This document shows, piece by piece, positions 1-64,000 of a DNA stretch of 64,000 bases. How positions within the stretch are numbered: the stretch's first letter is position 1; every line of letters starts with the position of its first letter. This stretch comes from a virus: IMG/VR virus record IMGVR_UViG_3300025646_005482, positions 96,331 through 160,330 of that record; one strand, written 5' to 3'. The position numbers and the translations under genes were made by a program. The notes beneath the pieces are model-generated. The model was not told the DNA's origin, ran no database searches, and saw nothing but the letters and a program-made list of their open reading frames with translations.

Positions 1-81
1 GATTCTATAGCAACCTATGATATCAAGAACTACGGTTTGTGGGTAAATCAAAATACTTTCTATAGTGCTAACGTAGCGTAG
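1..81 (+). CDS. 3' end of upstream gene (partial), probably a baseplate wedge protein (gp7-like by position)
   Basis: Frame 1 is open (DSIATYDIKNYGLWVNQNTFYSANVA) to TAG at 79-81, 8 nt before the gp8 start. Product inferred from synteny only. Confidence 0.45.
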   Translation, partial: DSIATYDIKNYGLWVNQNTFYSANVA

Positions 82-89
82 AGAAAAAC

Positions 90-2333
90 ATGGCCAAGAA
101 ATTAGTACCTTCAGATTTTAAGACACACATTATCAATCAGATCATTGAATCAGTGACTGAACCAGCTAACACTGCATATTACGCTTTCGTTGGCGATCAT
201 GAAACCGTTGCATCATCTGAAGAAGAAATAGTGCAGCCTACTGAAACGTTTAGAAATACAAACACAAATGTTTTCCGCAATATGATTTTTGGCAAAAGAG
301 TTACTGCGCAAGATATTTCTTTTGTGATTAATAGAAACAATTGGATTTCTGGCACTGTATATGAAATGTATGACGATCAAAAGATTGACATACAAGATAC
401 TAATTTTTATGTTCTCGTAGATGAAAATTCATTTAAACATGTATATAAGTGTCTATTTAATAACAACGGTGCGCCAAGTACTGATAGACCTCTATTTAAG
501 AATGCGAAATACGAAGAAGATTTATTTTCGCCTGGTGATGATTATTATGAAACCTCTGATGGTTATCAGTGGAAATATATGTACAGTGTTTCTTCGTCGG
601 TATTTGATAAATTCGCGTCAGAAAAATATATTCCAGTAGTTGCAAATACTGTCGTAGCTAGTAATGCGCAAGAAGGATCGATCGATGTCATCAAAGTAAC
701 TGACGCAGGTAAAAACTATGAGAATCATCTCACTGGTAGATTTGTAAGAGCAGATATCGGTCGTATCACTAGAGCATTGATCCAAAGTGATACTGTAGAA
801 GCTTCTCCCGCGGATTCTACTGGAGCTAGTCATTTTGATATTATTAAAGCAGCTCAATGTTATAGAATTAAACCTACAGTAGATGATAGAGACATGACCA
901 CAAACTTCTATGCAAATACTATTTTGTATTTGACTACTGGTACGGGTGCGGGTCAATATCAGTTCGTTGAAAAGTCTGCTTACGTATCTGAAGTAGGTGG
1001 TGTTGTATTACAATTAGAAAATCAGTTCTCTGTTTTACCAGATGAAACTACTAATTACGAAATTACTCCAGCTGTTATTGTCACCGGCGATGGAGGTCAA
1101 ACAGTAAATGCAGTTGCTCGAGCAATTATTAATGCTAATGCATCGGACAGTGTACATAAAGTAGAGATGTTGAATACAGGAGCAGATTATTCGTTCGCGT
1201 CAGCTGAAGTTTTATCTGGCAACCCAAGATCAGTAAATGGTCAAAGTGTTGTTGTACAACCAGCAAGTGTCAGACCTATTCTTTCTCCACCTGGCGGTCA
1301 CGGAGCAAATACTATTGTAGAATTTGGAGCAAAAAGACTGTCATTCTATATGAAGTTTACTGGTAGCGAGTCTAACCTAGTTGAACCAACAAATACTTTC
1401 GCACAGTTTGGATTAATTAGAGATCCCAAATTTGCTAACGTAGCAATATATACTACCGACACGTCTGGTGAATTTTTGCCTAATGAAACTATAACTCAAT
1501 TTACTAAATTGCCTATCGGTGCAACTGGAAAATTTGTTTCTAATACATCTTTGGGAGCATCTATTCAAGACGTAACCTCAGGCGCAGATGAAAAATATGA
1601 TCAGCACTTTGTTGTAGGTGATTATATTTTCTTAAAAACCGAACCCTTGACTGGTGTTTCTCAATATTTTCTTACCACAGTCGGTGTAGGCAGTACTTCT
1701 AATACTATATCGCTTGCTGCTTCTCCTCCATGGATAACCTCTACAAGCATGTCTACAACAGCATATTATGTACATGTTCAAGGTTCAGCAAAAGTTAAAG
1801 CTACTACTTTACCTTTGCCGGCCGGTGCTACTAGTGGTTTATTATTAAATAACGTTACACCTGAATTCAAAAAAGATCATCAAATTTATGGTAGCTTGAG
1901 TAGAAATATTGCTACAATTCAAGGGATTGATATAAATACTAGAATCGGAGAAGCCGAATCAGATTTTCAGTTTGCCGATTTTAATCAGATGTTGAAGATT
2001 AGTGCTCCAGTTTTGTCAGGAACATTTGTTGAAGATGAAGAAGTTACACAAGGTGCACCAATCACGGCACGTGGTCAACTACATTCTATTGCAACAGCTG
2101 GTGGCGGTTCTACAATCAGCATGACTAATATAACAGGCCAATTTTCTACAGTAGGTACGATAACTGGCTCAACCAGTGGAGCTCAACTCTCTCAAACCGG
2201 ATCAAATGCTATGGATCTTGTATATGGAGATCTTGACCCAAATACTGGTACAATACTTTATCTACAAAACGATATTCCTGTAGATAGGGATGATGATCAA
2301 ACAGAAGAAATAAGAGTAATCTTGGAGTTCTAA
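90..2333 (+). CDS. gp8: Baseplate wedge subunit, T4 gp8-like
   Basis: Motifs VYKCLFNNNGAPST, DGYQWKYMY, PPGGHG and C-terminal EEIRVILEF are typical of marine T4-like gp8; it precedes the VrlC-like gene. Confidence 0.85.
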   Translation: MAKKLVPSDFKTHIINQIIESVTEPANTAYYAFVGDHETVASSEEEIVQPTETFRNTNTNVFRNMIFGKRVTAQDISFVINRNNWISGTVYEMYDDQKIDIQDTNFYVLVDENSFKHVYKCLFNNNGAPSTDRPLFKNAKYEEDLFSPGDDYYETSDGYQWKYMYSVSSSVFDKFASEKYIPVVANTVVASNAQEGSIDVIKVTDAGKNYENHLTGRFVRADIGRITRALIQSDTVEASPADSTGASHFDIIKAAQCYRIKPTVDDRDMTTNFYANTILYLTTGTGAGQYQFVEKSAYVSEVGGVVLQLENQFSVLPDETTNYEITPAVIVTGDGGQTVNAVARAIINANASDSVHKVEMLNTGADYSFASAEVLSGNPRSVNGQSVVVQPASVRPILSPPGGHGANTIVEFGAKRLSFYMKFTGSESNLVEPTNTFAQFGLIRDPKFANVAIYTTDTSGEFLPNETITQFTKLPIGATGKFVSNTSLGASIQDVTSGADEKYDQHFVVGDYIFLKTEPLTGVSQYFLTTVGVGSTSNTISLAASPPWITSTSMSTTAYYVHVQGSAKVKATTLPLPAGATSGLLLNNVTPEFKKDHQIYGSLSRNIATIQGIDINTRIGEAESDFQFADFNQMLKISAPVLSGTFVEDEEVTQGAPITARGQLHSIATAGGGSTISMTNITGQFSTVGTITGSTSGAQLSQTGSNAMDLVYGDLDPNTGTILYLQNDIPVDRDDDQTEEIRVILEF

Positions 2334-2336
2334 GTA

Positions 2337-5300
2337 ATGCCTTTAAACACTAATTTATCATCGGCTCCTTACTTTGACGATTTCGATAGAGACGATAACT
2401 ACTATCGAATTTTGTTCAAACCAGCTACTGCTGTTCAAGTAAGAGAAGTCAACCAGCTTCAGACGCTGTTACAGGATCAAATCGAACAATTCGGTGATCA
2501 TATCCTAAGAGCTGGTACAATCTTAGAAGGATGTACGTTCACTTATTTGAACTCAATGGCATTTGTGAAGATTACTGACAATGCTCTCGATGGAAAAGCT
2601 ATCGACCTAAATGCAATCAACGGTCTGAGCGCCAACGGACAAACATCGGGTAAAATTGGCAGAATTACTCACGTCGAAGATGGATTTGAAAATGATGCTG
2701 CAGGAAATCTAAAAACTCTTTATATCGATTACGACGATGATGACAATAATACAGCTGACAAAGACGAGTTTCAAGCTGGCGAAGAGATTAGAATTTTTGC
2801 ACGTGATGATAGACTGTACGATATCAAGATTGCTAATAATGCTACTGGCGCTCTTGTATTTTCAAATAATGACGTAGTAGTAATTACATCTGCAATCGAA
2901 ATTGCTGGTACGTTTACTGGCTCATCTGCAGATTTCTCAAATACATTCTCTCAAGGAGATACAATTACTGGTACTACAGCCGCTGGTAAAGTTATCGACA
3001 TGGAAGTTTGGTTTGCAGCTAATCCTGCTACAGATTCTACTCAAGATGAAACTCTCATTCTAAGAGTAAAACCAAAAGCCACTAAAATGTCTGGTGCCGC
3101 TATCGATACTGACTCTTGGTCAGTATCTGTCGGCGATGTATTGACTCATACCGAAGGCGGTCAAGAATTCAAGATCGTAAAAATGGTCGGTGAAGGAGCA
3201 AGCGCGCAGATTACGACAACTTCTCAGGGTCAAATGATCGACGCTACTGTTACACGTGGTGGTACAGGATATAGTACTCTGCCGCATATCAGTGTTTATT
3301 CTCAAGGAGCATCTTCAGCACAGTTAAATATCTTGACGATGGAAGCAGAAACATGGGCGATTAGACTTCAAGCAGCCCAAGTTACTGACACTGTAGGTAC
3401 GGGTTTTGGTGTTGAAGTTAGTGATGGCAAGATCTATCAAAAAGGTCTTTTCCTCAACGCCTCTAAACAATTTATCATGGTTGATAAGTATTCGAATACA
3501 CCTTCAGACGTATCAATTGGTTTTGACAGCACAGAAAGTATTGTCAACGTATTTACAGATTCTTCTTTATATGATAATGCGTCAGGCTTCTTGAATGAAG
3601 CAGCACCTGGTGCAGACAGATTAAAAGTTAGTCCTAGTCTTGTTGTGAAGACTGTAGCAGAAGAAAGAGCTGCAGGTAACTTCTTCCCGCTTGTGCGCTT
3701 CTCAGAAGGCAAGCCGTATCAACAGAATAAGTTGACTCAGTACAATAAGCTCGGCGATTTGATCGCACAGCGTACATATGAGGAGTCAGGTAACTATGTA
3801 CTCGATGAATTTAAGGCAGTATCACGCTCGACATTGGACTTTTCTGAATCTAACACGACGTTTAGTTATGTAATCGATCCAGGTCATGCGTATGTTCATG
3901 GTTATAGGGTCAAGACCGAAACAAATTTTGTTAAAGATGTTTCAAAAGGTTTAGTAACCCAGACTGAAACTGGTCTGGGGAGAGATCTTGTATATTCTAA
4001 TTATTTCGAAGTACATGATCTTGCTGGTTCATTTAACTTTAATACTGGCGAAGAGATTAGTTTACGAGATACAGCTGTAAATTACATTACAGACTATGAT
4101 CACGACACAAGTGATGTAACGAGTGCACTTGGCGGAACAGAAATTGGTACAGCTAAGATTCGAAGCATCGATTATGGTATAGGTATCAAAGGTACTAAGA
4201 CTGCTGTATATAAAATTCATGTTTTCGATGTAAGAATGAATCGCGGCAAATCTGTTCGCGATGTAAAATCTATCTATGCAAGTAATGGTGGTGGCGCAGC
4301 ACAAGATGGTATCGCTGACGTTTCTTTGATTTTTGATAACGCTAAAGTATTTCGTGGCTTAGTCAGCACAGGCATTCAAAGTGCTAATGGAACATACGAT
4401 CCTGTTGCTCGTGAAGAAATCGGCCGATTGATTAATCCTGAAGATGACGGTCTCGTACTTCCTTTAAGTGTTGCAGCAAAACAAATCACAAATTACGCAT
4501 ATATTTATCGTACAACACTAGATGGTGCGGCGGTTGCTGCGAATGGTATGATTACTGTACCATGTGAAGGATCTGCTGGTCCGACGGCTAATACTATCTT
4601 CCCATATATCGGTAATCTGACCGACGCTGAAGAAAATGAAATTATCGTAATTCCAAAACAAGATATTGTATCGACTACTACTGTAGGTGGTAGTGGATTT
4701 GATTATGCAAACGTTGCAATCACAGTAACAACGCCAGCAGGTACAGAAGCTAATCACTATGTTTTGACTTCTGGTGGAAGCGAATCGTTCTTGACCGACT
4801 TCAGAGTTGGTGATTGGATTTATGAAGATACATCAGCTGGTACACCAGTAGCACAGATTACAAGTATTGCTGGTCAGAATCAAATGACAGTGCGCACTAG
4901 ATCAGGTGCTTTCGGTGCTGCCCCTGGTTCAGGCAACTATGGCATCTATCGATACTATCCAAAAGATATGCCATTGCCTACCGGTACACGTACAGGCACG
5001 ACTGCGGCTGATGCATATGCATCTGTATCTGCAGATCGTCGTACGATGTATGTGCACACCGGCACAGCGATGTCTACTGCTCATCAATTTGTTGTGTACT
5101 TTAACCAATTGCACAATAATACTAAAGTTAGTCTGACCACGCGTCGTAAGCGCTATGTCAAACTCACCACGGCTGGTCAATGGCCTGTTACCGGTAAGTG
5201 TGTTGGTATTTCGGGTGCTATCCGATTGCATGCTGTTTATAATGGTACTAATGTAGACGGTTCTGGCAATCCTACTGACCCTGATATTACCAGTCAATTC

Positions 5301-8300
5301 GAATTAGATACACATGAAAATGGAAATTACTTTGGTCTTGGTCACCTACTCAAGAGAAATCTTGATAACTCGGTTACACTTTCGCCAACAATCCTAGTCG
5401 AGCTTGATTATATTACAGACGGTTGTGTGCATGGTCTGAAGACAGTCGATTCTTACAATCTAAACGACAGCTTAGAGTTGGCCGATCTGCGTAATAGTTC
5501 TTCTATGCACACATTAGAAATTCCTGAATTTAGAGATAAGAATGATAATTATTATGACTTAAGAGAGTGTGCTGACTTTAGACCATTTGCCGATTTGACA
5601 GCTGCAGATTCGACGACTGTAAGTGGTGCAACTACAGATCCTGCGAGTACAATTTCTTTTGCTAACTATTCTTCTTTCAAATATCCAAAGCCTGAAGGTG
5701 ATTTTACCTACGACATCGAATACTATTTAGGTCGTACAGACGAAATTTCTATAAAAGACGACGGTACATTTGAATTTGAATTAGGTGCTACTGACACTGA
5801 TACAAACAAAGCAAATAAATTGTTGTTGTTCAGATCTGAAGTGCCTCCATATCCTTCTCTTCCGGAAGCCGTATCTTCTGAAATTAAAGATATTTACGAA
5901 AGAAATCTTGTATGTAATGGCACACTCAATCTAAGGATCGCTGAATTTACTACTGTTATTAGTGAAGTAGATCCTCAAGTCAAAACTTATACTATGGCAG
6001 AATTGGCTAGTCTCGAGCGTCGTGTTGAAGCTCTTGAATATATGGCCAATGTTTCAGAACTTGAAAACAGCACGATGGCAAAATCTATTCCGAGTTCTAC
6101 TGACTCTACAGTAGAAAGATTTAAGTTTGGATTCTTTGTCGATAATTTTGAAGATAATTCATTAGCAGATATTGGCGCTGATTATTATGATGCATCTATA
6201 TACGAATACGTATTGCATCCTGATAGAACATCGTTAAATATCGATTATGAAATTTCAACAGCATCTAGTAAGTATAGAGAAGGTGATATTATCACTTTCC
6301 CGCATACACGTAAACTATTATTGTCACAAGAAACGGCAACATACGCTCCGTTCGTAGAAGTGCCTGAAGTACAGATTGTAGAAAACTGCGATTTCGAAAC
6401 TAATAGAAATATGAAAAATGCTGGTGACAGCACGACAGTTTATAGTAAACTACAAAAAGTATGGGAAGAATTTACGTTTGTAGGTGCAAATGAAGACGAT
6501 GGTACTCAGCGATATATCGAACTGAAGTTCTTTAACCCGAATAGAGGCATCATTTACGAAATCATTCAAAGCACTAAGCCTCCTACTCAAAATACTAGTG
6601 AAACTGGTACAACAGTTCATGCACCTACTTCAACAGCAGTGACTGCATTGAGCGCGACTGATGATGCAATTCCGCTTTATCAAAAGTTGTATCCAGTTAA
6701 AAATGCTAGAAATGCAATTTTGCCGTTTGCTACAAATCCATGGTTCCAGACACTGTCCGGTCCACAAAATGTTAGTATTACAGTAACAGGATCTCCGATA
6801 AATTATAAATCTTATCAGGGTGCAGGCAAAATTAAGATTCCATACGATTATACAAAAGGTCGATACATCACCGTACGAGTTCATAAGGGACCAGGCGGCA
6901 ATGTATTCAACTTCGAACTGTGTTATCCTGCGGTTTCTGACGTAGATGCTATCTATGATGCTGGAGCACAGAATGTCAGGACGAGGCCAGCACCTTGTCC
7001 CAAAGGCCAATTCAAGTATGAGCGATGTGTAGGCTCTAACTTGTATGTTTATGGTTGTGATGGTAACTACGGCACTCAAGTGAATAGAATTATTCGTAAT
7101 TCACCTAAGTGTTATATTCCTGTGCCGCCAAAACCGCCAGAGCCTATCAAGAGCTGTCCAAAAGCTGGAACATTTTATCGTTCTACATGCTCAGGTTCAA
7201 CTCAGAAAACTTACACTTATACAGGCGCAAGAGGTGCAGGACCAGGTGGTTGTGTAGTTCGAGTTTCTGATACGGTAATTTGTTCTAGTTCTTGTGGTTG
7301 TAGGCCTAAGCCTCCACCCGTTATTGTCAAGTGTCCTGTAAGGCCACCACCAATTGTACCGCCCGATGACGGCTGTACTGCGACTACTAAGCGTGATTGT
7401 GATATTAAAGTGTCGACTCCGCCACCAGCACCACCTGCTCCACCGCCAGCCCCGCCGAGGCCGCCGGCGCCGCCGGTGACACCACCAGCCCCGCCGAAGC
7501 CGCCAAAGAAAATTTTGACCAGCCCGCCGATTCCAAAGTGGTTGGGACCCAAGATATGTTTCGTTGCTGGTACATTGGTCGATATGGCAGATGGAAGTCA
7601 GAAGCTAATTCAAGATATGCAAGTTGGAGATCTTGTAATGGCAAAAGACGGGCAGCATGACACCGTATCATTTGTACACGATTTAGATGTAGCGTCGCAT
7701 GTACTAGTGAAATACAACAATAGAATTACTTCTACGTCTGGTCATGCTTTCTTGACAACCGATGGATGGAAATCTCTAGATCCTGAAATATCGCGAGAAG
7801 TTTATGACGATATCGATGTAGGTGAGATACAGATAGGTGATCATTTTGTCAAGAGCGATGGCACCACGGAAGAAATAACTTCTATGGATCATTGGGTAGA
7901 AGAGTGTAAAGTCTATAACTTTGTTACTGAAGATACTCATACATATGTTGTAGATGGAGTTGTGACGCATAATAAGCGACCGCCAGTGCGGATTAGTCCG
8001 GCGGGTGGTGGTAAAAAGACGACGGTTACGAAGCCGCCGGTTGTTCCGCCGCCTCCACCTCCTCCTCCGCCGCCTCCGCCCCCGCCGCCGAAGCCGCCGA
8101 AGAAGCCAACATTTGGTGGTGGTTGTGTACACGTAGACAGTTATCTGCCTATGGTTACGGAGCATCAACGACAAGCGTGGCAGATGTTGCCTGGTTCAGC
8201 TATATTATTGAGTTCGGAAGATCTCGAGAATACGGTTGGAACTATCGAGAAAGTACATACTCGACCAGAACCATGTGTCAGACTTGTCACGGAGTCAGGT

Positions 8301-8585
8301 ATCAGTCTCGTATGTTCGCATTCAGCGCCAATTATGACAGAAAGCAAAGATTATCTCGATGCTCCTGAAACATTGGGTGCTAGAGTAGCGGTCATGTCAA
8401 ACGATGAGGCACGCTTCGAAGAAGTTACAGAAGTTGTTGATATGGGTATTCTTGAAGTTAGACCTATCTCCGCCGGAAATCAAAATTTCTGGGCTGGTGA
8501 AAAGGATGGAGAATACATCTTACACCATAACATTTGGTTGAGACATAAAGTTAACTCATCGTTCCCGACGTTAAAGAAGAGGTAA
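2337..8585 (+). CDS. VrlC/DUF4815-like baseplate-associated structural protein, N-terminal part, with Cys-rich and Pro-rich segments and two C-terminal Hint domains
   Basis: N-terminus PYFDDFD..YYRILFKP..VQVREVNQLQ, plus APGADRLK, RTYEESGNY, YTMAEL..LERRVEALEY and RFKFGFFVDNF, which are hallmarks of DUF4815. Confidence 0.85.
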   Translation: MPLNTNLSSAPYFDDFDRDDNYYRILFKPATAVQVREVNQLQTLLQDQIEQFGDHILRAGTILEGCTFTYLNSMAFVKITDNALDGKAIDLNAINGLSANGQTSGKIGRITHVEDGFENDAAGNLKTLYIDYDDDDNNTADKDEFQAGEEIRIFARDDRLYDIKIANNATGALVFSNNDVVVITSAIEIAGTFTGSSADFSNTFSQGDTITGTTAAGKVIDMEVWFAANPATDSTQDETLILRVKPKATKMSGAAIDTDSWSVSVGDVLTHTEGGQEFKIVKMVGEGASAQITTTSQGQMIDATVTRGGTGYSTLPHISVYSQGASSAQLNILTMEAETWAIRLQAAQVTDTVGTGFGVEVSDGKIYQKGLFLNASKQFIMVDKYSNTPSDVSIGFDSTESIVNVFTDSSLYDNASGFLNEAAPGADRLKVSPSLVVKTVAEERAAGNFFPLVRFSEGKPYQQNKLTQYNKLGDLIAQRTYEESGNYVLDEFKAVSRSTLDFSESNTTFSYVIDPGHAYVHGYRVKTETNFVKDVSKGLVTQTETGLGRDLVYSNYFEVHDLAGSFNFNTGEEISLRDTAVNYITDYDHDTSDVTSALGGTEIGTAKIRSIDYGIGIKGTKTAVYKIHVFDVRMNRGKSVRDVKSIYASNGGGAAQDGIADVSLIFDNAKVFRGLVSTGIQSANGTYDPVAREEIGRLINPEDDGLVLPLSVAAKQITNYAYIYRTTLDGAAVAANGMITVPCEGSAGPTANTIFPYIGNLTDAEENEIIVIPKQDIVSTTTVGGSGFDYANVAITVTTPAGTEANHYVLTSGGSESFLTDFRVGDWIYEDTSAGTPVAQITSIAGQNQMTVRTRSGAFGAAPGSGNYGIYRYYPKDMPLPTGTRTGTTAADAYASVSADRRTMYVHTGTAMSTAHQFVVYFNQLHNNTKVSLTTRRKRYVKLTTAGQWPVTGKCVGISGAIRLHAVYNGTNVDGSGNPTDPDITSQFELDTHENGNYFGLGHLLKRNLDNSVTLSPTILVELDYITDGCVHGLKTVDSYNLNDSLELADLRNSSSMHTLEIPEFRDKNDNYYDLRECADFRPFADLTAADSTTVSGATTDPASTISFANYSSFKYPKPEGDFTYDIEYYLGRTDEISIKDDGTFEFELGATDTDTNKANKLLLFRSEVPPYPSLPEAVSSEIKDIYERNLVCNGTLNLRIAEFTTVISEVDPQVKTYTMAELASLERRVEALEYMANVSELENSTMAKSIPSSTDSTVERFKFGFFVDNFEDNSLADIGADYYDASIYEYVLHPDRTSLNIDYEISTASSKYREGDIITFPHTRKLLLSQETATYAPFVEVPEVQIVENCDFETNRNMKNAGDSTTVYSKLQKVWEEFTFVGANEDDGTQRYIELKFFNPNRGIIYEIIQSTKPPTQNTSETGTTVHAPTSTAVTALSATDDAIPLYQKLYPVKNARNAILPFATNPWFQTLSGPQNVSITVTGSPINYKSYQGAGKIKIPYDYTKGRYITVRVHKGPGGNVFNFELCYPAVSDVDAIYDAGAQNVRTRPAPCPKGQFKYERCVGSNLYVYGCDGNYGTQVNRIIRNSPKCYIPVPPKPPEPIKSCPKAGTFYRSTCSGSTQKTYTYTGARGAGPGGCVVRVSDTVICSSSCGCRPKPPPVIVKCPVRPPPIVPPDDGCTATTKRDCDIKVSTPPPAPPAPPPAPPRPPAPPVTPPAPPKPPKKILTSPPIPKWLGPKICFVAGTLVDMADGSQKLIQDMQVGDLVMAKDGQHDTVSFVHDLDVASHVLVKYNNRITSTSGHAFLTTDGWKSLDPEISREVYDDIDVGEIQIGDHFVKSDGTTEEITSMDHWVEECKVYNFVTEDTHTYVVDGVVTHNKRPPVRISPAGGGKKTTVTKPPVVPPPPPPPPPPPPPPPKPPKKPTFGGGCVHVDSYLPMVTEHQRQAWQMLPGSAILLSSEDLENTVGTIEKVHTRPEPCVRLVTESGISLVCSHSAPIMTESKDYLDAPETLGARVAVMSNDEARFEEVTEVVDMGILEVRPISAGNQNFWAGEKDGEYILHHNIWLRHKVNSSFPTLKKR
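7419..7535 (+). repeat. GC-rich poly-proline linker before Hint 1
   Basis: CCG/CCA-rich run encoding PPPAPPAPPPAPPRPPAPPVTPPAPPKPPKK. Confidence 0.85.
7557..7973 (+). other. Hint (intein-like) domain 1, 139 aa
   Basis: Starts CFVAGTLVDMADG..IQDMQVGDLV, has a block-B-like TSGHAF and ends VYNF..THTYVVDGVVTHN. The +1 residue is Lys. Confidence 0.9.
8031..8109 (+). repeat. GC-rich poly-proline linker before Hint 2
   Basis: Encodes KPPVVP, a long poly-Pro run, then KPPKKP. Confidence 0.85.
8124..8531 (+). other. Hint (intein-like) domain 2, 136 aa, divergent
   Basis: Starts GGG|CVHVDSYL, has VRLVTESGISLVCSHSAPI and ends VRPISAGNQNFWAG..YILHHN. The +1 residue is Ile. Confidence 0.8.
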
Positions 8586-8591
8586 GATTAA

Positions 8592-9224
8592 ATGGCAGCA
8601 CATGAAAGAGCCAATGAATCGTTTGGATATCGAGAGCACTTATATTATAATGGAGTAATTAAGAGCACTCGATATCCTATTAATGATTCATTATCTAGTG
8701 GAGCAAAGACCATACTGACGGATAATTTTCCTGCTTACGCTAGCTGGATTGCTAAATATAATCATAATGTCATTGGCAGTAATGTAGCTTGGCGTGAACC
8801 ATACGGCAGCGGCACAATGGTTACTTTGTATGTCACTGAGCAACCTATTGATTCATTGAAAACTGAATGGTCAGTCGACACGAATTTGGATTGTTGCACT
8901 TGGTTCGGATTTAAATTTATGTTGACTGATAATTCAGTTCAGCTAAAAGTTCCATTTTATGATCCTGACGGTTATTACACACAACCATCATTTCCAGTAA
9001 CACCAGCACACTTTGCTAATGTGTATAGTACAAGCGGTTTATGGGGAAAAAGGGAAGCATTTTTCTGGGAAGGTGGTTATCAGACAATTACTAATTATTG
9101 TAATACACATGGTCTATCAAAACCATGGGGAAGTAACACGAGTTTAAGATTTAGACAGTGGTCTGTAGTTTATGATTCAGAAACACTTGTGCCAGAAATG
9201 GTAAAAATGTATGTCTACGAATAA
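8592..9224 (+). CDS. Hypothetical protein (aromatic-rich, 210 aa)
   Basis: Closely spaced ORF after the Hint-bearing gene; no recognisable motif. Confidence 0.7.
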   Translation: MAAHERANESFGYREHLYYNGVIKSTRYPINDSLSSGAKTILTDNFPAYASWIAKYNHNVIGSNVAWREPYGSGTMVTLYVTEQPIDSLKTEWSVDTNLDCCTWFGFKFMLTDNSVQLKVPFYDPDGYYTQPSFPVTPAHFANVYSTSGLWGKREAFFWEGGYQTITNYCNTHGLSKPWGSNTSLRFRQWSVVYDSETLVPEMVKMYVYE

Positions 9225-9345
9225 AGAAATTAAATTTTTACATGATGTAAAAAAGATTAATGAAAAATTCTGGGCAGCGGTAGAAAGAGAAAAAAAGATA
9301 CGTCAATATAACGTTGATAAGAAGATAGGTAAAGTCAATGGCTAG
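9211..9345 (+). CDS. Small basic hypothetical protein (44 aa), not in the ORF track
   Basis: ATG at 9211, MSTNKEIKFLHDVKKINEKFWAAVEREKKIRQYNVDKKIGKVNG, TAG at 9343-9345. It fills the gap and overlaps both neighbours. Confidence 0.5.
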   Translation: MSTNKEIKFLHDVKKINEKFWAAVEREKKIRQYNVDKKIGKVNG

Positions 9346-12205
9346 GAAAAATCTTGGACGAAGTATAAACACCCTTAGGAAAAAAGGTCAAAGCATATTT
9401 AGACTGCCTCGTAATATTCCTAATTTTGCTGGTGGTAATTCACTTAATCCTCTTAAAGTTAGACCTATGGTGATCAAAGCGCGTGGTCTTAAGCCTAATA
9501 CAAAGTATAAGGTAATGCTTGATAATCAAGCTGGTAGCGCGTTCGAGGATATTACTGACACATCAAAACCAGTGGGTAAAACTCGTAAAAATAATACTAT
9601 TACTCGTATTGCTCCAGCTTTTGGCGGAGGTAAACCTGCGCGTCAATTTATCAAGACTGACTCGAAAGGAAATCTTGAAGTAAGGTGCAAGCCTTTTGGT
9701 ACCGAAGAAAATACTAAACCGGCAGTTGTTGTTCCTTCTCCTGGTGTAATAGTTTGTAAACCGCCTACACATGGTAAATTGTGGAAATACTGGCATGGAC
9801 GTGTTCGCGCTAACGATTTCGGCAGAGATAGAATCAAGCTGATTCAATACAGCGCAATTCAGAATCCTGACGCCTCTGATCGTGTAAAAACACTTAAAAA
9901 AGAAATTTCTACTGAGACTGTTAGACCTGGTAAACCTACGAGTCGGCCTAAAAAAGCACCAGAGTATTATTTGCCGCCTGCTGTTATCTGCGATGTTCCG
10001 CCAAAACCCGAAGGCGAGATCATTAAGAAAGTTCAAGAAAAGGTAATCACTGATTATTATCAAACTTTTTATATCGATGCTGACGTCGTAGACGGTTCTG
10101 ATACTGTTGATTTGTTGGATGTTTCTTTGTATATCCGCTCAAAACCACAATTTAAAGCAAATGCATCAGGAGCAGAAGGTCCTGGCATCAATATTTGTTT
10201 GATAGATTGTGAAGTAGATGGTACTCCTATCATTGATTCTAAATATGCAGACTCAGTTGTTGACCTCGATTATCATGCTATCAAAGCATCACCTCTTGCA
10301 ACTTCTGAAACTGTATTTAAATTCCCTAGTCCGGTCACCGTAAGAACTAATGCTCATTATGCGATCGCAGTGTTCCTTGAAGATCAGGGCTACATACTTT
10401 GGGACAATCGTAAAGGCGATCTGACCATTGTAGATGGTCAGAAAACTGAAGAGCGCTCACAAGGTTCATCTAAAGGTCATAAAGGCGACGTCTATTTTTA
10501 TAACGATGAAGCAGTTCAAGGCAAAAAAGGCAAACCACAATGGGTACCTAAGAATGATCTTGACTTAAAGTTTGATGTACATATTGCAGAATATTCAGTT
10601 AGTGATGTAACAGTAAAACTTGTAAACAAGCCATATGAATTCTTTAACCTGTCTTCTGTTTCCGGAACAGACTGGGATCCAGGCGAATTAGTTTATAAGC
10701 AACAAGCATCTAATCGTCCAGGTACCGTATCTGTTGTTGCAGGTGCACAAAAAATTACTGGTGACGCTAGTACAGACTTTACTGATTTGACTGATGGTCA
10801 AAAAATTGTATTGATCGATTCTACTGATAACAGTATCAGAGACATTTTTACTGTCGATCGATCAGTTTCTGGTACAGCAAACACTTTGTATGTAGATGAA
10901 ATTGCCGAGATTGACATTACTGGAAATTATCAAGTTACTGTTGTGGCTGAAGTAGAATATTTTGATTACTACTTTAATTCCATTCGACTAGAGAATTCCA
11001 GCGTAAACTATACTCAATATACAAATGCAAATTCAGCCCTATCAAATACTCTGATTTTTGCAGTTGGAGACACTATCAGAGGTGTAGATTCTGGTATGAC
11101 TGCAGTCATCGACTCTTATAATCCTTTGCCTGTATCTACATTCCGCGCTGATATGAATGCTACTGTACCTCCACAATTTAAGACAGTTACACATTACAAC
11201 TTTAGCTATGAAGATTCTACTACACCTGGCGTTTATTACCTTGCTGATACTGATAAGCAATTTTTCTTGAATGCACCAAACCACATCAAAGGTTATGCTG
11301 GTACATTGCTTAGCGCTTCTCAAGAAGTTGATCAAACTCATTCTGGTATGATTGATAATCAAAGCAGATCATCTGAAATTGAGATTACGTATCAATATAC
11401 TGGTGCTAATACAAGATGTTATGCTTGTCCTACCATTTCTCTTGACGAACTAGAAATGACTACTCACAGATGGGTAATTAACAACGATGGTACGAACGAG
11501 CACCTGAACGAGGGTAACGCGAAGACAAGACACATTTCATCTGTCCTAGATTTAGGTCCTGGTAGTGATGCAGAAGATGTTCGTCTTATCATGAATGCAT
11601 ACAAGCCGAGAGGCACTTCTATTCATGCATATGCTAGGATACAAAATAGAGACGATACAGAAAACTTCGATAATATCAACTGGACTAAGTTGAAGCTGGT
11701 CGGTGGTGGTGATTCGTTTAGTGATCCAACCGAACAGTTTGATTATGTTGAACTTGAATTTGGACTAGATGATTATACAACTGGCACAAATATCTCAGGG
11801 GCGTTTACTACTGTATCAGGTTCAGCTGTTATTACAGGGTCAGTCGGTACCGATGTTTCTAGTGTAAATGTTGATGATACAATCAGAATTTATAGTCCTC
11901 TATTCGAAGATAATTATCAAATATTTAATGTTGAATCTAAAGATGTCGGAGCTAGAACTATCACATTATCAGAAGCAATAGCTAATAATAATATTGTTGG
12001 TGAGGGTTTCAAAGTCGATATCATGACTGCGCCTACCGCTGCATTTAAGAATCCTGATAATTATGGCATCGCTAGATATTATAATTCAACAGGTGAGAAG
12101 TTCGACACCTATAGCAGATTGCAGGTTAAACTAGTGTTGCTAGCACAAAATAGGTACTTAGTACCAAAAGTTGATGACTATCGAGTAATTGGAGTTACTG
12201 CTTAA
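9338..12205 (+). CDS. VrlC/DUF4815-like protein, C-terminal part
   Basis: RGLKPNTKY, TDSKGNL, YQTFYID, DLKFDV, AEDVRL..AYKPRGTSI and terminal VPKVDDYRVIGV match the C-terminal half of VrlC-like phage proteins. Confidence 0.75.
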   Translation: MARKNLGRSINTLRKKGQSIFRLPRNIPNFAGGNSLNPLKVRPMVIKARGLKPNTKYKVMLDNQAGSAFEDITDTSKPVGKTRKNNTITRIAPAFGGGKPARQFIKTDSKGNLEVRCKPFGTEENTKPAVVVPSPGVIVCKPPTHGKLWKYWHGRVRANDFGRDRIKLIQYSAIQNPDASDRVKTLKKEISTETVRPGKPTSRPKKAPEYYLPPAVICDVPPKPEGEIIKKVQEKVITDYYQTFYIDADVVDGSDTVDLLDVSLYIRSKPQFKANASGAEGPGINICLIDCEVDGTPIIDSKYADSVVDLDYHAIKASPLATSETVFKFPSPVTVRTNAHYAIAVFLEDQGYILWDNRKGDLTIVDGQKTEERSQGSSKGHKGDVYFYNDEAVQGKKGKPQWVPKNDLDLKFDVHIAEYSVSDVTVKLVNKPYEFFNLSSVSGTDWDPGELVYKQQASNRPGTVSVVAGAQKITGDASTDFTDLTDGQKIVLIDSTDNSIRDIFTVDRSVSGTANTLYVDEIAEIDITGNYQVTVVAEVEYFDYYFNSIRLENSSVNYTQYTNANSALSNTLIFAVGDTIRGVDSGMTAVIDSYNPLPVSTFRADMNATVPPQFKTVTHYNFSYEDSTTPGVYYLADTDKQFFLNAPNHIKGYAGTLLSASQEVDQTHSGMIDNQSRSSEIEITYQYTGANTRCYACPTISLDELEMTTHRWVINNDGTNEHLNEGNAKTRHISSVLDLGPGSDAEDVRLIMNAYKPRGTSIHAYARIQNRDDTENFDNINWTKLKLVGGGDSFSDPTEQFDYVELEFGLDDYTTGTNISGAFTTVSGSAVITGSVGTDVSSVNVDDTIRIYSPLFEDNYQIFNVESKDVGARTITLSEAIANNNIVGEGFKVDIMTAPTAAFKNPDNYGIARYYNSTGEKFDTYSRLQVKLVLLAQNRYLVPKVDDYRVIGVTA

Positions 12206-12405
12206 TGAGAGAACCTGGTTTTACAAAACAGACCGAAGGCGTCTTTATAAATAACAATGAAAAGGAACTCGCCATGTACCGCTCTCATCGAGCTCGAGCT
12301 TATAGGGAGCGGGAACATTCTGAAAGAATAGACAAATTAGAACAAGAATTACAACAAATAAAACAATTACTGCAAAAACATATTGTTGCGCAGCGCAAAG
12401 ATTAG
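12205..12405 (+). CDS. Small coiled-coil protein typically found after VrlC
   Basis: INNN..Y..R..ERIDKLEQELQQIKQLL; TAATG stop/start coupling. Confidence 0.7.
   Translation: MREPGFTKQTEGVFINNNEKELAMYRSHRARAYREREHSERIDKLEQELQQIKQLLQKHIVAQRKD
12246..12253 (+). promoter_or_regulatory. T4-type late promoter
   Basis: TATAAATA upstream of the fibre gene at 12415. Confidence 0.6.
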
Positions 12406-12414
12406 GATAGATAA

Positions 12415-15400
12415 ATGGCATTGTTAACAGGATTTGACGAATTAGATCCGGGTGCGGATACTTTTTCTGATTGGTTAAACAAGACCAACGAACTTGTCTT
12501 GTACCTCAGAGGAAGTACTGACGCAGGTCAAACTTCTATCATGACCGCCAACTCTCAGCTTGGTGGTTCTCTCACTTATGGTAATGCTACACTTTGGGGT
12601 CAAATGGCTGCCAACTCTATGGTAGTATTCAATAATGGTGATGACGATGATTTTTCTGCGAACGGTGAATATGGCGGTCTGAGAGGTGGTACTTGGGTTG
12701 CAGCTGCAAATGCTATTCTAACCGATACACTTTACGTAGTATCTAATACCACATTTACTGACGATACTATCAAAGTTAACGTCAACTCTGTATACGGTCT
12801 AGTAGTTGAAAACACAATCGATGCAAATGGCGATGTATTGTTTATCGGAGCAGGCGGTTCGAATACCGATCCTGAATTACAATGGGAAGCAAACAATGCT
12901 ACTCTTAATTGGAATGATAATATCAAGGCCACTTTTGGTACTGGAGATGACCTTGAGGTCTATTATACAGGAACTCGAGGAAATGTAAACACCGATATTC
13001 TAGATATTCGTGGTTCTACTAATACAAACATCTTCACAGATGACTTTGAGATGCGCTCTCAGGCCAACAATGAGTTGATGTTAACAGCAAATGTCGCGAA
13101 CGGCGTCGAGCTTTATTGGGATGGCATCAAGAAAGTATCATCAAATACACATGGTGTTGAAGTATACGGTCAAGTTATTGCTGATAATGGATTTGTTACT
13201 TACAACAACCAACCTATCGAGATGGGTGGCGCGAACTACGCAGCAGCCCATAACTTCACCATCGTCACTGATGGCACAGATACAACTATAACAGAAACCT
13301 CTAACGATTTATCAGTTCGCGTTGAGGATAACTTCCGCGTTACTGATGATACAGGTGCTACTAGCCTCATCGTTGCTAATACATCTGGTGAAGTTACACT
13401 GTATCACAACAATAATCAAAAGATGCAGACAAATGCTTACGGTGTAGAAATCACTGGAGAAGCAAATACTGATACGCTGCGTGTTGGTTCCGATGCAAAC
13501 TTTGATAATAATACTCTGAATTCCAATAGTGTCCATTGGGATGCCACTCTTGAAGTGTGGAATTATCGTGATGATGTTAAGGCTACATTCGGTGATTCGG
13601 ACGATTGGACTTTGTACTATGATGCAGCTGGCAGAGCATATTCAAATGTAGATAATATGGATATTCGGGCTAGAACCGATATGAATATTATTACAGACGT
13701 CTTTGAATTAAAATCAGAAACTGGTCCAGAATTGTATATCTCTGCTGGTGTTGCAGATAATAGCACCGTAAGATTGTATTACGAAGGAAATGAAAGACTT
13801 CAGACAAATACATACGGTGTTGAAGTTACCGGACAATTAGTTGCAAATGGTGGTATCGTTGCATATAATAATCAAAAGTTGGAGATGGGCGGTACAAACT
13901 ACGCTGCAGCTCACAATTTCGAAATTTATACAGATGGTACCGATAGCCATATTACAGAAACTGGTGGCGGCGATCTTATTGTACAAGCCAATAATATACA
14001 AATCGAAGATACAAGTGGCCAAGCGTACTTCTGTGGTACTTCGGGATTGGGAGCTTCTGTCCATTATAACGGTGCTATCAAACTAATTACCACAAATATT
14101 GGTATTGATATTACAGGCCAAGCAAACACGACTACACTACGAGTGCAAGGAAACGCCGCGTTTGAAAATGATGGCGGTGTTGAGTCGATGCATTGGCATT
14201 CTAATGACGCTGTGCACGGTACACATTTACACTTCGAAGATGATGTTCAAATTAAAATGGGTGCCGCTCATGATTTTGTCATATATCACGAGCCCGGTGG
14301 CAATAGCTATATTAAAGAACTGGGTAACGGCGATTTAGTATTACAAGCGAATAACATGCAACTTGAAGATACTTCAGGTCAAGCATACTTCTGCGGTACT
14401 GCTGGATCTGGAGCATCGATGCATTTTAATGGTGCTCAAAAACTTATCACTACAAATATTGGTCTTGATATTACTGGCGAAGCCAATACTGATACCTTGC
14501 GTGTACAATCGACTACTTTACTAGAAGATGATGTTTATTTCGATGGTACAACAGCTGATCAATTGCATTGGGATTCATCGCAAAATGAATTACACTATAA
14601 AGACAATGTTTCAGCAGTCTTTGGCAACACAGATGATCTTAAAATTTACCACGATGGCACTGATGGTCGAATTGTAGAATCTACCTCTGGTAATTTACAT
14701 GTAACTGCAAACAATCTTATTCTAGAAGATACCGACGGTAATCAGTATGTCTGCGGCCTTGCAGGTTTAGGAACGTCTATTCACTACGCTGGCGCTACTA
14801 AGATTATCACTACGAATATTGGTATCGATATTACAGGTGAAGCTAATACTGATACGCTACGAGTGAAGTCTACAACAGATCTTGAAGACGATATCAGAAT
14901 ACAAGGTTCAACTAACTCTGACACAGTGACATGGGATAAATCAGCTAATACACTTAACTTAGACGACTACAACTATCTGACATTCGGTACTGGTGGTGAT
15001 TTTACTATTCATCACGACGGCAGCAACACATATATGACCGAAATTGGTGTTGGTCACCTTCATGTACAAGCCAATAATGTACAAATTGAAGACACAGATG
15101 GAGATGCATATTTCTGTGGATTAGCCGGAGCAGGAGCTTCTATACACTTTAACGGTGCACAAAAACTTATTACCACTGCAACTGGTGTCGATGTAACTGG
15201 AAAAGTAGTCACAGATTCATTGCAAGTTGATGGTCATGTAGATCTTGGAGCTTCTGCAGCAGATACCATCAGCGTACTTGGTGAATTTGACACGGCATTG
15301 ATTCCTGCAGTCGCTACAGCGAATGTTGGTTCTGTAGCTGATCCATGGGATTGGGGATACTTTAACGATATCGTTGTTGCTAATACAGCGACTATCTTAA

Positions 15401-15777
15401 ATCTTGAAGTAACTACACTCGAAGCCAACGGTGTAGCATTTACTGGTACTGGTGATGATGTCACGACTACTTCTACGACTATTATTGATTCGTTTGAATA
15501 TACTCAAACACAAGGATTTAAGTTCTTTGTACACGGTGAAAATATCAATGATGCCTCTTCTGGTTATGCGGTTGAAATCAATGTAATTGTAACAGATAAT
15601 AAAGACATCTACTATACACGATATGGCGAAGTTGAAAATAATATGTCAGATGTCGTGATTGTTCCTGCGCTGGCAGCTAACACAACTCACGTAATTCTGA
15701 ATGCAACGTGTGGTTCTGCGAGTGGTACAGATATACATAGATTCAAAGTTCTGAAGATAGAGACGAGAGCATCTTAA
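12415..15777 (+). CDS. Long tail-fibre-like structural protein with internal repeats
   Basis: N-terminal TFSDWLNKTNEL; repeated FG..DL.IYHDG..S.I and LY..G..K..T...G..ITG units; C-terminal IDSF..K..V..E..YG domain of marine phage fibres. Confidence 0.75.
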   Translation: MALLTGFDELDPGADTFSDWLNKTNELVLYLRGSTDAGQTSIMTANSQLGGSLTYGNATLWGQMAANSMVVFNNGDDDDFSANGEYGGLRGGTWVAAANAILTDTLYVVSNTTFTDDTIKVNVNSVYGLVVENTIDANGDVLFIGAGGSNTDPELQWEANNATLNWNDNIKATFGTGDDLEVYYTGTRGNVNTDILDIRGSTNTNIFTDDFEMRSQANNELMLTANVANGVELYWDGIKKVSSNTHGVEVYGQVIADNGFVTYNNQPIEMGGANYAAAHNFTIVTDGTDTTITETSNDLSVRVEDNFRVTDDTGATSLIVANTSGEVTLYHNNNQKMQTNAYGVEITGEANTDTLRVGSDANFDNNTLNSNSVHWDATLEVWNYRDDVKATFGDSDDWTLYYDAAGRAYSNVDNMDIRARTDMNIITDVFELKSETGPELYISAGVADNSTVRLYYEGNERLQTNTYGVEVTGQLVANGGIVAYNNQKLEMGGTNYAAAHNFEIYTDGTDSHITETGGGDLIVQANNIQIEDTSGQAYFCGTSGLGASVHYNGAIKLITTNIGIDITGQANTTTLRVQGNAAFENDGGVESMHWHSNDAVHGTHLHFEDDVQIKMGAAHDFVIYHEPGGNSYIKELGNGDLVLQANNMQLEDTSGQAYFCGTAGSGASMHFNGAQKLITTNIGLDITGEANTDTLRVQSTTLLEDDVYFDGTTADQLHWDSSQNELHYKDNVSAVFGNTDDLKIYHDGTDGRIVESTSGNLHVTANNLILEDTDGNQYVCGLAGLGTSIHYAGATKIITTNIGIDITGEANTDTLRVKSTTDLEDDIRIQGSTNSDTVTWDKSANTLNLDDYNYLTFGTGGDFTIHHDGSNTYMTEIGVGHLHVQANNVQIEDTDGDAYFCGLAGAGASIHFNGAQKLITTATGVDVTGKVVTDSLQVDGHVDLGASAADTISVLGEFDTALIPAVATANVGSVADPWDWGYFNDIVVANTATILNLEVTTLEANGVAFTGTGDDVTTTSTTIIDSFEYTQTQGFKFFVHGENINDASSGYAVEINVIVTDNKDIYYTRYGEVENNMSDVVIVPALAANTTHVILNATCGSASGTDIHRFKVLKIETRAS

Positions 15778-16193
15778 TGGCAAATGCAATATATGATAAA
15801 TACAAGGAAGCATTATTAAATGGTTCAGCAAATACGTCTCTAACTACTGAAACTGTTAAAGTTTCTTTGATCGAGTCTAATACTTCTGTTGAGCCATTTA
15901 CTTCTACAGATGAATTTTATAGTGATGTGACAAGTGTAGTTGCGACAGCTACACTGACTAATGTGACTGTAGCAGATGGTGTACTCGATGCTGATGATTT
16001 AGTATTTGAGTCTGTTACAGATACTACAGTAGACGGAGATGCTAACGCTTTGTTATTTTGGATAGACACTGGAAATACATCTACTAGCAGACTAGTTGCT
16101 TGGATGGACACTGACATAAACGGTTTACCAATTACTCCTGATGGCGCAAACGTAAATGTTACATGGAGCTCATCAGGAATATTCAAATTATAA
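15777..16193 (+). CDS. Small beta-rich virion structural protein
   Basis: MANAIYDKYKEALL..DADD..F..LVAWMD..LPITPDG.NV.VTW..GIFKL pattern of a widespread phage structural family. Confidence 0.65.
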   Translation: MANAIYDKYKEALLNGSANTSLTTETVKVSLIESNTSVEPFTSTDEFYSDVTSVVATATLTNVTVADGVLDADDLVFESVTDTTVDGDANALLFWIDTGNTSTSRLVAWMDTDINGLPITPDGANVNVTWSSSGIFKL

Positions 16194-16205
16194 GAAGAGA
16201 AAGAG

Positions 16206-17228
16206 ATGGCCGTATCATCACAAAAATTTGACACACTCGATGGATTAGTTGTCACGGGCCCGATGGAAATTGGCGGCAATGTGGCTGTCGACACGAACGT
16301 CCTTTTTGTAGACACTGTAAACAATCGTGTAGGTATCAATAAAACTCCAACTGTTGCGTTAGATGTTAGTGGTGCTGTAGCTATTACGAGCGGAAATATT
16401 ACTGGCCTAACTAATCTTGGAGCTGGTAATCTAAGTCTAAACACTGATACTATTACTGGTACAGCAGGTATAACACTAGACGCAGTGGGAGATATTTCTC
16501 TAGATGCTGATGGTGCCGACATTCTGTTAAAGGACGCTGGTACACAATACGGCGCTCTCACTAATTCTTCTGGCAATCTTGTAGTAAAGTCAGGTACTAC
16601 TACCGCGATGACACTTACATCGGCAGGTGGAGTTGTATTTTCTGATAACTTAGGTATATCAAACGGCAAACGTATCGATTTCGGTACGGTCATGGACATG
16701 ACTGCAGACTCACAGGGTGTTTTATTAAATGCAAACACATATCATCAAGGGTCTATCGTCAGTTATTTTGGCGGAGTAAAAGATACAAATACGTATCTAC
16801 AATTTAATGGTGCTGATTCTTTCCAAATAACAACTGGCGGAACAGTTAGAATGACCGTTAATAATAGCGGTGTGACTATTCCAGGGGCCTTGTTATTCGA
16901 TAGTGTTGCATCAGATCAACCATATTATGAAACAATCAATGCTCCTGCTGGACTAACATTTAATTTGAATAATGGATCAGCGTTTACTAAATCTGGTGGA
17001 GGAAGCGGAGGAACTGTAGTGTTTACCATGCCTTCAAGTCCCGGTACAAATAGTTTTGCATGGACAATTAAATTTATAAACTCTGGCGCATTGACTTGGC
17101 CAGCTAGTGTCAAGTGGTCTGAAGGAGTTCAACCGCCAGAATCTTCTGGAACTGATATATATAGTTTTGTAACGTACGACGGTGGAACCAACATCTATGG
17201 CTCACTCGCAGTTAGAAACGCGTCGTAA
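16206..17228 (+). CDS. Short fibre protein with shared C-terminal WP..V.WSEG..PP..GTDIYSF domain
   Basis: VDTNVLFVDTVNNRVGI fibre motif; C-terminus paralogous to those of the genes at 25844 and 27491. Confidence 0.7.
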   Translation: MAVSSQKFDTLDGLVVTGPMEIGGNVAVDTNVLFVDTVNNRVGINKTPTVALDVSGAVAITSGNITGLTNLGAGNLSLNTDTITGTAGITLDAVGDISLDADGADILLKDAGTQYGALTNSSGNLVVKSGTTTAMTLTSAGGVVFSDNLGISNGKRIDFGTVMDMTADSQGVLLNANTYHQGSIVSYFGGVKDTNTYLQFNGADSFQITTGGTVRMTVNNSGVTIPGALLFDSVASDQPYYETINAPAGLTFNLNNGSAFTKSGGGSGGTVVFTMPSSPGTNSFAWTIKFINSGALTWPASVKWSEGVQPPESSGTDIYSFVTYDGGTNIYGSLAVRNAS

Positions 17229-17238
17229 GGGGTAAGAT

Positions 17239-19116
17239 ATGGCTGGTGCTGGTGGTAAAGGGTTTTTAGATAGAACTTGGGCTGCAACATATGATCAGAC
17301 CTCAGCGGGTACTGCTCCTGGTTCTGACCTCAATGTAACATACGGCAAACAAATAATAGAAGTATCAGCAAGAGGTGGAACGGCTAGCGCTCCTATCTTG
17401 CAACCTGCTTATTCCGTCACAACCAATTATCCTGCTCGCGATTACACACAAAGCGCTTATCAGGTCACAACATTTTATGCAGATGAGATAACTAATTATC
17501 CTTCTCGTATCTTTACTCAGCCTGCATATTCAGTAATTACAAACTATCCGTCACGTAATGTTGCTGATCAACCAGCGTATGCAGTAATTACTAATTATCC
17601 TAGTCGTTCTACTAATCAACCTGCATATTCAGTAATTACAAACTATCCGTCTCGTGGTAACCCTGCGCAGCCTGCGTATAGTGTGACTACAAACTATCCG
17701 AGTCGAGCCGTACCTGATCAGCCAGCATATTCAGTAACGACTAACTATCCGAGTCGAGCCGTACCTGATCAGCCAGCATATTCAGTAACGACTAACTATC
17801 CAGCTCGTGCGACACCTGATCAACCAGCGTATGGTGTCACAACTAACTATCCTGCACGGCTATATCAACAGGCTTCTTATTCAAGTATTGTATATTATCC
17901 TGCTAGAACTAATTATCAGAGTTATCCTGCACGAACGACTAACTATCCGTCGCGCAACACACCATCACAGCCCGCATATACTACAAACTATCCTGCGCGA
18001 ACGACTAACTATCCAGCTCGAGCTGTACCGAATCAGCCCTCTTATACTGCAAGTTTTCCAGCGCGTTTCGTGCCTAATCAGCCTGCATACTCGCAAAATT
18101 TCCAAAACTTTAACATCTATATGGCATACTTGTGGGGGGTTATATATTATCCATCGCGTACGGTACCAAACCAGCCTGCGTATGTTGCTAGTTATCCAGC
18201 ACGTAACGTACCATCACAGCCCGGATATAGTGTAACTCAACCAGCATATAGTGTTTCTCATCCGGCCCGTGCTAATCCTGCACAGCCAGCATATAGTGTT
18301 ACTCAACCCGGTTATCAGGGTTCTGCGTATCAACCAGGATATTCTAATGTTACTAATTATCCTGCTAGAAATTATTATCAGAATGCATACTCTGTAACGA
18401 CAGCTTATCCGTCACGTGCTAATCCTGCGCAACCAGCATATAGTGTTACAACTAACTATCCGGCCCGTGCTAATCCTGCGCAACCAGCATATAGTGTGAC
18501 TACAAACTATCCATCACGAGCTAATCCTGCACAGCCAGCATATAGTGTAACTACAAACTATCCATCTCGTGCGACACCTGATCAACCAGCGTATAGTGTC
18601 ACGACTAACTATCCCTCTCGTAATTATTCAGAGGCAGCGTATAGTGTCACGACTAACTATCCATCGCGAGCTGTACCAAACCAACCTGCGTACTCTGTAG
18701 TGACAAATTATCCGTCACGTGCTACTACACAGCCTACATATTCTGTTACTCAACCAGCATATCAGGTTGTAACATATTATCCATCGCGAGTATATCAACA
18801 AGCAGCGTACAGTGTGATCACAAACTATCCATCTCGAGTAACAGCTGGTACCAGTGGTACAGCTACTACTTTGCAAATGACTGGCAAAGATGGTACTACA
18901 TATTTGTTGACAGCTCCAGGCACTGCGACGAATGTAGCTAACTACGCTGCTCCTCCCGTGGCTACTGCAGTATATGCAACTCTTTACGCGCCTGTGGTAA
19001 AAGAGCTAGCTAATGATCCTAATGAGGCAGATGTCACATTGGGTACAAGTCCTGCTGGTCAAACTAATCCGACATATCGGCCATTTGTCAATGTGAAGTA
19101 TGACGGCAACCCATAA
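17239..19116 (+). CDS. Pro/Tyr-rich repeat protein with mirror-symmetric arms (putative hairpin fibre or adhesin)
   Basis: 25 units related to QPAYSVTTNYPSR between a 54-aa N-terminal and a 92-aa C-terminal segment. SD-like AAGGGG upstream. Confidence 0.85.
   Translation: MAGAGGKGFLDRTWAATYDQTSAGTAPGSDLNVTYGKQIIEVSARGGTASAPILQPAYSVTTNYPARDYTQSAYQVTTFYADEITNYPSRIFTQPAYSVITNYPSRNVADQPAYAVITNYPSRSTNQPAYSVITNYPSRGNPAQPAYSVTTNYPSRAVPDQPAYSVTTNYPSRAVPDQPAYSVTTNYPARATPDQPAYGVTTNYPARLYQQASYSSIVYYPARTNYQSYPARTTNYPSRNTPSQPAYTTNYPARTTNYPARAVPNQPSYTASFPARFVPNQPAYSQNFQNFNIYMAYLWGVIYYPSRTVPNQPAYVASYPARNVPSQPGYSVTQPAYSVSHPARANPAQPAYSVTQPGYQGSAYQPGYSNVTNYPARNYYQNAYSVTTAYPSRANPAQPAYSVTTNYPARANPAQPAYSVTTNYPSRANPAQPAYSVTTNYPSRATPDQPAYSVTTNYPSRNYSEAAYSVTTNYPSRAVPNQPAYSVVTNYPSRATTQPTYSVTQPAYQVVTYYPSRVYQQAAYSVITNYPSRVTAGTSGTATTLQMTGKDGTTYLLTAPGTATNVANYAAPPVATAVYATLYAPVVKELANDPNEADVTLGTSPAGQTNPTYRPFVNVKYDGNP
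17401..18837 (+). repeat. Coding repeat array (mostly 48-51 bp units): arm 1 17401-18078, centre 18079-18159, arm 2 18160-18837
   Basis: Parsed from the translation; includes a perfect 51-bp tandem duplication at 17692-17801. Confidence 0.9.
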
Positions 19117-19121
19117 CGTCA

Positions 19122-19129
19122 TATAAATA
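19122..19129 (+). promoter_or_regulatory. T4-type late promoter for the oxygenase/lysis cluster
   Basis: TATAAATA 30 nt upstream of ATG 19160, with SD AAGGTG. Confidence 0.8.
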
Positions 19130-19159
19130 AAAATGTGACTATATTATTTAAGGTGATCT

Positions 19160-19786
19160 ATGTTTCAATTACCATACTCTCTTGTTCCTCCATACGAACT
19201 TCCCCATTTTGGTGTCATGGAAAAAGTGTTCGACGAAGAAGAAGTCGAACGCATTCGTTTCTATGAAAAAATTCTAGATTTTCAAGATGCTACGATTGTT
19301 GGGCAACAACAAGGCGATGAAGCTTCGCAAGAACAAACAGCCAGAATTGCAAAAAATGCAAGTATTCCACATGACGAAAATACTGTTTGGTTGTGGAATA
19401 AGATAGCGCATTTATCAGCAAAAGCAAATTATGATTTATTTTTATACGACATTTCTTTTCTCGAAGATTTAAGTTATACTGTCTACATAGGTACAGATAA
19501 CGGACACTATACAAAACACATAGATACTTCTTTATTTGGTTATCGCAGATACGATAGAAAAATATCTGGTATTTTAGTGTTGTCTGATCCAGATGAATAT
19601 GAAGGAGGCACTCTGAGTATTGATGTATACGGTGGCGCGCCTGAAGACAGATGGACGAGAATAGAAAAACCGAATAAAGGTGATTTAATTTTCTTTGATT
19701 CTAATTTCATTCACACGGTAGAACCAGTGACTAGTGGTAAACGTCAAGTGTTAGTATTTTGGGTACACGGTAAACAAAAACTATGA
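19160..19786 (+). CDS. 2OG-Fe(II) oxygenase (prolyl 4-hydroxylase/PKHD-like)
   Basis: HID iron motif, RKISGILVLSDPDEYEGG and distal H..V.PVTSGKR..LV.W. Confidence 0.9.
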   Translation: MFQLPYSLVPPYELPHFGVMEKVFDEEEVERIRFYEKILDFQDATIVGQQQGDEASQEQTARIAKNASIPHDENTVWLWNKIAHLSAKANYDLFLYDISFLEDLSYTVYIGTDNGHYTKHIDTSLFGYRRYDRKISGILVLSDPDEYEGGTLSIDVYGGAPEDRWTRIEKPNKGDLIFFDSNFIHTVEPVTSGKRQVLVFWVHGKQKL

Positions 19787-20496
19787 AAAGATTTTTTGGT
19801 AATGATATCATTGAGTTTTATACTTCTGATGATTTATATGGAAGTATACCCGAACCTGTAGAAGCAGCTAAATGTGTACCAGATTGGTTTAAAAAACTAA
19901 AACCATTCGTTGGAAGATCACGCGAAGGATTTCCTGAACCTACTGCAAAAAGATGCTTGCCTTTATTAGATGCGATGACTCACGGCTATATCATCCCATT
20001 ACAAGGTGATATTCATGTCATTTCTAATCATGATCTCAGTGTTATCAAGGCTAATGAACGAAACAGAGATGCTCTCTTCTTGATGGATGGACATCCTAGT
20101 TTTCAAGTAGATTCTGCTGCATGGCCAGTTCAAAAACAACATCCACTCAAATTTATCAATAAGTGGAGAATTAAAACGCGACCAGGTTGGTCGGTCCTTT
20201 TTACTGCGCCTTTAAATCATATTGGAATGCCATTTACAATTTTAAGTGGTGTTGTTGATAGTGATAAATATCATCGCGAGGTAAATTTTCCTGCAATATG
20301 GCATGTGCCTAATTATGATGGTACTTTAAAAGCTGGCATGCCATTAGCTCAAGTAATTCCATTTAAAAGAGAAAAGTTTCCTAAGGCAAAGCCGAGAGTA
20401 CAAAATAAAAAAGAAAGACAACATGAAGAAAAATTACGAGTTGCTATGGATAGCAGACATGGAGCTTATACTGAAGAGCTGAGAGAAAAGAGATAA
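19783..20496 (+). CDS. Conserved phage protein (DUF6065-like, probable dUTPase-like beta fold), paralog 1
   Basis: PDWFK..TAKRCLPLLDAMTHGYIIP..GVVDSD..NFP..AGMPLAQVIPFKR. Confidence 0.6.
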   Translation: MKRFFGNDIIEFYTSDDLYGSIPEPVEAAKCVPDWFKKLKPFVGRSREGFPEPTAKRCLPLLDAMTHGYIIPLQGDIHVISNHDLSVIKANERNRDALFLMDGHPSFQVDSAAWPVQKQHPLKFINKWRIKTRPGWSVLFTAPLNHIGMPFTILSGVVDSDKYHREVNFPAIWHVPNYDGTLKAGMPLAQVIPFKREKFPKAKPRVQNKKERQHEEKLRVAMDSRHGAYTEELREKR

Positions 20497-20504
20497 ATAG
20501 TAAT

Positions 20505-20762
20505 ATGAAGATATGGGATAAAATAGTTGCAAAGATCGATGCGTGGCTTCACGACGAATTCGAAGTCACCATTTATTTTGCAGGTGAAGTAATCGAAAAA
20601 CCAGACGGCAGCAAAGTCACTACAGGCAATCCGAAAACATATGTATGTAGTAAGTTGATTAAGGTTACTGAGACACATTTTAAATTTATAACAACCGATA
20701 AAAGATTAGTGGAGATTAAAACGGTAGCACCTGTGAGCTATGACGTCGTCAAAATCAAATAG
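20505..20762 (+). CDS. Hypothetical protein
   Basis: 85-aa ORF in operon context. Confidence 0.65.
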   Translation: MKIWDKIVAKIDAWLHDEFEVTIYFAGEVIEKPDGSKVTTGNPKTYVCSKLIKVTETHFKFITTDKRLVEIKTVAPVSYDVVKIK

Positions 20763-20770
20763 GAGCTAAC

Positions 20771-21100
20771 ATGGCCGAAGAAGAAAAAGAAGTAAAAGGC
20801 TTTCATCCAGCAGATACTAATGGTGACGGTAAAGTCAGTGAAGAAGAGCATGCAATGTATATGGAGTTTAAGAGAAAGGAACTAGAAGATGCCGATGCAA
20901 TGCGAGACGCACAACGAAATATGGCGTGGTTCTCTCTTGCTGGTATGCTTTTGTATCCCGCCATGGTTGTTGCTACTGATCTTGCTGGGTTAGAAAAAGC
21001 ATCGAACATTTTAGGTGATATGGCGCCGACCTATTTTGTTGCAGTCGCTGGTTTAGTTGCAGCGTTCTTTGGCGCACAAGCATGGAGCAAAGGTAAGTAA
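20771..21100 (+). CDS. Putative holin-like membrane protein with N-terminal EF-hand-like loop
   Basis: DTNGDGKVSEEE loop, two hydrophobic helices, SD AGGAG, directly upstream of the spanin pair. Confidence 0.6.
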   Translation: MAEEEKEVKGFHPADTNGDGKVSEEEHAMYMEFKRKELEDADAMRDAQRNMAWFSLAGMLLYPAMVVATDLAGLEKASNILGDMAPTYFVAVAGLVAAFFGAQAWSKGK

Positions 21101-21101
21101 T

Positions 21102-21497
21102 ATGCCGTATTTGATTTTATTATTGTTGCTTGGATCGATGGGCGGAGGCGCTTGGTATTATTATACCGATACACAAGAGCGCCTTGCAGTCCTTCGTGAT
21201 AACAATGCAAAGCTAATGATGGTGGCTGAGACTAATCAAGAAACCATCAACAGTCTGCAACGTGACTATGAACTCGCACAAGAGAACATGCTCGCACTTG
21301 CAGAGAGGGCGAAAGCAGCAGAAGTGTATCAAGACGAATTGGCTGCAAAGCTACGTCGTCATGACCTCACACGACTGACCCTACAAAAACCTGGACTAAT
21401 TGAAAAGAGAGTAAACAATGCTACGGACAAGATTTTCTCAGAGCTTGAAGTCGATTCTGGCGCTGAGCCTGTTGTTCCCGCTGATCAGCCTGAATAG
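21102..21497 (+). CDS. Inner-membrane spanin (Rz-like)
   Basis: Probable start ATG 21102; N-terminal TM (MPYLILLLLLG) followed by a coiled coil; overlaps a lipoprotein gene. Confidence 0.7.
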   Translation: MPYLILLLLLGSMGGGAWYYYTDTQERLAVLRDNNAKLMMVAETNQETINSLQRDYELAQENMLALAERAKAAEVYQDELAAKLRRHDLTRLTLQKPGLIEKRVNNATDKIFSELEVDSGAEPVVPADQPE

Positions 21498-21879
21498 TGG
21501 TTGTGCAAGCGTAGAACCAACTGTCGTAGTCAAGACCGACTACGTCGTCAAGGATATTCCTATCCAACCCCGCCCTAAACCTATGAATCTGCATAGGGTA
21601 AAGTTTTATGCTGTGACTCCTGAAAACATGGATGAGTTCCTCGTTCGGTTTGAAGAAGAGAGTGGTACTACTGTGTTCTTTGCATTGAGTGTTCCCGATT
21701 ATGAGAACATGAGCCTGAACGTAGCAGAACTGCGTCGATATATAAACCAGCAGAAAGCTCTAATTGTATATTATGAGGAATCTATCGAGACGATGATCAG
21801 AGAAACCCCAGAAGATACAGAAGAGGTAGTGCAAGAAGGAACAGATTCTCTGTTTGACCTTTTACCAAAATTTGATTGA
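21418..21879 (+). CDS. Outer-membrane spanin lipoprotein (Rz1-like)
   Basis: Signal peptide with lipobox-like LNSGC and a Pro-rich segment; overlaps the i-spanin 3' end. Confidence 0.7.
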   Translation: MLRTRFSQSLKSILALSLLFPLISLNSGCASVEPTVVVKTDYVVKDIPIQPRPKPMNLHRVKFYAVTPENMDEFLVRFEEESGTTVFFALSVPDYENMSLNVAELRRYINQQKALIVYYEESIETMIRETPEDTEEVVQEGTDSLFDLLPKFD

Positions 21880-22643
21880 GTAATAACTTTATGGGAATAA
21901 GATTCTCTGATATGTCAGGCCAGTTGTATACTGTTCATCCAATAGTCCCTGCAAGGTCTGTCGAGCCAGTACATAGAAAAATTCAAATGGAAAAATACAA
22001 CAGCGAGATGTTTGCGCTGTGTCCTGGTATCATGGACTTTAAAAATACTGGTTGGATTATGCCAGCGTGGGATGATATTAGAGTATACTGTTCTGAGAAA
22101 GCATCGATGGCGTATGCTGGCGGTCAAAAAAGACCACACAACTGGAAGCTTCCGCAGCCAGTAAAAAAAGTAGAATACTATGATGGCAGAGCTCACGCCG
22201 GTCCGATGGATAAGAGAATGGTCGATGGTGTTCCTGCAAATCACGGTTGTCCTATAAAAACAGGAACACAACCACTGCACTTTCAGTCCCCTTGGGCATG
22301 TGAAATGTTTGGTGATGATGTTGTTTCATTGATGTTATTGCCTCCATATTATCATAGTGATATAGTTGATCATGTGCAAGTTTATCCTGGCATTGTCGAT
22401 TATAATAATAAATTTGATACAATGAGTGTTGTACTAGCACCTCGTACACAGGGAACATTTACTATTAAAGCTGGAGAACCTTTAGTACATATTATTCCTA
22501 TTGAAAAGAAAACATACAATGCAGAATACGGTCCAGCAAAAATGAATCGCATGAAAGGACTGGTAGCTACGTGTAATCATTTTTATAGAAAATATATGAT
22601 GAGGAAAAGTCGTTATAATTTGGAATTGAATGAAGATGTTTGA
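21876..22643 (+). CDS. Conserved phage protein (DUF6065-like), paralog 2
   Basis: CPGIMDF..GWIMPAW..SPW..PGIVD..IKAGEPLVHIIP parallels the protein at 19783..20496. Confidence 0.6.
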   Translation: MSNNFMGIRFSDMSGQLYTVHPIVPARSVEPVHRKIQMEKYNSEMFALCPGIMDFKNTGWIMPAWDDIRVYCSEKASMAYAGGQKRPHNWKLPQPVKKVEYYDGRAHAGPMDKRMVDGVPANHGCPIKTGTQPLHFQSPWACEMFGDDVVSLMLLPPYYHSDIVDHVQVYPGIVDYNNKFDTMSVVLAPRTQGTFTIKAGEPLVHIIPIEKKTYNAEYGPAKMNRMKGLVATCNHFYRKYMMRKSRYNLELNEDV

Positions 22644-23433
22644 TAAAGAAAAACTGCGAGAATTAAAAGAAACTCTAAGACATGACGACAGACCAATTTT
22701 CCTAGAGAATGTATTAGATTCTCCTGAAGATTGGGCGAGTTGGAAGGATATAACTTATTGTTGTGAGAATCCGAGCATATACGATGTACGCTACTTTAAT
22801 AAAGTAGAATCTAAATATGATGGTGTGACCGTAGTAAAGCTCATGACTAATTCAGAGAATGAAGTTCATGCTATTGAACGCAGAGGAAGTTTAACTCGTA
22901 AAAATAAGAGATTAAATCCAGTTAAAGTTGTTGATGCTAAAAAGCTTTTAGACAAAAATCATTCTATCATAATTACTAATTTTGAATATAAAAATGAAAA
23001 TTGTAAGAGCATGATTGATTTTCTATGTCATCTATTTTATTACAATGTTGAAAATCATGGTGTATGGCCTGCAAAAATTGGTCCCAATTCTGGTCATGCC
23101 CATTGTTATGCAGGCAAAAAAGAAAGTAATTCTTTTTCTCCGCATGTAGATGGACCAGCGAATTTTATTTTTCAAATTGAAGGTCAACAAAAATTTACGG
23201 TGTACGAAAATAGAAAGTGTGCTTTAACAGAAATTGCCATGCCCGCAGATGCTACACTCGAATATAGAAAAGAAGTTTATGACAATCTGAGAGTATATGA
23301 AGAAAGAATAATGAATCCTGGTGATATGGTATATGTGCCATCTAGAACATATCATTATGTAGAACCAGTATCTGATCGTATTTCAATGAGTTTTCCTTTG
23401 ATCCTAAAGGGACCTACCTCGGTAATGTTGTAA
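22630..23433 (+). CDS. JmjC/cupin-type 2OG oxygenase (ribosomal-oxygenase/YcfD-like)
   Basis: SFSPHVD..NFIFQIEGQQKF and PGDMVYVPSRTYHYV give an HxD...H triad. Confidence 0.8.
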   Translation: MKMFDKEKLRELKETLRHDDRPIFLENVLDSPEDWASWKDITYCCENPSIYDVRYFNKVESKYDGVTVVKLMTNSENEVHAIERRGSLTRKNKRLNPVKVVDAKKLLDKNHSIIITNFEYKNENCKSMIDFLCHLFYYNVENHGVWPAKIGPNSGHAHCYAGKKESNSFSPHVDGPANFIFQIEGQQKFTVYENRKCALTEIAMPADATLEYRKEVYDNLRVYEERIMNPGDMVYVPSRTYHYVEPVSDRISMSFPLILKGPTSVML

Positions 23434-24104
23434 TGGAAATCAATATTAAACGACATGAATTGTGGACAGAAAGTATGTTCGAAATTCATTTGCCAGACAT
23501 AGACAATGAATCTATCATAAAGTTTTATGATGAAATAGAAAAAGTTGATCCTGGCCAAAAAAGATCCAACATTGGTGGTTGGCAAAGAGAAGTAAATCCC
23601 GGGGAATGTCAAGCATACGATGAATTGATGTATATGATGGCATACGCTGTCACAGATATTTTTAGAAATGTATTTAAATTGCCAATAGATTTAGCTATAG
23701 CAAATTCTTGGCTAAATTCTAATATATTAGGCGAGAATAATGCATTTCATACACATCCCGGCTGTGTTTATTCTGGTGTCTATTATATCAATGCTTCAAA
23801 AGATAAAGAAAATGGGTCTATTACATTTGTAAACCCTCAGCATCATGTGATCGAAGATTGGATTTCAAATTTGCCATTACGAAGTAACGGCGACATTGAT
23901 CATAAACAATGTGAAGTGTTGCATGAAGATAAACAGTTTGCTTCTACACAACATTTTGAACCCAAATCAAACTATGCTTATGTTTTTCCGCCGTGGACGG
24001 GACATGAAGTAAGAAAAAATCCACATTCCTTTAATCGTCTAGTTGCTGGAATCAATTTTAGACCAGCAAATCAGCCATTGCCTGAATTAAAAGATAGAGT
24101 TTAG
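23433..24104 (+). CDS. Putative 2OG-Fe(II) oxygenase (TIGR02466-like)
   Basis: SNIGGWQ, W.N, HTHP..SGVYY, FPPW..HEV and R...NF. Confidence 0.8.
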   Translation: MEINIKRHELWTESMFEIHLPDIDNESIIKFYDEIEKVDPGQKRSNIGGWQREVNPGECQAYDELMYMMAYAVTDIFRNVFKLPIDLAIANSWLNSNILGENNAFHTHPGCVYSGVYYINASKDKENGSITFVNPQHHVIEDWISNLPLRSNGDIDHKQCEVLHEDKQFASTQHFEPKSNYAYVFPPWTGHEVRKNPHSFNRLVAGINFRPANQPLPELKDRV

Positions 24105-24115
24105 TCCGTCAATCT

Positions 24116-24123
24116 TATAAATA
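24116..24123 (+). promoter_or_regulatory. T4-type late promoter
   Basis: TATAAATA followed by a CATAAATA variant, upstream of 24157. Confidence 0.75.
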
Positions 24124-24156
24124 CATAAATAAATGTAACTCAAACAGGATCTTTTT

Positions 24157-24516
24157 ATGGCCACTGCCCGCTCTGAAGACCTGACGGTTGTACAAGGTAC
24201 AGACGCGCTCTTCAAAATTAATATAAAGGATACTTCGGGCAACGCCTTTGACGTTAGCTCAAAATCATTCTCTGCTTCCCTTAAAAAATCCTACAGCGCT
24301 GATGATGCTACTGCTATCAATTTTACTACTGCAATCAGTAATGCTGTTGGAGGTGTTATTTCTATCTCATTGTCTGACACCCAAACACTTGCTTTGGATG
24401 TCAACACTCGTTATGTTTACGATGTAATGATGTACAATACAGCAGGGTCAACTGAAATTACAAACATTTTAAAAGGCAAAGTGTTCGTAGAAGCAAGTGT
24501 AACGAGGGTGTCGTAA
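24157..24516 (+). CDS. Small Ig-like virion/fibre-attachment protein
   Basis: QGTD..I..D..G..D..F.A..K..G.I.ISL..T..L..RYVYDV..G.V.V..VTR pattern, common in T4-like marine phages. Confidence 0.65.
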   Translation: MATARSEDLTVVQGTDALFKINIKDTSGNAFDVSSKSFSASLKKSYSADDATAINFTTAISNAVGGVISISLSDTQTLALDVNTRYVYDVMMYNTAGSTEITNILKGKVFVEASVTRVS

Positions 24517-24773
24517 TGTCAACTATTATTGTACGTACCGTAACAGATGCTAACGCGAATACAAAAAACGATACACTTACTCATACCGAACTCGATAATA
24601 ATTTTATCAATCTAAATAATGATAAGTATGAGCAAGGTGATGATATTGTTGCAAATACGGTTAGTATTACTGGTGGAACTTCTTCACAATTTCTCATGGC
24701 AGATGGCTCTACATCTACCCAAACAGGTGCAACTGTCGACGATGCGACTGCACTCGCAATAGCACTAGGATAA
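24516..24773 (+). CDS. Short fibre-like protein
   Basis: LTHTELDNNF N-terminal motif, GGTSSQFLMADGS and C-terminal ATALAIALG adaptor motif. Confidence 0.65.
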   Translation: MSTIIVRTVTDANANTKNDTLTHTELDNNFINLNNDKYEQGDDIVANTVSITGGTSSQFLMADGSTSTQTGATVDDATALAIALG

Positions 24774-24777
24774 ACAA

Positions 24778-25110
24778 ATGGCAAATACATTTAAGAATGC
24801 TGCACTCGCTGACGTAAATAATGCTGCGTACGACACTCTTTATACATGTCCCAGCGCAACTACAGCAATCGTCCTCGGCGTGGCTATTACAAACAAATTA
24901 GCTCAAGCTGTAAGTATTACAGTTCAATTCGCTGATACATCGGCGAGTACGACACATCAATTACTCGAACAAGTTGAAATTCCGGGTAGAACCACTCTCG
25001 AAGTATTAGCTGGTCAAAAGTATGTGCTAGAAGCATCTGATATATTTAAATGCAAAGCAGGAACAGCTTCAGCTATTGATGTTACTATGGGCCTGATGGA
25101 GATCACCTAA
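24778..25110 (+). CDS. Fibre-associated small structural protein
   Basis: MANTFKN..LYTCPSATTAIV..K.VLEASD; this family usually follows ..AIALG genes. Confidence 0.65.
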   Translation: MANTFKNAALADVNNAAYDTLYTCPSATTAIVLGVAITNKLAQAVSITVQFADTSASTTHQLLEQVEIPGRTTLEVLAGQKYVLEASDIFKCKAGTASAIDVTMGLMEIT

Positions 25111-25844
25111 TGGCTCTTACCAAAATTGGTATCCTTAGAAATTTTCTATCCACTGGTATCGATGATAATGCAACCAGTACTGCACTTACGATCGATGCCA
25201 ATGAAAATGCCACGTTCGCGAATGGTGTTACTGCGTCGTCTTTTTCTGGTGATGGTTCTGCACTCACAGGTATCGTATCTCTACCTGATGCTATCGAAGT
25301 TGAATCAGGCGCTGCTGCCAATTCATTCATCATACAAGCAGATGGCGATGTAGTTTTAACTTCGAATCTATCTGCTGTATATGTAACGGCCAATTTGAAT
25401 GCCACTACTGTATCAGTTAATGATTTAACCGTCAGTAACACATATACTCATGGAACCGGCAACTACGTTCAAAATCGTTATGTGTTGCATGGAACGACGA
25501 CCAATAATACCGAAACAGAAATTTTTACTATTAATTCAAATGGTAGAGTCCCTGTTGATACTAATACAACTGTATTTTATGAGGCATCGTTTGCAGCACG
25601 ACGAACAGATGCTACTGGTGAATCTGCTGCTTGGCACCTTAAAGGTGTAGCTGACAATTTTAGCGGTACGGTCGCTGATGTAGGCAACGTTTATGAGATC
25701 GCCGTTGCGCAAGATGATATAAATCTTGCGGTAGATATACGAGCAGATAATACTAATGATGCTATAGGAGTGTTTGTCACTGGCGCGACTAGTAAAAATT
25801 ATAGTTGGTCGGTTGTTCTAACAACGGTTGAGGTATCACAATAA
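25110..25844 (+). CDS. Fibre-like structural protein
   Basis: STGIDDNATSTALTID and ASSFSGDGSALTG marine fibre motifs. Confidence 0.6.
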   Translation: MALTKIGILRNFLSTGIDDNATSTALTIDANENATFANGVTASSFSGDGSALTGIVSLPDAIEVESGAAANSFIIQADGDVVLTSNLSAVYVTANLNATTVSVNDLTVSNTYTHGTGNYVQNRYVLHGTTTNNTETEIFTINSNGRVPVDTNTTVFYEASFAARRTDATGESAAWHLKGVADNFSGTVADVGNVYEIAVAQDDINLAVDIRADNTNDAIGVFVTGATSKNYSWSVVLTTVEVSQ

Positions 25845-27184
25845 TGGCAAGGCGCAGACGAAGTTTCTTCTTTGATAACATCAACAAAAAATTGTTGACG
25901 GATACAACAAAGAATACAAAAGATGTCAAAGATGACGTAGATGCTGCTGTAGTCGCTAATAACCATATTATGACTAAAGAAGAAATTCAGGATGAAATCT
26001 CTTCAACTTTGACAACTGATGGTTATGCTACACAGACTTATGTAAATTCTACAGTATCTACTTCGAATACTGCGTTAAAATCATACGTTGATACTAACTT
26101 CTCTACTACTACGGCGATGAATACCGCCATCGCATCATCAAATACTGCGATGAAGACATACGTCGATAATGAAGTTGCAAGTGTAGATCTATCATCATAT
26201 TCTACAACTATTCAGATGAACACAGCCATCGCATCATCAAATACTGCGATGAAAACGTATGTTGATAATGAAGTCGCGGGCATTGTCGATTCTGCGCCTG
26301 GAACATTAAATACTCTTAACGAGCTCGCTGCTGCGCTGGGTGATGATGCTAACTTCTCTACTACTACAGCAACATCGTTGGGTAATAGACTAAGAATAGA
26401 TACTGCTGCGCAAGGTTTGACGGGTACACAACAAACAAATGCGTTGACTAATCTTGGTATTACTGCATCTCTTACTGAGCTCAATAAGCTCGACGGTGTT
26501 ACTGCATCTACTACAGAACTGAATTATTTAGATGGTGTAACAAGTAATATTCAAACACAGTTAGACGGTAAACAAGCTTCAGGTAGTTATTTAACAGGTA
26601 ACCAAACAATTACATTGTCGGGAGATGTCAGTGGTTCAGGAACTACGAGCATTGTTGTTACAGTCGCAGACGATTCTCACAATCATATTATTTCAAATGT
26701 AGATGGCTTGCAGGCAGCACTTGATGCAAGAGTTACATCTCTTGCAGATCTCAGCATAACTGCAACAGCGACAGAACTCAATTATGTCGATGGTGTAACG
26801 TCTAATATTCAAACACAGTTAAACGCTAAGGCAAATTTAAGTGGAGCAACGTTTACAGGCGGAGTGGTTGCCTTACACTATATAGAGACTAAAGTAACCG
26901 CTGCATCAGGAACTGGTACAAAGACATTTAATTTAAATAGTGGTTCATCATTCGAATATACTGGCACAGGCGCTGGATTTACTGCAGCATTTAGTAATGT
27001 ACCCGGAACAAATACAATTTCTTGGACATTAAAAACAACTAATAGCGGCACTATTACTTGGCCAGCAGGAGTGAATTGGTCAGAAGGTGTAACACCACCT
27101 CCTTCAAGTGGCACCGATATCTATAGTTTCATAAGTATAGCCGGAACAATTTATGGCTCGCTAGCCATGAGAAACGCGAGTTAA
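25844..27184 (+). CDS. Tail fibre protein with shared C-terminal domain
   Basis: APGTLNTLNELAAALGDDANF, repeated SNTAMKTYVD and TELNY.DGVTSNIQTQL, LSGDVSGS..VADDSHNH, ending WSEG..PP..GTDIYSF. Confidence 0.75.
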   Translation: MARRRRSFFFDNINKKLLTDTTKNTKDVKDDVDAAVVANNHIMTKEEIQDEISSTLTTDGYATQTYVNSTVSTSNTALKSYVDTNFSTTTAMNTAIASSNTAMKTYVDNEVASVDLSSYSTTIQMNTAIASSNTAMKTYVDNEVAGIVDSAPGTLNTLNELAAALGDDANFSTTTATSLGNRLRIDTAAQGLTGTQQTNALTNLGITASLTELNKLDGVTASTTELNYLDGVTSNIQTQLDGKQASGSYLTGNQTITLSGDVSGSGTTSIVVTVADDSHNHIISNVDGLQAALDARVTSLADLSITATATELNYVDGVTSNIQTQLNAKANLSGATFTGGVVALHYIETKVTAASGTGTKTFNLNSGSSFEYTGTGAGFTAAFSNVPGTNTISWTLKTTNSGTITWPAGVNWSEGVTPPPSSGTDIYSFISIAGTIYGSLAMRNAS

Positions 27185-27224
27185 TAAACATAAATACATA
27201 TAGAAATTTTTACGGAGAATAACA

Positions 27225-27491
27225 ATGGCTGATTATTGGGTATATTGTAAAACTGGCAATACAACCAGATACGATAGAATAGCATTCAACATGGGTCATG
27301 AGATGACACCAGATCAAAAAGCTGACATAGAGGCTTCGACTGGTTTAACTCTTGACGATCCAATATTTTTTCAAGTAGCAGATGATTTTGATTTAGCTAG
27401 TATAGAATTTGATGCTGACGGTAATTTGTATGCCGTATCAGCGGCTGAAGCTGCAGAAAGGGATTTGAACGGTTGGCCGGAGCCTGAATAA
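27225..27491 (+). CDS. Acidic hypothetical protein
   Basis: SD GGAG, CATAAATA promoter variant at 27189, TAATG coupling to the next gene. Confidence 0.65.
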   Translation: MADYWVYCKTGNTTRYDRIAFNMGHEMTPDQKADIEASTGLTLDDPIFFQVADDFDLASIEFDADGNLYAVSAAEAAERDLNGWPEPE

Positions 27492-29059
27492 TGCCATTTC
27501 TTGGTAGGGCGCCAGTAAGAGCTATCACTGATCTTAGTATCGATGGTTCAACAATACAAAACGCAACGATCGCAAACTCAACGATCACCGCGGGTACAAT
27601 CACGTCTGCAACAATTGATACTGCGACCTTATCAAATACTGCCGTTTCATTAGAAAACGGAACGATTACTAATTGCGATATTTCAGGTGGTACCATCAAT
27701 GCTACTGCTATATCGTCTGGAACAATTACTGATACAGATATTCAAGCTGGCACAGTAAATGCTACCGCTGTAACTTCTACTAGTTTCACTGATATTACTA
27801 TTTCTGGTGGCACAATATCTACCGCATCAATTACATCGGGCACTATCGCTGATGCAGCTATCAGTAATACAAGTATAGAAACTGGTACTATCAACGCTGC
27901 TAGCATTTCAGCTGGTTCGATTAGCGGAACAGATATAGAAGGTGGTACTATCAATGCCACTGCTATTTCAGCTGGTTCTATTAGCGGAGCAGATATCGAA
28001 GGTGGTACAGTAAATGCGACAGCAGTAACTTCAACTAGTTTCTCTGATATTACTATTTCAAGTAGTACTATTAGTTCTACGGCGATCAGTACTGGTTCGA
28101 TATCTGCTGCTAGTATTTCTGCCGGCACGATCGCTGATGCTAGCATAAGCAATACTACTATCACCACTGGTTCTATTACCAGTACGTCTATTACCAGTGC
28201 GGATATCGAAACTAGCACAATAAATGCATCATCGATCTCTGCTGGTACTATTGCTGGTGCTGATATTGATAGCGGTACTATCTCGTCGACGACTATTGAT
28301 ACAGCTACTATATCAAATACTTCTTTGAATCTTACTGGTGGCACTCTTACTGGTGTCGATATCGAAGCTGGTACCATCAATGCAACAACAATTACAGATG
28401 CTTCAATTTCTAATACAACTATAGAGACAGGCACGATCAATGCTGCTAGTATTTCGGCTGGTTCGATATCTGGCGCCGATATTTCTGGTGGTACTATCAC
28501 GTCATCTACAATTGAAAGTGGTACTGTGAACGCGGCTGCAGTGACGTCGACAACATTTACGGATATCGATATCACCGGTGGTACTATCAGCACAGCATCA
28601 ATCAGCGCTGGAACGATTGAAGATGCTAGCATAAGCAATACTACTATCACCACTGGTTCTATTACAAGTACATCCATCAGCTCTGGTACGATTACAAATG
28701 CTGACATTAGTGGTGGTTCTATCACTCACTCTTCGTTCATCGAAAAGAAAGTTGCGGCGACTTCAGGAACCGGCACGAAGACATACAGTCTCAACGATGG
28801 TTCTTCGTTCGAGCACACAGGATCAGGAGCATTTACTGCAAACTTTACGAATGTGCCCGGAACACATACCACTTCTTGGACATTGGAAGTCAACAATGGT
28901 GGAACAGCACACACGATTACATGGCAAGTTGCTGGAGCTGATGCGGTCAATTGGTCAGAAGGTATCATACCTCCACCATCTACAGGCACAGACATCTATA
29001 GCTTTATCTCTGTAGCAGGTACAGTTTATGGATCACTCGCAATAAGGAACGGTAGCTAA
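27491..29059 (+). CDS. Pentapeptide-repeat (I-x-x-x-T/S) fibre protein with shared C-terminal domain
   Basis: About 400 aa with 5-residue periodicity; C-terminus paralogous to those of the genes at 16206 and 25844. Confidence 0.75.
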   Translation: MPFLGRAPVRAITDLSIDGSTIQNATIANSTITAGTITSATIDTATLSNTAVSLENGTITNCDISGGTINATAISSGTITDTDIQAGTVNATAVTSTSFTDITISGGTISTASITSGTIADAAISNTSIETGTINAASISAGSISGTDIEGGTINATAISAGSISGADIEGGTVNATAVTSTSFSDITISSSTISSTAISTGSISAASISAGTIADASISNTTITTGSITSTSITSADIETSTINASSISAGTIAGADIDSGTISSTTIDTATISNTSLNLTGGTLTGVDIEAGTINATTITDASISNTTIETGTINAASISAGSISGADISGGTITSSTIESGTVNAAAVTSTTFTDIDITGGTISTASISAGTIEDASISNTTITTGSITSTSISSGTITNADISGGSITHSSFIEKKVAATSGTGTKTYSLNDGSSFEHTGSGAFTANFTNVPGTHTTSWTLEVNNGGTAHTITWQVAGADAVNWSEGIIPPPSTGTDIYSFISVAGTVYGSLAIRNGS

Positions 29060-31839
29060 TGCCATTTATAGGTAAGGAAAATTTAGCTGGTCAATATGCA
29101 CTATTAGATAGTATCACTACTGATGGTAGTGTTTCATATAGCCTGCTGCGCGACGGAGTAGCGTTCGTACCATACTCTGAGCGAAATATGATCGTGTCTG
29201 TAAACGGTGTCACACAGGCCCCAGTCGCTGCGTATACGATTAGTGGATCAACAATTACATTTGCCGAAGCATTGACATCGAGCGATGTAATTGATTATAT
29301 TCTTATTTTAGGTGATGTATTTGATATTGGTCGACCTTCAGATGACTCAGTTGATACAGCATCAATAAAAGATGGTGCCGTTACGAATGCAAAAATAGAT
29401 ACAATGGCGGCAACAAAACTCACCGGTACTATAGCAAATGCAAGATTGCCAGATGATATTACAATCGGTGGTAATTTAGTTGTCAGTGGTAACCTACAAA
29501 TTGATGGAACAACCACTACAATTAATTCTACTACTCTTACTGTTGACGACAAAAATATTGTTCTTGCTAGTGGAGCTGAAAATGCGGCAGCTGCCGATGG
29601 TGCAGGTATTACTGTTGATGGTGCAAGTGCAACTCTAACTTATAATTCTAGTCCTGATGCATGGTCGTTTAATAAAAATGTGGGTATTGGTACTACGAGT
29701 CCTGATGGAAAGCTCAATGTATTTTCTGCAAGCGCAGGAAGCGTTAGTGCGGATGCCGACGCGGATGAACTTGTTTTAGAAAACAGTGGTAATGTAGGCC
29801 TTAGTTTGTTAACTGCTGGTACGGGCGAGAGTGGCATTTATTTTGGTAATCCAGGCACTAATGGGCAAAAGGATTTTTACTTAAAGTTTTACCACGAATT
29901 ACATGCAACAACAGCAAACCGTAGAGCCTTTACGTTTAATACGGCTTCTACAGAGCGCATGCGTATCGATGCGTCGGGTAATGTTGGAATTGGCACAAAC
30001 AATCCTGCTTATAATTTAGATGTAAGCAAAGGCTCTGCGGGTACAGCCGCTAGGTTTACAGCAAGCACTGATAACGGCCGAGGATTGTCATTTACTTCTT
30101 CTGATAATGGCATTTATCTTGGTGCTATTTGGACACGAGACGTAGCTTCTGCAGCCGGTGTTCATGCTTGGTCTATAAATTCATCTGAAAAAATGCGTAT
30201 TAATAGCGCTGGTGAGTTAAACATCAACGGAACTGGCGCTAATCTTTTAACGGGTAGTGGCAGAGGTGTTCTTTCTATAGATGGTACATCAGACAGCGGT
30301 ATGGAGTTTAAAGCCGCAGGTACAACTTATGGTTATCTTTACACGTCCTCTGGCGAGTATAGACTAGCCGCTTACACAGCAATTCCTCTTACGTTTTTTA
30401 CAAGCAACGCAGAGCGCATGCGTGTCGATAGCTCTGGTCGCTTGCTAGTTGGTAAAACATCGTCAAGCATTACAACTGCTGGAAGTGAAGTGACAAGCGG
30501 ATCAATACTACAATCTGCGTCTAGCACTTCAACAAACCTTGCTACTAACAATGGGGCAGTAATAAACCTGTGTAATATATCAGCTACAGACGGCAACTTT
30601 TCAAACATAGGTGGGTACAACAGTAATGGCTTAGTTGTATCTCAAATGAACTTTATCAATCTAAGTCACTCAAGCAGAACAGGGGCTATTACTTTCTCTA
30701 CGCATAGCGGCTCTGCTCTAAATGAAGCCATGCGTATCGATAGCTCTGGTAACGTAGGTTTTGGACTTACGGCTCCTGGCGCAAGATTAGACATACAAAC
30801 TCCTAGTTATGCCACTAGCACAACTGATGGTATGATTAAGTTTAATGATTCTGTAAATGGACAACACACTGCTATTCAGTCGTATCATGTTGGAGGTCAA
30901 GGCGCTGATATTCATATAGGTACTAATGGCTATGTTAATACTTCGGGCAGTTTTTCTCGATGGTCTGCAAGCTATGCAGGTGCCATTGCTTCTTTCTATA
31001 GACAAGGCGTTATTGCTTTTAATACAAATAGTAGTTCTGGTGCTGTTGCAGAAAGAATGCGTATCGATCCGTCGGGTAATGTCGGTATTGGTACTTCTCC
31101 AACTTATAGATTGGATGTGTCGGGCGCAATTAGGGCGACAAATACCAGCGGTTCAACCATTATTGCTAACAGAACTTCCAATCCAGGTTCATTAGAACTT
31201 CAATATGATGGAACCCAAACTGCGCAGTTTTCAGCGTTATCTGGCGGTGGAGTTGCCACCTATGTAGGTTCTACTCCAACAGAAGCCATGCGTATTGATA
31301 GCTCTGGTAACTTGCTGGTTGCTACTACTGATAATGCTAGCGCAACTGGTACAGTTTCTGGTATTAGGCTTCTTGCCAACGGCATATTTACTGCGGCAAC
31401 GTCATCTGACTCCATGTACATATCTAGAAGAACAACTACTGGTGCTATCATTCAATTTAGGTACAACACAACTAATGTTGGAACTATTAGCACAAACGGC
31501 TCAACAACATCTTACAACACCTCATCAGACTACCGCCTCAAAGAAAACGTAGTAAGTCTAGACAACGCTACAGACCGTCTTAGGCAAATCCCTGTCCATC
31601 GCTTTAATTTTATTGCAGACCCTGACACAACTGTAGACGGATTTGTTGCGCACGAAGTTGCTGATGTAGTCCCTGAAGCTATTGTCGGAACTAAGGACGA
31701 AGTAGACGACGAAGGCAACCCCGTTTATCAAGGTATAGATCAGAGCAAGCTAGTGCCTCTACTGACTGCGGCACTGCAAGAAGCCCTTACTAAGATTGAA
31801 TCACTAGAGACTAGACTCGCTGCACTGGAGGCTAACTAA
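29059..31839 (+). CDS. Tail fibre protein with C-terminal intramolecular chaperone (peptidase S74-like)
   Basis: Repeated ERMRID.SGNVGIG units; SDYRLKENV..GFVAHEV..VPEA..DQSKLVPLL..ALQE coiled coil. Confidence 0.9.
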   Translation: MPFIGKENLAGQYALLDSITTDGSVSYSLLRDGVAFVPYSERNMIVSVNGVTQAPVAAYTISGSTITFAEALTSSDVIDYILILGDVFDIGRPSDDSVDTASIKDGAVTNAKIDTMAATKLTGTIANARLPDDITIGGNLVVSGNLQIDGTTTTINSTTLTVDDKNIVLASGAENAAAADGAGITVDGASATLTYNSSPDAWSFNKNVGIGTTSPDGKLNVFSASAGSVSADADADELVLENSGNVGLSLLTAGTGESGIYFGNPGTNGQKDFYLKFYHELHATTANRRAFTFNTASTERMRIDASGNVGIGTNNPAYNLDVSKGSAGTAARFTASTDNGRGLSFTSSDNGIYLGAIWTRDVASAAGVHAWSINSSEKMRINSAGELNINGTGANLLTGSGRGVLSIDGTSDSGMEFKAAGTTYGYLYTSSGEYRLAAYTAIPLTFFTSNAERMRVDSSGRLLVGKTSSSITTAGSEVTSGSILQSASSTSTNLATNNGAVINLCNISATDGNFSNIGGYNSNGLVVSQMNFINLSHSSRTGAITFSTHSGSALNEAMRIDSSGNVGFGLTAPGARLDIQTPSYATSTTDGMIKFNDSVNGQHTAIQSYHVGGQGADIHIGTNGYVNTSGSFSRWSASYAGAIASFYRQGVIAFNTNSSSGAVAERMRIDPSGNVGIGTSPTYRLDVSGAIRATNTSGSTIIANRTSNPGSLELQYDGTQTAQFSALSGGGVATYVGSTPTEAMRIDSSGNLLVATTDNASATGTVSGIRLLANGIFTAATSSDSMYISRRTTTGAIIQFRYNTTNVGTISTNGSTTSYNTSSDYRLKENVVSLDNATDRLRQIPVHRFNFIADPDTTVDGFVAHEVADVVPEAIVGTKDEVDDEGNPVYQGIDQSKLVPLLTAALQEALTKIESLETRLAALEAN

Positions 31840-31879
31840 TGTCAAGCGCTGTAAATACATAAATAAAAAAACTAGTTTG

Positions 31880-31887
31880 TATAAATA
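31880..31887 (+). promoter_or_regulatory. T4-type late promoter
   Basis: TATAAATA upstream of 31901 and 32016. Confidence 0.75.
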
Positions 31888-31900
31888 ATATGGTAACAAG

Positions 31901-32062
31901 ATGAAACAAACAGGCTTATCTGGAACAATAGAGATTAAAAAGGCCGACGGGTCTGTAATCAAACTAAATTTGAAATCAATAGATAATTCTAAAGAAACCT
32001 TAGGAGAAAACAAAAATGGCGACACTCGAACACCCGACAAACATTCGGAACCTGATCGCTGA
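31901..32062 (+). CDS. Possible 53-aa ORF overlapping the next gene
   Basis: MKQTGLSGTIEIKKADGSVIKLNLKS..., starting 13 nt after the late promoter; no clear SD. Confidence 0.4.
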   Translation: MKQTGLSGTIEIKKADGSVIKLNLKSIDNSKETLGENKNGDTRTPDKHSEPDR

Positions 32063-32417
32063 CACCGTCGTAGATCAAATCGATGCAGGCAGCAGTAACG
32101 GCAAGCTGTACTTCTATGATACTAATGGCGGTGCTAGTGCAGGTGGTACGGTTCTAGCAACTCTTCCTCTGAGCGATCCTGCCTTTGGACCTGCTGCTTC
32201 AGGAACTGCAACGGCTAACACTATTACTTCTAACACGAATACTGGTGCTGGCACCGTACGTTGGTTTGAAGTTGTAGATTCAAACGATAACGTGATCTTT
32301 GAAGGTGATGTAAGTTCAGACGACGACGCTAACGGATCTATTCAGTTGTCATCTACCAATCTGGGTACTGGTGATACTGTCTCCGTAAGCGCGCTCTCTT
32401 ATACAGCTCCGGCTTAA
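32016..32417 (+). CDS. Small beta-rich virion structural protein (putative filament subunit)
   Basis: RN..AD......G.L..Y..LA.LPL..PAFG.A.SG..GT..WF..D..G.V..L.S..G..V.V..YT pattern; strong SD AGGAG; followed by a terminator. Confidence 0.7.
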   Translation: MATLEHPTNIRNLIADTVVDQIDAGSSNGKLYFYDTNGGASAGGTVLATLPLSDPAFGPAASGTATANTITSNTNTGAGTVRWFEVVDSNDNVIFEGDVSSDDDANGSIQLSSTNLGTGDTVSVSALSYTAPA

Positions 32418-32485
32418 TATTTAATGAAAATGGGTAACGTTGTCTTTGACCGTTACCTCACTTTCGGCCAAAGACTAATCACATC

Positions 32486-32511
32486 AAAAGACCGGCTCGA
32501 CCGGTCTTTTT
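32486..32511 (+). terminator. Rho-independent terminator
   Basis: AAAAGACCGG-CTCGA-CCGGTCTTTTT. Confidence 0.75.
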
Positions 32512-32526
32512 CATGCGTGGTGAAAT

Positions 32527-35500
32527 ATGGCTGATAGATTTTACGTAGTAGACGGATATGTCGAGCTCGGTTACGTAGAACGAGAGATCGACGTATCAGC
32601 AGCATTAGCTGCAGAAGCTTCTACACTCAGTGGTACAGCTGAGCGTAATATAGTTTCTACTTCTGGTTCACTTGTATCTAGTGGTTCTTCATTGGGTACT
32701 GGTGAACGCACGATCACTACGACAACCGCTCCTCTAGCATCTCAAAATTCCTCTGTTAGTGGTACTGCTGAAAGAGCAGTCACTGCATCAGGAACATTAG
32801 TATCTGAAAATGTAGCTGTCAGTGGTACAGTTGGAAGAGAAGTTGTAACTGTATCTGCCGCACTCACATCTACAAACTCTACAACAGGTACAGCCGAACG
32901 AGAAATTACGGGAACTGGTACTCTCACCGCCACTAATAGTGTTGTTGGAACAGGTGAGCGTGAGCTCACTGGTTCTGGTACACTGCCACAAAATAATGTT
33001 AGTGTAAGTGGTACAGCTAAACGTACTATTGTATCGACTTCAGCATCACTTACTAGTACAAACTCGTCTACTGGTACTGCTAAACGTGAAGTTACTACAG
33101 TCAATGGTAGTCTGACTACAACCGCATCAGTATCTGGTAGCGGCGAAAGACAAATTACAGGTAGCGGTACTTTAGTTTCCGACAACTCTGCACTTGGCAC
33201 CGGTGAACGTGAGATTACAACAACTACAGCTACACTGACAACATCAGCGAGTGTTAGTGGTACTGGTGAAAGAGAAGTTACTGGTACGGGTACTCTTACT
33301 AGCAATAACTCATCTGTAGGTACTGGCGAAAGAGAAATTACCTCGGTCAGCGCTTCGTTCAGTACGTCAGCATCTGTTAGCGGTATTGGTGAAAGAGAAG
33401 TTACAGGCTCAGGCACACTCACTGCAACTAACTCAAGTACGGGTGTTGGTGAGAGAGAAATAACTGGTTCTGGTACATTACCGCAAAATAATGTGAGTGT
33501 GAGTGGTACAGCAGAACGAACCGTAGTATCGACTTCAGCATCACTTATCAGCACAAACTCATCTGCTGGTACGGCTGAGCGTGAAGTTACTACGGTCAGC
33601 GGTAGTCTGACTACAACTGCCTCAGTGTCTGGAACTGGTGAGAGAGAAGTTACCGGTAGTGGTACTTTAGTTTCTAACAACTCAGCACTTGGTACCGGCG
33701 AGCGCGAAATTACTACGACTACAGCGTTGCTAACAACATCGGCTAGTGTCAGTGGTACTGGTGAAAGAGAAGTCACCGGTTCAGGTACTCTTACTACTAC
33801 TAATTCTATATCTGGTACAGCTGAGCGTGAGGTTACTGGTTCAGGTACTCTTGTAACTACTAACTCAAGTTTGGGCACAGGCGAGCGTGAGATTACAACA
33901 GCTAGTGCATCTCTTACAACAACAGCTTCCGTATCTGGTACTGGTCTCACCGCTAGAACCGCGTCTGGTATTCTTGTATCAAGTGATTCAACAGTTGTAG
34001 GTACTGCAGAACGAGAAATCACTACTGTATCTGCTGCGCTTACATCTACTAATTCATCTACAGGTACCGCTGAGCGTGAAGTTACTACAGTTAGTGCTAC
34101 TCTAACTACGTCTGCATCTATCAGCGGTACAGGTTTACGAACTGTTGTTTCAACATCAGGCGCACTGACATCAAACAACTCTGCACTGGGTACGGGTGAA
34201 CGAGAAATCACCACGACTACAGCGTTGCTAACAACATCGGCTAGTGTTAGTGGTACGGCAGAACGAGAAATTACAGGTACCGGCACACTTACGTCGACGA
34301 ACTCTTCGACGGGTGTTGCAGAACGTGAAGTTACTACTGTTAGTGCTACGCTAACAACTTCTGCATCTGCGAGTGGTACAGGTTTACGAACTGTTGTTTC
34401 GACATCTGCTGCTCTAACATCGAACAACTCTGCGTTGGGTACGGGTGAGCGTGAAATCACTGGCACTGGCACATTACCACAAAATACCGTAAGCGTTAGC
34501 GGTACGGGTGAACGTCAAGTCACTGGTACAGGTACGCTCACTAGTACTAACTCTAGTACAGGTGTTGGCGAAAGAGAAGTTACAACAGTAAATGCAGCTC
34601 TAACTACTTCAGCATCAGTAAGTGGTACTGCAGAGCGCACAGTTGTTTCGACGTCTGCTTCGCTAACATCTAATAATTCAGCACTTGGTACTGGTGAAAG
34701 AGAAATTACCACAACTACAGCGGCATTCACTACGAGTGCATCTGTTTCTGGTACAGGTGAAAGAGAAATTGTAACAGTCGATGCAACTCTTACAACTGAA
34801 GCAAGTGTAAGCGGCACAGGTGTAAGAGAGGTTACAGGCTCAGGTACATTAACATCTACTAATTCAAGTGTAGGTGTAGGTGAACGCGAAATAACATCTG
34901 TATCGGCTACACTACAAAGTGCAATCGCGAGTGTAAGTGGTACAGTAGAACGTGAAGTAACTGGTTCTGGTTCACTTAATTCTACTAATTCAAGTGTCGG
35001 TACTGGTGAACGTGAAATCACATTTGTCAGCGGAGTAACGTCAACTAATTCTTCTGCTTCAGGTACGGGTATTAGAACAGTTACTGGTGCTGGTGTTCTT
35101 ACTACTAGCTCATCAGTCGCGGGTACATTTGAAAGAGAGGTTACCGGTGCTGGTACTCTTGTATCTGGTTCTTCGGCGCTCGGAACTGGTGAGCGTGAGA
35201 TCACGACGACAACAGCACAACTGACTACAACAAATAGTGTATCAGGAACTGGTGAGAGAAGTGTAGTATTTGTCAGTGGTGTAACAGTCGATAACGGCAG
35301 TGTCAGTGGCTCTGGTATCAGAACTGTAGTTGCTAGCGGCGCGCTAAATGCTACTAACTCTTCGACTGGTACAGGTGAAAGAGAAATCACTACAACTGAT
35401 GCAACTCTTGTCACTTCTGCATCTGTTTCCGGTGTAGCTGAACGCGAGGTTACTGGTTCTGGTACATCGATTGCCAACAACGCTTCCGTTTCTGGTACAG

Positions 35501-37245
35501 TTGAGCGATCGGTAGTACTTGTCTCTGGTGTTGCTGCAATCAATTCTAGCTCTGTCAGCGGTACAGTTGAACGCACAGTCGTAACAGTTGATGCATCACT
35601 ACAATCACAGGCTTCAGTCAGCGCAACTGGTGAGCGTGAGGTCGTTGGTACTGGTTCTGCTATATCTGGTTCTTCTGCTCTTGGTACTGGTGAGAGAGAA
35701 ATCACTACTACAACAGCAATTCTTGCATCACAAGTTGCTAGTGTTTCTGGTACAGTTGAAAGAGAAATCAAGTTTGTATCTGGTGTTACATCAGATAATA
35801 GTAGCATTAGCGGCTCTGGTGTCAGAACAGTTACAACTGTCGATGCTAGCATAGTTGCTGGTTCGTCGGTACTTGGTACGGGCGAACGTACTATTACAAC
35901 TACATCTGCGGCTCTAGTTACTTCTGCTACACTGGCTGGTACTGCTGAGCGAGAGATTACAGGCGTCGGTACATTTACTTCAGATATTTCTGTTGTTTCA
36001 GGTACGGTCGAAAGAGAGATTACTGGTACAGGTACACTTGTATCTCAAAACTCAAGCACAGGTGTTGGTGAAAGATCAGTCGTATATGTTAGTGGTATTA
36101 CTACACCTCAGGTTTCACAAGCGAGTGGATCAGGTTTACGTACTGTTGTATCTACAAGCGGCAACTTAGTATCTGACAACTCTGCGCTCGGCACTGGTGA
36201 AAGAGAAATCACGGCAGTATCAGCTGATCTTGTCAGTGTTAATTCAAGTGTTAGTGGTACGACTGAGCGTGTTATTACGGGTGTCGGTACATTACAATCC
36301 GCAGGTTCTACGCTTGGTACTGGTGAGAGAGAAATCACATCTACCTTTGCTGCTCTTACTACCTCGGCATCTGTATCTGCTACGGCCGAAAGAGAAGTTA
36401 AATCTACGCAAGGTAGCCTAGTAACAACAGTATCCGCTGTACAAGCTATAATGGGTCGCGGAGTATCTGGCGCTGGTATCCTCGTATGCAATAACTCTGC
36501 TCTTGGTACAGGTGAACGCGAGATCACTTATAAGAGTGGTGTATCTGCAACTAACTCAGAAGTTTCTGGAACTGGCCTACGAACAGTTGTTCAAACTAGT
36601 GGCGTGCTAGAAGCTACAAATTCTACGATTAACTCTACAGTAGAGCGATCAGTAGTACTTGTATCTGGTGTTACTACAGTCAATTCTAGCTCTGTCAGCG
36701 GTACAGCGACGCGTGTTATAACTGGTTCAGGTAATCTTGTATCTGATAACTCATCTACAGGTGTAGGTGAACGAACAGTTGTAACTGTTGACGGTGACGT
36801 TCAAGGAACAAGTGTTGTTGCTGGTTCTGGTATCAGGTCGATAACACAAACGAATAACGGTGCTCTTGTATCAAATCACTCGGCGCTAGGCACAGGCGTA
36901 CGTATAATCACATCTAAGTTTACTGCGTTGCCACGATCTGCACCAGGAAATGTAAGTGGTATCGCTGAACGACAAATTAAGAAGGTTACTAATATTGTTT
37001 CTGGTAATTCTTCTGCTCTTGGTTCAGGTACACGTACTGTTAATGTCATAAGAGCCGAAATTACTGCACAGCCTGTTTCCATAGCTGTAACTGCTACATA
37101 TAGAAGCTTCCTCAAAACTGCGCAGGCATCGCTAGATATTAGAGTACCGCCTGAGCAGATATTAGTTGCCACAATTAAAGGTACCAAAGAAATAAGTATT
37201 CGTTTGCCTGATCCCAATAAGGCTATCGCAGCGATTGGCAGATAA
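32527..37245 (+). CDS. Very long Ser/Thr-rich repeat structural protein (about 22-aa repeats)
   Basis: Repeats like SGTGEREITGTGTLTSTNSSV over about 1500 aa; N-terminal YVVDGYVELGYV motif. Confidence 0.8.
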   Translation: MADRFYVVDGYVELGYVEREIDVSAALAAEASTLSGTAERNIVSTSGSLVSSGSSLGTGERTITTTTAPLASQNSSVSGTAERAVTASGTLVSENVAVSGTVGREVVTVSAALTSTNSTTGTAEREITGTGTLTATNSVVGTGERELTGSGTLPQNNVSVSGTAKRTIVSTSASLTSTNSSTGTAKREVTTVNGSLTTTASVSGSGERQITGSGTLVSDNSALGTGEREITTTTATLTTSASVSGTGEREVTGTGTLTSNNSSVGTGEREITSVSASFSTSASVSGIGEREVTGSGTLTATNSSTGVGEREITGSGTLPQNNVSVSGTAERTVVSTSASLISTNSSAGTAEREVTTVSGSLTTTASVSGTGEREVTGSGTLVSNNSALGTGEREITTTTALLTTSASVSGTGEREVTGSGTLTTTNSISGTAEREVTGSGTLVTTNSSLGTGEREITTASASLTTTASVSGTGLTARTASGILVSSDSTVVGTAEREITTVSAALTSTNSSTGTAEREVTTVSATLTTSASISGTGLRTVVSTSGALTSNNSALGTGEREITTTTALLTTSASVSGTAEREITGTGTLTSTNSSTGVAEREVTTVSATLTTSASASGTGLRTVVSTSAALTSNNSALGTGEREITGTGTLPQNTVSVSGTGERQVTGTGTLTSTNSSTGVGEREVTTVNAALTTSASVSGTAERTVVSTSASLTSNNSALGTGEREITTTTAAFTTSASVSGTGEREIVTVDATLTTEASVSGTGVREVTGSGTLTSTNSSVGVGEREITSVSATLQSAIASVSGTVEREVTGSGSLNSTNSSVGTGEREITFVSGVTSTNSSASGTGIRTVTGAGVLTTSSSVAGTFEREVTGAGTLVSGSSALGTGEREITTTTAQLTTTNSVSGTGERSVVFVSGVTVDNGSVSGSGIRTVVASGALNATNSSTGTGEREITTTDATLVTSASVSGVAEREVTGSGTSIANNASVSGTVERSVVLVSGVAAINSSSVSGTVERTVVTVDASLQSQASVSATGEREVVGTGSAISGSSALGTGEREITTTTAILASQVASVSGTVEREIKFVSGVTSDNSSISGSGVRTVTTVDASIVAGSSVLGTGERTITTTSAALVTSATLAGTAEREITGVGTFTSDISVVSGTVEREITGTGTLVSQNSSTGVGERSVVYVSGITTPQVSQASGSGLRTVVSTSGNLVSDNSALGTGEREITAVSADLVSVNSSVSGTTERVITGVGTLQSAGSTLGTGEREITSTFAALTTSASVSATAEREVKSTQGSLVTTVSAVQAIMGRGVSGAGILVCNNSALGTGEREITYKSGVSATNSEVSGTGLRTVVQTSGVLEATNSTINSTVERSVVLVSGVTTVNSSSVSGTATRVITGSGNLVSDNSSTGVGERTVVTVDGDVQGTSVVAGSGIRSITQTNNGALVSNHSALGTGVRIITSKFTALPRSAPGNVSGIAERQIKKVTNIVSGNSSALGSGTRTVNVIRAEITAQPVSIAVTATYRSFLKTAQASLDIRVPPEQILVATIKGTKEISIRLPDPNKAIAAIGR

Positions 37246-37314
37246 TATGCACAGCTGTGACAAAACTAGGGATGCAAGTTAGATAAATAAAAAATAATAA
37301 GACGGAGAAACAAG

Positions 37315-38058
37315 ATGGCAGTTCCAACAACGAGAGATGCATTTAAGGAGTATTGCCTCCGATCTCTTGGTAAGCCTGTAATAGAGATAAATGTAGATGA
37401 TGATCAGGTCGATGATCGTATTGACCAGGCTTTGCGTTTTTATTGGGATTATCACTTCGATGGCAGCGAGAAGATTTACTACAAACATCTAATTACAGCT
37501 GACACCAAAACTAATAAGTATATCGATTTACCTCAAAATATTATCGGTGCTGTTAAATTGTTTCCTATCGGTGATCCGAATACTTCTTCTGGAGACATCT
37601 TCAATATCAGGTATCAGATAGCATTGAACGATCTCTATACCTTGACCAATGTAGCATTGCTAGATTACTACATGACGATGGAGCATCTAGCGCTTGTACA
37701 AGAACTTCTAGTAGGCAAACCACAAATACGATACAATAGACATCGAAATAGATTGCATATCGACGAAACGGCAGGCGATCTAGAAGTTGGTCAGTATTTA
37801 CTCGTTGAAGCATATGAGCTAGTCGATCCCACTACATATTCAGATGTATGGGCAGACAGATGGTTACAATACTACGCTGCTCAACTTATCAAACGCCAAT
37901 GGGGTACAAACCTCACAAAATTTGAAGGGTTGCAATTGCCAGGAGGGGTTACATTTAACGGTAGACAAATATATGATGACGCACAAGCTGAAATTACAAA
38001 ATTAGAAGAAGAAATGATCAGTAACTACAGTCTACCAGTAATGGATATGATAGGGTAG
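37315..38058 (+). CDS. gp13: Neck protein gp13
   Basis: LRSLGKPVIEINVDDDQVDDRID.AL..YHFDG; KRQWGTNLTKFEG.QLPGGVT.NG. Confidence 0.93.
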   Translation: MAVPTTRDAFKEYCLRSLGKPVIEINVDDDQVDDRIDQALRFYWDYHFDGSEKIYYKHLITADTKTNKYIDLPQNIIGAVKLFPIGDPNTSSGDIFNIRYQIALNDLYTLTNVALLDYYMTMEHLALVQELLVGKPQIRYNRHRNRLHIDETAGDLEVGQYLLVEAYELVDPTTYSDVWADRWLQYYAAQLIKRQWGTNLTKFEGLQLPGGVTFNGRQIYDDAQAEITKLEEEMISNYSLPVMDMIG

Positions 38059-38094
38059 AGATATCACTAGTATTTGCAGAAGTAGCACTAGCTA

Positions 38095-38123
38095 ATTATA
38101 CAGTAAAAATAGGAAATGTAAAC
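38095..38123 (-). promoter_or_regulatory. Sigma70/T4-early-type promoter on the minus strand
   Basis: Reverse complement reads GTTTAC-N17-TATAAT, in the gp13-gp14 gap. Confidence 0.55.
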
Positions 38124-38128
38124 CCGTA

Positions 38129-38863
38129 ATGGCCACAAACCCGTATTTCGACAATTTTACCAACAGTCCTGAACAGACTCTGATAGAAGATTTAATCATC
38201 GAATCTATCAAGATCTATGGTCATGATGTGTTCTATTGTCCACGTACAGTCGTATCTCGCGATAATGTTTTCAATTCAGATGCACTATCTGAGTATAATT
38301 CGTCCTATCAAATCGAGATGTATATTAAGAATGTTGAAGGATTCGAAGGAGAAGGCGATTTCCTTTCTAGGTTTAATATTCAAATTCGCGATGAGATTAC
38401 ATTTACTGTAGCAAACCGCCGATATAATGAAGCAGTAGGCGACTATTCATCGTCAATACGACCTGAAGAAGGTGATATCATTTATTTCCCGCTAACAGAG
38501 AAAATATATGTAATCAAGTTTGCAGAACACGAAGCTCCTGTCTTCTATCAGATGGGTGCACTGCAGTGTTATGATCTTCGTTGTGAGCAGTGGGAATATA
38601 GCGGAGAAAAATTGAATACTGGTGTGCCAACTATCGATAATTACGAAACTCTATATACTCTTTCCGTCAACACAACTGATGATGGTGTCACATATGATGC
38701 GAACAACAATATAGTAATGGATGCGAATACAGGCCGACCATTGGGTATGACTAGTGATGAATACTCAGGTGATGAATATGATGATTCTAGAACCTTTCAA
38801 ACTGTCTCAGAGTTCATCGACTTCTCAGAACAAGATCCATTTAGCGAAGGTGGTAGATACTAA
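38129..38863 (+). CDS. gp14: Neck protein gp14
   Basis: NPYF..EQ.LIEDLIIESIKIYG.D..Y.PR; RPEEGD.IYFP; FYQMG; DFSE.DPF. Confidence 0.93.
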   Translation: MATNPYFDNFTNSPEQTLIEDLIIESIKIYGHDVFYCPRTVVSRDNVFNSDALSEYNSSYQIEMYIKNVEGFEGEGDFLSRFNIQIRDEITFTVANRRYNEAVGDYSSSIRPEEGDIIYFPLTEKIYVIKFAEHEAPVFYQMGALQCYDLRCEQWEYSGEKLNTGVPTIDNYETLYTLSVNTTDDGVTYDANNNIVMDANTGRPLGMTSDEYSGDEYDDSRTFQTVSEFIDFSEQDPFSEGGRY

Positions 38864-39978
38864 TGTTTGGAAGAACTTTTTATCACGATACTCTGCGCAA
38901 GTATGTAATCTTGTTTGGTACTCTGTTCAACGATATTCAAATTAACAGAGAAGATGCTAACGGTAATGTCAAACAGGTTATTAAGGTACCACTATCATAT
39001 GGTCCACGAGAAAAATTCCTGGCCCGCATCGATGGTATCGATGGTGGACGAGATCCACAAGAATTTCCATTTTCGATCGTATTGCCTCGGATGGGTTTCG
39101 AGGTAACAGGCTTTAATTATGCATCAGAAAGAAAACTACCTACGATTGGCAGACATACGACAGTAGAATTAAATGATGAGCATGGTAAAAGAAAAATGTA
39201 TCGTTATAATTCTGTACCATACGATATTAATTTTTCATTATCGATTTATGTAAAGAATACTACTGATGGCACTCGAATTGTAGAGCAGATCTTGCCATAC
39301 TTCACACCTGAATGGACTACTACGGTTCAACTTACCGAGGATCCTGATATTACCTTAGACATTCCTCTCGTTTTGACAAGTACAAATCAGGACGATGTGT
39401 ATGAAGGTAATTATGAAGAAAGGCGCGCCTTGATTTGGACTTTAGACTTTACAATGAAAGGTGTATTCTTTGGTCCAACCTATAGAGAAAAGGTTATTAA
39501 GCTTGCTAATACACAAATATATGATGCAACACTATATGATAGTATTACAGCTGCTCCTACAGGTACAGCACCAACATTAAAAGTAGCAACACGTTTGCTT
39601 AATCAGCCGGGACTTTTAGCTGGAAACACAGCTACTAAATATTCTAATCTAAACGTAGTGCAGGCAACAGCAGTGGCAAGTATAACAGATGGAAAAGTAA
39701 CAACAATCACTCTCGTTGAAAAGGGTGTAGGTTATCAAAACGCGACAGTTACTATTACTGGCGGTGGCGGTTCAAATGCCACAGCAACTGCATTAGTCGA
39801 CAGCGATATTGATTCTATAGAAAGCATTACTATAACAAGTGGCGGTACAGGATACACTAGTACACCTACTATTACTATATCAGCTCCTGATCTTGAATCT
39901 CTCGCGTTGTCGCAGATCAATGCTGGCGCGAATACTGGAGATGTAGATGTAGTAAAAGGCCCATGGCCTGATGAATGA
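38863..39978 (+). CDS. gp15: Tail sheath stabiliser/terminator gp15 with C-terminal extension
   Basis: FYH..RKYV..FGTLFNDI, VPL.YGP.EKF, LPRMGFE and EQILPYF.P; extra ATA.A..GxGY repeats at the C-terminus. Confidence 0.9.
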   Translation: MFGRTFYHDTLRKYVILFGTLFNDIQINREDANGNVKQVIKVPLSYGPREKFLARIDGIDGGRDPQEFPFSIVLPRMGFEVTGFNYASERKLPTIGRHTTVELNDEHGKRKMYRYNSVPYDINFSLSIYVKNTTDGTRIVEQILPYFTPEWTTTVQLTEDPDITLDIPLVLTSTNQDDVYEGNYEERRALIWTLDFTMKGVFFGPTYREKVIKLANTQIYDATLYDSITAAPTGTAPTLKVATRLLNQPGLLAGNTATKYSNLNVVQATAVASITDGKVTTITLVEKGVGYQNATVTITGGGGSNATATALVDSDIDSIESITITSGGTGYTSTPTITISAPDLESLALSQINAGANTGDVDVVKGPWPDE

Positions 39979-40403
39979 TGAAGGATAAAGAAATGAAAAA
40001 TTTAAACGATGTTTTAGATGTGAAAGAAACTCACATCATTGAGATTGGTAATGAAGAAAAATTACCCACTACTTATCGTCCATCACTTGAAGATGACAAA
40101 GAACTAGACACCGATACCAAATATGTACGTCAGAATTTCTATGATTTGATTGAGAAAGGTCACGGTGCTATCGATGAACTACTCGCAGTAGCAGACCAGT
40201 CACAGCATCCACGAGCATATGAAGTACTTGCTACGATGATTAAAACAATGGGTGATATGAACAACGATTTGTTGGGTATGCACGAACGCAAACAAAAACT
40301 ATCTGGTAAAACACCAGAAGAGAAGAAGGAAACAGTCAACAACAATCTTTTTGTGGGCTCTACGAGTGAGCTACTGAAGTTGATGAATAAAGATGACAGT
40401 TGA
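39975..40403 (+). CDS. gp16: Terminase small subunit gp16
   Basis: HPRAYEV and NNNLFVGSTSELLK. Confidence 0.9.
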   Translation: MMKDKEMKNLNDVLDVKETHIIEIGNEEKLPTTYRPSLEDDKELDTDTKYVRQNFYDLIEKGHGAIDELLAVADQSQHPRAYEVLATMIKTMGDMNNDLLGMHERKQKLSGKTPEEKKETVNNNLFVGSTSELLKLMNKDDS

Positions 40404-42045
40404 TATTAAGGATATTGAGGAATACCGTTCATATCTCGGTAATATAAACCTCAAGCGTAAAGGCGTTACTATAGAATGGACCGAAGACATGGTCAAGGAG
40501 TTCATGAAGTGCGCCAAAGATCCCATCTATTTTGCTGAGCGGTATATTCAGATTGTCCATGTAGATCACGGACTCATACCAATCAAGCTCTACGAATATC
40601 AAAAGGACATCATTGAAAAAACCACAAAGAACAGAAGAACATGCGTGGTTACAAGCCGGCAGGCGGGTAAGACAACGACTGCTGTTTGCCTTATACTCCA
40701 TTATATTCTTTTTAACGATCATAAGCTTGTCGCTCTTCTCGCAAACAAAGGAGATGCTGCGAGAGAAATATTGGATCGTATCAAGACGGCTTATGAAGCT
40801 CTGCCGAAATGGTTGCAGCAAGGTGTCATCGAATGGAACAAAGGATCGGTAGAATTTGAGAATGGTTCTAAGATTCTTGCAGCAGCCACATCATCATCAG
40901 CAATTCGAGGTAAATCAGTATCTTTTCTTTATATAGACGAAACAGCATTCGTAGAGAACTGGGACGAATTCTTCGCTTCGGTATTTCCTACAATTTCTTC
41001 TGGTACAACAACCAAAATTCTTTTGACATCGACACCGAACGGTCTGAATCACTTCTACAAGACGTGCGAAGGAGCGAAAGCGGGCAAGAACGGGTATCAG
41101 TTCGTACAAGTACTATGGACTGACGTACCAGGTCGAGATGATAAATGGCGAGAAGAAACACTCGCCGCGATGGACTTTGACACAGAGAAATTTGCGCAGG
41201 AAATGGAATGTGAATTTCTCGGTTCGTCAGGTACATTGATCGCAGGCTGGAAACTCAAGCAACTCGTATATAAAGAGTCTATAAAAGAAGTAGGCGGTAT
41301 TATAGTATATGAAGAGCCAAAATTAGAAGGCAATTATGTCATAGTCGTCGACGTGAGTAGAGGCAAAGGCCTTGACTACTCGGCTTTCCAAGTCATCGAC
41401 ATCACACAAATGCCTTATGTTCAGGTTGGTGCATATCGTAATAATATGATCACACCTGTAGATTACGCTGCTGCTGTACACGCAGCTGCAAAGTATTTTA
41501 ACGATGCTAATATACTCGTTGAAGTCAATGATATCGGAGAACAAGTTTCCGGTATTATTTTTGAAGAATACGAATACGAAAATATGTTACTGACAGAAAA
41601 CAATGGACGAGAAGGTAAGCGTCTATTGTCTGGTGTAGCAGGATTCAACGGCAGAGCAGATAAAGGTATACGTACTACTAAATCTGTCAAGTCTATCGGT
41701 TGTTCTATGATCAAACTGCTCGTAGAACAGAATCAATTGATCATCAATGATTTTGAAACTATTCGCGAGTTCTCTACTTTTAGTCAGAAGGGAACTTCAT
41801 ATGAAGCAGAACCAGGCAATCATGACGATTTAGTCATGTGCCTTGTACTTTTCGGTTGGTTATCCAATCAGAAATTTTTTAAAGAGCTCACTGATATAAA
41901 TACTGTCATAAACCTCAAAGAGATGAACGAGGAAAAAGTTTTTAGCGAATTGGTACCCTTCGGTATGATAGATGACGGTCAGAAAGATTTCGAGGACCCA
42001 CACCCGGTGTCAACTCGAGGCAATGACATTAATTGGTTACTTTGA
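40393..42045 (+). CDS. gp17: Terminase large subunit gp17
   Basis: Walker A SRQAGKTT, YIDETAF, STPNG.NHFY, DVSRG.G.DYS and HDDLVM. Confidence 0.96.
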   Translation: MTVDIKDIEEYRSYLGNINLKRKGVTIEWTEDMVKEFMKCAKDPIYFAERYIQIVHVDHGLIPIKLYEYQKDIIEKTTKNRRTCVVTSRQAGKTTTAVCLILHYILFNDHKLVALLANKGDAAREILDRIKTAYEALPKWLQQGVIEWNKGSVEFENGSKILAAATSSSAIRGKSVSFLYIDETAFVENWDEFFASVFPTISSGTTTKILLTSTPNGLNHFYKTCEGAKAGKNGYQFVQVLWTDVPGRDDKWREETLAAMDFDTEKFAQEMECEFLGSSGTLIAGWKLKQLVYKESIKEVGGIIVYEEPKLEGNYVIVVDVSRGKGLDYSAFQVIDITQMPYVQVGAYRNNMITPVDYAAAVHAAAKYFNDANILVEVNDIGEQVSGIIFEEYEYENMLLTENNGREGKRLLSGVAGFNGRADKGIRTTKSVKSIGCSMIKLLVEQNQLIINDFETIREFSTFSQKGTSYEAEPGNHDDLVMCLVLFGWLSNQKFFKELTDINTVINLKEMNEEKVFSELVPFGMIDDGQKDFEDPHPVSTRGNDINWLL

Positions 42046-42057
42046 AATATCGATTAT

Positions 42058-42065
42058 TATAAATA
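42058..42065 (+). promoter_or_regulatory. T4-type late promoter
   Basis: TATAAATA upstream of gp18. Confidence 0.8.
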
Positions 42066-42110
42066 AAAGTACGATCTACATAATTAAAATAATTTAGGGA
42101 GAACAAAAAT

Positions 42111-44690
42111 ATGCCTTTTCAATTAAGCCCAGGCGTTAATGTTACAGAGATCGATCTGACCACTGTAATCCCTGCCGTTGCCACTACCGACGCAGCTATT
42201 GGCGGCGTCTTTAAGTGGGGACCGGTAGACAAGCCTACACTCGTAATTAGCGAATCAGAACTTGCTAATGTTTATGGTAGACCTGACAGCGATAACGCTG
42301 AAACTTGGTTTACTGCTGCCTCGTTCCTCGCTTACTCTAATAGACTTCACGTATCGCGAGCACATCACTCTACTGGTAATGCCGCTCGTTTTGCAGCCTA
42401 TGCAGTTAATGGTGCTAACTATCTAATCTATGATGGTGCTGCCAGCGCACTCACATCTACTTCAACAGGTGACGAAATTTCAGAAGTTATTGCTGGTGTC
42501 GCCGCTGGATCATTGATCACCGACATCGACGACGGTTTAATCTCTGTTACGGTTACTGATACTAGCGGATCTGATTTTGATGACACCACTGGCCTCTTTA
42601 CTGTAGCAAACCCAATGAACCTTGTAGAAGGTGAAGAAGTTAGTCTAGACACCGCAGCTAATCCCCCAGAAGATGCTGGTGGTGTTAGTCTTTCAAACAC
42701 CGGTACTTACTATGTAACTAGTGTGTCCGTAGGTGTTTCTACGACTACGTTTGGTCTGACTGCAAGTCAGGGCGGTACTATCATTTCAAATTACTCAGAC
42801 AAAGGTAGCGGCGCATTAGTAGTTAATCGCGTAGCTAACTCTCAGACGCGTATTTCAATTAGCAAGAATTTTACTGGTCTATCTGGTTCGTATAACTTTG
42901 AATCGTTTGATCCTAAATATTCTTTCAATGCAGTTGCAAACAATAATACACTGCAAACTGACGCGTTGCTAGCACAACACATCGTCAAGAACGAAGATCA
43001 CTATGATAGTGGATCTCAATCATTTGATGCATCTGTACAATTTGTAGCGAAGTATCCTGGCAAATTGGGTAATTCACTGAAAGTATCCGTATGCGAAAGT
43101 TCTACGGCTTATCAGCAAAATGTTAGCACTGTTAACGTCTATTTGGATCTTGATGTTGGTTCAAATACTGCTACACTCGCGGGCCAAGCAAATACCGACG
43201 TTGGTACATTCGTTGGAGCACTGAGTGTTGGTGATTTGCTGAAGTTCGGAACTCAAGAAAATGGTATTCAATATCTTGAAGTCTCTTCACTGCCTGCGAC
43301 AGCTGGTGTAACTGCAAATTCTGGTTACTCAATTGGGTTCCTCGAGAATCTTTCCATCTCCGAAGCAGTTGATATTAACGGAACTGGATCATTACAACGA
43401 AATTGGGGTTATTGGGGATTGGTTGAAGCCGCTCCTGGTACCTCTAACTACGTAGCTAAACACGGTAATACTGCAGCGACAGACGAACTTCATATCGTTG
43501 TCATTGACGAAGATGGTGATATTTCAGGTGTACCAGGAACAATCCTTGAAGTTTGGGACGGTTTGTCACGTGCTACTGATGCTAAGAGCGACGACGGTGC
43601 ATCTATCTATTATAAAGATGTCATCAATCAATCCTCTAATTGGTTGTGGTGGGCAAATGATAGTTCTACTGCGCCCTCAGCTACTGCACAACTGGTCGCA
43701 TCGTCTTCAGCACCTCCGTCGACAATGAGTTTTGGATTCGGTCGTGATATCGCTGCAGAAGGTTCTCAATCAATCCTCGGCGATTGTATGAGAGCATATG
43801 ACAAGTTCAAGTCAGCTGAAGATTATGATATCTCATTGGTTCTGACTGGTAAGTCATTCGGTGGTTCATCATCTTATCTTGGTCGAACCGTAACTGGATT
43901 CCAGTTTGCAAACTATCTGATCGATAACATCGCAGAACGACGTAAGGATTGTGTAGTATTTGTATCACCTGAAAAGGCTGATGTAGTAGCGAATGTTACT
44001 GACATCACGCAAGATTGTATTGACTTCAGGTCACAAATGCGTTCTACTTCTTATGCTGTACTTGATAGTGGTTACAAGTACATGTATGACAAGTATAACG
44101 ACGTGTATCGATGGATTCCCATCAACGGTGATACTGCTGGTCTTTGTGCTTACACTGACGACTCACGCGATCCATGGTGGTCACCTGCTGGTTTCAATCG
44201 CGGTAACTTGAAGAATGTTGTGAAGCTAGCTTGGAACCCAAAGAAAGCTGAACGTGATCTTCTGTACAAGAACGGCATCAACCCAATAGTTAACTTCCCT
44301 GGACAAGGTATAGTAATGTTCGGTGATAAGACGCTGCTTGCTAAGCCTTCAGCGTTCGATCGCATCAACGTACGTCGACTCTTCATTGTCCTCGAGAAAG
44401 CGATTGCTACCGCTGCTAAGTTTACTCTCTTCGAATTCAACGATGAATTCACGCGAGCAAGCTTCGTCAACCTCGTTACTCCTTTCTTGAGGGACGTACA
44501 AGGTCGTCGCGGTGTTACCGACTTCATTGTAATCTGTGATGAGACGAACAACACTGGTGAAGTAATCGATCGTAACGAGTTTGTTGGTGATATCTACATC
44601 AAACCAGCTCGAAGCATCAACTTCATCCAGCTCAACTTCGTCGCTGTACGAACTGGCGTAGAATTCTCCGAAGTTATTGGACAATTCTGA
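42111..44690 (+). CDS. gp18: Tail sheath protein gp18
   Basis: MPFQLSPGV...EIDLT, WWSPAGFNRG, FDRINVRRLF, FEFNDEFTR and KPARSINFI.LNF. Confidence 0.96.
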   Translation: MPFQLSPGVNVTEIDLTTVIPAVATTDAAIGGVFKWGPVDKPTLVISESELANVYGRPDSDNAETWFTAASFLAYSNRLHVSRAHHSTGNAARFAAYAVNGANYLIYDGAASALTSTSTGDEISEVIAGVAAGSLITDIDDGLISVTVTDTSGSDFDDTTGLFTVANPMNLVEGEEVSLDTAANPPEDAGGVSLSNTGTYYVTSVSVGVSTTTFGLTASQGGTIISNYSDKGSGALVVNRVANSQTRISISKNFTGLSGSYNFESFDPKYSFNAVANNNTLQTDALLAQHIVKNEDHYDSGSQSFDASVQFVAKYPGKLGNSLKVSVCESSTAYQQNVSTVNVYLDLDVGSNTATLAGQANTDVGTFVGALSVGDLLKFGTQENGIQYLEVSSLPATAGVTANSGYSIGFLENLSISEAVDINGTGSLQRNWGYWGLVEAAPGTSNYVAKHGNTAATDELHIVVIDEDGDISGVPGTILEVWDGLSRATDAKSDDGASIYYKDVINQSSNWLWWANDSSTAPSATAQLVASSSAPPSTMSFGFGRDIAAEGSQSILGDCMRAYDKFKSAEDYDISLVLTGKSFGGSSSYLGRTVTGFQFANYLIDNIAERRKDCVVFVSPEKADVVANVTDITQDCIDFRSQMRSTSYAVLDSGYKYMYDKYNDVYRWIPINGDTAGLCAYTDDSRDPWWSPAGFNRGNLKNVVKLAWNPKKAERDLLYKNGINPIVNFPGQGIVMFGDKTLLAKPSAFDRINVRRLFIVLEKAIATAAKFTLFEFNDEFTRASFVNLVTPFLRDVQGRRGVTDFIVICDETNNTGEVIDRNEFVGDIYIKPARSINFIQLNFVAVRTGVEFSEVIGQF

Positions 44691-44729
44691 TAAATAAGAT
44701 AAATAAGAAAAAATACAGGAGAATAAAAC

Positions 44730-45236
44730 ATGCCATTTAGTGTACAGAACTTCAAGTCAGCGGCTCTCAGTCAGGGTGGGTATCGTCCCGCCCTGTTTGA
44801 AGTACAGGTCACGACTTTGGGTGAAGAGTTCAATCTGCTTTGTATGTCATCGCAAGTACCGGCATTTACTACTGGCGTAATCGAAGTTCCTTACTTCGGT
44901 CGTAAAGTAAAAATTGCTGGTGATCGAACATTCGCAGAATGGACTACCACTGTAATGATCGAAGAAGACTTTAGTCAACGTGCAGTACTCGAAGAGTGGG
45001 CGCGTAAGGTAAATGACGGTCCTTCTAACATTCGATCTTACGGTTCACCTGAAGACTATAAAGAAGATGCTACTATCAAGCTTTATGGTAAGACTGGCTC
45101 TAAGCTTCGTGAGTATCAACTCGTAGGTTGCTGGCCTTCAGATATCGGTACTATTGAATTGGATTGGAACACTACTGATACGATCGGTACTTACACGGTT
45201 ACTTGGTCATTCGATTACTTCAACCCCGGTTCCTAA
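44730..45236 (+). CDS. gp19: Tail tube protein gp19
   Basis: GG.RP.LF, GRKVKIAGDRTF.EW and P..IG.I.LDW. Confidence 0.93.
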   Translation: MPFSVQNFKSAALSQGGYRPALFEVQVTTLGEEFNLLCMSSQVPAFTTGVIEVPYFGRKVKIAGDRTFAEWTTTVMIEEDFSQRAVLEEWARKVNDGPSNIRSYGSPEDYKEDATIKLYGKTGSKLREYQLVGCWPSDIGTIELDWNTTDTIGTYTVTWSFDYFNPGS

Positions 45237-45261
45237 TCCGGTCCACTTGACTAGTCAATAG

Positions 45262-45289
45262 AGGGGATATAAATAAACTTATATCCCCT
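45262..45289 (+). promoter_or_regulatory. Late promoter (TATAAATA, 45268-45275) embedded in an 11-bp inverted repeat
   Basis: AGGGGATATAA-ATAAAC-TTATATCCCCT followed by a T-rich tract. Confidence 0.7.
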
Positions 45290-45310
45290 TTATTTCATCG
45301 GAGATAATGA

Positions 45311-46948
45311 ATGGACCTTTTTGGATTTGAAATAAACAGGAAAAAAGAGCAAAAAGAAGCTGAGAAGCTTGTCTCTTTCGTTCCCCCTTCTAATGAAGAC
45401 GGCGCGTTAACCGTTGCCGCAGGTGGTGTCTATGGCACCTACGTCGACCTCGATGGTTCAGTCAGAACCGAAGCAGAACTTGTCAATAAGTATCGAGCCA
45501 TCTCGTTCGATCCTACTATTGACATGGCTATTCAAGAGATTTGTAACGAAGCAATCGTAGAAGATAGTGATGAAGATACTATATCGATCGTGCTCGATGA
45601 TGTAGAACAGCCAGATAATATTAAGAAAACTATACAAGAAGAATTTGAAAACGTCCTACAACTTCTAGAATTTAATCGTCTAAGTTACGAATTATTCCGA
45701 CGATGGTATGTAGATGGACGTCTATATTACCATGTTCTCGTTGACGAGAAAAAACCTCAGAAAGGTATTTTAGAAGTACGATATGTAGACCCACGCAATA
45801 TTAAGAAAGTACGTGAAGTCAAGAAAGAGAAAGATCCCAAGACTGGTGTGACTATCGAGAAGGTAATCAACGAGTATTATATGTACTCACCTGCAGGTTT
45901 CTTGAAGCGGTCTGGTTCCATTACTGGTTCTACAATGAACTCCTACGGTTCTTCTGGTTCACCTTCAGCTGAAGGTGTAAAGATTGCACGAGACGCAGTA
46001 GTCTATTGCACATCAGGAAATCAAAGTCTCGACAACAAACTCATTCTTTCGTGGTTGCACAAAGCTATTCGACCGCTCAATCAGTTGCGCTCGATGGAAG
46101 ATTCATTGGTCATCTATCGAATCTCACGTGCACCTGAAAGACGAATCTTTTATGTAGATGTTGGTGGTCTGCCTAAAGCTAAAGCAGAACAATACCTCGC
46201 CGACATCATGACCAAATTTAAGAATAAGGTCGTCTATGATTCATCGACCGGTGAAATCAGAGATGATCGTAAGTTTATGACAATGCTCGAAGACTTCTGG
46301 CTTCCTCGTCGAGAAGGTGGACGTGGTACAGAAATCACTACACTCCCTGGTGGCCAAAATCTAGGAGAAATCGAAGATGTTGTTTATTTCCAAAATAATC
46401 TATATCGTGCTCTCAATGTACCCATCACTCGACTACAGCCTGAGACGTCATTCACTCTTGGCCGTGCTACTGAGATTTCTCGGGACGAGGTAAAGTTCGG
46501 TAAATTTATCTTTAGACTGCGTAATAAGTTTTCCGAATTGTTTATGAAACTCCTCGAACGTCAATTGATTCTCAAGGGTGTATGTACAACAGAAGATTGG
46601 AAAGAATGGCGCGAACAGATTAAATTTGATTTTGCAGTTGATAACTACTTCGAAGAACTAAAGACAATGGAAATGAACCGAGATCGTATCGGTTTATTGA
46701 GAGAGATGGAAGAATATGTTGGTAAATATTACTCGCACGATTATGTTCGAAGATATGTCCTGCAACATACTGAAGAAGAAATCAAAGACATCGACAAAGA
46801 AATTGCCGATGAAAAGAAAGATGAAAGATATGTAGATCCAGAAGAATTAATGCAAGACGAAGAACCTGAGGAGGCTCCAGAGGCTCCACCACCTGCGCCT
46901 ACATATAAGCTAGTACCTGACGATCAAAAGAAAGATGACGCAGCTTGA
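45311..46948 (+). CDS. gp20: Portal vertex protein gp20
   Basis: RWYVDGR, EDSLVIYRISRAPERRIFYVDVG and EDFWLPRREGGRGTEITTLPGG. Confidence 0.97.
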   Translation: MDLFGFEINRKKEQKEAEKLVSFVPPSNEDGALTVAAGGVYGTYVDLDGSVRTEAELVNKYRAISFDPTIDMAIQEICNEAIVEDSDEDTISIVLDDVEQPDNIKKTIQEEFENVLQLLEFNRLSYELFRRWYVDGRLYYHVLVDEKKPQKGILEVRYVDPRNIKKVREVKKEKDPKTGVTIEKVINEYYMYSPAGFLKRSGSITGSTMNSYGSSGSPSAEGVKIARDAVVYCTSGNQSLDNKLILSWLHKAIRPLNQLRSMEDSLVIYRISRAPERRIFYVDVGGLPKAKAEQYLADIMTKFKNKVVYDSSTGEIRDDRKFMTMLEDFWLPRREGGRGTEITTLPGGQNLGEIEDVVYFQNNLYRALNVPITRLQPETSFTLGRATEISRDEVKFGKFIFRLRNKFSELFMKLLERQLILKGVCTTEDWKEWREQIKFDFAVDNYFEELKTMEMNRDRIGLLREMEEYVGKYYSHDYVRRYVLQHTEEEIKDIDKEIADEKKDERYVDPEELMQDEEPEEAPEAPPPAPTYKLVPDDQKKDDAA

Positions 46949-46960
46949 GACCGCTTTCAA

Positions 46961-46968
46961 TATAAATA
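46961..46968 (+). promoter_or_regulatory. T4-type late promoter
   Basis: TATAAATA upstream of 46996. Confidence 0.8.
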
Positions 46969-46995
46969 AAGGTAGAAATTACTTGGAGACATATT

Positions 46996-47238
46996 ATGAC
47001 TGATATAACTGACTTTATTGGTGCCGCAGTAGCGGACAAGCCCGTAGCAGCTCTTAAAGCTTTTTCGGCGGCCATGGAACCTAAGATTACTGATGCCTTA
47101 GATACACGTTACGATGAGGTATCACGAGCAGTCTTTAATCGAGTAGACGCAGAAGACGAAGCTGAAATGCGTGAACTCGAAGATGAGGCCGTAGAACAAG
47201 AATTAGAAACCGAAATGGAAGAACCTCAAGATGTCTGA
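46996..47238 (+). CDS. Small acidic prohead core protein (gp67-like by position)
   Basis: 80 aa, acidic tail, immediately after the portal gene. Confidence 0.55.
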   Translation: MTDITDFIGAAVADKPVAALKAFSAAMEPKITDALDTRYDEVSRAVFNRVDAEDEAEMRELEDEAVEQELETEMEEPQDV

Positions 47239-47944
47239 ACTATTAAGTAACATTTTAGAAAAATATAAGAAGGCTGGTGCCCTTGATATTGATCGTTCTG
47301 GCGCAGACGGCAAAGAAGAAGATTTTATCGGTAAACATATTGATAATGTCGAAGTCGTTGATGGTCCTGGCATGAAAGAGATCGATGCTGCCGTTGCCGC
47401 TGTTTCACATGCAAAACGAGCTCCTCATCACGGCCATGAAGTCGATAGCGATGATGACGTATATGAGTCTTTCGATATGACATACGCTGACGATATCGAA
47501 GAGCTGTATGGTATGGAATGGGACGATGAAGATCTTATGATCGAAGAAGAAGTTCTGCAAGAAGACGCAGCATTCTTCATGAGACTTATCGACGAAGTAG
47601 TCGAAGAGTTCTATAATGAAGAAGCTGACGAAGAAGAAAAAGCAATGCTCGACGAGATGCTGGCTACCGACGAAGGTTATATCGAGTTCGTTGACCTAAT
47701 TTTTGAAGGCAAACTCGGTGATGCTGATGAAGGTGGTGATGAAGAAGTTATCGTTGCAAATCCTAAGCTCAAAGGTAAGAAAGCTAAGGGAGATGGCAAG
47801 ACGAAAGGCAAAGAAGACCAGATGGTCAAAGAAGATGTCGAGCGGCATGCAGATGTAAAAATGGTTAAGATGAAGACGCCTGACGGCAAAGTAGTATTTC
47901 GTAAGTCGAGAGCTGAAACTGAAGTGAGCAAAAGGAGTAACTAA
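47231..47944 (+). CDS. Highly acidic putative prohead core/internal protein
   Basis: E/D-rich with a basic tail; lies between gp20 and gp21. Confidence 0.55.
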   Translation: MSELLSNILEKYKKAGALDIDRSGADGKEEDFIGKHIDNVEVVDGPGMKEIDAAVAAVSHAKRAPHHGHEVDSDDDVYESFDMTYADDIEELYGMEWDDEDLMIEEEVLQEDAAFFMRLIDEVVEEFYNEEADEEEKAMLDEMLATDEGYIEFVDLIFEGKLGDADEGGDEEVIVANPKLKGKKAKGDGKTKGKEDQMVKEDVERHADVKMVKMKTPDGKVVFRKSRAETEVSKRSN

Positions 47945-48183
47945 TGATTGTTAAACCTAAAGCTGCTGAAATAAATCTTAGTACTGCGAATACTGTCAAC
48001 GATGCTACATGTGTTAGAATCTACAATCAAAACGCTGGAGATGTTGTGATTACTAATACCGTTACATCAGGATCATTTACTCTCCCTGGCGGCGCAATTA
48101 CTTTTGTACAAAAAGCTGCAAGCGATACATTGACTGCAGGTTCTGCAGTAAAGGCAGTTAGCGTAGCATTTAATATCTCCTAA
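47944..48183 (+). CDS. Small hypothetical head-module protein
   Basis: 79 aa, beta-rich, upstream of gp21. Confidence 0.6.
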   Translation: MIVKPKAAEINLSTANTVNDATCVRIYNQNAGDVVITNTVTSGSFTLPGGAITFVQKAASDTLTAGSAVKAVSVAFNIS

Positions 48184-48192
48184 GGTAACGAC

Positions 48193-48858
48193 ATGAAACT
48201 AATAAAAGAAATTAATGAAACAGTCAAAGTCCTAACTGAAGAGACAGAAGACGGAAAGAAAAGCCTCTATATCGAAGGTATCTTTCTACAAGGAAACATT
48301 CAAAACCGTAACGGCCGCCGTTATAACACTGACATCCTCGAGAACGAAGTCAATCGCTATGTAGCTGAGTCAGTATCAAAAGGTCGTGCATACGGTGAGC
48401 TCGGTCATCCCGATGGTCCTGCTATCAACCTCGATCGAGTATCTCATATTATTACTAGTCTAGTCCGTGAAGGTGATAACTTCATTGGCAAGGCAAAGAT
48501 TTCTTCTACACCTATGGGAAAAATCGTAGAAGGTCTGCTTTCAGACGGCGCACAACTCGGCGTATCATCTCGAGGTATGGGTTCTCTGAAAGAAGGCAAA
48601 GACGGTGTGATGGAAGTTCAAGAAGATTTTTATCTCGCGACTGCCGCTGACATCGTAGCCGATCCATCTGCGCCTGATGCTTTTGTAAATGGCATCATGG
48701 AAGGTGTTGAATGGGTTTGGCAGCATGGTAAAGCAGTAGCCATGAGAGTAGAAGATCTTGAGCGAGAAGCTCAAAAAGCTGTTCGTAAGAAGAAACTAAA
48801 CGAACAGGCAAAGCTGCACATGTTTGAAAAATTTCTCAATGAGATTTCAAAAGTTTAA
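48193..48858 (+). CDS. gp21: Prohead protease gp21
   Basis: NRNGR.Y, GELGHP, GVSSRGMGSL and DIVADPSAPDA.V. Confidence 0.96.
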   Translation: MKLIKEINETVKVLTEETEDGKKSLYIEGIFLQGNIQNRNGRRYNTDILENEVNRYVAESVSKGRAYGELGHPDGPAINLDRVSHIITSLVREGDNFIGKAKISSTPMGKIVEGLLSDGAQLGVSSRGMGSLKEGKDGVMEVQEDFYLATAADIVADPSAPDAFVNGIMEGVEWVWQHGKAVAMRVEDLEREAQKAVRKKKLNEQAKLHMFEKFLNEISKV

Positions 48859-48862
48859 ATTA

Positions 48863-48870
48863 TATAAATA
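48863..48870 (+). promoter_or_regulatory. T4-type late promoter
   Basis: TATAAATA upstream of gp22. Confidence 0.8.
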
Positions 48871-48909
48871 CTAAACACTAGTATCAAAATAATCTAGGAG
48901 ATATATCTA

Positions 48910-49971
48910 ATGTCTGAAGTTAATCAAATCGAAGTTGAAGAGGCAGTAGATGTAGTTGAGCAAGAGGAATCTCTTGAAGAAGCTTCATCCGCAGCAGCTG
49001 AAACTTTAAAGCCTTCAGCAACTAAAACTCAGATGCTTGGCGATCTGATGTCTAAAGTTGCTGGCATGACAAAGCAGGACCTTTCTGCTTTCCTCGACAA
49101 GACTCTTGCCCAAGTTGGCAAAGAGGCAGATTCAGTTCCCGATACGTCTGGTAAGAACAAAGCAAGTGTTGCAACTTCTGGCGCTGGTGTACCTTCGCCC
49201 CGTGTTGCTGTTCCTGCTAAGGCGATGAAGGAAGATATGGACGAGCTTCTTGCTGATCAAGAAGATTTGTCTGAAGACTTCAAAGCAAAAGCTTCTACTC
49301 TTTTCGAAGCAGCAGTTCAGAATCGTGTGATTCTTGAAGTTGCTCGTCTTGAAGAAGAGTTTGAAACTCAGCTTGAAGAAAAAATTACAGAGTCAGTTGA
49401 TGAACTGCATCAGCAAGTAGAACAGTATATGGACTACGTTGTTGAGCAGTGGATGCAAGAAAACGAAGTTGCTATCGAGAATAACTTCCGTGTTCAAGCA
49501 ACCGAGTCATTCATCGACGGCCTCAAGAATCTTTTTGCAGAGAGCTACGTTGAAGTTCCCGAAGAAAAGATCGATCTCGTTGCTGAGCTTCAAGCATCAG
49601 TATCAGAGCTCGAAGAATCATTGGAATCAGTGCAGGCCGAAAACCTGAAACTGAATGCATTGATTAGTGAAGCATCTGTAGAAGCCGCCTTCGACGAAGT
49701 GTCAGAAGATATGGTTGATACGCAAGTTGAAAAGCTTCGCTCATTGGCTGAAGGCATTGAATATGCTGATGCCGAAGAGTATGCAGAAAAACTGAAGATC
49801 ATTAAGGAACAGTATTTCACTGAGTCTACTAAAGAAAACGAAGGATCTACTGGTCTAATTGATGAAGAAGTTTCTGTTGGTTCTAATGATGAGTCTGAAG
49901 AGGGACAGCAACTTATTCCCGAAGAGATGAAGCATTATTTCCAAGCAATTTCTAGAACTCATAGAAGTTAA
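48910..49971 (+). CDS. gp22: Prohead scaffold protein gp22
   Basis: LSEDFK.KA..FEAAV, YMDYVVEQW..EN and ESFIDGLK.LF.E.Y. Confidence 0.93.
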   Translation: MSEVNQIEVEEAVDVVEQEESLEEASSAAAETLKPSATKTQMLGDLMSKVAGMTKQDLSAFLDKTLAQVGKEADSVPDTSGKNKASVATSGAGVPSPRVAVPAKAMKEDMDELLADQEDLSEDFKAKASTLFEAAVQNRVILEVARLEEEFETQLEEKITESVDELHQQVEQYMDYVVEQWMQENEVAIENNFRVQATESFIDGLKNLFAESYVEVPEEKIDLVAELQASVSELEESLESVQAENLKLNALISEASVEAAFDEVSEDMVDTQVEKLRSLAEGIEYADAEEYAEKLKIIKEQYFTESTKENEGSTGLIDEEVSVGSNDESEEGQQLIPEEMKHYFQAISRTHRS

Positions 49972-49977
49972 CTTTTT

Positions 49978-49985
49978 TATAAATA
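49978..49985 (+). promoter_or_regulatory. T4-type late promoter
   Basis: TATAAATA upstream of gp23. Confidence 0.85.
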
Positions 49986-50026
49986 CACCAAGTAAATCCA
50001 AAATAATAAACAGGAGTACTACTAAC

Positions 50027-51328
50027 ATGAATTTAAATGAACAAATTCGAAACAAGTGGGCACCAGTGATCTCTCACCCTGATCTTCCTGAAATCACTGA
50101 TTCCCACAAGAAAATGGTTACCGCTATGGTCCTCGAGAACACCGAGCGTGCTCTTCGAGAGGCTGCTTCACAAGGCGCTACCCAGCAACTTCTTTCTGAA
50201 ACACCTTCTAACACCATCGGTGATAACTTCGGCGGCCAGTTCGCTGGTTTCGATCCGATCCTCATCAGCCTTGTTCGTCGTACTCTGCCGAACCTGATGG
50301 CTTATGATGTATGTGGCGTTCAGCCTATGACTGGACCGACTGGTTTGATCTTCGCTCTTAGCGCTCAGTACGCTCCGGATGGTGCTAACACCACTCCTCG
50401 TACCGAAGCTATGTACGACGAAGCCGACACCGACTTCTCTGGTACTGGCACCCATTCTGGTAACTCTCAGACTGGTGGCAAAGGTACTGGTATGACTACT
50501 GCCGCTGCTGAATCACTCGGCGTGTCTGGTGGTACTGCATTCGGTGAGATGGCGATGAAGATCGACAAAGTTACTGTAACTGCTAAGTCACGTGCGTTGA
50601 AGGCGGATTACTCGCTTGAACTCGCTCAAGACCTGAAAGCAGTACACGGTCTTGACGCCGAAGCTGAACTCAGCAACATCCTCGCTGCTGAGATCTTGGC
50701 TGAAATCAACCGCGAAGTAATTCGTACGATCAACCTTGCAGCTGTAGCTGGTTCACAAGGCACTGTATCTTCTAACGGTACTTTCGACCTTGACGTTGAC
50801 GCTTCAGGTCGTTGGTCAGTTGAGAAGTTCAAGGGCCTGATGTTCCACATCGAGCGTGAAGCTAACAAAGTAGCCAAGGACACTCGACGTGGTAAGGCTA
50901 ACCTGATCATCTGTTCTTCTGACGTAGCTTCTGCTCTTCAGATGGCTGGTGTTCTGGATTACACGCCTGCTCTGAACAGCAACTCTTTGGCTGTTGACGA
51001 TACTGGCAACACCTTCGCTGGTGTACTGAACGGTCGGTTCCGTGTATACATCGACCCCTATGCAACTACTAACTACATGAACATCGGCTACAAGGGTGCA
51101 GGCGCATTTGACGCTGGCATCTTCTACTGCCCCTATGTTCCTCTGCAGATGGTACGTGCGGTCGATCAGGATACCTTCCAGCCGAAGATTGGTTTCAAGA
51201 CTCGTTACGGTCTGGTCGAGAACCCCTTCGCTCACTCAGTACAAGGTACGCCTGCTGTATCCGACGGTGCAATCACCAACGGTACCAACGCATACTATCG
51301 TATGTCTACGGTCAGCAACCTGTTGTAA
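50027..51328 (+). CDS. gp23: Major capsid protein gp23
   Basis: LISLVRR..PNL.AYD.CGVQPM.GPTGLIF, AKSRALKA.YS.ELAQDLKAVHG and YCPYVPLQM..FQPKIGFKTRYG. Confidence 0.98.
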   Translation: MNLNEQIRNKWAPVISHPDLPEITDSHKKMVTAMVLENTERALREAASQGATQQLLSETPSNTIGDNFGGQFAGFDPILISLVRRTLPNLMAYDVCGVQPMTGPTGLIFALSAQYAPDGANTTPRTEAMYDEADTDFSGTGTHSGNSQTGGKGTGMTTAAAESLGVSGGTAFGEMAMKIDKVTVTAKSRALKADYSLELAQDLKAVHGLDAEAELSNILAAEILAEINREVIRTINLAAVAGSQGTVSSNGTFDLDVDASGRWSVEKFKGLMFHIEREANKVAKDTRRGKANLIICSSDVASALQMAGVLDYTPALNSNSLAVDDTGNTFAGVLNGRFRVYIDPYATTNYMNIGYKGAGAFDAGIFYCPYVPLQMVRAVDQDTFQPKIGFKTRYGLVENPFAHSVQGTPAVSDGAITNGTNAYYRMSTVSNLL

Positions 51329-51356
51329 TAAAAAGAATCCCAAAAGGGACACTTTT

Positions 51357-51382
51357 AAAGGGAGCTTCGGCTCCCTTTTTTT
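51357..51382 (+). terminator. Rho-independent terminator after gp23 (UUCG tetraloop)
   Basis: AAAGGGAGC-TTCG-GCTCCCTTTTTTT. Confidence 0.9.
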
Positions 51383-51383
51383 G

Positions 51384-51391
51384 TATAAATA
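51384..51391 (+). promoter_or_regulatory. T4-type late promoter
   Basis: TATAAATA directly after the terminator. Confidence 0.8.
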
Positions 51392-51426
51392 ATAAGCTCA
51401 TAAGAGCGTAACAAAGGAGGGAAACT

Positions 51427-51519
51427 ATGGACCTTAACCTACCACTTGTCGGTAAAATCCACTGGCCGTCGCTACTCCTCGGAGGTGGAGTGGTCTTAGT
51501 ACTCGCTATTTTGTTGTAA
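51427..51519 (+). CDS. 30-aa single-TM membrane peptide, not in the ORF track
   Basis: SD AAGGAGG; MDLNLPLVGKIHWPSLLLGGGVVLVLAILL; has its own promoter and terminator. Confidence 0.7.
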   Translation: MDLNLPLVGKIHWPSLLLGGGVVLVLAILL

Positions 51520-51533
51520 TCTGATCATGAGCG

Positions 51534-51557
51534 ACGGGGACTTCGGTCCCCGTTTTT
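51534..51557 (+). terminator. Rho-independent terminator (UUCG tetraloop)
   Basis: ACGGGGAC-TTCG-GTCCCCGT-TTTT. Confidence 0.85.
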
Positions 51558-51564
51558 ATAAATA
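51557..51564 (+). promoter_or_regulatory. T4-type late promoter
   Basis: TATAAATA upstream of gp3. Confidence 0.8.
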
Positions 51565-51589
51565 ATAGAAAACATGGTATAATATTTTT

Positions 51590-52096
51590 ATGGCAATGAA
51601 CAAGAATATGCTATCGCCAGTCGGCTTTAGTTTCCATATCAAAAAATTACCAGAGCTGAACTTCTTTGTTCAGAGTGTAACTATGCCTGGCGTGAATCTG
51701 CCTGTGTTTGAGCAACCTACCCCGCTTAAATCTATTCCTCGTATAGGTGATCACCTTCAATATGGAGAATTGACAGTCAACTTCAAAATTAATGAAGATT
51801 TAGGAAACTATATCGAGATATATGATTGGCTCGTGGGTATTAGTTTCCCTGATTCTTATACTCAATATAAAGAAATAGCTGCTGAAAGCAAACAATTAAC
51901 AGGTGATGGTATTGAATCTGATGGTTATATGATGATCTTGTCATCTGCTATGAACCCTGTAGTTCGTATTGATTTCGAAGATATGTTTCCTATTGGCCTC
52001 AGTGATATCACTATGGATTCACGTGATACGGGCATTGAATATCTCGATGCTACTGCTACGTTTAAATTCCTCAAATATAGATTTACATCGCTCTAG
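51590..52096 (+). CDS. gp3: Tail tube terminator/completion protein, gp3-like
   Basis: N.LSPVGF.F.I.KLP..FF.Q...PG, GD.LQYGEL.V.F..EDL.NY.EIY.W and FP..LS. Confidence 0.85.
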   Translation: MAMNKNMLSPVGFSFHIKKLPELNFFVQSVTMPGVNLPVFEQPTPLKSIPRIGDHLQYGELTVNFKINEDLGNYIEIYDWLVGISFPDSYTQYKEIAAESKQLTGDGIESDGYMMILSSAMNPVVRIDFEDMFPIGLSDITMDSRDTGIEYLDATATFKFLKYRFTSL

Positions 52097-52110
52097 TTTT
52101 GTAGTATAAT
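52082..52110 (+). promoter_or_regulatory. Sigma70-type (early/middle) promoter for uvsY
   Basis: TTTACA-N17-TATAAT. Confidence 0.65.
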
Positions 52111-52131
52111 TATTCTTTTGCGGGTATAGTT

Positions 52132-52566
52132 ATGACTCTTGATGAAATCTTTGAATTATGGGGCGAGGATACTCAGATCGACAGAACTGAGTTAGGCAAC
52201 GCCGCACTTGAACTAGCTAAACTACATCACAAGTACTATCGTATCTTTTCTCAAGAAAGATTGATTCATAAGAAGCTCGAAGCAGACATGAAACAGTTGA
52301 AGCTTGATAAGCTTGAGTTCTACGTAGACGGACCTACAGAAGAACAAATAGAGAAAGGTTGGAAGTTACCGCCAAAGGGACGTATCCTCAAATCAGACGC
52401 TGGTCAATATGTCGATGCAGACTCTGACGTCATTGCGCTTAACCTCAAACTTGCGTATCAGCAAGAAAAGCTAGAGCTATTAGCAGACATCATCAAAACA
52501 ATTTCTAATCGTGGATTCCATATCAAATCTGCGATTGATTGGGAAAGGTTCAAAGTCGGCGCATGA
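52132..52566 (+). CDS. uvsY: Recombination mediator UvsY
   Basis: W..D..ID..L.....KLH.KY, Y.DAD and NRGF.IK.AIDW.RF. Confidence 0.9.
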   Translation: MTLDEIFELWGEDTQIDRTELGNAALELAKLHHKYYRIFSQERLIHKKLEADMKQLKLDKLEFYVDGPTEEQIEKGWKLPPKGRILKSDAGQYVDADSDVIALNLKLAYQQEKLELLADIIKTISNRGFHIKSAIDWERFKVGA

Positions 52567-53432
52567 AGATAGTAGTGACAGGGGCCTGTGGTTACATAGG
52601 TTCACATCTTGTAGTAAGACTCGCCGAGCTCGGTTATGAAGTCATATCAACTACAAATAATATTACAGAAAATCATGAACTGGTTAAAAAGCATTCTTAT
52701 GTTTTAAGATTTACCGCAAACCAACGTCATGATATGTATCTTGAACAGTCTGATACGTTGATACATCTCGGCGGATATATTTCTGTAGAAGAATCAATGA
52801 CAGATCCACTCAAATATTATCATGGAAATACTTCCGAGACGATTAGATTATTGAAAGATTATAAATGGAAGAATGTTATCTTTGCTTCTACAGCAGCATG
52901 CTTTGACCCTGTATCTCATTATGCCAAATCAAAGCTAGCATGTGAATGGGCAATCAGAGCAATTGCACCAAACTACACTATCTTTCGTTTCTTTAATGTA
53001 GCAGGTATCAATGAAGGACATCACTATGTCAATCCGACTACTCATATCATCAGTAAGCTAGCTGAATGCGCTGTCAATAAAACAAAGTTTATCATGAACG
53101 GCCATGATTTTGATACACCTGATGGTACATGTGTAAGAGATTATATCGATGTCAATGATCTAGTAGAAGCAATTGTGAAGGCAATAAATAAACCTGCCAA
53201 TACTGAATACGAATGTTTGGGCTGTGGTTTAGGTTATTCAAACAAAGCAGTGTTGCATACGATGGAATCAGTGATAGGAAAACACGTCGACTATGATTAT
53301 GGCCCGCGAAGAGATGGTGATCCTGCTCGCCTTGTTGTACCCGAAGTTTCTTCTTATTTAAATCCAACTAAAACACTAGCTGACATGTGTAAGTCGACGT
53401 ATGGATATTTTAAGAATCTCAAAGATCAATGA
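52563..53432 (+). CDS. galE: NAD-dependent sugar epimerase (UDP-glucose 4-epimerase/GalE-like)
   Basis: TGACGYIGSH, SVEES..PL.YY.N, YAKSK, RFFNVAG, DGTCVRDYIDV.DL and RRDGDP. Probable start ATG 52563 (ATGA overlap with uvsY). Confidence 0.85.
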   Translation: MKIVVTGACGYIGSHLVVRLAELGYEVISTTNNITENHELVKKHSYVLRFTANQRHDMYLEQSDTLIHLGGYISVEESMTDPLKYYHGNTSETIRLLKDYKWKNVIFASTAACFDPVSHYAKSKLACEWAIRAIAPNYTIFRFFNVAGINEGHHYVNPTTHIISKLAECAVNKTKFIMNGHDFDTPDGTCVRDYIDVNDLVEAIVKAINKPANTEYECLGCGLGYSNKAVLHTMESVIGKHVDYDYGPRRDGDPARLVVPEVSSYLNPTKTLADMCKSTYGYFKNLKDQ

Positions 53433-54849
53433 GGTTTATAACAAGGTAGCCACTGATGATCGTGGCATTGCCGAAGAACTGTCTGCGTACTTTACGTTTA
53501 AGGTTCCTGGTTTCCAGTTTATGCCAGCCTATCGTAATAAATTTTGGGATGGTCAGATACGACTCTATAATACATCGACTCAGATGTTATACTCTGGTCT
53601 CAATAACTACGTGCAGATATTTGCTAAAGAGCGCGGCTATGACGTTGAGTATGAGTACGATAACTCAGCGGAAAATTTTTCGGTAGTCGAAGCGAAGAAG
53701 TTTATCGAGAAAGAAAAGTTTACCATGGCTCCTCGTGATTACCAGATCGAAGCATTCGTGGATGCAGTACGATATAAGCGTGGACTCTTCATCTCACCCA
53801 CAGCGTCTGGTAAGTCCTTCATCATCTATATGATCATGCGTAAGCTACTACGTCCTACGTTGATCGTTGTGCCCACGACTACGCTGGTACATCAGATGTA
53901 CTCAGATTTTCAAGAGTACGGATTCAATAGCGACAAATACTGTCATAAGATATTCAGTGGTAAAGATAAGAACACAGACAAGCCAGTCGTCATCACCACA
54001 TGGCAGTCCATATACAAACTACGGAAAGATTGGTTCAAGAAGTTTGATGTGGTGATTGGTGACGAAGCACACCTCTTCAAAGCCAAATCACTGACATCTA
54101 TCTTAGAAAAGATGGAAGATACAGAGTATCGCTTTGGTTTTACAGGTACATTGGACGGTACACAAACACATAAGCTTGTGCTCGAAGGTTTATTCGGTCC
54201 TGCGCAGAAGGTCATATCAACGAAGGAGTTGATGGACAGTGGTACATTGGCAGACTTTAAGATCAAGATACTTGCATTGAAATACCATGATGAGATTCGT
54301 AAGATCGTATCGAAGATGGACTATCAAGCCGAGATGGACTTTCTCGTGTCACACGAAGGTCGTAACAAGTTTATCAAGAACCTTGCACTTTCGTTAAATG
54401 GTAACACTCTTTTACTGTTTCAATATGTTGACAAACATGGTAGAATACTGGAAGAGATGATAAAGAAAGAGGCAGGTGATCGTAAGGTATTCTTTATACA
54501 TGGTGGTGTTAAAGGCGAGGAACGTGATGACATACGAGGTATTGTAGAGAAAGAAAACGATGCAATCATTGTGGCCTCATACGGTACGTTTTCAACAGGG
54601 GTAAATATAAAAAACTTGCATTCAATTATTTTTGCAAGTCCTTCTAAGTCGAAGATACGTAATCTACAATCAATCGGAAGAGGATTGAGAAAGTCGGATA
54701 CAAAGGACTCGGCGACACTATACGATATCGCTGATGATTTATCATGGAAGTCAACATCAAACTTTACATTGAAACATTTGATGGAGAGAGTGAAAATATA
54801 CGATGAAGAAAAGTTTGACTACAAACTATACAGCATAGGAATGAACTAA
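53401..54849 (+). CDS. uvsW: DNA helicase UvsW
   Basis: WDGQIRL, SPTASGKS, DEAH, G.TGT and QSIGRGLR. Confidence 0.95.
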   Translation: MDILRISKINEVYNKVATDDRGIAEELSAYFTFKVPGFQFMPAYRNKFWDGQIRLYNTSTQMLYSGLNNYVQIFAKERGYDVEYEYDNSAENFSVVEAKKFIEKEKFTMAPRDYQIEAFVDAVRYKRGLFISPTASGKSFIIYMIMRKLLRPTLIVVPTTTLVHQMYSDFQEYGFNSDKYCHKIFSGKDKNTDKPVVITTWQSIYKLRKDWFKKFDVVIGDEAHLFKAKSLTSILEKMEDTEYRFGFTGTLDGTQTHKLVLEGLFGPAQKVISTKELMDSGTLADFKIKILALKYHDEIRKIVSKMDYQAEMDFLVSHEGRNKFIKNLALSLNGNTLLLFQYVDKHGRILEEMIKKEAGDRKVFFIHGGVKGEERDDIRGIVEKENDAIIVASYGTFSTGVNIKNLHSIIFASPSKSKIRNLQSIGRGLRKSDTKDSATLYDIADDLSWKSTSNFTLKHLMERVKIYDEEKFDYKLYSIGMN

Positions 54850-55250
54850 TGCACGTAGTCATAAAGCTTAAAACCGGTGAAGAAATATTTGGTAAGATGA
54901 TGATTAAGAATGAACATAGCATTGAGTTAGATGATGCTATGGAAATGCGCTATCATATCAGTGAAGAGAACGGAGCACCTGTTATGTTCTTTACCAAATA
55001 TTGTATATTCACAAAATCATTTCAGGTCGCGATACCAAATGATTGTATCATGCATGTTTTTAAAGATCCAGTTGACTCTCTTATAGATTTTTATGAGAAA
55101 GAACTCTTTTCATGCAAATTATCGTATAATAATAATGAAGAAAAACCAGCACCGCGCCGGAAAAAATTAGGTAAGTCCAATTGGGACAAACACGAGGAAA
55201 TATTTCGTGCCATGTTGGAAAAATTAAGTGATGATCATGAGGTACACTGA
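54849..55250 (+). CDS. Conserved hypothetical protein (Sm-like N-terminus) between uvsW and gp55
   Basis: IKLKTGEEI.G motif and conserved position. Confidence 0.6.
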   Translation: MHVVIKLKTGEEIFGKMMIKNEHSIELDDAMEMRYHISEENGAPVMFFTKYCIFTKSFQVAIPNDCIMHVFKDPVDSLIDFYEKELFSCKLSYNNNEEKPAPRRKKLGKSNWDKHEEIFRAMLEKLSDDHEVH

Positions 55251-55768
55251 TGGCAAACTATATCAACAACAAAGAGTTCTTTGCTCTTCTACAACAATTC
55301 AAATTAGATTGCAACGAGGCAGAAAAGAACGGTAAACCAGCACCGCGAGTACCAGAAGATATTGGTAAATGCTTTATGATGATCGCCACCAAGTTGGCAA
55401 CAAAAGCAAACTTCTCTGGGTACACATACAAAGACGAGATGATCTGCGATGCCCTTGAAAATTGTGTGGTAGCAGTACACAGCTTTAATCCAGAAAAATC
55501 TAAGAATCCATTTGCATACTTTACACAGATCATTTGGTATGCATTCCTACGACGTATCGAAAAAGAAAAGAAGCAGACATACGTCAAATACAAATCACTC
55601 GAACAATTAGTAGTCGACGCAGAGTTACTAGAAGATGAAGGTATCGATGCGTATAAGAACTATGATATTGTGAACGAAAAGATGAAACCTATCATCGATA
55701 AATTTGAAAACAAAACGAAGAAGAAAAAGACAAAGGGGCCAATTGGCTTGGAGAAATTTACTGAATGA
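55250..55768 (+). CDS. gp55: Late-transcription sigma factor gp55
   Basis: YINNKEF, NFSGYTYKDEMI.D..ENC and NPFAYFTQI..AF.RRI.KEKKQ. Confidence 0.95.
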   Translation: MANYINNKEFFALLQQFKLDCNEAEKNGKPAPRVPEDIGKCFMMIATKLATKANFSGYTYKDEMICDALENCVVAVHSFNPEKSKNPFAYFTQIIWYAFLRRIEKEKKQTYVKYKSLEQLVVDAELLEDEGIDAYKNYDIVNEKMKPIIDKFENKTKKKKTKGPIGLEKFTE

Positions 55769-56814
55769 AATTAGCTCTAATCACCGATCAACACTTCGGA
55801 GTACGTAATGACAGCATCCAATTCCACGAATACTACAAAAGATTCTACGAAGAATTCTTCTTTCCCACTCTTCGAGAAATGGGCATCAGAGATATCGTCG
55901 AGCTCGGGGATATTTTCGATAGGCGGAAGTATGTTAATTTTGACACCTTGTCTCGCTGCCGTGATTACTTTTTTGATCCTATCGCGCGTGACGGGTTGAG
56001 TCTACATTGTATCGTAGGCAACCACGACATCTACTTTAAGAATACTAACAGAGTCAATGCACCCGAACTTTTGCTCGGTGAATTTGATATGCATGTGTAT
56101 TCCGAACCAACAGAAGTAGATTTCCATGATACAACCATTCTCATGATGCCATGGATCAATAGTCAAAACTATGATGTCGCGATGTATGCAATTGATAAAT
56201 CCAAATCAGATATCTGTCTCGGTCATCTCGAGTTTCAAGGATTTGAGATGTATCGTGGTGCAGTGATCGATCATGGTATATCACACAAGGCATTTCAGAA
56301 GTTCGACATGGTATGCTCTGGCCACTTTCATCATAAGTCTTCTAAAGATAATATCCATTATCTCGGTGCACCATATGAGATGACATGGTCAGACTATGAT
56401 GATCCCCGTGGTTTCCATATTCTTGACACCGAAACAAAAGAGTTAACTTTTTATCAAAATCCATTTATAATGTTCCATAAGGTATTTTATGACGATAAGA
56501 TCGGTGAACATGTGCTCTTACAAAAGTTCGACCATCTAAAAGACACACACGTAAAGGTAGTTGTCAAGAACAAGGACAACCCATACTTGTTTGATCTATA
56601 CATCGACATGTTGAACGCTGCTAATCCTGCACACATGCAAGTAGTCGAAGACAACTTTTACCTCGATCTCGAAGATGATGAGAATATTGTAGATGAAGCT
56701 GAAGATACCATTACTATCATTCGGAAGTATATAGATAATCTACAGCTAAATGATAATAAACCTATGAATGATCTGTTCTATGATCTATACCATGAAGCAT
56801 TGAGTAACGAATGA
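55765..56814 (+). CDS. gp47: Recombination endonuclease subunit gp47 (Mre11/SbcD-like)
   Basis: TDQHFG, LGDIFD, GNHD, GHLE and SGHFH. Confidence 0.95.
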   Translation: MKLALITDQHFGVRNDSIQFHEYYKRFYEEFFFPTLREMGIRDIVELGDIFDRRKYVNFDTLSRCRDYFFDPIARDGLSLHCIVGNHDIYFKNTNRVNAPELLLGEFDMHVYSEPTEVDFHDTTILMMPWINSQNYDVAMYAIDKSKSDICLGHLEFQGFEMYRGAVIDHGISHKAFQKFDMVCSGHFHHKSSKDNIHYLGAPYEMTWSDYDDPRGFHILDTETKELTFYQNPFIMFHKVFYDDKIGEHVLLQKFDHLKDTHVKVVVKNKDNPYLFDLYIDMLNAANPAHMQVVEDNFYLDLEDDENIVDEAEDTITIIRKYIDNLQLNDNKPMNDLFYDLYHEALSNE

Positions 56815-58511
56815 TTTATTTTAAAGTTGTACGTTGGCAAAATTTCTTGTCAACGGGTAATCAGTGGACCGAGATCCAACTGAACAAAGCCCAATCCACC
56901 CTCATTGTTGGCGAGAACGGAGCTGGTAAATCTACCATGCTCGACGCTATCTCGTTTGGTCTATATGGTAAACCATATCGCAACATCAACAAGCCACAAC
57001 TCGTCAACAGCATCACATCGAAGCGTTGTGTTGTCGAGGTAGAGTTCTCTTCGAAAGGCAAAGAATATCTCATTCGTCGTGGTATCAAGCCAAACGTATT
57101 CGAGATCTTCTGTGATGGTAAGATGGTTGATCAGAATGCATCTGTGAGAGAGTATCAAGAATACCTCGAGAAGAACGTACTCAAACTCAATCACAAGTCA
57201 TTCACACAGATCGTAGTGATTGGCTCTGCTAACTTCATTCCATTCATGCAGATGAAAGTATGGGAAAGACGCGAAGTTATCGAAGATCTGCTCGACATTG
57301 AAATCTTTACGAAGATGAATAATATCTTAAAGGAAAGAATGACGAAGAATAAAGAAAATGTCGTCGATGCAAAATACAAAATTGACATGCTCGAACAAAA
57401 GATTTTATTGACAAAGAAACACATGAACGAAATCATGTCGATGCAAAAGACAGATCGCGATGCTAAAATCGCTAAGATCAAAGAATTGAACAGTCAATTA
57501 GCAGATCTACAATTTACATACGAGGGTAGAATAAACACTGCAAAACATTTAAACGAATCAATCATTGATAAAGAGAAAGTCAAAGGCAAGAATGATAAGC
57601 TGAAACAATTAAAGAGTCAACTCGATTTTAAAGTTTCAAATATTCAAACGTCTATAGATTTCTTCAAAGATCATGACACGTGCCCGACATGTAAACAAGA
57701 TATCGATGAAGTTTTCAAAGAAGAACACATCTGTGAACAACAAGAAAAACAAATTGAAATCAAAGCTGGCATCGATGAGTTGATGAACCATTTTGGTCAA
57801 GTAGGACAGAGACTAGAAGAAATATCTGCGATACAACAAACCATCAATGATGTGAATCAAACTATCATCAAACTAAACAGCGAGATGACAACAACTCGCA
57901 ATCATATCAAAGAGATTGAAGCTACACTGAAAGATGTTCCAACATTACAAGAAGCCGAGGATCTTGACGACTTGAATGGCGAGCTGATGAAAATGAAATC
58001 ATTGCATGAATCGCTGCTCATACAAAAAGAAAGATTCGAGATTGCATCATCACTACTCAAAGATGGTGGTATCAAGTCGAAGATCATCAAGCAGTACGTA
58101 CCTATCATCAACAAGCTGATGAACAAGTATCTCGCTGCGATGGAGTTCTTCGTACAGTTCGAACTCGATGAACAATTTAACGAAAAGATCAAGTCGAGGT
58201 TCAGGGATGAATTTACATACGACTCGTTCTCTGAAGGTGAAAAGATGCGTATTGATCTTTCACTGCTTTTCACGTGGCGTGCTGTCGCCAAACTAAGAAA
58301 CTCTGCAACGACTAACCTTTTGATCATGGATGAAGTATTTGACTCCTCCCTCGATACAACAGGTACCGATGAGTTCTTGAAATTGATTACACATTTGACA
58401 CAAGACACGAACGTCTTTGTCATCTCACACAAAGGTGACCAACTCTTCGATAAGTTCCACAGTAACATTCGATTCGAGAAGGTGAAAAACTTTTCGCAGA
58501 TCGCTGCGTAG
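56811..58511 (+). CDS. gp46: Recombination ATPase subunit gp46 (Rad50/SbcC-like)
   Basis: GENGAGKST, CPTC zinc hook, FSEGEKMRID and LIMDEVFD. Confidence 0.96.
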   Translation: MIYFKVVRWQNFLSTGNQWTEIQLNKAQSTLIVGENGAGKSTMLDAISFGLYGKPYRNINKPQLVNSITSKRCVVEVEFSSKGKEYLIRRGIKPNVFEIFCDGKMVDQNASVREYQEYLEKNVLKLNHKSFTQIVVIGSANFIPFMQMKVWERREVIEDLLDIEIFTKMNNILKERMTKNKENVVDAKYKIDMLEQKILLTKKHMNEIMSMQKTDRDAKIAKIKELNSQLADLQFTYEGRINTAKHLNESIIDKEKVKGKNDKLKQLKSQLDFKVSNIQTSIDFFKDHDTCPTCKQDIDEVFKEEHICEQQEKQIEIKAGIDELMNHFGQVGQRLEEISAIQQTINDVNQTIIKLNSEMTTTRNHIKEIEATLKDVPTLQEAEDLDDLNGELMKMKSLHESLLIQKERFEIASSLLKDGGIKSKIIKQYVPIINKLMNKYLAAMEFFVQFELDEQFNEKIKSRFRDEFTYDSFSEGEKMRIDLSLLFTWRAVAKLRNSATTNLLIMDEVFDSSLDTTGTDEFLKLITHLTQDTNVFVISHKGDQLFDKFHSNIRFEKVKNFSQIAA

Positions 58512-58519
58512 GAGGAAAT

Positions 58520-58732
58520 ATGGCATACAAAGTTTTAGTACAAGTATCAGAAGAAGGGGACTGGGATCCAGTACTCGATATGAAATTAAGTCGTACACGT
58601 TCTGTACCACGATTGTTTATCGATGAGGAAGCTGCGCAGTACTACATCGATCAACAACCGAAAGTAGAAGAAGGCAGTTACAAGCGTCGGTTTAAAATCG
58701 AAGAGGCGCCAGAGTTAGAAGATGTCAGATAA
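58520..58732 (+). CDS. Hypothetical protein
   Basis: SD AGGAGG; 70 aa. Confidence 0.65.
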   Translation: MAYKVLVQVSEEGDWDPVLDMKLSRTRSVPRLFIDEEAAQYYIDQQPKVEEGSYKRRFKIEEAPELEDVR

Positions 58733-59243
58733 ACTACACATCGTGCCGCCGAGCCATCCGGCATTCAACAAAAAACTAGATGAATTTGTTTTTGATGGCA
58801 GTGTAGATACTAAAGAGCTAGCCGATCAAATGATAGAAATCATGATAAAAGCTGGCGCTGCAGGTCTTGCTGCCAATCAACTTGGTTTGGAACATCGTGT
58901 CTTTGTATTGAATACAGCACCCGAAACATTAGTGTGTTTTAATCCCAAAATTGTACACATGGGAGAAGAATATGCTGTGATCGAAGAAGGATGTTTGACT
59001 TTTCCTGGTTTCTATGTTAAAATCAGACGGCCGGATTTTATTCGAGTTAGATTTCAAGATGTGAATGGTGAAATACAAACTGAAAACCTTAATAAAATTC
59101 CTGGACGTGCATTTCAACATGAGCTTGATCACTTAGACGGAATAGACTATATGCAACGAGCTAAGAGAATTCATATAGATCAAGCCAGAAAAAAGCAAAA
59201 ATTAATTGAACGAAAGCTAAGAAGACTCAGACTTGCTGGATAA
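58722..59243 (+). CDS. def: Peptide deformylase
   Basis: GLAANQLG, EGCLTF and QHELDHLDG motifs. Confidence 0.93.
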   Translation: MSDKLHIVPPSHPAFNKKLDEFVFDGSVDTKELADQMIEIMIKAGAAGLAANQLGLEHRVFVLNTAPETLVCFNPKIVHMGEEYAVIEEGCLTFPGFYVKIRRPDFIRVRFQDVNGEIQTENLNKIPGRAFQHELDHLDGIDYMQRAKRIHIDQARKKQKLIERKLRRLRLAG

Positions 59244-59439
59244 TTTGTCAGAAAAGTTTGGTTTTACAAAAAAGCCAAAGAAAAAACCCACTATCAAAGA
59301 TTATCACATTCCACATTGTGTCGATGGTCAGTGGTATTATGGTTATGAGAAAGTTTACATGACGCGGTATCCAGCATGTACATTTCCTTTATATAATGGT
59401 AGGATGGATACATCTAACACGGAGAATTATCATGAGTAA
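59233..59439 (+). CDS. Hypothetical protein (uncertain)
   Basis: TTG-start ORF filling the gap and overlapping both neighbours. Confidence 0.35.
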   Translation: MLDNLSEKFGFTKKPKKKPTIKDYHIPHCVDGQWYYGYEKVYMTRYPACTFPLYNGRMDTSNTENYHE

Positions 59440-59857
59440 GAATTGGGTTAAAGACATCAACAAGATGCACGAGAAGTATGGCGTTCACGAGTGGGTAAAG
59501 AACAATCAACACCAACTCAAGCAGTTTCTCGATTTTCGTCTGCGCTTCCTCTACGAAGAAGCTAACGAGACATCGCTCGCTGTTGATGCACGTGATGCTG
59601 AAGAAATCGTTGATGGTCTGATCGACATCTGTGTCGTTGCCATCGGTACACTCGATGCTTTTGGTGTCGATGCGAACAAAGCATGGGATCGTGTCTACAA
59701 GGCAAACATGCGCAAAGAGGTCGGTACTAAAGACAGTCGACCTAATCCCCTCGGGCTACCTGATCTGGTGAAGCCCAAAGGCTGGCGAAATCCTAGCCAT
59801 AAGAATAATCATGGTCTCCTGGCCGCCATGCCGTACTCTGATCCCAATGAGTTCTAA
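59432..59857 (+). CDS. MazG-like/all-alpha NTP pyrophosphohydrolase (putative dCTPase/dUTPase)
   Basis: LYEEANE..EEIVDGLID, W..V..ANM.K and DLVKP.GW..P. Probable start ATG 59432 after GGAG. Confidence 0.75.
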   Translation: MSKNWVKDINKMHEKYGVHEWVKNNQHQLKQFLDFRLRFLYEEANETSLAVDARDAEEIVDGLIDICVVAIGTLDAFGVDANKAWDRVYKANMRKEVGTKDSRPNPLGLPDLVKPKGWRNPSHKNNHGLLAAMPYSDPNEF

Positions 59858-59895
59858 AAACTGTAAATATTATACAAAAATAGTCTAAGAAAATC

Positions 59896-59954
59896 TCTAA
59901 CAAAATCAATAACTTAGGTACGTCCCAAAAGTCTAACAAAATCAAAGACTTAGG
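59896..59954 (+). repeat. Two 23-bp direct repeats containing IHF-consensus-like sites
   Basis: TCTAACAAAATCAATAACTTAGG (59896-59918) and TCTAACAAAATCAAAGACTTAGG (59932-59954). Confidence 0.75.
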
Positions 59955-59956
59955 GA

Positions 59957-59984
59957 TGTACTTTCCCGGTGCCTGCTGTATAAT
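59957..59984 (+). promoter_or_regulatory. Early-type promoter for the small-ORF cluster
   Basis: TGTACT-N16-TATAAT, with the same layout as the minus-strand site at 38095-38123. Confidence 0.6.
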
Positions 59985-60020
59985 GGTTCTTGTCAAATGG
60001 AAAAACACAGGAAAAAAGCT

Positions 60021-60323
60021 ATGGCAACTTTCACCGTTCATCAAGTACAAAACAAGCATGACTGTCCTGCTCGTATTCGTTTCGATGATAACTATCAAGC
60101 TGGTGACTTCGATCACTACACTCCAGTCTTTCGTGTAGACGCTGACGACTTGAATCACGTCTTCGCACTGACTAACCATTGGGGTGATCCTGATCGTGTA
60201 CTTCGAATCGATCGTGGTCATTCTACTAGCGTAGGTGATATTATCGAAACCCATGGTGGTGAGTATGGTCACGCTTTTTGGATGGTTTCTTTCGGTGGTT
60301 TTGACAAGTTGGAGGTACTTTAA
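60021..60323 (+). CDS. Hypothetical early protein (YodL-like motif)
   Basis: L..VF..TN..HSTSVGDII. Probable start ATG 60021. Confidence 0.55.
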   Translation: MATFTVHQVQNKHDCPARIRFDDNYQAGDFDHYTPVFRVDADDLNHVFALTNHWGDPDRVLRIDRGHSTSVGDIIETHGGEYGHAFWMVSFGGFDKLEVL

Positions 60324-60550
60324 TGTCTGAGAAGCAAGAAGCTTTTGAAGAAATGTGCATGCTCAAAGCTATGATTGAGGAGCATGCTGATGAGCTACGT
60401 TCTTTGATGCGCTCAGAATTTCCTGATCAATTTGAGCAAGGCAAAGCATACGGTGTATTCGACTGCACTGGTAGTTCGAATCCCTATGATGTGAGCATCG
60501 AGTCTTTGCTCGAGTCAATTGCTGAAGATGAAGGATTGGAGTTTGTATAA
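60323..60550 (+). CDS. Hypothetical protein
   Basis: SD GGAGG; TAATG coupling. Confidence 0.65.
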   Translation: MSEKQEAFEEMCMLKAMIEEHADELRSLMRSEFPDQFEQGKAYGVFDCTGSSNPYDVSIESLLESIAEDEGLEFV

Positions 60551-60870
60551 TGGAAATTCGTGATCGCAAAAGTAAAAACTACGTGTGTTCTTTAGATCCC
60601 CTGTCATGTGTTGACATGGAAATTCTAAATAGTATCAAGCGTAGCGTCAAAGTGTTAAATAATAGTGCTCGATGGGAATGGATCGAAGGACCTGACGGTC
60701 GACCAGGTTTTCGTGCTGTTAAGCGTGGAAAGCGTGTGACTATCAAAGGTCGTGAACCTATCGAAAAAGTGAATGGTAAAGGATATAATTGGTCAGGCGA
60801 TATCGTAGGAGGTCTCGCCAACGCGAAGCGTATTGACGTCTATATCCATGATAATGGGAGATGGAAGTAA
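60550..60870 (+). CDS. Hypothetical protein
   Basis: TAATG coupling; SD GGAG. Confidence 0.65.
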   Translation: MEIRDRKSKNYVCSLDPLSCVDMEILNSIKRSVKVLNNSARWEWIEGPDGRPGFRAVKRGKRVTIKGREPIEKVNGKGYNWSGDIVGGLANAKRIDVYIHDNGRWK

Positions 60871-61046
60871 TGTATGAAGTAAAGTGGTATGCTCGTGGTA
60901 GCATGGGCGAGTGGGTACTCGGTCAACTAGAGCAGTTGGAAGGACCGTTTGCTCTGTCTGAGAAAGAAGTGGTGCGACGACTCAGTCGCTACCTAAGTGA
61001 AGAAGAAGCCCGTAAAGAAGTCGAACTCTACTTAGAGGAAGGTTAG
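60870..61046 (+). CDS. Hypothetical protein
   Basis: Probable start ATG 60870 (TAATG). Confidence 0.55.
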   Translation: MYEVKWYARGSMGEWVLGQLEQLEGPFALSEKEVVRRLSRYLSEEEARKEVELYLEEG

Positions 61047-61663
61047 TGAAAAGTAACTACTACGCGTTACCTAACCAGCTACGAGCCCAGTGCAAAGGGC
61101 TCGGTATGGACGAGCTTGAAATTTTCAAGTACGAAACCTACTGGCTCAAAAAGAATCGTGTGTTTCGTACAGGCAAACAAGCCTCGATAGACAGCGAGAA
61201 GCAAAAAGTCTACGAATCTGAATGGAAGTTTCAGAAGAAAGTAGACATCAAGAAGTTCAAAGACATCAGAGAAGCTGAGAAGCGCATGAAGCAGATCACT
61301 AGCAGCAAGCTATGGTCTGACTTAGAGGGCAGAAGAACTACTCTGTATCACTCTGGTCGTATGAAGCGATATGCTGGTATGGCGTACTGGACTGGCAAGA
61401 TCAAACTCGCCAATTCTGGTCTCGATGAGTATACTCTGCTTCACGAACTAGCACATCAGACACCGAATGCGATGCATCACGGTGTACAATTCCGCATAAA
61501 TTTGGTAAAATTAGTATCTAGATTTATGGGTACGGCAACTGCCAAAGAATTGAAAGCACAGTTCAAAGAACGAAAGCTGAAGATGTCTATGCCTCAGCCT
61601 CGTTCACCAGAATCTTGGTTCAAATCTTACAAGCGAATGGAAGAAATGCGAGAGAAGCTATGA
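61046..61663 (+). CDS. Zincin/SprT-like metalloprotein
   Basis: LLHELAH..HHG..F (HExxH motif). Confidence 0.65.
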   Translation: MKSNYYALPNQLRAQCKGLGMDELEIFKYETYWLKKNRVFRTGKQASIDSEKQKVYESEWKFQKKVDIKKFKDIREAEKRMKQITSSKLWSDLEGRRTTLYHSGRMKRYAGMAYWTGKIKLANSGLDEYTLLHELAHQTPNAMHHGVQFRINLVKLVSRFMGTATAKELKAQFKERKLKMSMPQPRSPESWFKSYKRMEEMREKL

Positions 61664-61914
61664 AAGACGAACAGCTAGCTATTATCAAAAGCATGGAAAC
61701 AATGGATCTACATGAAGCGAGAGCAGCAGCGTTTGATATAGTTTCTACTTTTCCATCTAAGACACTCAATCAAAAACTTCGCAATCAAAAATTAGAAGAA
61801 GACATTTCTGTAACTAAAGAATCGGCCGACGTATATGGTATTATGTGGCGGTGTTATCTAGCATCTGAGGGATTGCGCGTCGATGGATCAGAGTGGAATA
61901 AACATTATGGCTGA
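61660..61914 (+). CDS. Hypothetical protein
   Basis: Probable start ATG 61660 (ATGA overlap). Confidence 0.6.
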   Translation: MKDEQLAIIKSMETMDLHEARAAAFDIVSTFPSKTLNQKLRNQKLEEDISVTKESADVYGIMWRCYLASEGLRVDGSEWNKHYG

Positions 61915-62428
61915 TATTGTTAAAGAATGCAGCTACATGCTTGGCAAATACAAAGCAAAAGTTTGGCCAGAATTTATTGTAAGACGAGATAAACGTGTTA
62001 CTGAAGATTTGATAAGCGATAAGAAAAAAGGAATCAAATCTACTAAGGGTCAACATATCTTTCGAAAAGATGCAGAATTCCCAGAATATCATCAGCCGAT
62101 GATTGATAAAAATCAAATTCATGCACCAGAAAGTGAGAAAAGATGGGATACAAACCATACAACGCTGGGTCACTTGGATTATAAACAAGATGCTAAAGCC
62201 GGTGTACATGTAAGTCCATGGATTCAAGAACGTATAGAAGAAGGACATATTGATTATTTGGTAATTTGGAAATGGTTGCCGTTCGGACTTCATCATGTAC
62301 TTACTGAAGATTATGTGGTAGAATATGAAATTATTGCCATCGTAAATGCTAAAGAAGCATTAGAGCTACTTAAGAAGAGTGAAAATAATAGATTCAATTG
62401 GAGAGAAGTAAATGAAAGAATCTCTTAA
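61907..62428 (+). CDS. Hypothetical protein
   Basis: Probable start ATG 61907; directly upstream of the base-modification genes. Confidence 0.6.
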   Translation: MADIVKECSYMLGKYKAKVWPEFIVRRDKRVTEDLISDKKKGIKSTKGQHIFRKDAEFPEYHQPMIDKNQIHAPESEKRWDTNHTTLGHLDYKQDAKAGVHVSPWIQERIEEGHIDYLVIWKWLPFGLHHVLTEDYVVEYEIIAIVNAKEALELLKKSENNRFNWREVNERIS

Positions 62429-62786
62429 AGTCCTGCAAGAATGTGCAGAAGTACAAGTCAAAAAGTCTAACGACTATCAGAACGAGTACTCACGTATTCG
62501 CCAAGCAGATTACTATCCTCGTGGCGTGGCCACTATCGTCGACCTCATCTACGCTAAAGTCCTTCGTATGCAATCAGTCATCGAAGCTAGCGAGCATGAT
62601 CCTGAATATGAGCCTAACTTCGAATCACTCGAAGACTCTGCTAAAGACTTGATCAACTATGCATCATTCGTAGTTGCTTACTCTCGTGGTAAGATGGATG
62701 GTCAACAACCTGGTCATGACTTCCTCAATCGAAAAACTATAATTCCTAACAAACATCCGGAGACACCGCTTGTTAAAAGTAAATGA
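62412..62786 (+). CDS. Nucleotide-modification-associated protein (DUF1599/Nmad1-like)
   Basis: KKSNDY..K.LR..ESLEDS..DLINY pattern; adjacent to the hydroxymethylase gene. Confidence 0.7.
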   Translation: MKESLKVLQECAEVQVKKSNDYQNEYSRIRQADYYPRGVATIVDLIYAKVLRMQSVIEASEHDPEYEPNFESLEDSAKDLINYASFVVAYSRGKMDGQQPGHDFLNRKTIIPNKHPETPLVKSK

Positions 62787-63465
62787 TATTCGCGAGCATT
62801 TTCTCGACGAACTGAAAGCAGAACGATTCACAACTGATCGACTTGGTGGTAAGACCATCGAGTTGATCGGTGCCTCGTTCCTGGCCGATGAGCCTGCTAT
62901 CTTTGGTGAACCAAATCAAGAGTATATTCAAGCCGAGATCGATTGGTATTTTAAAGGATCGAACAACATCAATGACATCTATGCTGGTGTATACGATGAG
63001 AACGGTGATCCTAAAGAACCACCAAAGGCATGGCAATATGCCGCTAACTATCATGGAGAAATCAATTCGAACTATGGACGTATTATCTTTTCCGAGCAAT
63101 ACTACAAGCAATATGAACGATGTTTGGCCGAACTCTTGGCAAATCGAGATACCCGCCGAGCATGTATGGTCTACAACCGACCAAGCATCTGGACCGAGTA
63201 CAATGAAAATGGTAAAAGTGATTTCATATGTACGAACGCCGTCACCTACTATATCCGAGGGGATAAGCTCCACTGCTGTGTACAGATGCGTTCCAATGAC
63301 GTCATCTTCGGTTACAGAAATGACTACGCATGGCAAAAGCACGTCTTAGATAAAATGGTTGATGATCTCAATCATAAAAACTTTGATCATGTAGAACCAG
63401 GTGACATCTATTGGCAATGCCAGAATTTACACGTTTACGAAAAACACTTTGATTTGGTGAATTGA
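62770..63465 (+). CDS. gp42: dCMP hydroxymethylase (T4 gp42-like, thymidylate synthase fold)
   Basis: KTIE.IGASF.ADEP.IFG, GEINSNYG, DFICTN, MRSNDV.FGYRNDYAWQK and LHVY closely follow T4 gp42, including Asp at the pyrimidine-specificity position. Confidence 0.9.
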   Translation: MLKVNDIREHFLDELKAERFTTDRLGGKTIELIGASFLADEPAIFGEPNQEYIQAEIDWYFKGSNNINDIYAGVYDENGDPKEPPKAWQYAANYHGEINSNYGRIIFSEQYYKQYERCLAELLANRDTRRACMVYNRPSIWTEYNENGKSDFICTNAVTYYIRGDKLHCCVQMRSNDVIFGYRNDYAWQKHVLDKMVDDLNHKNFDHVEPGDIYWQCQNLHVYEKHFDLVN

Positions 63466-63632
63466 TGGAGTTTAGTGAAGAAATACTTCGTAAGGCCGAA
63501 TGGTTGATTGACCATGGATATATGGAAGGCGATATTCTAGAAGTTGCGCGTGTTATAAATAAACAGGTAAAGGGAGCGGCAACTCCCTCCACCCTAAACA
63601 CCGAAACTACTGGAGATAGTAACGATGTCTAA
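63465..63632 (+). CDS. Small hypothetical protein (55 aa), not in the ORF track
   Basis: TGATG coupling to gp42; MEFSEEILRKAEWLIDHGY... Confidence 0.45.
   Translation: MEFSEEILRKAEWLIDHGYMEGDILEVARVINKQVKGAATPSTLNTETTGDSNDV
63554..63588 (+). promoter_or_regulatory. Late promoter plus small hairpin upstream of the NUMOD3 ORF
   Basis: TATAAATA at 63554-63561; AGGGAG-CGGCAA-CTCCCT at 63571-63588. Confidence 0.6.
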
Positions 63633-64000
63633 GTCTATTTATTGGGACACCTCAGCTCTAAACAAACATCTAAATATCATGGACACGGGTCCAATGGTAC
63701 TCGAGATGGTTCTTCCACAAAAAACCTCTGTCAAAATTCCTATACCTGAATGGCATAAAAAATGTATTTCCCGGGCGATGAAAGGCCGCACTAGTCCTAC
63801 AAAAGGCATGAAGTTAGGTCGACCATCGGACGAAACAATTGAAAAAATTAGAAAAGCAAATATAGGCAAGAAAAAAGATAATACTGCTGGTTTGATGGGT
63901 CAAGCGTATAAAGGTAAGCCCTCACCGGCCTCAAAACAATATTATTGTATTGGCTGTCATGAACGTGTTTCTCCGTCTAGAATTTATAGACATAAAAAAT
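63625..64000 (+). CDS. NUMOD3-motif/zinc-finger protein related to homing endonucleases (runs off the window)
   Basis: SD GGAG, ATG 63625; PEWHKKCISRAMKGR and SDETIEKIRKANIGKK (NUMOD3-like), CIGC..RH. No GIY-YIG or HNH motif in the visible part. Confidence 0.6.
   Translation, partial: MSKSIYWDTSALNKHLNIMDTGPMVLEMVLPQKTSVKIPIPEWHKKCISRAMKGRTSPTKGMKLGRPSDETIEKIRKANIGKKKDNTAGLMGQAYKGKPSPASKQYYCIGCHERVSPSRIYRHKK

What the first reader, a model, noticed from the sequence alone, without database searches (positions are those of the whole stretch)
7557..8585. Two tandem, dissimilar Hint domains at the C-terminus of a baseplate protein, neither with a splicing nucleophile
Seen in sequence: Hint 1 (C...THN|K) and Hint 2 (C...HHN|I) are separated by a 50-aa Pro/Lys-rich peptide and followed by only 17 aa (IWLRHKVNSSFPTLKKR). 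Neither has an endonuclease domain. Established: canonical splicing needs Cys, Ser or Thr at +1, whereas BIL and toxin-type Hints mainly autocleave. Inference: autoproteolysis yields up to five pieces, and transient thioesters could ligate the virion protein or the inter-Hint peptide to another molecule. Hint 2 lacks an obvious block-B TxxH, so the two domains may differ in activity or trigger.
Basis: partly seen in the sequence, partly recalled or inferred. Interest (0 to 1): 0.8.

Follow-up and report, generated by a model that had tools for sequence, protein, structure and literature searches.

The report
Two self-processing Hint domains ending a phage tail protein
A 2082-residue tail/baseplate protein of an uncultured T4-like phage ends in two unrelated intein-like (Hint) domains; the last one belongs to a large Hint family that the domain libraries searched here do not recognise and that caps many phage tail proteins and some bacteriocin-like bacterial proteins.

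Summary
ORF 2337-8585 (2082 aa, DUF4815/VrlC-like, next to a gp6-like baseplate wedge gene) ends with Hint 1 (aa 1741-1879), a 50-aa Pro/Lys linker, Hint 2 (aa 1930-2065) and a 17-aa tail.

Hint 1 passes Pfam thresholds. Its closest solved relatives, by sequence and by fold, are bacterial intein-like (BIL) domains. Relative to close homologues it is an insertion into the polyproline linker.

Hint 2 has no Pfam, NCBIfam or PDB sequence hit. Its AlphaFold model (pLDDT 91) superposes on Hedgehog and mini-inteins at Z about 19 and 1.9 Å. It belongs to a large family (510 cluster representatives) with the signature GGGG|C-V ... L-x-C-S-x-x-A-P ... H-H-N| plus a short tail. The block-B His is replaced by Ala. 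The family sits almost always at the extreme C-terminus of phage tail proteins.

Both domains are under purifying selection (dN/dS 0.12 and 0.05).

Best reading: autoprocessing C-terminal modules that cleave, or splice without a +1 nucleophile as BILs do. Chemistry is untested.

Only three proteins with this tandem pair were seen. In relatives the same protein is fused, split, or interrupted by a Hint at this boundary.

Two other first-stage notes of this scan cover the same stretch of this genome.

The parts
2337..8585 (+). Whole gene: 2082-aa DUF4815 / VrlC-like virion tail or baseplate-region protein
   Evidence: Single ORF. Pfam DUF4815 E 2.5e-44 and phrog_358 E 5e-150. Homologues in isolates are annotated VrlC or adsorption-associated tail protein.
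90..2333 (+). Upstream neighbour: gp6-like baseplate wedge subunit (context)
   Evidence: phrog_438 E 1e-80. The same gene order, baseplate wedge then VrlC, is seen in phiM7 and DLP_6.
6987..7406 (+). Cys-rich region (aa 1551-1690) conserved among homologues, preceding the linkers
   Evidence: Alignment; dN/dS 0.065; no Pfam hit.
7407..7556 (+). Polyproline linker 1 (aa 1691-1740), ending ...PPKPPKK...WLGPKI
   Evidence: It shares a roughly 20-nt PPKPPKK-coding core with linker 2. dN/dS 0.14.
7557..7973 (+). Hint 1, a BIL-like mini-Hint: Cys1741, block B Thr1800-x-x-His1803, His1878-Asn1879, +1 Lys1880
   Evidence: Pfam Hom_end_hint 48 bits and PT-HINT 32.7 bits. Model pLDDT 92.4. Z 20.9 to BUBL BIL2 6y75 and Z 17.6 to Cth BIL 2lwy. 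phmmer against PDB gives 2lwy as best hit, E 6e-5. Invariant C, T, H, H, N columns. dN/dS 0.115.
7974..8123 (+). Linker 2 (50 aa): KRPP...poly-Pro...KPPKKPTFGGG
   Evidence: It aligns with the single linker of Hint2-only homologues.
8124..8531 (+). Hint 2, member of a Hint family not recognised by Pfam-A or NCBIfam: Cys1930, Cys1993-Ser1994-x-x-Ala1997-Pro1998 in place of TxxH, His2063-His2064-Asn2065, +1 Ile2066
   Evidence: No Pfam, NCBIfam or PDB sequence hit. Model pLDDT 91. Foldseek and VIA-align top hits are all inteins, BILs or Hedgehog, Z 19.6 at 1.9 Å over 134 aa. 510 family representatives. Conservation table. dN/dS 0.053.
8532..8582 (+). 17-aa C-terminal tail (IW...FPTLKKR)
   Evidence: Short tails of similar pattern (hydrophobic start, basic K-K end) recur across the family. 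Model pLDDT is about 57-61 here.
9338..12205 (+). Downstream 955-aa gene carrying the 'C-part' that other phages fuse to the VrlC/DUF4815 protein
   Evidence: It matches phrog_358 positions 1750-2054. It is homologous to the region after the internal Hint of P0020 (E 4.5e-21). It is fused in the single phiM7 gp90 CDS and lies in a second adjacent CDS in DLP_6.

Best explanation
The gene encodes a VrlC/DUF4815-type tail or baseplate-region protein. Its C-terminus carries two autoprocessing Hint modules on polyproline stalks. Hint 2 is the usual, probably ancestral, C-terminal module of this protein family and of many other phage tail proteins. It has a nucleophilic Cys1 after a Gly run, a variant block B (Cys-Ser-x-x-Ala-Pro, no His), a terminal His-His-Asn and a short basic tail. 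Hint 1 is a separate, BIL-type mini-Hint with canonical Cys1, TxxH and HN and a +1 Lys, inserted secondarily into the linker. Inferred mechanism: each domain makes an N-S acyl shift at its N-terminal junction (Ile|Cys1741; Gly|Cys1930) and cleaves its C-terminal junction by Asn cyclisation (Asn1879, Asn2065). This removes about 340 C-terminal residues from the mature virion protein. The thioesters are resolved either by water (plain cleavage, leaving ...GGG-COOH) or by the amine of the downstream peptide (BIL-type splicing without a +1 nucleophile). Shown: folds, residues, family signature, conservation, selection, and the insertion history. Inferred: that the chemistry happens, its timing and its products.
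For: The Hint fold of both domains comes from high-confidence models (pLDDT 92.4 and 91.0). Cys1 and the terminal Asn superpose on residue 1 and the last Asn of solved inteins. Hint 1 is closest to BIL domains by sequence (2lwy E 6e-5) and by structure (6y75 Z 20.9, 2lwy Z 17.6). In 210 unique Hint2-type domains, Cys1 is kept in 98%, His-Asn in 99-100%, and C-S-x-x-A-P in 96-99%. The -1 residue is Gly in 105 of 161, the +1 residue is C/S/T in only 5 of 195, and the median tail is 15 aa. In 73 IMG/VR ORFs the domain is always at the extreme C-terminus, after poly-Pro plus GGGG. dN/dS between the window and its 82-91% identical relative is 0.115 (Hint 1) and 0.053 (Hint 2), against 0.14-0.35 in the linkers. 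Hint 1 is absent from close homologues whose linker is otherwise colinear. Literature: type A BILs cleave and also splice without a +1 nucleophile (PMC4031507). Relatives place a Hint exactly where VrlC-like proteins are fused (phiM7 gp90), split (DLP_6, this window) or interrupted (P0020), which fits a cleavage or joining role at a module boundary.
Against: There are no experimental data for any member. Hint 2 lacks the block-B His that inteins and Hedgehog use for the N-S acyl shift, so its N-terminal reaction may be slow, conditional or absent. Hint 1 has a beta-branched Ile at -1. Simple removal does not explain why a short tail of recurring pattern is kept after His-Asn. The tail is poorly conserved in the closest pair (47% identity, dN/dS 0.62 on 17 codons). 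AlphaFold models cannot show reactivity.
Confidence: 0.6

Rival explanations
1. The Hint thioesters serve ligation rather than removal. The Gly-rich C-terminus of the tail protein (or the inter-Hint peptide) is transferred to an outside nucleophile. Candidates are a Lys of another virion protein, such as the separately encoded VrlC C-part, or an amine on the host envelope. This would resemble Hedgehog-to-cholesterol transfer or BUBL BIL2-to-lysine conjugation.
For: The closest structural relative of Hint 1 is BIL2 (Z 20.9), which forms Lys isopeptide bonds to other proteins (PMC8616854). The GGGG|C junction of the Hint 2 family resembles the G|C of Hedgehog and the GG|C of BUBL more than it resembles intein junctions. 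The best Z of the Hint 2 model is to Hedgehog. The C-part is fused in phiM7 but is a separate gene here. The +1 residue of Hint1-type domains is Lys in 17 of 25.
Against: No acceptor has been identified. +1 is Arg in 4 of 25, so a basic charge rather than a nucleophile may be what is selected. The strictly kept terminal Asn is not needed for Hedgehog-type transfer. A thioester would have to survive or be gated in an extracellular virion.
Confidence: 0.15
2. One or both Hint domains are non-catalytic. The Hint fold stays on the mature protein as a distal structural or receptor-binding knob, and Cys and Asn are kept for structural reasons such as a disulfide.
For: Hint 2 lacks the block-B His. 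It has a second, 96%-conserved Cys (Cys1993) that could pair with Cys1. The domain sits at the distal end of gpJ-like and tail-fibre proteins, where receptor binding is expected.
Against: Near-invariance of exactly the two residues at the scissile junctions (Cys1, terminal Asn), the penultimate His and the Gly at -1 is the signature of processing, not binding. Binding surfaces of tail tips normally vary, whereas dN/dS here is 0.05. The sequence-unrelated Hint1-type domain substitutes at the same position in relatives.
Confidence: 0.15
3. Hint 1 is a decaying selfish mini-intein that lost its +1 nucleophile and endonuclease and has no role for the phage.
For: It is an insertion relative to close homologues. 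It scores best against the intein-type Pfam model Hom_end_hint.
Against: It lies in a low-complexity linker, not in a conserved host-protein site. All catalytic residues are intact and invariant in 9 homologues. dN/dS is 0.115 at dS 0.64. Related HN|K domains recur singly, doubled and sevenfold in phage structural proteins.
Confidence: 0.1

Closest known systems
Type A bacterial intein-like (BIL) domains, e.g. Clostridium thermocellum BIL (PDB 2lwy)
   Same: Hint 1 has Cys1, TxxH and a terminal His-Asn, has no +1 nucleophile and no endonuclease, and sits in a variable region of a surface protein. 2lwy is its best PDB sequence hit (E 6e-5), with Z 17.6 and 30% identity. Hint 2 shares Cys1, His-Asn and the non-nucleophilic +1.
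   Different: The host here is a phage virion protein. Hint 2 has C-S-x-x-A-P instead of TxxH, a Gly-run at -1 and an almost fixed C-terminal position with a short tail. It is not detected by any Hint profile in Pfam or NCBIfam.
BIL2 of the Tetrahymena thermophila BUBL polyubiquitin-like locus (PDB 6y75, 6tmm)
   Same: It is the best structural match of Hint 1 (Z 20.9, 1.8 Å over 137 aa, 25% identity). It uses Cys1 and a terminal Asn. The Gly-Gly before Cys resembles the GGG|C of Hint 2.
   Different: BIL2 lies between ubiquitin-like domains and conjugates them to lysines. Here the flanks are polyproline linkers and a tail peptide, and no acceptor is known.
Hedgehog C-terminal autoprocessing (Hog/Hint) domain (PDB 1at0)
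   Same: It is the top structural match of Hint 2 (Z 19.4-19.6, 1.9 Å over 133-134 aa). It is a C-terminal module with a Gly|Cys junction that releases the N-terminal cargo.
   Different: Hedgehog keeps TxxH, lacks the catalytic terminal Asn and has a sterol-recognition region. Hint 2 has SxxA, HHN and only an 11-17-aa tail.
Pretoxin HINT (PF07591) of polymorphic toxins
   Same: Hint 1 scanned alone reaches 32.7 bits against a cut-off of 27.7. Both are C-terminal autoproteolytic modules of secreted or surface proteins.
   Different: No toxin domain follows: only a 50-aa linker, Hint 2 and 17 residues. Scanned within the full protein, the score (24.2 bits) is below the cut-off.
Self-cleaving C-terminal intramolecular chaperone domains of phage tail fibres and spikes (Peptidase_S74 type; recalled from my own knowledge, not tested here)
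   Same: Both are C-terminal modules of phage tail proteins that are expected to remove themselves after assembly.
   Different: The fold and chemistry are unrelated (Ser-Lys dyad versus Cys thioester plus Asn cyclisation). No chaperone role is shown for the Hint modules.

Membership tests
Hint (Hedgehog/intein) superfamily, Hint 1 | Hint fold plus a significant match to a curated Hint profile | tested here: met
   Hom_end_hint 48 bits (cut-off 32.1) and PT-HINT 32.7 bits (cut-off 27.7). Model Z 15-21 to more than 40 solved Hint domains.
Hint (Hedgehog/intein) superfamily, Hint 2 | Hint fold | tested here: met
   pLDDT 91 model. All top Foldseek hits are inteins, BILs or Hedgehog. Z 19.6 at 1.9 Å over 134 aa, with Cys1 and the terminal Asn in register.
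Any curated Hint sequence family (Pfam-A, NCBIfam), Hint 2 | Score above the family cut-off | tested here: not met
   0 Pfam hits at E<=10 for the window domain. 0 of 37 and 1 of 86 relatives hit a Hint model. NCBIfam gives 0 hits. None of the 97 relatives listed carries a precomputed Hint Pfam domain.
Class 1 intein | N-terminal Cys/Ser nucleophile | tested here: met
   Cys1741 and Cys1930. Cys1 is kept in 98% of the Hint 2 family.
Class 1 intein | Block B TxxH | tested here: not met
   Hint 1 has T1800-S-G-H1803. Hint 2 has S1994-H-S-A1997, and Ala is kept in 96% of 210 domains. So the feature is met for Hint 1 only.
Class 1 intein | Terminal Asn preceded by His | tested here: met
   THN (Hint 1) and HHN (Hint 2). 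His-Asn is 99-100% conserved in the Hint 2 family.
Class 1 intein | +1 Cys/Ser/Thr on the C-extein | tested here: not met
   +1 is Lys1880 and Ile2066. The family-wide frequency of C/S/T is 5 of 195. Hint1-type domains have K in 17 and R in 4 of 25.
Class 1 intein | Insertion in a conserved site of a host protein, leaving a functional spliced product | tested here: not met
   Hint 1 lies in a low-complexity polyproline linker. Hint 2 is terminal, with only a 17-aa 'extein'.
Type A BIL domain | Cys1, TxxH and C-terminal His-Asn; +1 nucleophile not required; located in variable regions of secreted or surface proteins | tested here: met
   This applies to Hint 1. No BIL-specific profile was available, so membership rests on motifs and on best hits to 2lwy and 6y75. 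Hint 2 fails the TxxH item.
Type C BIL domain (Dori-Bachash et al. 2009) | Motifs of the C-type BIL and association with the PPS-1 domain in predatory bacteria | not testable with these tools
   The paper is not held. Only a one-line description is available in PMC9185962. No Bdellovibrio genome handle was reachable.
Hedgehog Hog domain | Gly|Cys junction, TxxH, sterol-recognition region, no need for a terminal Asn | tested here: not met
   Only the Gly|Cys junction and the fold are shared. Hint 2 has SxxA, HHN and a 17-aa tail.
Pretoxin HINT context (polymorphic toxin) | Hint followed by a C-terminal toxin domain | tested here: not met
   Downstream of Hint 1 lie only the linker, Hint 2 and the tail. 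There is no Pfam hit beyond the Hint families.

The most novel reading that the evidence does not exclude
The Hint2-type module could be a thioester-generating 'warhead' rather than a disposable cap. On a polyproline stalk it would hold the tail protein's GGG C-terminus as a latent thioester, slowed by the missing block-B His or gated by the conserved second Cys. It would then transfer the protein covalently to a nucleophile: the separately encoded VrlC C-part (rebuilding the fused protein of phiM7-type phages), another baseplate protein, or an amine on the host envelope (covalent adsorption). In the bacteriocin-like bacterial members the same chemistry would modify or cyclise the exported peptide.
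Probability: 0.12. Interest if true: 0.9.

Novelty: new variant of a known kind. Interest (0 to 1): 0.65.

Why it matters
Hint domains are known from inteins, Hedgehog, BILs and pretoxin modules. A Hint module as a routine C-terminal cap of phage tail, tail-tip and baseplate proteins does not appear in any annotation or paper reached here.

The Hint2-type family is large (510 representatives at 50% identity) and no Pfam-A or NCBIfam model recognises it. It lacks the block-B histidine, which my recollection holds to be the most conserved catalytic residue of the superfamily (not checked against a source here). Yet it keeps Cys1, Gly-1 and His-His-Asn almost invariantly. It is therefore a natural experiment on how the N-S acyl shift can be run or gated without that His.

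It is also a possible source of new self-cleaving or ligating tags. It bears on the annotation and maturation of phage receptor-binding proteins: predicted and mature C-termini would differ by about 150-340 residues.

The window protein, with a canonical BIL and a variant Hint in one chain, is a convenient construct for comparing the two.

Tried and rejected
- Hint 2 sequence searches gave nothing usable. Pfam at E<=10 and NCBIfam found nothing. PDB phmmer gave only chance hits to RecA. A family profile against PDB gave only weak intein hits (gp41-1 E 0.076).
- Hint 2 as a diverged duplicate of Hint 1 was rejected (BLASTP E 3.5; hhalign probability 28%).
- A true mobile intein was rejected: no +1 nucleophile, no endonuclease, and insertion in a low-complexity linker or at the terminus.
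- Toxin delivery (PT-HINT) was rejected: nothing toxin-like lies downstream.
- blastn of the gene against isolated phages found no match.
- The search for related loci with Hint 1 alone found no relative in IMG/VR. With alignment A1 it found no conserved stretch to search. The narrower alignment A3 worked.
- A cyanophage origin is not supported: there is no psbA in the 160-kb record, and the major capsid protein is about 60% identical to those of Stenotrophomonas DLP_6, Sinorhizobium phiM12 and Pelagibacter HTVC008M.
- The genome-contig scan used a single narrow pattern and returned only 10 loci in Burkholderiales, Xanthomonadales and Gallionellaceae. It says little about the taxonomic range.
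- The type C BIL paper is not held.
- Literature searches for DUF4815, Hint plus tail fibre, and Hint plus bacteriocin found no prior description.

Full report
**What is there.** The finding lies at the 3' end of one long ORF, 2337..8585 on the + strand, 2082 aa.
- The window is the structural module of a T4-like myovirus. It holds a gp6-like baseplate wedge gene (90-2333), this gene, tail-fibre-like genes, sheath, portal and major head protein.
- The record is a 160-kb IMG/VR virus, about 89% complete. It has no psbA. Its capsid protein is about 60% identical to those of Stenotrophomonas phage DLP_6, Sinorhizobium phiM12 and Pelagibacter HTVC008M.
- The protein is DUF4815 (E 2.5e-44) and phrog_358 (E 5e-150), a family of 'unknown function' whose members carry conflicting structural annotations (PMC8341000).
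- In isolates the homologue follows the baseplate wedge gene and is called VrlC or 'adsorption associated tail protein'.

**Check of the observation.** Every stated detail holds.
- Hint 1 is aa 1741-1879, nt 7557-7973, C...THN|K.
- The linker is 50 aa, Pro/Lys-rich, and ends in GGG.
- Hint 2 is aa 1930-2065, nt 8124-8531, C...HHN|I.
- The tail is 17 aa.
- Both domains are mini-sized, so there is no endonuclease.
- The two domains are not detectably similar to each other.

**Hint 1.**
- Scanned alone it passes Pfam cut-offs for Hom_end_hint (48 bits) and PT-HINT (32.7 bits).
- Its best PDB sequence hits are the Clostridium thermocellum BIL (2lwy, E 6e-5) and Tetrahymena BUBL BIL2.
- A pLDDT 92.4 model matches BIL2 at Z 20.9 (1.8 Å over 137 aa, 25% identity) and 2lwy at Z 17.6.
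- Cys1, Thr-x-x-His and His-Asn are invariant in nine homologues.
- Close homologues (P0004, P0006-8, P0010) lack it while their linker is otherwise colinear, so it is an insertion into the polyproline linker.
- Both linkers share a roughly 20-nt PPKPPKK-coding core, as another first-stage note on this stretch had also said.

**Hint 2.**
- No Pfam, NCBIfam or PDB sequence search recognises it.
- An exhaustive HMMER search found 510 cluster representatives at E<=1e-3 and 198 at E<=1e-10.
- With an alignment of 37 relatives AlphaFold gives pLDDT 91.
- Foldseek returns only inteins, BILs and Hedgehog. VIA-align gives Z 19.6 (1.9 Å over 134 aa) to Hedgehog 1at0/6tyy and Z about 19 to the NpuDnaB, SspDnaB and Mtu RecA mini-inteins.
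- In these superpositions Cys1930 sits on intein residue 1 and Asn2065 on the terminal Asn.
- A profile-to-PDB alignment with the gp41-1 intein and an hhalign against the Hint1-type family both place L-V-C-S-H-S-A-P on block B. Ser replaces Thr and Ala replaces His.

**Signature of the Hint 2 family.** The figures below come from 210 unique full-length domains.

| Position | Residue | Conserved |
|---|---|---|
| 1 | Cys | 98% |
| 2 | Val | 98% |
| 62 | Leu | 100% |
| 64 | Cys | 96% |
| 65 | Ser | 99% |
| 68 | Ala | 96% |
| 69 | Pro | 99% |
| 122 | Phe | 97% |
| 124 | Ala | 99% |
| 134 | His | 96% |
| 135 | His | 100% |
| 136 | Asn | 99% |

- The -1 residue is Gly in 105 of 161, and GGGG precedes Cys1 in 63.
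- The +1 residue is M/L/V/I/K/A; it is C/S/T in only 5 of 195.
- The tail has a median of 15 aa and is at most 30 aa in 147 of 195.
- In IMG/VR, 73 ORFs carry the domain, always at the extreme C-terminus (tail 5-25 aa). It usually follows poly-Pro plus GGGG. The tails have a recurring pattern, such as V-P-I-N-D-x-x-N-Y-D-K-K.
- The cargo proteins are DUF4815, gpJ-type tip proteins (FNIII-A_GpJ, Phage-tail_3), tail-collar fibres and collagen-like proteins, plus an RHS protein and pilin-like proteins.
- None of the 97 relatives listed has a precomputed Hint Pfam domain.
- Isolates carrying the domain include jumbo Xanthomonas phages. One example is LucasX LUCX_306, which lies next to tail-fibre-like genes.

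**Survey of Hint content in DUF4815 proteins.**

| Arrangement | Examples |
|---|---|
| Hint2-type only (the commonest) | P0004, P0006-10, P0012-16, P0018, P0027 and many loci |
| Hint1-type only, terminal or near-terminal | P0011, P0019, P0021, P0024 |
| Two Hint1-type | P0017, P0023 |
| Seven tandem Hint1-type (protein not DUF4815-annotated) | P0005 |
| Hint 1 plus Hint 2 | window, P0003, L006 only |

Hint1-type domains have Lys at +1 in 17 of 25 and Arg in 4.

**Selection.** Against the 82-91% identical relative on L075, dN/dS values are as follows.

| Region | dN/dS |
|---|---|
| N-terminal part | 0.068 |
| Hint 1 | 0.115 |
| Hint 2 | 0.053 |
| Linkers | 0.14-0.35 |
| Tail (17 codons) | 0.62 |

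dS is about 0.65-0.86 in the domains. Both Hints are constrained, so neither is a decaying remnant.

**Module boundary.** The downstream 955-aa gene (9338-12205) matches the last 300 positions of the phrog_358 profile. It also matches the 530 residues that follow an internal Hint1-type domain in P0020 (E 4.5e-21). Three arrangements of the same two parts are seen:
- In Sinorhizobium phiM7 both parts are one CDS (gp90, 1801 aa).
- In DLP_6 they are two adjacent CDSs.
- In this window they are separate genes.

The Hints therefore sit at a point where this protein is variously fused, split or Hint-interrupted.

**Mechanism.**
- Established chemistry (PMC4031507): Cys1 makes a thioester with the preceding residue, and the terminal Asn cyclises to cut the C-terminal junction.
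- Type A BILs, which lack a +1 nucleophile, mostly cleave. They can also splice when the freed alpha-amine attacks the thioester.
- BIL2 instead forms Lys isopeptide bonds to other proteins (PMC8616854).
- My best reading (0.6) is autoprocessing that strips the C-terminal 340 residues, with hydrolysis or BIL-type ligation of the downstream peptide.
- The missing block-B His, the second conserved Cys and the conserved tail are not explained. They leave room for gated or ligating chemistry (0.15) or for a non-catalytic role (0.15).

**Novelty.** Hint 1 is a new member of the BIL kind in an unusual host protein. Hint 2 represents a variant Hint family that is unannotated in the libraries searched here. 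I could not compare it with type C BILs. Literature searches found no description of Hint modules on DUF4815/VrlC or phage tail proteins.

Noticed in passing
L002:8001-8768 (P0083; Pseudomonadota MAG, MES2298086.1); also P0088, P0104, P0105, P0149, P0159, P0059: These 250-280-aa bacterial proteins have a class-II-bacteriocin-type double-glycine leader (MREI..EL..V-S/A-G-G), a roughly 90-aa Gly/Ala- or Cys-rich core, then a Hint2-type domain and a short tail. The P0083 locus has an HlyD-type protein and a Peptidase_C39 ABC exporter about 5 kb downstream. They look like bacteriocin or microcin precursors with a self-processing Hint end.
   Followed up: partly
P0005 (1285 aa, metagenomic): It has seven head-to-tail Hint1-type domains separated by only 2-3 residues (…VHN|K-G-G|C…, …VHN|K|C…). 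This is a BUBL-like array without ubiquitin-like spacers.
   Followed up: no
P0077, P0079, P0103, P0106, P0054, P0133, P0123, P0156: These proteins carry two tandem Hint2-type domains joined by HHN|K-K-x-G-(F/Y/W)|C. P0077 starts with a type IV pilin-like N-terminal methylation motif.
   Followed up: no
window 8313-8315 (Cys1993): A second Cys lies directly before the block-B Ser and is conserved in 96% of 210 Hint2-type domains. Its role (redox gate with Cys1, relay nucleophile, or structural) is unknown.
   Followed up: partly
window 9338-12205 and P0020; L089 (phiM7 gp90); L088 (DLP_6 AAY80_267/268): VrlC/DUF4815 proteins occur as one fused chain (phiM7), as two genes (DLP_6, this window) or as one chain interrupted by a Hint (P0020). 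The Hint sits at the fusion/fission point.
   Followed up: yes
window 8592-9224: A 210-aa ORF lies directly after the Hint-bearing gene and has no PHROG hit. A 211-aa ORF occupies the same position in the related contig L075 (9229-9864). Its function is unknown, and it could be a partner of the processing.
   Followed up: no
L087:1335-1637 (Stenotrophomonas phage DLP_6, KU682439.2): A Hint2-type coding stretch lies in an unannotated region at the start of the linear record, upstream of the neck genes. It is probably a gene end missed by annotation or cut by linearisation.
   Followed up: no
P0174 (1248 aa, Burkholderiales MAG, 'RHS repeat protein'): This is the one clear exception to the C-terminal rule. 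The Hint2-type domain sits at residues 100-235 and is followed by about 1000 residues with RHS repeats.
   Followed up: no

Follow-up and report, generated by a model that had tools for sequence, protein, structure and literature searches.

The long tail fibre of bacteriophage T4 carries a needle in which the chain runs out and back. This needle, domain D11 of gp37, has six antiparallel strands and is inserted into the collar domain D10 (PMC6957217, PMC7291167). D11 comprises 128 residues, is held by seven Fe ions bound to His motifs, contains no tandem repeats and is located at the end of a 1026-residue shaft. The structure of this fibre tip is presumably PDB entry 2XGF.

Other known systems resemble parts of such a design. 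The triple beta-spiral shafts of the adenovirus fibre and reovirus sigma1 consist of ~15-residue repeats, each with two strands and a Pro/Gly turn. They run in one direction, from an anchor at the N-terminus to a head at the C-terminus, and have no second arm, mirror order or matched repeat numbers. Phage fibres are typically parallel trimers. Among jelly-roll domains of the TNF/C1q-like and viral types, many form trimeric fibre heads or are attached to particles. In beta-pore-forming toxins (anthrax PA pore, lysenin, aerolysin family), the stems are very long hairpins of two antiparallel strands. These have ~20-50 residues per arm, show an amphipathic alternation suited to the membrane, assemble into large barrels and carry neither repeats nor Tyr/Pro motifs. 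PBCV-1 is an example of a virus with a prolyl 4-hydroxylase and Pro-rich repeat substrates.

Here we analyse a repeat protein encoded in a window of 64,000 nucleotides from a viral metagenome record (IMGVR_UViG_3300025646_005482, positions 96,331 to 160,330). All coordinates below refer to this window and all features lie on the plus strand.

Results

Mirror order of the repeat arms

The open reading frame (17239-19116; P0001) encodes 625 aa and is conserved in >15 independent metagenomic assemblies. It begins with an N-segment (aa 1-54, 17239-17400), the most conserved part of the family and one half of a predicted base domain. Arm 1 (aa 55-280, 17401-18078) follows with 12 repeat units that would run outward. 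In the centre unit (aa 281-307, 18079-18159), the predicted turn or tip, a Q motif precedes and a Y motif follows an aromatic/hydrophobic insert of 19 residues. Arm 2 (aa 308-533, 18160-18837) has 12 units that would run back and is the exact mirror of arm 1. The C-segment with the stop codon (aa 534-625, 18838-19116) supplies the other half of the base domain, predicted to resemble a jelly roll. The repeat region contains 14% Pro and 14% Tyr.

Motifs were assigned by regex tokenisation into a Q type (QPAY-like) and a Y type (YPSR-like). Reversing the resulting string of motifs and gaps and exchanging Q for Y restores the same string, with 0 mismatches if the degenerate YADE at 80-83 is counted as a Y-type motif, a judgement call that is supported by a predicted AlphaFold strand break exactly at these residues. 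The first token starts at residue 55 and the last ends at 533, so that residue i faces residue 588-i and the centre of symmetry is residue 294. This re-analysis of 17239-19116 bears out the earlier note in several respects. The segment boundaries agree, every Q motif faces a Y motif, and the claimed linker lengths of 3,3,4,3,4,4,4,4,3,4,4,4 in arm 1 and their exact reverse in arm 2 were reproduced, as were all four irregular unit pairs mirrored between the arms. One of these pairs is formed by the second units of 20 residues: in the clade of the window protein, Q5Y3Y is found in the N arm and Q3Q5Y in the C arm. The symmetry was also said to exist at the peptide level only, and the DNA indeed contains no inverted repeat >15 nt.

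The mirror order in the window protein is real and no product of chance. Given the composition of units and linkers, its probability is 1/11,880 unit orders x 1/495 linker orders = 1.7e-7. An ungapped mirror scan matched 59/77 Tyr at S=588, compared to 28 for the next best register. Among the facing residues of the two arms, Y-Y occurs 28 times, T-V 24 times and S-N 19 times, and each Arg in the arms is opposite Gln or Glu (26 Q-R pairs and one R-E). Inspection at the residue level gave no clear signal that facing units of the window protein covary, for example Ala/Ser in the Y motif with the presence of Pro in the Q motif opposite. At the DNA level the repeats are direct, with a period of 48-51 nt. 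The repeats are old, because the 39-nt unit cores share only ~28-29/39 bases while the peptides stay nearly identical.

Gene neighbourhood

The gene sits in the baseplate/tail-fibre module of a T4-like virus. A Shine-Dalgarno-like AAGGGG (17227-17232) lies 6 nt 5' of its ATG and overlaps the stop codon of a fibre-like gene of 340 aa (16206-17228), which has weak PHROG tail-fibre matches and is found directly upstream in every relative examined. Directly downstream, in 9/9 loci checked, is a 2OG-Fe(II) oxygenase gene (PF13640, PKHD type; 19160-19786), whose nearest solved relatives are PiuC-type hydroxylases (E ~6e-9). The conserved gene order is a 137-aa gene, a 350-aa fibre, the mirror-repeat gene and the oxygenase.

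Matched arms in relatives

In database searches, the window protein matched no family in Pfam (E up to 0.01) or PHROGs (E up to 0.001), and phmmer against all PDB chains gave one chance match only (E 0.23). Relatives were found in metagenomic assemblies; no cultivated phage genome contains one, as a tblastn search of 50,697 phage genomes with the whole protein, the N-segment and the C-segment yielded none.

Exact mirrors with other unit numbers were observed in two further independent proteins. The closest full-length relative, L015 (555 aa), has 10+10 units with 0/99 tokens mismatched, and each of its arms differs from that of the window protein by exactly 2 regular units. L016, from another data set, is apparently the same protein, with the same length and termini. 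L017 has 13+13 units with 0/111 tokens mismatched, and at position 10 each of its arms has a Q7Y unit that is unique. Equal unit numbers were also found in L005 (23+23), L007 (20+20), L022 (11+11), L014 (10+10), L030 and P0005 (both 9+9), and P0003 and L011 (both 8+8). A shorter palindromic protein, P0002 (352 aa, 6+6 units, from a 2-kb Logan contig), was not counted as evidence, because any collapse within its run of 4-residue linkers would yield the same pattern.

Changes in one arm are accompanied by changes in the other. Relative to L011, L014 has a two-unit duplication at units 3-6 in both arms. P0007 and L012 share a lineage-specific, His/Pro-rich linker of 12 residues at the second linker counted from each end. 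The arm assignment of Q5Y3Y and Q3Q5Y described above is reversed, in both arms, in most other clades, and three clades carry the swapped pair as the terminal unit.

For the relatives, a mirror score was calculated by aligning aromatic/Pro features and comparing with shuffled controls. This score replaced a BLOSUM62 alignment of the repeat region with its own reverse, which was adequate for the window protein but gave too much noise in distant relatives. The ungapped Tyr scan breaks down in relatives with uncompensated one-residue differences between the arms. The mirror order outscored segment-shuffled arms in 15/15 members tested (z 2.9-13.5), with at most 12/2000 shuffles reaching the observed score.

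In P0003-P0007, with arms of 155 to 223 residues, a Gly-rich turn lies no more than 5 residues from the midpoint, and in P0004-P0007 the midpoint is a canonical Gly-rich hairpin turn. Other members have a distinct tip insert, which is Cys-rich in L030. Compared to the closest relative, the centre is the least conserved segment (53% identity, versus 70-82% elsewhere), and the N-segment contains 15 invariant columns in family alignment A4.

The claim that the arms are matched in antiparallel order thus extends, with compensatory changes, across a family whose members share ~30-75% identity and have 8 to 23 units in each arm. These comparisons show, at the level of sequence, that the arms are constrained to match in antiparallel order and that this constraint is conserved.

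Homologs with freely unequal arms, which the earlier note held to speak against a hairpin, were not found; the arms are equal except in three assemblies, in which they are unequal (L009, 9+12; L032, 9+5) or nearly absent (L019). Each of these is explained by a single block duplication, a deletion or an assembly collapse, the last being clear for L019. A finer deviation concerns unit length. In L007, units of 15 aa stand opposite units of 14 aa 19 times. In L022, 4-residue linkers face 3-residue linkers five times, giving units of 17 versus 16 aa. Because these two proteins systematically pair units of different length, the pairing code appears to act on units and not always on residues.

Predicted structure

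In two AlphaFold models, the N- and C-segments are predicted to form one compact base domain (block-mean pLDDT ~66-87) that joins residues 15-55 and 535-625, in line with the proposal that both segments build it jointly. In the N-segment region, aa 11-60 have block-mean pLDDT values of 53-87 and strands are predicted at 17-23 and 38-45; for the C-segment the values are mostly 66-86. VIA alignments that extend from model residue 15 to 625 comprise 93-117 residues; in three runs, VIA matched the base domain only and is silent on the arms. Single jelly-roll domains (TNF, C1q, lambda gpJ, phage cement/baseplate proteins) match the entire predicted base domain with Z 5.7-7.1, and all of its fold matches have Z <8, which is within the stated noise range of the tool. 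The best matches to the ten-strand jelly rolls TNF, C1q, BAFF and CD40L have Z 5.4-5.9 and rmsd 3.2-4.0 over 101-113 residues, below the tool's reliable level of Z 8.

Across most of both arms the AlphaFold confidence is <50. The models place the first units of both arms as strands at exactly mirrored positions; mirrored secondary structure is expected from a mirrored sequence under any fold. The ESM Atlas model of the window protein (pLDDT 0.39) gave no usable neighbours. A Foldseek search of BFVD returned one borderline match, a 639-aa viral protein (E 8.5e-4, TM ~0.08), and the viral library one 'parallel beta-helix repeat' protein at rank 3, which was not significant.

Discussion

Taken together, we consider it probable that the protein is a stalk that folds back on itself and is inserted in a base domain, serving as a virion fibre whose length is set by matched repeats. 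The N-segment (1-54) and C-segment (534-625) would fold into one small jelly-roll-like domain, and the intervening 479 residues would form an insertion in which arm 1 leads outward, the chain turns at the variable aromatic or Gly-rich centre and arm 2 leads back. Counting from the base, unit k of arm 1 would pack antiparallel on unit k of arm 2; physical contact between the arms is suggested by their matched evolution. In each unit, two Tyr (Y-x5-Y) may enclose a short strand, after which come a kink with Pro and a short linker. On opposite sides of the stalk, Tyr-Tyr, Gln-Arg, Thr-Val and Pro-Ala/Ser would face each other. We infer a two-stranded antiparallel ribbon with a kink at each motif. 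Its Tyr/Val face is probably buried by oligomerisation, possibly as a trimer by analogy with phage fibres. The gene context points to a role as a fibre or whisker on the virion of a T4-like myovirus. The conserved base may anchor the protein to the particle, perhaps via the fibre protein encoded just upstream, and the hypervariable tip may contact the host. Evolution would have adjusted the length of the stalk through gain or loss of equal numbers of repeats in the two arms.

This architecture was not recognised among described phage fibres in the earlier note, but insertion of D11 into D10 of T4 gp37 is a described topological precedent (PMC6957217, PMC7291167). As in gp37, residues flanking an elongated insertion form the base domain, here according to prediction and comparison, and the gene belongs to a T4-type tail-fibre module. 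The chain would run out and back in antiparallel strands, as it does in gp37 to and from the receptor-binding tip, with six strands in the gp37 trimer. On the other hand, the insertion comprises 479 residues here and up to ~826 in L005, far more than D11. The window protein contains one His in 625 residues and no HxH motif, unlike the iron-bound needle. It starts at the base domain instead of following a long shaft, and this base looks like a jelly roll, whereas that of gp37 is a collar. No sequence similarity to gp37, gp12 or the collar domain was found by phmmer against the PDB or in Pfam and PHROGs. The best reading is that the topology of gp37 is shared, with a stalk that is 3-6 times longer than the gp37 needle and made of tandem repeats.

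With triple beta-spirals the protein shares short tandem repeats, two short strands with conserved Pro-containing turns, a presumably thin fibre and a length that depends on repeat number. Unlike in a unidirectional shaft, both termini are predicted to lie in the same domain, and there are two mirror arms of equal unit number. The likeness to toxin stems lies in the long two-stranded antiparallel hairpin proposed here; nothing in the analysis points to insertion into a membrane. The predicted base aligns over 84-121 residues with TNF, BAFF, C1q, lambda gpJ, phage cement proteins and Bdellovibrio fibre tips, at the Z scores within the noise range given above; there is no sequence similarity to these jelly rolls and none of them has a repeat hairpin insertion.

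A more specific version is that the arms form one continuous, kinked two-stranded ribbon of ~75-130 nm with a residue pairing code and compensatory length evolution, which the oxygenase may stabilise by hydroxylation. We put this forward tentatively and regard it as rather less probable than an even chance. The earlier note had claimed an antiparallel hairpin of 70-80 nm. The antiparallel matching of the arms stands; the continuous residue ladder is called into question by the low AlphaFold confidence of the arms and by the unequal units of L007 and L022, in which such a ladder would need regular bulges.

Alternatively, each arm could fold locally as a two-sided beta-roll or beta-solenoid, with the two rods side by side in antiparallel orientation. 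With one unit of 14-19 residues per coil and a rise of 0.48 nm, the stalk would measure only ~6 nm (11 nm in the 973-aa relative), and equal unit numbers would be needed simply for both chain ends to meet in the base domain. Known beta-rolls have periods in a range that includes 14-19 residues. The unequal units of L007 and L022 would pose no problem if each arm had its own coil size, and the AlphaFold arm pattern (7-residue strand, 2-residue break, 5-residue strand, 2-residue break) suits a coil as well as a ribbon. However, such a fold leaves unexplained why interspersed 3- and 4-residue linkers are mirrored exactly in three independent proteins (12/12, 10/10 and 13/13) and why extra motifs swap type between the arms, and strands shortened from 7 to 5 residues in single units would distort a solenoid. 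In addition, the top Foldseek PDB matches of the P0002 model are long beta-hairpin stems (anthrax PA pore, lysenin, epsilon toxin, phi29 tail), although not significant (E 0.025-1), and no solenoid was among the top Foldseek or VIA PDB matches of models whose arms are of low confidence. We therefore consider this compact arrangement unlikely.

Pairing between chains would impose the same mirror constraint. Two molecules, or an even number, would lie head to tail, with arm 1 on arm 2 of the other chain and the N-segment of one chain completing the C-segment of the other. This seems quite improbable, since the Gly-rich hairpin turn at the exact midpoint of P0004-P0007 and the tip insert elsewhere suggest a reversal of the chain, AlphaFold closes the base domain within a single chain, and the parallel trimers typical of phage fibres do not fit it.

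Still less credible is a Pro/Tyr-rich spacer that is flexible and mostly without structure, perhaps with hydroxylation or cross-links as in extensins, and in which the mirror has no structural meaning. The Pro and Tyr content, the low AlphaFold and ESM confidence in the arms and the ever-present neighbouring gene for a prolyl/lysyl-hydroxylase-type oxygenase would suit a spacer, but disorder does not explain equal unit numbers, mirrored irregular units and compensatory insertions across >12 lineages, nor peptide repeats that are nearly constant despite diverged synonymous sites. An origin of the mirror as a side effect of repeat evolution or assembly, or by chance, is effectively refuted; one example would be array edges that degenerate around an inserted centre. 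Tandem arrays do degenerate at their edges and assembly collapse does occur in the family, but such a mirror has a probability of ~2e-7 in the window protein by itself, relatives that were assembled independently and differ in unit number are again exact mirrors, a DNA inverted repeat is absent, and collapse would destroy the symmetry and not create it.

Returning to the fold-back stalk, the downstream oxygenase is a candidate modifier of the Pro-rich repeats. As in PBCV-1, the virus encodes both a 2OG-Fe(II) hydroxylase and Pro-rich tandem repeats, and here the PF13640 gene always follows the repeat gene; hydroxylation of the window protein itself is conjecture. The ever-adjacent hydroxylase is nevertheless a lead on the post-translational modification of virion proteins.

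The family shows in protein, at the scale of whole repeats, the type of covariation known from RNA helices: matched duplications, insertions and a motif swap in arms that are hundreds of residues apart. Because the arms covary by matched changes, the topology of an uncharacterised phage fibre can be read from sequence alone. If the continuous ribbon is correct, it would be by far the longest beta-hairpin known, with 226 residues per arm here and ~400 in a relative, and the protein analogue of an RNA stem-loop, with Tyr-Tyr, Gln-Arg, Thr-Val and Pro-Ala/Ser as its code. How arms of 200-400 residues find their register is a folding problem raised by this family. As a construction principle for phage fibres of adjustable length, the fold-back stalk would be new: a simple and evolvable design that yields thin fibres from a short gene and may serve as a scaffold. 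With its variable tip and conserved base, the family is a candidate host-recognition module of abundant uncultivated marine-type T4-like viruses.

Mirror symmetry of the repeat protein

The 625-aa protein was tokenised into Q-type (x-P-A-Y-like) and Y-type (Y-P-S/A-R-like) motifs plus gaps. The resulting string is its own reverse once the Q and Y types are exchanged, and the mirror observation is confirmed. Because the motifs span residues 55 (start of the first) to 533 (end of the last), residue i lies opposite residue 588-i. The tokenisation bore out everything that an earlier note had read from the sequence: each arm has 12 units, the linker lengths are as given there, and so are the four pairs of irregular units. 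Given the composition, the chance of a mirrored unit order is 1/11,880 and that of a mirrored linker order 1/495, with a joint chance of 1.7e-7. An ungapped tyrosine scan matched 59 of the 77 Tyr at S=588, compared to 28 at the next best register. Among the facing residues there are 28 Tyr-Tyr pairs, 24 pairs of Thr with Val and 45 of Pro with Ala or Ser, and each arm Arg lies opposite Gln or Glu. In the DNA these are direct repeats with a ~51-nt period, and no inverted repeat beyond 15 nt was observed, in line with the same note's statement that the DNA is not an inverted repeat. The unit cores have only ~72-75% of bases in common and encode nearly identical peptides; it follows that the repeats are old and subject to purifying selection.

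Covariation of the two arms among relatives

Relatives were gathered by two protein-database searches and two contig scans. The window protein showed no match in Pfam families, PHROG families or PDB sequences and no relative among 50,697 deposited phage genomes. The family is small and comes from metagenomes only; it has over 15 distinct members, 267-973 aa in length. Its N- and C-segments are conserved, and the repeats vary not only in number but also in type. L015 (555 aa), the closest of the full-length relatives, consists of 10 units, a centre and 10 units and is an exact mirror, with no mismatch among 99 tokens; each of its arms differs from that of the window protein by exactly two regular units. 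Judged on length and termini, L016 from a second data set appears to be the same protein. Another exact mirror (0 of 111 tokens differ) is L017 (624 aa), with 13+13 units (arm 1 + arm 2) and one Q7Y unit, a Q and a Y motif 7 residues apart, at position 10 in each arm. L005 (973 aa) has 23+23 units, with the sole Q5Y unit third from either end; L007 has 20+20 and L022 11+11 units. P0003 and L011 have a larger, irregular tip flanked by 8+8 regular units, and their relative L014 has 10+10 units, with an extra pair at units 3-6 of each arm. In the L030 subfamily the repeat is of quite another kind, with alternating pairs of Pro/Tyr/Thr units 19 and 18 residues long; in L030 itself (54-2063; 9+9 units) every long unit lies opposite a short one, and the tip is Cys-rich, with four Cys.

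Lineage-specific changes are also mirrored. In P0007 and L012, a His/Pro-rich 12-residue linker is the second linker from either end. In the 20-residue second unit of the window clade, the extra motif follows a spacing of 5 residues in the N arm and of 3 in the C arm; most other clades show the reversed 5/3 arrangement in both arms, and in L005, L007 and L017 the same swapped pair forms the terminal unit. The mirrored aromatic/Pro pattern exceeded that of segment-shuffled arms in 15 of 15 members tested (z 2.9-13.5), and P0003-P0007 have a Gly-rich turn no more than 5 residues away from the midpoint. These matched changes amount to compensatory covariation, the type of signal by which RNA stems are proved, and, on the sequences, argue strongly for a physical match between the two arms in antiparallel order.

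In L011, L013, L014 and P0003, the simple turn is replaced by ~130-150 irregular, aromatic/Gly/Pro-rich residues (roughly residues 195-330) that are not mirror-ordered. This tip may be a globular distal head.

Limits of the mirror rule

L007 (3501-5849, 782 aa) has 15-residue units in arm 1 and 14-residue units in arm 2, a systematic mismatch of one residue per unit in 19 of 20 unit pairs. In L022, five 4-residue linkers lie opposite 3-residue linkers. The constraint therefore acts on units, and exact residue register characterises the window clade but not the family as a whole. Unit pairs of 15/14 and 17/16 are more easily accommodated by the main rival reading, in which the arms form two compact solenoid rods side by side. 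That model, however, offers no explanation for why 3- and 4-residue linkers are interspersed in exact mirror order in three independent proteins. The comparison of relatives strongly supports fold-back pairing of the arms.

The expectation that arm lengths stay equal while the repeat number varies held in most relatives and failed in three assemblies. L009 (9+12 units) carries a recent three-unit (147-nt) tandem duplication in arm 2 (L009:4474-4703; 84% identical across 83 nt, with a long exact core), either a real variant or an assembly error. L032 (1953-3740; 9+5 units) is identical to L030 except for the loss of one 74-residue arm-2 block between direct repeats. In L019 (179 aa, on a 1.1-kb contig), the arms were lost between two identical motifs, which shows that assembly collapse does occur in this family. 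All three are either assembly collapses or rare natural variants and do not amount to freely unequal arms.

Predicted structure

AlphaFold2 was run on the family alignment. Overall confidence was low, with a mean pLDDT of 43 in the window protein and of 53.5 in its relative P0002. The model was fairly confident (block means ~66-87) in both terminal segments, N and C, and in the first units of the two arms. Since these parts jointly align, as a single domain, with individual jelly-roll domains, the joint N/C base domain proposed earlier is predicted here as well, with both segments in one modelled domain. The matches include TNF, C1q, lambda gpJ, phage cement and baseplate proteins and Bdellovibrio fibre tips, at Z 5.7-7.1 over 84-121 residues, which is below the reliable range for fold assignment. 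Arm strands were placed at exactly mirrored positions (58-64 with 524-530, 67-71 with 517-521, and onward), with two-residue breaks at every Pro-Ala or Pro-Ser; such a mirrored strand pattern is expected from a mirrored sequence under any fold. The best Foldseek matches, although non-significant, were long beta-hairpin pore stems rather than solenoids, which suggests an extended hairpin as the shape of the model.

Genomic context

The source record is an uncultivated virus of 160,330 bases (89% complete by CheckV), whose major capsid protein is ~60% identical to those of the phiM12, HTVC008M and DLP6 group of T4-like myoviruses. The mirror-repeat ORF (17239-19116, + strand, 625 aa) has a ribosome-binding site, AAGGGG, 6 nt 5' of its ATG. 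It lies in a baseplate and tail-fibre module with a gp6/gp8-like wedge protein, a giant protein of 2082 aa and several fibre-like proteins, one of which (340 aa, 16206-17228) ends 10 nt upstream of the gene. A phrog_644 gene lies at 15777-16193 (137-141 aa across the window and relatives). The mirror-repeat gene is always preceded by the phrog_644 gene (137-141 aa) and a fibre-like gene (340-390 aa). A nested 142-aa ORF in another frame (17807-18235, +) is in all likelihood an artefact, the sequence being repetitive and poor in stops.

Directly 3' of the gene is a 2OG-Fe(II) oxygenase (PF13640; 19160-19786, + strand), an arrangement seen in 9 of 9 loci checked (the window, L001, L002, L005, L007, L009, L011, L012 and L014). 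Among proteins of solved structure, the oxygenase is closest to PiuC-like hydroxylases of the PKHD (prolyl/lysyl) type (E ~6e-9), and an obvious candidate for its substrate is the set of Pro-rich repeats. Further oxygenase-like genes follow within 19783-24104: two DUF6065 proteins (19783-20496 and 21876-22643), a phrog_8014 protein (22630-23433) with a weak 2OG-oxygenase match, whose positional counterpart in L001 has JmjC_2, and a second 2OG-Fe(II) oxygenase (23433-24104). Amid these genes, within the structural module, lies an Rz-like spanin pair (21057-21879).

Discussion

In the best-supported reading, the protein would consist of a base domain, a stalk inserted in it that runs out and back with the arms paired unit by unit, and a variable tip at the distal part of the stalk. 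The tip is the segment least conserved relative to L015 (53% identity, compared to 70-82% elsewhere). The arms may form a continuous ladder of 75 nm, and the protein is presumably a virion fibre and possibly a trimer.

The same topology, an out-and-back insertion in a base domain, is found at the tip of T4 gp37, where the needle D11 (residues 882-1009) is inserted in the collar D10 and gives the trimer a needle of six antiparallel strands (PMC6957217, PMC7291167). On the other hand, the mirror-repeat family has no sequence in common with gp37, lacks its His-Fe sites, has arms 3.5 to 6 times longer, is built of tandem repeats and has no preceding shaft. The family is not part of the gp37 family; by analogy, the protein plausibly works like the gp37 needle. 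A fold-back fibre tip is known, whereas the repeat-based, length-tunable design is unprecedented.

Follow-up and report, generated by a model that had tools for sequence, protein, structure and literature searches.

A mirror-ordered repeat protein in the fibre module of an uncultured T4-like myovirus and its probable fold-back architecture

The analysed stretch of DNA, hereafter the window, comprises 64,000 nucleotides of the IMG/VR virus record IMGVR_UViG_3300025646_005482 and represents the structural region of a T4-like myovirus, with a tail sheath, a portal and a major head protein present according to PHROG matches. The major head protein shares at most 62% identity with its counterparts in cultured phages, the best of these matches being Stenotrophomonas phage DLP6, Sinorhizobium phages phiM12 and phiN3, and Pelagibacter phage HTVC008M. 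The gene considered here encodes a 625-aa repeat protein and occupies the fourth place in a fibre module (Table 1), in which the genes for a 1120-aa fibre-like protein, a 138-aa protein, a 340-aa tail-fibre-like protein, the repeat protein and a 2OG-Fe(II) oxygenase follow one another, often joined by a gene for a DUF6065 protein. This gene order is kept in all 10 IMG/VR loci examined, and full-length homologs of the 625-aa protein with the same neighbours were found in about 30 viral and metagenome loci. As part of the joint explanation developed below, the product probably serves this uncultured T4-like myovirus as a structural fibre protein or adhesin.

Table 1. Position of the 625-aa repeat protein gene, its neighbours and its internal features in the window
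Feature	Position	Strand	Basis or remark
340-aa tail-fibre-like protein, 5' neighbour	16206..17228	+	PHROG tail fibre matches; synteny in 10/10 loci
625-aa repeat protein gene	17239..19116	+	ORF; fourth gene of the conserved fibre module
N-terminal domain (aa 1-54)	17239..17400	+	Alignments; identity by region; AlphaFold pLDDT 62-90 from about aa 15
Arm 1 (aa 55-280, 226 aa)	17401..18078	+	Segmentation: 12 unit cores, 3-4-aa linkers, second-half-type half-unit inserts
Arm-1 block of four 17-aa units, GNPA, AVPD, AVPD, ATPD (aa 140-207)	17656..17859	+	Segmentation
Exact 51-bp tandem duplication, 2.16 copies	17692..17801	+	59-nt perfect self-match at offset 51; Tandem Repeats Finder rows
Arm-1 34-aa block (aa 175-208), present in the window, absent from L011/L012	17761..17862	+	MAFFT; exact placement within the array ambiguous
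Tip segment (aa 281-307, 27 aa)	18079..18159	+	Aromatic irregular unit on the mirror axis
Arm 2 (aa 308-533, 226 aa)	18160..18837	+	Mirrors arm 1 in 24/24 segment lengths; first-half-type half-unit inserts
Arm-2 34-aa block (aa 383-416), present in the window, absent from L011/L012	18385..18486	+	MAFFT; mirror position of the arm-1 block
Arm-2 block of four 17-aa units, ANPA, ANPA, ANPA, ATPD (aa 394-461)	18418..18621	+	Segmentation
C-terminal domain (aa 534-625, 92 aa)	18838..19113	+	pLDDT 64-88; one β-sandwich with the N-terminal domain in the model
2OG-Fe(II) oxygenase, 3' neighbour	19160..19786	+	PF13640, Pfam E=6e-15; directly downstream in 10/10 loci

For the 625-aa protein, no Pfam family was matched at E≤0.01 and no PHROG at E≤0.001. 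Among 50,697 GenBank phage records, tblastn with the full-length protein, its N-domain or its C-domain and megablast with the locus returned no match, and a Foldseek search of the PDB with the model of the window protein produced nothing at E≤1e-3. The ESM Atlas held no usable match for the protein, its own model being poor, and a scan of viral contigs with the single protein as a query found nothing. Metagenome loci, including L011 and L012, were found with a profile derived from an alignment of the N-domain, and the family set analysed here consists of the window protein, P0001–P0011 and L001–L038. The family is rare: a search of 1.8 billion representatives gave 25 matches at E≤1e-3, some of these being spurious eukaryotic repeats. 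Its hallmarks are the motif G-K-G-F-x-D-R-T-W in the N-terminal domain and a C-terminal domain ending in I-N-x-K-Y-D, together with two repeat arms flanking an irregular centre and a gene that lies between those for the 340-aa fibre protein and the 2OG oxygenase. A centre segment is completely missing from the short homolog P0001 (352 aa, encoded on a 2-kb contig). Literature searches returned no description of the family, which is undescribed and without a relative in Pfam, the PHROGs, the PDB or the cultured phages of GenBank.

Splitting the window protein at its Y-P-x-R anchors yielded an N-terminal domain, about 28 units of mostly 16–17 aa, and a 92-aa C-terminal domain; the repeat region was segmented into cores, linkers and half-unit inserts so that their lengths could be compared. 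All 24 arm-1 segments are equal in length to their mirror partners in arm 2, an agreement confined to the mirror order. Taking just the nine outer linkers, simple arithmetic gives such a match in 1 of 504 orderings, and the mirror layout as a whole is far beyond chance. The half-unit inserts of arm 1 are of the second-half type (T-N-Y-P-S-R), whereas the inserts facing them in arm 2 belong to the first-half type (Q-P-x-Y-S-V-T). The two types are swapped between the arms in other clades, yet the first-half type still stands opposite the second-half type, exactly as antiparallel packing of two-part units predicts. No inverted DNA repeats were found between the arms, and a stem at the DNA or RNA level was rejected. 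Since duplication of DNA is unable to generate a mirror order of peptide units, the layout must be kept by selection at the protein level.

Conservation among the relatives is highest in the N- and C-terminal domains and lowest in the tip: the tip shares 65% identity with L011, compared with 77–84% elsewhere in the window protein, and other clades follow the same trend. This region-by-region pattern fits an arrangement in which the head would dock on the conserved fibre and the tip would face the host.

Comparison of related proteins revealed that the arms gain and lose units together. L011 and L012 (555 aa each, L011 being 79% identical to the window protein) share the mirror layout but carry 2+2 17-aa units, as opposed to 4+4 in the window, and the only gaps longer than one residue in their MAFFT alignment with the window protein are two 34-aa blocks, one per arm. 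These blocks are mirrored (175+416 = 208+383 = 591, against an axis constant of 588). In another clade, L008, L009 and L029 possess 8+8 units and L010 possesses 10+10, with the extra two-unit block at mirrored places; the alignment of L008 and L010 contains 34 and 32 gap columns, one set in each arm, and the alternation of E-T-S-type and T-x-Y-type units is preserved despite the added block. Both comparisons agree with the original suggestion that fibre length may be tuned by paired indels.

Equal arm counts were also found in distant homologs (L001 23/23, L003 20/20 and L014 13/13), and L016, L019 and L020 carry 12/12 units each. Two unbalanced assemblies stand apart from these. L006 has 9 versus 12 units and is devoid of three arm-1 units found in L016, L019 and L020, among them the partner of an E-S-S-type unit that is still present in its arm 2. 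L031 is devoid of four arm-2 units of L030, differs from it by only 5 nt elsewhere, and has a flanking repeat of 40 nt. The imbalance in L006 and L031 may reflect either assembly collapse or a real variant.

Facing units in the longer homologs belong to complementary classes. In L001 (973 aa), 23+23 units flank a centre of 31 aa, and 19 of the 23 facing pairs combine complementary classes at mirror offset 0 (P<2e-4; 0 of 5000 permutations reach the observed mutual information). The mutual information amounts to 1.76 bits at this offset and does not exceed 1.16 in any of 21 other registers, whether mirror or direct. Units of the TV[AQ]YTQYP type stand opposite TQVNTAYP and those of the NTSxTTNYP type opposite STVxNTAYG, each in both orientations, and, at the appropriate mirror offset, none of 22 pairs sets the junction type ending in Asp against itself. 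L003 (782 aa) has 20+20 units, with the QNQTD type opposite the SV[IV]TN type in 17 of 19 pairs; the mirror register is the best of 26 (P=0.006), and the hydropathy of facing units is anticorrelated (r=-0.87, P=0.0002). All nine classified pairs of L030 are complementary, although the pattern there is periodic and therefore constitutes weaker evidence. The covariation across homologs foreseen in the original prediction is accordingly present in L001 and L003, in the mirror register only, whereas the linkers of the nearest relatives face their own kind (TVPS/AIPS, AVPG/AVPA and TVPS/TVPS, for example).

The summed side-chain volume of facing units showed no anticorrelation (r=+0.19 in L001 and +0.24 in L003), and size compensation between them was rejected on these positive values. 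Facing units may also differ in length: 15-aa units stand opposite 14-aa units in L003, and in L030 the pairing is between units of 19 and 18 aa. The pairing must therefore be modular, unit against unit, and a residue-by-residue two-stranded hairpin or ladder is disfavoured.

The two blocks of 17-aa units in the window illustrate how such arrays change. The perfect tandem repeat in arm 1 totals 110 nt, confirming the 51-bp duplication noticed at first inspection. Other unit pairs show just 60–90% DNA identity, so the duplication is very recent and not a product of chance. The corresponding region of arm 2 contains three ANPA units that are near-identical as protein and agree at 43–46 of 51 nt (84–90%) in pairwise DNA comparison. 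They had been placed at about 18415–18535 and extend slightly further, over 18418–18570; their DNA does differ from that of arm 1, with Ser encoded by AGT in the arm-2 ANPA units versus TCA in arm 1, and the counts match as described, at four 17-aa units in each arm. The arm-1 copies are identical whereas the arm-2 copies have diverged by 10–16%, suggesting that the expansions were not simultaneous or that the perfect copy results from gene conversion. Either the counts were briefly unequal, or conversion in arm 1 left the count unchanged. Direct segmental duplication was rejected as the origin of the 4+4 arrangement, the direct-register core identities (28, 29, 28, 33 and 33 of 39) being no better than those of other cross-arm pairs.

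In the mirror register, the facing linkers of the two blocks are GNPA/ATPD, AVPD/ANPA, AVPD/ANPA and ATPD/ANPA, with xNPA opposite xxPD in all four pairs as originally described. However, one NPA among the four arm-1 linkers and one xPD among the four arm-2 linkers are fully complementary in about 1 of 4 random arrangements by simple arithmetic, so the pattern is real but not significant alone. Four pairs on their own prove little, and linker covariation in the window is unproven; the cores of facing window units are homotypic. Clustering of the 51-nt units by DNA grouped the two AVPD units together and two of the ANPA units together, as expected if units cluster within arms, but the two swapped units depart from that expectation: the ATPD unit of arm 1 has its nearest neighbour in the ATPD unit of arm 2 (45 of 51 nt, with 3 of 15 same-residue codons differing), and the arm-1 GNPA unit falls in the arm-2 ANPA cluster. 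Because the swapped units group with the other arm, the linker swap looks, at the DNA level, like exchange or shared inheritance of whole units and not like compensating point changes, and the proposed analogy with compensatory changes in RNA stems was not upheld.

It is about an even call whether the arms pair and their counts are selected while the NPA/xPD pattern of the window is accidental, with no selection on linker complementarity. Each arm would then have homogenised its own linker by local duplication or conversion, AVPD in arm 1 and ANPA in arm 2, and the end units would have kept older types common to both arms. The chance expectation given above agrees with this account, as do the clustering of units by linker type across the arms and the like-with-like linkers of the nearest relatives; moreover, ANPA stands at aa 345 where the relatives have TVAN, suggesting that it spread within arm 2, and in direct order both blocks begin with xNPA and finish with ATPD. 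Weighing on the other side is the facing-class complementarity that is the rule in L001, L003, L030, L008 and L010, along with the failure of the Asp-ending junction type of L001 ever to face itself, a behaviour paralleled in the window, where no D-bearing linker stands opposite another D-bearing linker.

Structure prediction informed mainly on the two ends of the protein. The AlphaFold monomer is confident only for about aa 15–90 and about aa 500–625, with aa 90–498 below pLDDT 50, and the same holds for the model of P0001, the middle of which also lies below pLDDT 50. As drawn by AlphaFold, the window units are strands of 7 residues alternating with strands of about 5, and DSSP assigned strands only in both models. 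VIA-align matched single jelly-roll domains of about 100 residues across the model range of about 14–625 with Z values of 5–6.4; these were TNF-like, nucleoplasmin, and viral capsid or fibre-head folds, and the scores are middling and uninformative on the family. Since single-domain jelly rolls align across both ends, the N- and C-terminal domains together form one β-sandwich in the AlphaFold model.

Taken together, we propose that the protein is probably a fold-back fibre with its arms paired unit for unit and its length changing by paired insertions. The chain would start in a small head, a β-sandwich to which the N- and C-terminal domains both contribute, run out through arm 1, turn at the aromatic, variable tip and come back through arm 2, so that, in antiparallel mirror order, every 14–19-aa unit of arm 1 would pack on a single arm-2 unit. 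The arms would be in physical contact and would pair within one chain; each unit would contribute two short strands, every unit pair would add a rise of roughly 1 nm, and the tip would be the host-facing end. The arms would have to match per unit, and length would thus change only by gain or loss in both of them, while facing units or linkers would be kept as compatible, often complementary, types. Variation would be supplied by tandem duplication within an arm, gene conversion and occasional exchange of whole units between arms, with selection on pairing filtering the variants made by these repeat dynamics; the AVPD duplication and the ANPA array would be local products of duplication or conversion under this selection. 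On comparison with the homologs, the general reading, namely selection on arm–arm pairing combined with length change by paired indels, appears well supported. Selection on cross-strand pairing, first proposed from the linkers, stands on the mirror layout and on the unit counts and classes of the homologs, and the window linkers do not carry it.

Pairing could instead occur between chains, two extended antiparallel chains lying with arm 1 of one opposite arm 2 of the other and neither folding back. The covariation and count data would all fit this equally well, but we consider it improbable, given that phage fibres are as a rule parallel trimers, as stated for T4 in PMC5537660. In addition, the AlphaFold monomer puts the N- and C-terminal parts in one domain at pLDDT 80–90, and the irregular, most variable segment lies exactly on the axis in every member, as expected for a turn or tip. 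A conventional trimeric shaft of parallel, one-way chains resembling a triple β-spiral, its mirror features being leftovers of direct duplication plus chance, is highly implausible: 14–19-aa units with Pro at turns do resemble the ~15-residue repeats of such shafts, over 300 nt the direct register gives the highest cross-arm DNA identity (74%), and the ATPD units of the two arms are close in DNA, but direct duplication yields translational order whereas the 24 lengths match in mirror order only, the direct registers of L001 and L003 carry no signal, core identity in the direct register of the window does not rise above that of other cross-arm pairs, and the mirrored paired indels are left without explanation, so that refutation is effectively in hand.

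For the fold-back fibre, a bolder extension can be put forward tentatively, and we would sooner bet against it than for it: the arms may carry a protein-level pairing code, in which a few unit classes each pair only with their partner class and the aperiodic order of arm 1 is the reversed complement of that in arm 2, setting a unique zipping register much as base pairing does in an RNA stem. Examples of such partners would be the TVAYTQ type with the TQVNTA type and the QNQTD type with the SVITN type. If true, the code would let fibre length evolve in quantised steps through paired unit insertions, and a heterotypic "β-zipper with an address code" would represent a new architectural principle, usable for the design of rods of programmable length.

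The host range of a phage is determined mainly by its fibres, and the catalogue of fibre folds is still growing. In the present case, sequence evidence alone points to a chain that folds back, to one-to-one matching of units between its halves and to evolution of length by coupled insertions. If the complementary classes reflect direct contacts, they would provide a natural rule set for heterotypic β-unit pairing and a clean case of intramolecular co-evolution, visible without large alignments. The family also offers a defined structural target, with natural length variants of 8+8, 10+10, 12+12, 20+20 and 23+23 units from which rise per unit and register could be determined.

Among known systems, the needle of gp37 at the tip of the T4 long tail fibre invites comparison; in the work of Bartual et al. 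from 2010, which PMC5537660 lists as its reference 15, its chain reportedly goes to the tip and returns. The gp37 needle is a trimer held by His-x-His iron sites, and its tip is the receptor-facing end. The likeness would lie in a distal fibre protein of a T4-like phage with N-side and C-side segments side by side; for the window protein, such a returning chain is supported by the mirror covariation, and the model places both ends in one domain. Unlike gp37, with which it has no sequence or fold match, the window protein displays regular 14–19-aa units, unit-class complementarity and paired unit indels, none of which, to our knowledge, has been described for gp37. The iron sites of gp37 have been described (PMC6957217), and the window protein has only one His (in d11) and no H-x-H motif.

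A resemblance of topology connects the proposed fibre with SMC and Rad50 proteins, in which, as far as the cited account describes them, the N and C termini build a head, the arm is intramolecular and antiparallel, and an apex closes the far end (PMC5526789). A head made from two termini, long segments that fold back, an apex in the middle of the sequence and matched arm lengths would be common to both. SMC and Rad50 are DNA-acting ATPases whose arms are formed by α-helical coiled coils, whereas the window protein is rich in Pro and Tyr, is predicted to be β-structured and contains no ATPase domain according to Pfam; the resemblance is best treated as analogy only, not homology.

The triple β-spiral shafts of adenovirus fibre and reovirus sigma1 consist of ~15-residue pseudo-repeats with Pro or Gly at the turns and form one-way parallel trimers. 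They share with the window protein the general plan of a viral fibre made of short pseudo-repeats, but they are without mirror order, while the window protein has mirror-register pairing signals and paired indels. No Pfam match was obtained, and no such shaft appeared among the fold-search matches, a result that is uninformative alone.

Finally, the adhesin gp38 of phage S16 is a small, globular polyglycine-II sandwich with glycine-rich motifs. Like the 625-aa protein, it is encoded in the fibre module of a T4-like phage, where gp38 is the last gene, and it combines short repeated motifs in two antiparallel layers with variable distal loops. The window protein differs from it in being free of Gly-rich motifs and in having long arms of variable length.

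Two homologs of the repeat protein depart from equal unit counts in the two arms. Compared with L019 (2656-4455), a homolog with 12 units in each arm, the gene at locus L006 (5001-6671) is missing 144 nt of arm 1, corresponding to three units, and counts 9 units versus 12. The three missing units are present in L016, L019 and L020, and the deletion is flanked by near-identical G-Y-Y-Q-G-A-Y units. The genes of L031 (1953-3740) and L030 (54-2063) are near-identical, with 5 nt differences and a 222-nt deletion in L031 that removes four units. Only arm 2 is shortened by this deletion, which leaves L031 with unbalanced arms; this form may be either a true variant or an assembly collapse.

The L030 clade is divergent in both its units, which belong to a different class pair (K-type of 19 aa and P-type of 18 aa), and its centre, where a Cys-rich segment with four Cys (about aa 299-352 of the L030 ORF) replaces the aromatic tip. 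The short homolog P0001, encoded on a Logan contig of 2048 nt, comprises 352 aa and possesses both end domains, with a length-palindromic array of 12 units lacking an irregular centre. Two readings fit this homolog: a natural form of minimal size, or a collapse of its repeats.

Genes surrounding and overlapping the repeat gene in the window
Feature	Position	Strand	Annotation
1120-aa protein	12415-15777	+	Matches to several PHROG tail-fibre and virion-structural families
142-aa ORF, other frame, within repeat gene	17807-18235	+	
2OG-Fe(II) oxygenase	19160-19786	+	PF13640, prolyl-4-hydroxylase-like branch
DUF6065 protein	19783-20496	+	

The alternative-frame ORF is most likely a by-product of stop-poor, repetitive sequence. 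Upstream, the 1120-aa protein, which keeps this upstream place at all related loci, carries its own set of internal repeats of ~100-200 aa. A 2OG-Fe(II) oxygenase gene lies directly 3' of the repeat gene in the window and of its homolog at all ten IMG/VR loci compared for gene order (L001-L010). In the window its stop is overlapped by 4 nt by the DUF6065 gene, which is kept in 6 of 10 related loci. The Pro-, Asn- and Tyr-rich repeats may be a hydroxylation target of the neighbouring oxygenase.

Follow-up and report, generated by a model that had tools for sequence, protein, structure and literature searches.

The DNA analysed here, referred to as the window, covers 64,000 nucleotides of an IMG/VR virus record; the record is 160 kb long and belongs to an uncultured T4-like phage. 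T4-type genes on the record encode a baseplate wedge subunit, tail fibres, tail sheath, portal and major capsid protein. The capsid protein shares ~60% identity with its counterparts in Stenotrophomonas phage DLP_6, Sinorhizobium phages phiM12 and phiN3, and Pelagibacter phage HTVC008M. Within the tail-fibre module lies a gene for a 625-aa protein composed largely of short Tyr/Pro repeats. Gene order is the same in every locus with enough flanking sequence: a phrog_644 protein, a fibre-like protein, the repeat protein and a 2OG-Fe(II) oxygenase. The last of these begins 25-61 nt 3' of the repeat gene wherever the locus is long enough to include it. The features of the locus, in positions of the window, are as follows.

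16206..17228, plus strand: gene for a 340-aa fibre-like protein, directly before the repeat gene, recognized by PHROG tail-fibre matches at its C-terminal end and by synteny
17239..19116, plus strand: gene for the 625-aa repeat protein, from the list of open reading frames; homologues share conserved N and C ends
17239..17397, plus strand: residues 1-53, N-terminal part of the predicted base beta-sandwich (MAGAGGKGFLDRTW...YGKQIIEV.ARGG), from family-wide conservation
17398..18090, plus strand: residues 54-284, left (putative outgoing) arm, built of Tyr/Pro units 7 to 23 aa in length, for example QPAYSVTTNYPSRAVPD, from the unit parse, the tandem repeat finder and the mirror register
18091..18147, plus strand: residues 285-303, putative apex segment, unique and aromatic/hydrophobic; register centre at Y294 (18118-18120)
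18148..18837, plus strand: residues 304-533, right (putative returning) arm, built of repeat units, for example ANPAQPAYSVTTNYPSR, from the tandem repeat finder, the unit parse and the mirror register
18838..19113, plus strand: residues 534-625, C-terminal part of the predicted base beta-sandwich (VTAG..G...DGTTY..TAPG...FVNVKYDGNP), from family-wide conservation
19160..19786, plus strand: prolyl-4-hydroxylase-type 2OG-Fe(II) oxygenase, downstream of the repeat gene (PF13640, E 6e-15)

The C-terminal domain of the 340-aa protein is also present in a 446-aa fibre encoded at 25844 (57% identity over 105 aa), and the 340-aa protein is a candidate carrier of the repeat protein.

The repeat protein, its base and its family

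The repeat array occupies residues 54-533 (~480 aa) and consists of ~28 Tyr/Pro units, mostly of 15-17 aa, with the consensus QPAYSVTTNYPSRAVPD. It is flanked by the non-repeat ends, residues 1-53 and 534-625. AlphaFold2 models the protein confidently for about residues 15-92 and 499-625, with pLDDT values in 10-residue blocks of 56-90 over residues 11-80 and 62-89 over residues 501-620; pLDDT is ~30 for residues 93-498. In the models of both this protein and P0001, the closest short relative (352 aa), confidence is confined to the base plus some 40 residues at the start of each arm, and the apex is unmodelled.

Structure matches to compact beta-sandwich or jelly-roll domains draw ~95-120 residues from the N- and C-terminal parts jointly, so a single domain made from both ends is predicted. 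The best match of the base to a TNF/C1q-like jelly-roll has a Z of 6.2-6.7 over 95-115 residues, at a tool noise level of ~7-8. As Z is only 5-6.7 among these matches, no specific fold family can be named for the base. A split glycine-rich-domain fold (PF21722-like) was also considered and is unsupported in Pfam at E ≤ 5.

The family comprises 22 clusters among 1.84 billion representative proteins, together with 6 viral and 28 metagenome loci. In the scan of viral contigs no relative was found with the single protein as query, and relatives were recovered by an alignment-based scan. Full-length members span 179 to 973 aa, the lower figure (L031) being provisional because metagenome assemblies can collapse repeats. 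No Pfam-A or PHROG family was matched by the 625-aa protein at E ≤ 0.01, and 23 family members gave only scattered chance matches in Pfam and PHROG at E ≤ 5. The sequence profile search of the PDB returned no phage fibre, only chance matches to designed Cake propeller proteins, and BFVD Foldseek and ESM Atlas gave no usable match. The gene had no match by megablast or tblastn in a phage genome database, a result to which the low-complexity filter or exclusion of the phage's own record may contribute. No relevant paper on the repeat motif turned up in a literature search.

The central segment and the mirror register

An earlier note, made from the letters of the DNA, had singled out 18091-18147 as a unique aromatic loop of 19 residues at the symmetry axis of the array, and had proposed it as a receptor-binding or membrane-contacting tip. 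The coordinates and frame are correct: 18091-18147 corresponds to codons 285-303 of the plus-strand open reading frame 17239-19116 and translates to SQNFQNFNIYMAYLWGVIY. The segment was said to be the only non-repeat part of the array, and a self-similarity scan agrees, as it detects one long run of low similarity in residues 54-533, namely 289-302 (QNFNIYMAYLWGVI). The 19-residue segment is placed within a 31-aa unit, residues 277-307, where ordinary unit ends (FVPNQPAY...YYPSR) surround the unique insert. The aromatic and hydrophobic richness is likewise borne out, with F/Y/W/I/L/M/V accounting for 11 of the 19 residues vs 25% in the remaining array (hypergeometric P = 0.003). Residues 285-303 also contain the array's single Trp and single Met.

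A degenerate or frameshifted repeat as the origin of the tip is ruled out. The DNA of the tip bears no resemblance to that of the repeats (local score 9-11 vs 29 for a control repeat unit), the other reading frames yield no repeat-like peptides, and the tips of two relatives, L008 and L009, are homologous to it.

The position of the mirror centre was computed by counting aromatic-aromatic residue pairs (i,j) at every value of i+j. There are 33 pairs at i+j=588 and 16 at the runner-up register; 588/2 is 294, the midpoint of residues 285-303, in agreement with the proposed symmetry axis. Shuffling the order of units within arms, which leaves composition and local spacing intact, gave an average maximum of 15.3 (sd 1.7, top 24), and none of the 5000 shuffles reached 33. 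A gapped fold-back alignment places the turn at residues 292-296 and requires 2 gaps over 233 pairs.

At i+j=588 each PAY tyrosine opposes an NY(P) tyrosine of the opposite arm; Y147 and Y441 are one such facing pair. The register persists through irregular 16- and 23-aa units close to the base, and also in the degenerate middle of the array despite unequal unit lengths there (9, 7, 15, 7 and 15 on the left; 15, 22 and 33 on the right). Mirror pairs in the degenerate middle are Y214-Y374, Y220-Y368, Y229-Y359, Y236-Y352, Y247-H341, Y251-Y337, Y258-Y330, Y269-Y319, F273-Y315, Y284-Y304 and F291-Y297. All seven pairs of AlphaFold2 base strands mirror at the same register: 53-55/533-535, 58-64/524-530, 67-71/517-521, 74-80/508-514, 83-87/501-505, 90-92/496-498 and 98-100/488-490. 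In P0001 the AlphaFold2 strands mirror at i+j=315, and its aromatic pairs likewise peak at this register (16 pairs vs 9). Arm pairing, as computed here, is deduced from strand patterns and sequence statistics.

A DNA palindrome is excluded as the source of the symmetry: only two 15-nt inverted repeats, both attributable to chance, are present, and the symmetry is one of spacing and pairing. Because the DNA is non-palindromic and direct duplication cannot yield mirrored spacing, antiparallel pairing of the arms is indicated as the structural constraint.

The explanation that best accommodates these data, held at about even confidence, is that the 625-aa protein is a fold-back fibre, with a base that docks on the virion and an aromatic apex that is the exposed, distal, host-contacting end. 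The first ~53 and last ~92 residues would clamp into one beta-sandwich base, from which the intervening ~480 residues would go out and return as two antiparallel arms of equal length. The arms are envisaged to zip together by facing strands of seven residues (YSVTTNY vs YNTTVSY) bounded by Tyr-Tyr pairs, with Pro-rich linkers between them. The 19 residues would then cap the turning point, at the end farthest from the base. With fully extended arms, such a fibre is estimated to measure at most about 80 nm, and its length would scale with that of the arms in relatives. Placement of the tip at the distal end of the hairpin, as first suggested, is upheld by the mirror register, the mirrored AlphaFold2 base strands, the prediction of the N and C parts as one domain, and the mirrored equal-length indels described below.

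Central position, arm pairing, variability and composition are results of computation; the docking end, the exposure of the apex and its contact with the host are inferred. The end domains are the best-conserved parts of the protein (98% identity, L008 vs L009), which fits docking on a conserved virion partner and would therefore leave the apex distal. The conserved base most likely attaches to the virion, with the product of the adjoining upstream fibre gene as its probable docking site, and the aromatic apex, by analogy with the needle of T4 gp37, would then be the exposed end that touches the host surface. The apex may also keep the two arms, with their nearly identical repeats, in register.

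Divergence of the tip and paired length changes

The nearest full-length relatives, L008 and L009, are 78-79% identical to the 625-aa protein. Their tip is homologous to that of the phage protein (S.QF-SF.IYMGALYGQLF), and F288, F291, I293, Y294, M295, L298 and G300 are invariant across the three sequences. Compared with L008 and L009, the computed identity of the tip is 44-50%, that of the arms 78-82% and that of the end domains 75-80%, and residues 285-303 form the lowest-identity 19-aa window of 519. Twelve related pairs were compared, and in 8 of them the apex window ranked with the most divergent. Between the very close relatives L008 and L009 the tip is 89% identical and the whole protein 92%. 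The earlier suggestion of a hypervariable tip is therefore correct in part: variability of the tip exceeds that of the stem at medium evolutionary distance, but strict hypervariability does not hold between very close relatives, and the hydrophobic pattern is kept.

Distant members have, in place of this tip, unrelated central segments of similar Phe/Trp/Gly-rich character. Examples are YNFYFGG (L013), GYTFGQVFFPTYQTF (L014), YGHKGGPWGPFY (L023), VVWIWRTGEVEGAWFPVW (L027) and GYYPYVGYVSSPLYF (P0009), and turn-like motifs (KGGPWGP, RTGEVEG, YFGG) recur at the centre. Family-wide, Phe and Trp together make up 8.3% of apex residues vs 2.9% of arm residues, and Gly 8.2% vs 3.2%. The computed fold-back apices of P0002, L015 and L025 are unreliable (arm ratios 1.5-4.1) and were excluded as evidence. 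In P0001 the centre is an ordinary PSRAVPSQPA linker; a special cap is therefore not essential to the fold. In the sequences compared, a special tip is a family-wide feature, though not an indispensable one.

In the proposed fold-back fibre the tip would be free to change because it lacks a pairing partner, and the fastest-evolving segment would keep its aromatic and aliphatic richness together with Gly that probably aids the turn. Rapid divergence of the tip is also expected from an unconstrained loop.

The strongest competing explanation, unlikely but with a real claim to consideration, is that the aromatic apex is a structural cap only, a hydrophobic beta-hairpin or mini-core that nucleates folding and has no host-binding role. 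Such an apex would fix the register of the arms or hold several hairpins together at the far end. In an oligomer, the aromatic cap could be buried between subunits instead of being exposed. Arms of near-identical 17-aa units could slip by one unit as they pair; a unique centre would provide a single start. The hydrophobic pattern is shared with L008 and L009 while the exact residues differ, and other apices resemble tight aromatic Gly-turn hairpins, such as VVWIW-RTGEVEG-AWFPVW in L027 and YGHKGGPWGPFY in L023. However, a purely structural nucleus is expected to be conserved, and the tip is the most divergent window. The arms of P0001 pair without a special centre, and periodicity is already broken close to the base by irregular units of 16 and 23 aa.

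Length differences between relatives bear on how the arms are paired. Two segments of the 625-aa protein are missing from L008 and L009.

17761..17862, plus strand: residues 175-208, 34 aa (two units) absent from L008 and L009, from the alignment and gap list; the right arm has an equal insertion
18385..18486, plus strand: residues 383-416, 34 aa absent from L008 and L009; the mirror image of 175-208 is 380-413

An alternative pairwise alignment splits the 34-aa insertion at 175-208 into 17+17 aa. Similar pairs of changes occur elsewhere in the family. L018 has, relative to L019, an extra 32 aa at -188..-156 and another 32 aa at +154..+184 from the apex, and L030 compared with L023 has +9 at -156..-148 and +9 at +148..+156. 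In the two closest pairs that differ in length, the unpaired indels are central. The sole indel of ≥4 aa between L019 and L024 (90-93% identical) is one of +11 aa, immediately beside the apex. Between L024 and L025 (89%) there are two indels of 4 aa in mid-array, 22-40 residues from the computed apex, the position of which is unreliable for L025. As read from these alignments, relatives carry mirrored indels of equal length in both arms, and unpaired indels near the apex only. In L014, a 782-aa protein identical to L003, a unique 35-aa aromatic unit separates a left arm of 20 units (15 aa each) from a right arm of 21 units (14 aa each). These sequences indicate that the arms of L014 were homogenised separately, yet unit counts were kept equal.

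Mirrored indels, the i+j register and the mirrored AlphaFold2 strands are predicted equally well by an antiparallel, domain-swapped homodimer, in which residue i pairs with residue 588-i of a second chain and the 19-residue stretch is the midpoint of a two-headed rod, on a two-fold axis, rather than a tip; predictions of the monomer cannot separate the two arrangements. Such a dimer is nevertheless improbable, appreciably more so than the structural cap. A paired midpoint leaves unexplained a centre that is unique, enriched in Gly and tolerant of indels, and one at which turn-like motifs recur. One-sided indels by the centre, such as the +11 aa that distinguishes L019 and L024, would produce unmatched bulges on both chains.

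Much less credible is membrane insertion by the tip, a part of the original proposal; in this explanation the hydrophobic apex would enter the host outer membrane. On the Wimley-White scale, residues 291-303 are the most interface-favouring window in the whole protein (-6.5 kcal/mol), a property that also speaks for the aromatic apex of the fold-back explanation. The pore forms of lysenin, epsilon toxin and aerolysin have long beta-hairpins, and these three pores are among the weak top Foldseek matches of the P0001 model (E 0.1-1). These matches are, however, insignificant, with rmsd above 30 Å. The hydrophobic run is only about 12 residues long, the top 19-residue Kyte-Doolittle mean (1.12) is in the C-terminal domain rather than the tip, and the tips of other members are polar, charged or Gly-rich. 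Insertion is judged unlikely because transmembrane-like hydropathy is lacking. A beta-pore hairpin of the aerolysin/lysenin type, which would be amphipathic, long enough to span a membrane and built of alternating hydrophobic residues, is excluded as well: the arms are ~230 aa long, polar and Pro-rich, with no amphipathic alternation, and the Foldseek E-values are ≥0.1.

Equally hard to credit is a hinge or kink in a one-way, parallel fibre of the adenovirus or reovirus kind, in which the N domain would lie at one end, the C domain at the other, and the central stretch would be a flexible joint. Parallel trimeric shafts typically have short repeats in which Pro is conserved, and the lack of a confident AlphaFold2 model of the middle accords with this arrangement. 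Against it stand the mirror register, the mirrored indels, the co-folding of the N and C parts, and mirrored spacing in a non-palindromic DNA that direct duplication cannot make.

Comparison with known fibres and adhesins

For the favoured fold-back fibre, the nearest analogue of the repeat protein would be the receptor-binding needle of T4 gp37. The C-terminal collar, needle and head of gp37 (PDB 2XGF) reportedly have a chain that runs to the apex and folds back. The gp37 needle is a six-stranded homotrimer. Both proteins are fibres of T4-like phages encoded in a tail-fibre module, with a chain that goes to an apex and back and flanks that meet proximally, an arrangement that for the repeat protein is a computed one. 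The apex of gp37 is rich in Trp, Tyr and Gly, variable and specificity-determining, and that of the repeat protein is aromatic and variable. Residues W936, G938, T939, Y949 and Y953 of the gp37 tip govern binding to LPS and OmpC (PMC6957217, PMC5221442). By this analogy, receptor binding by the putative host-contact tip is plausible.

The two proteins also differ. The gp37 needle has HxH iron-binding motifs, whereas the array at residues 54-533 has one His (H341) and no HxH. The needle is ~100 aa long and non-repetitive; the arms of the repeat protein consist of 230-240 aa of tandem Tyr/Pro repeats, and its base is a predicted split beta-sandwich built from both chain termini. gp37 is absent from the VIA and Foldseek lists, in which the hairpin part of the query models is of low confidence, and from the PDB profile matches.

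The triple beta-spirals of the adenovirus fibre and reovirus sigma1 are likewise thin attachment fibres with repeats of ~15-20 aa and conserved Pro/Gly and hydrophobic positions. Their shafts are trimers of parallel chains, the N termini at one end and the C termini at the other, in contrast to the mirror spacing and predicted co-folded termini of the repeat protein. The mirror-symmetric spacing and co-folding termini rule out a triple beta-spiral shaft.

The gp38-type adhesins of T2, T6 and S16-like phages are also encoded directly after a fibre gene, and have a conserved attachment part and variable distal loops rich in Gly and aromatic residues. These adhesins are compact proteins, in contrast to a long repeat hairpin, and no sequence similarity to them was detected in the Pfam, PHROG and PDB profile searches. 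The predicted base aligns over ~95-120 residues with jelly-roll heads, among them TNF/C1q-like domains, the C-terminal domains of the Bdellovibrio fibres Bd1399 and Bd2133, and a baseplate protein of mycobacteriophage Douge. The Z values of 5-6.7 are under the noise level of the tool, and the domain of the repeat protein differs in being split by an insertion of ~480 aa.

A phage fibre with a distal variable apex is a known kind of structure, and it is the scaffold that sets the repeat protein apart; this scaffold is apparently unusual and undescribed. It is tentatively proposed, with rather less assurance than the fold-back arrangement itself, that the family represents an undescribed class of fibre. 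Such a fibre would be a self-pairing beta-ribbon with mirror arms tunable from ~20 to ~415 residues, able to grow or shrink only in matched steps, and with a free aromatic/Gly apex as its fastest-evolving host-contact site. The adjoining prolyl-hydroxylase-type oxygenase may modify the Pro/Tyr repeats.

If correct, this small family would exemplify a new principle for making thin viral attachment fibres, whereby one chain pairs with itself over hundreds of residues and repeat number sets fibre length. Selection that forces equal indels in both arms would be an unusually clean case of compensatory length evolution. The tip, as the one site free of the pairing constraint and the fastest to change, would then be the first place to seek host specificity in these phages. 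The unmodelled middle 400 residues would also provide a hard test case for structure predictors.

Arm-specific repeats and family length

Each arm of the hairpin protein has its own homogenised repeat type (window 17517-17852 on the left, 18406-18720 on the right), and the linkers differ accordingly, being AVPD in the left arm, whereas the right arm carries ANPA. In the related locus L014, which is identical to L003, 15-mers and 14-mers are used by the arms. As the repeat types are homogenised arm by arm, the arms have therefore grown by local tandem duplication, with the number of units held equal between them.

The length extremes of the family are the 973-amino-acid protein of L022 and a 179-amino-acid member encoded at L031:457-993, on a 1144 bp contig, which consists of the two end domains and an array of only ∼40 amino acids. 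The gene order of L031 is the usual one, i.e., fibre C-terminal end, hairpin gene and oxygenase. This short protein represents either a minimal natural form or an array whose repeats were collapsed in assembly.

An additional open reading frame overlaps the array:
17807-18235, + strand, 142-amino-acid open reading frame in frame 2, which differs from the frame of the hairpin gene
It is without support as a gene and is a by-product of repeat DNA.

G run in the tip

A run of six Gs (TGGGGGGTT) is present at window 18133-18138, within tip codons W299-G300-V301. The corresponding residues in L008 and L009, the nearest full-length relatives, are Y-G-Q. The run could be a slippage-prone site; it is also short and may have occurred by chance.

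Neighbouring genes

The downstream neighbour of the hairpin gene is:
19160-19786, prolyl-4-hydroxylase-type 2OG-Fe(II) oxygenase gene (PF13640)
It lies 25-61 nt downstream of the hairpin gene in the window and in all those of the related loci L002-L034 that reach that far. Given this constant adjacency, the Pro (or Tyr) residues of the repeats are possibly modified. A DUF6065 gene often follows the oxygenase gene in related loci. In the window, the 43 nt gap between hairpin and oxygenase genes contains TATAAATA (19122-19129), the T4 late-promoter consensus.

The fibre-like proteins of window 16206-17228 and 25844-27184 display a common C-terminal domain of ∼105 amino acids (57% identity, E 1e-31) and have different shafts. 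Only the gene at 16206-17228 has the hairpin gene downstream of it.
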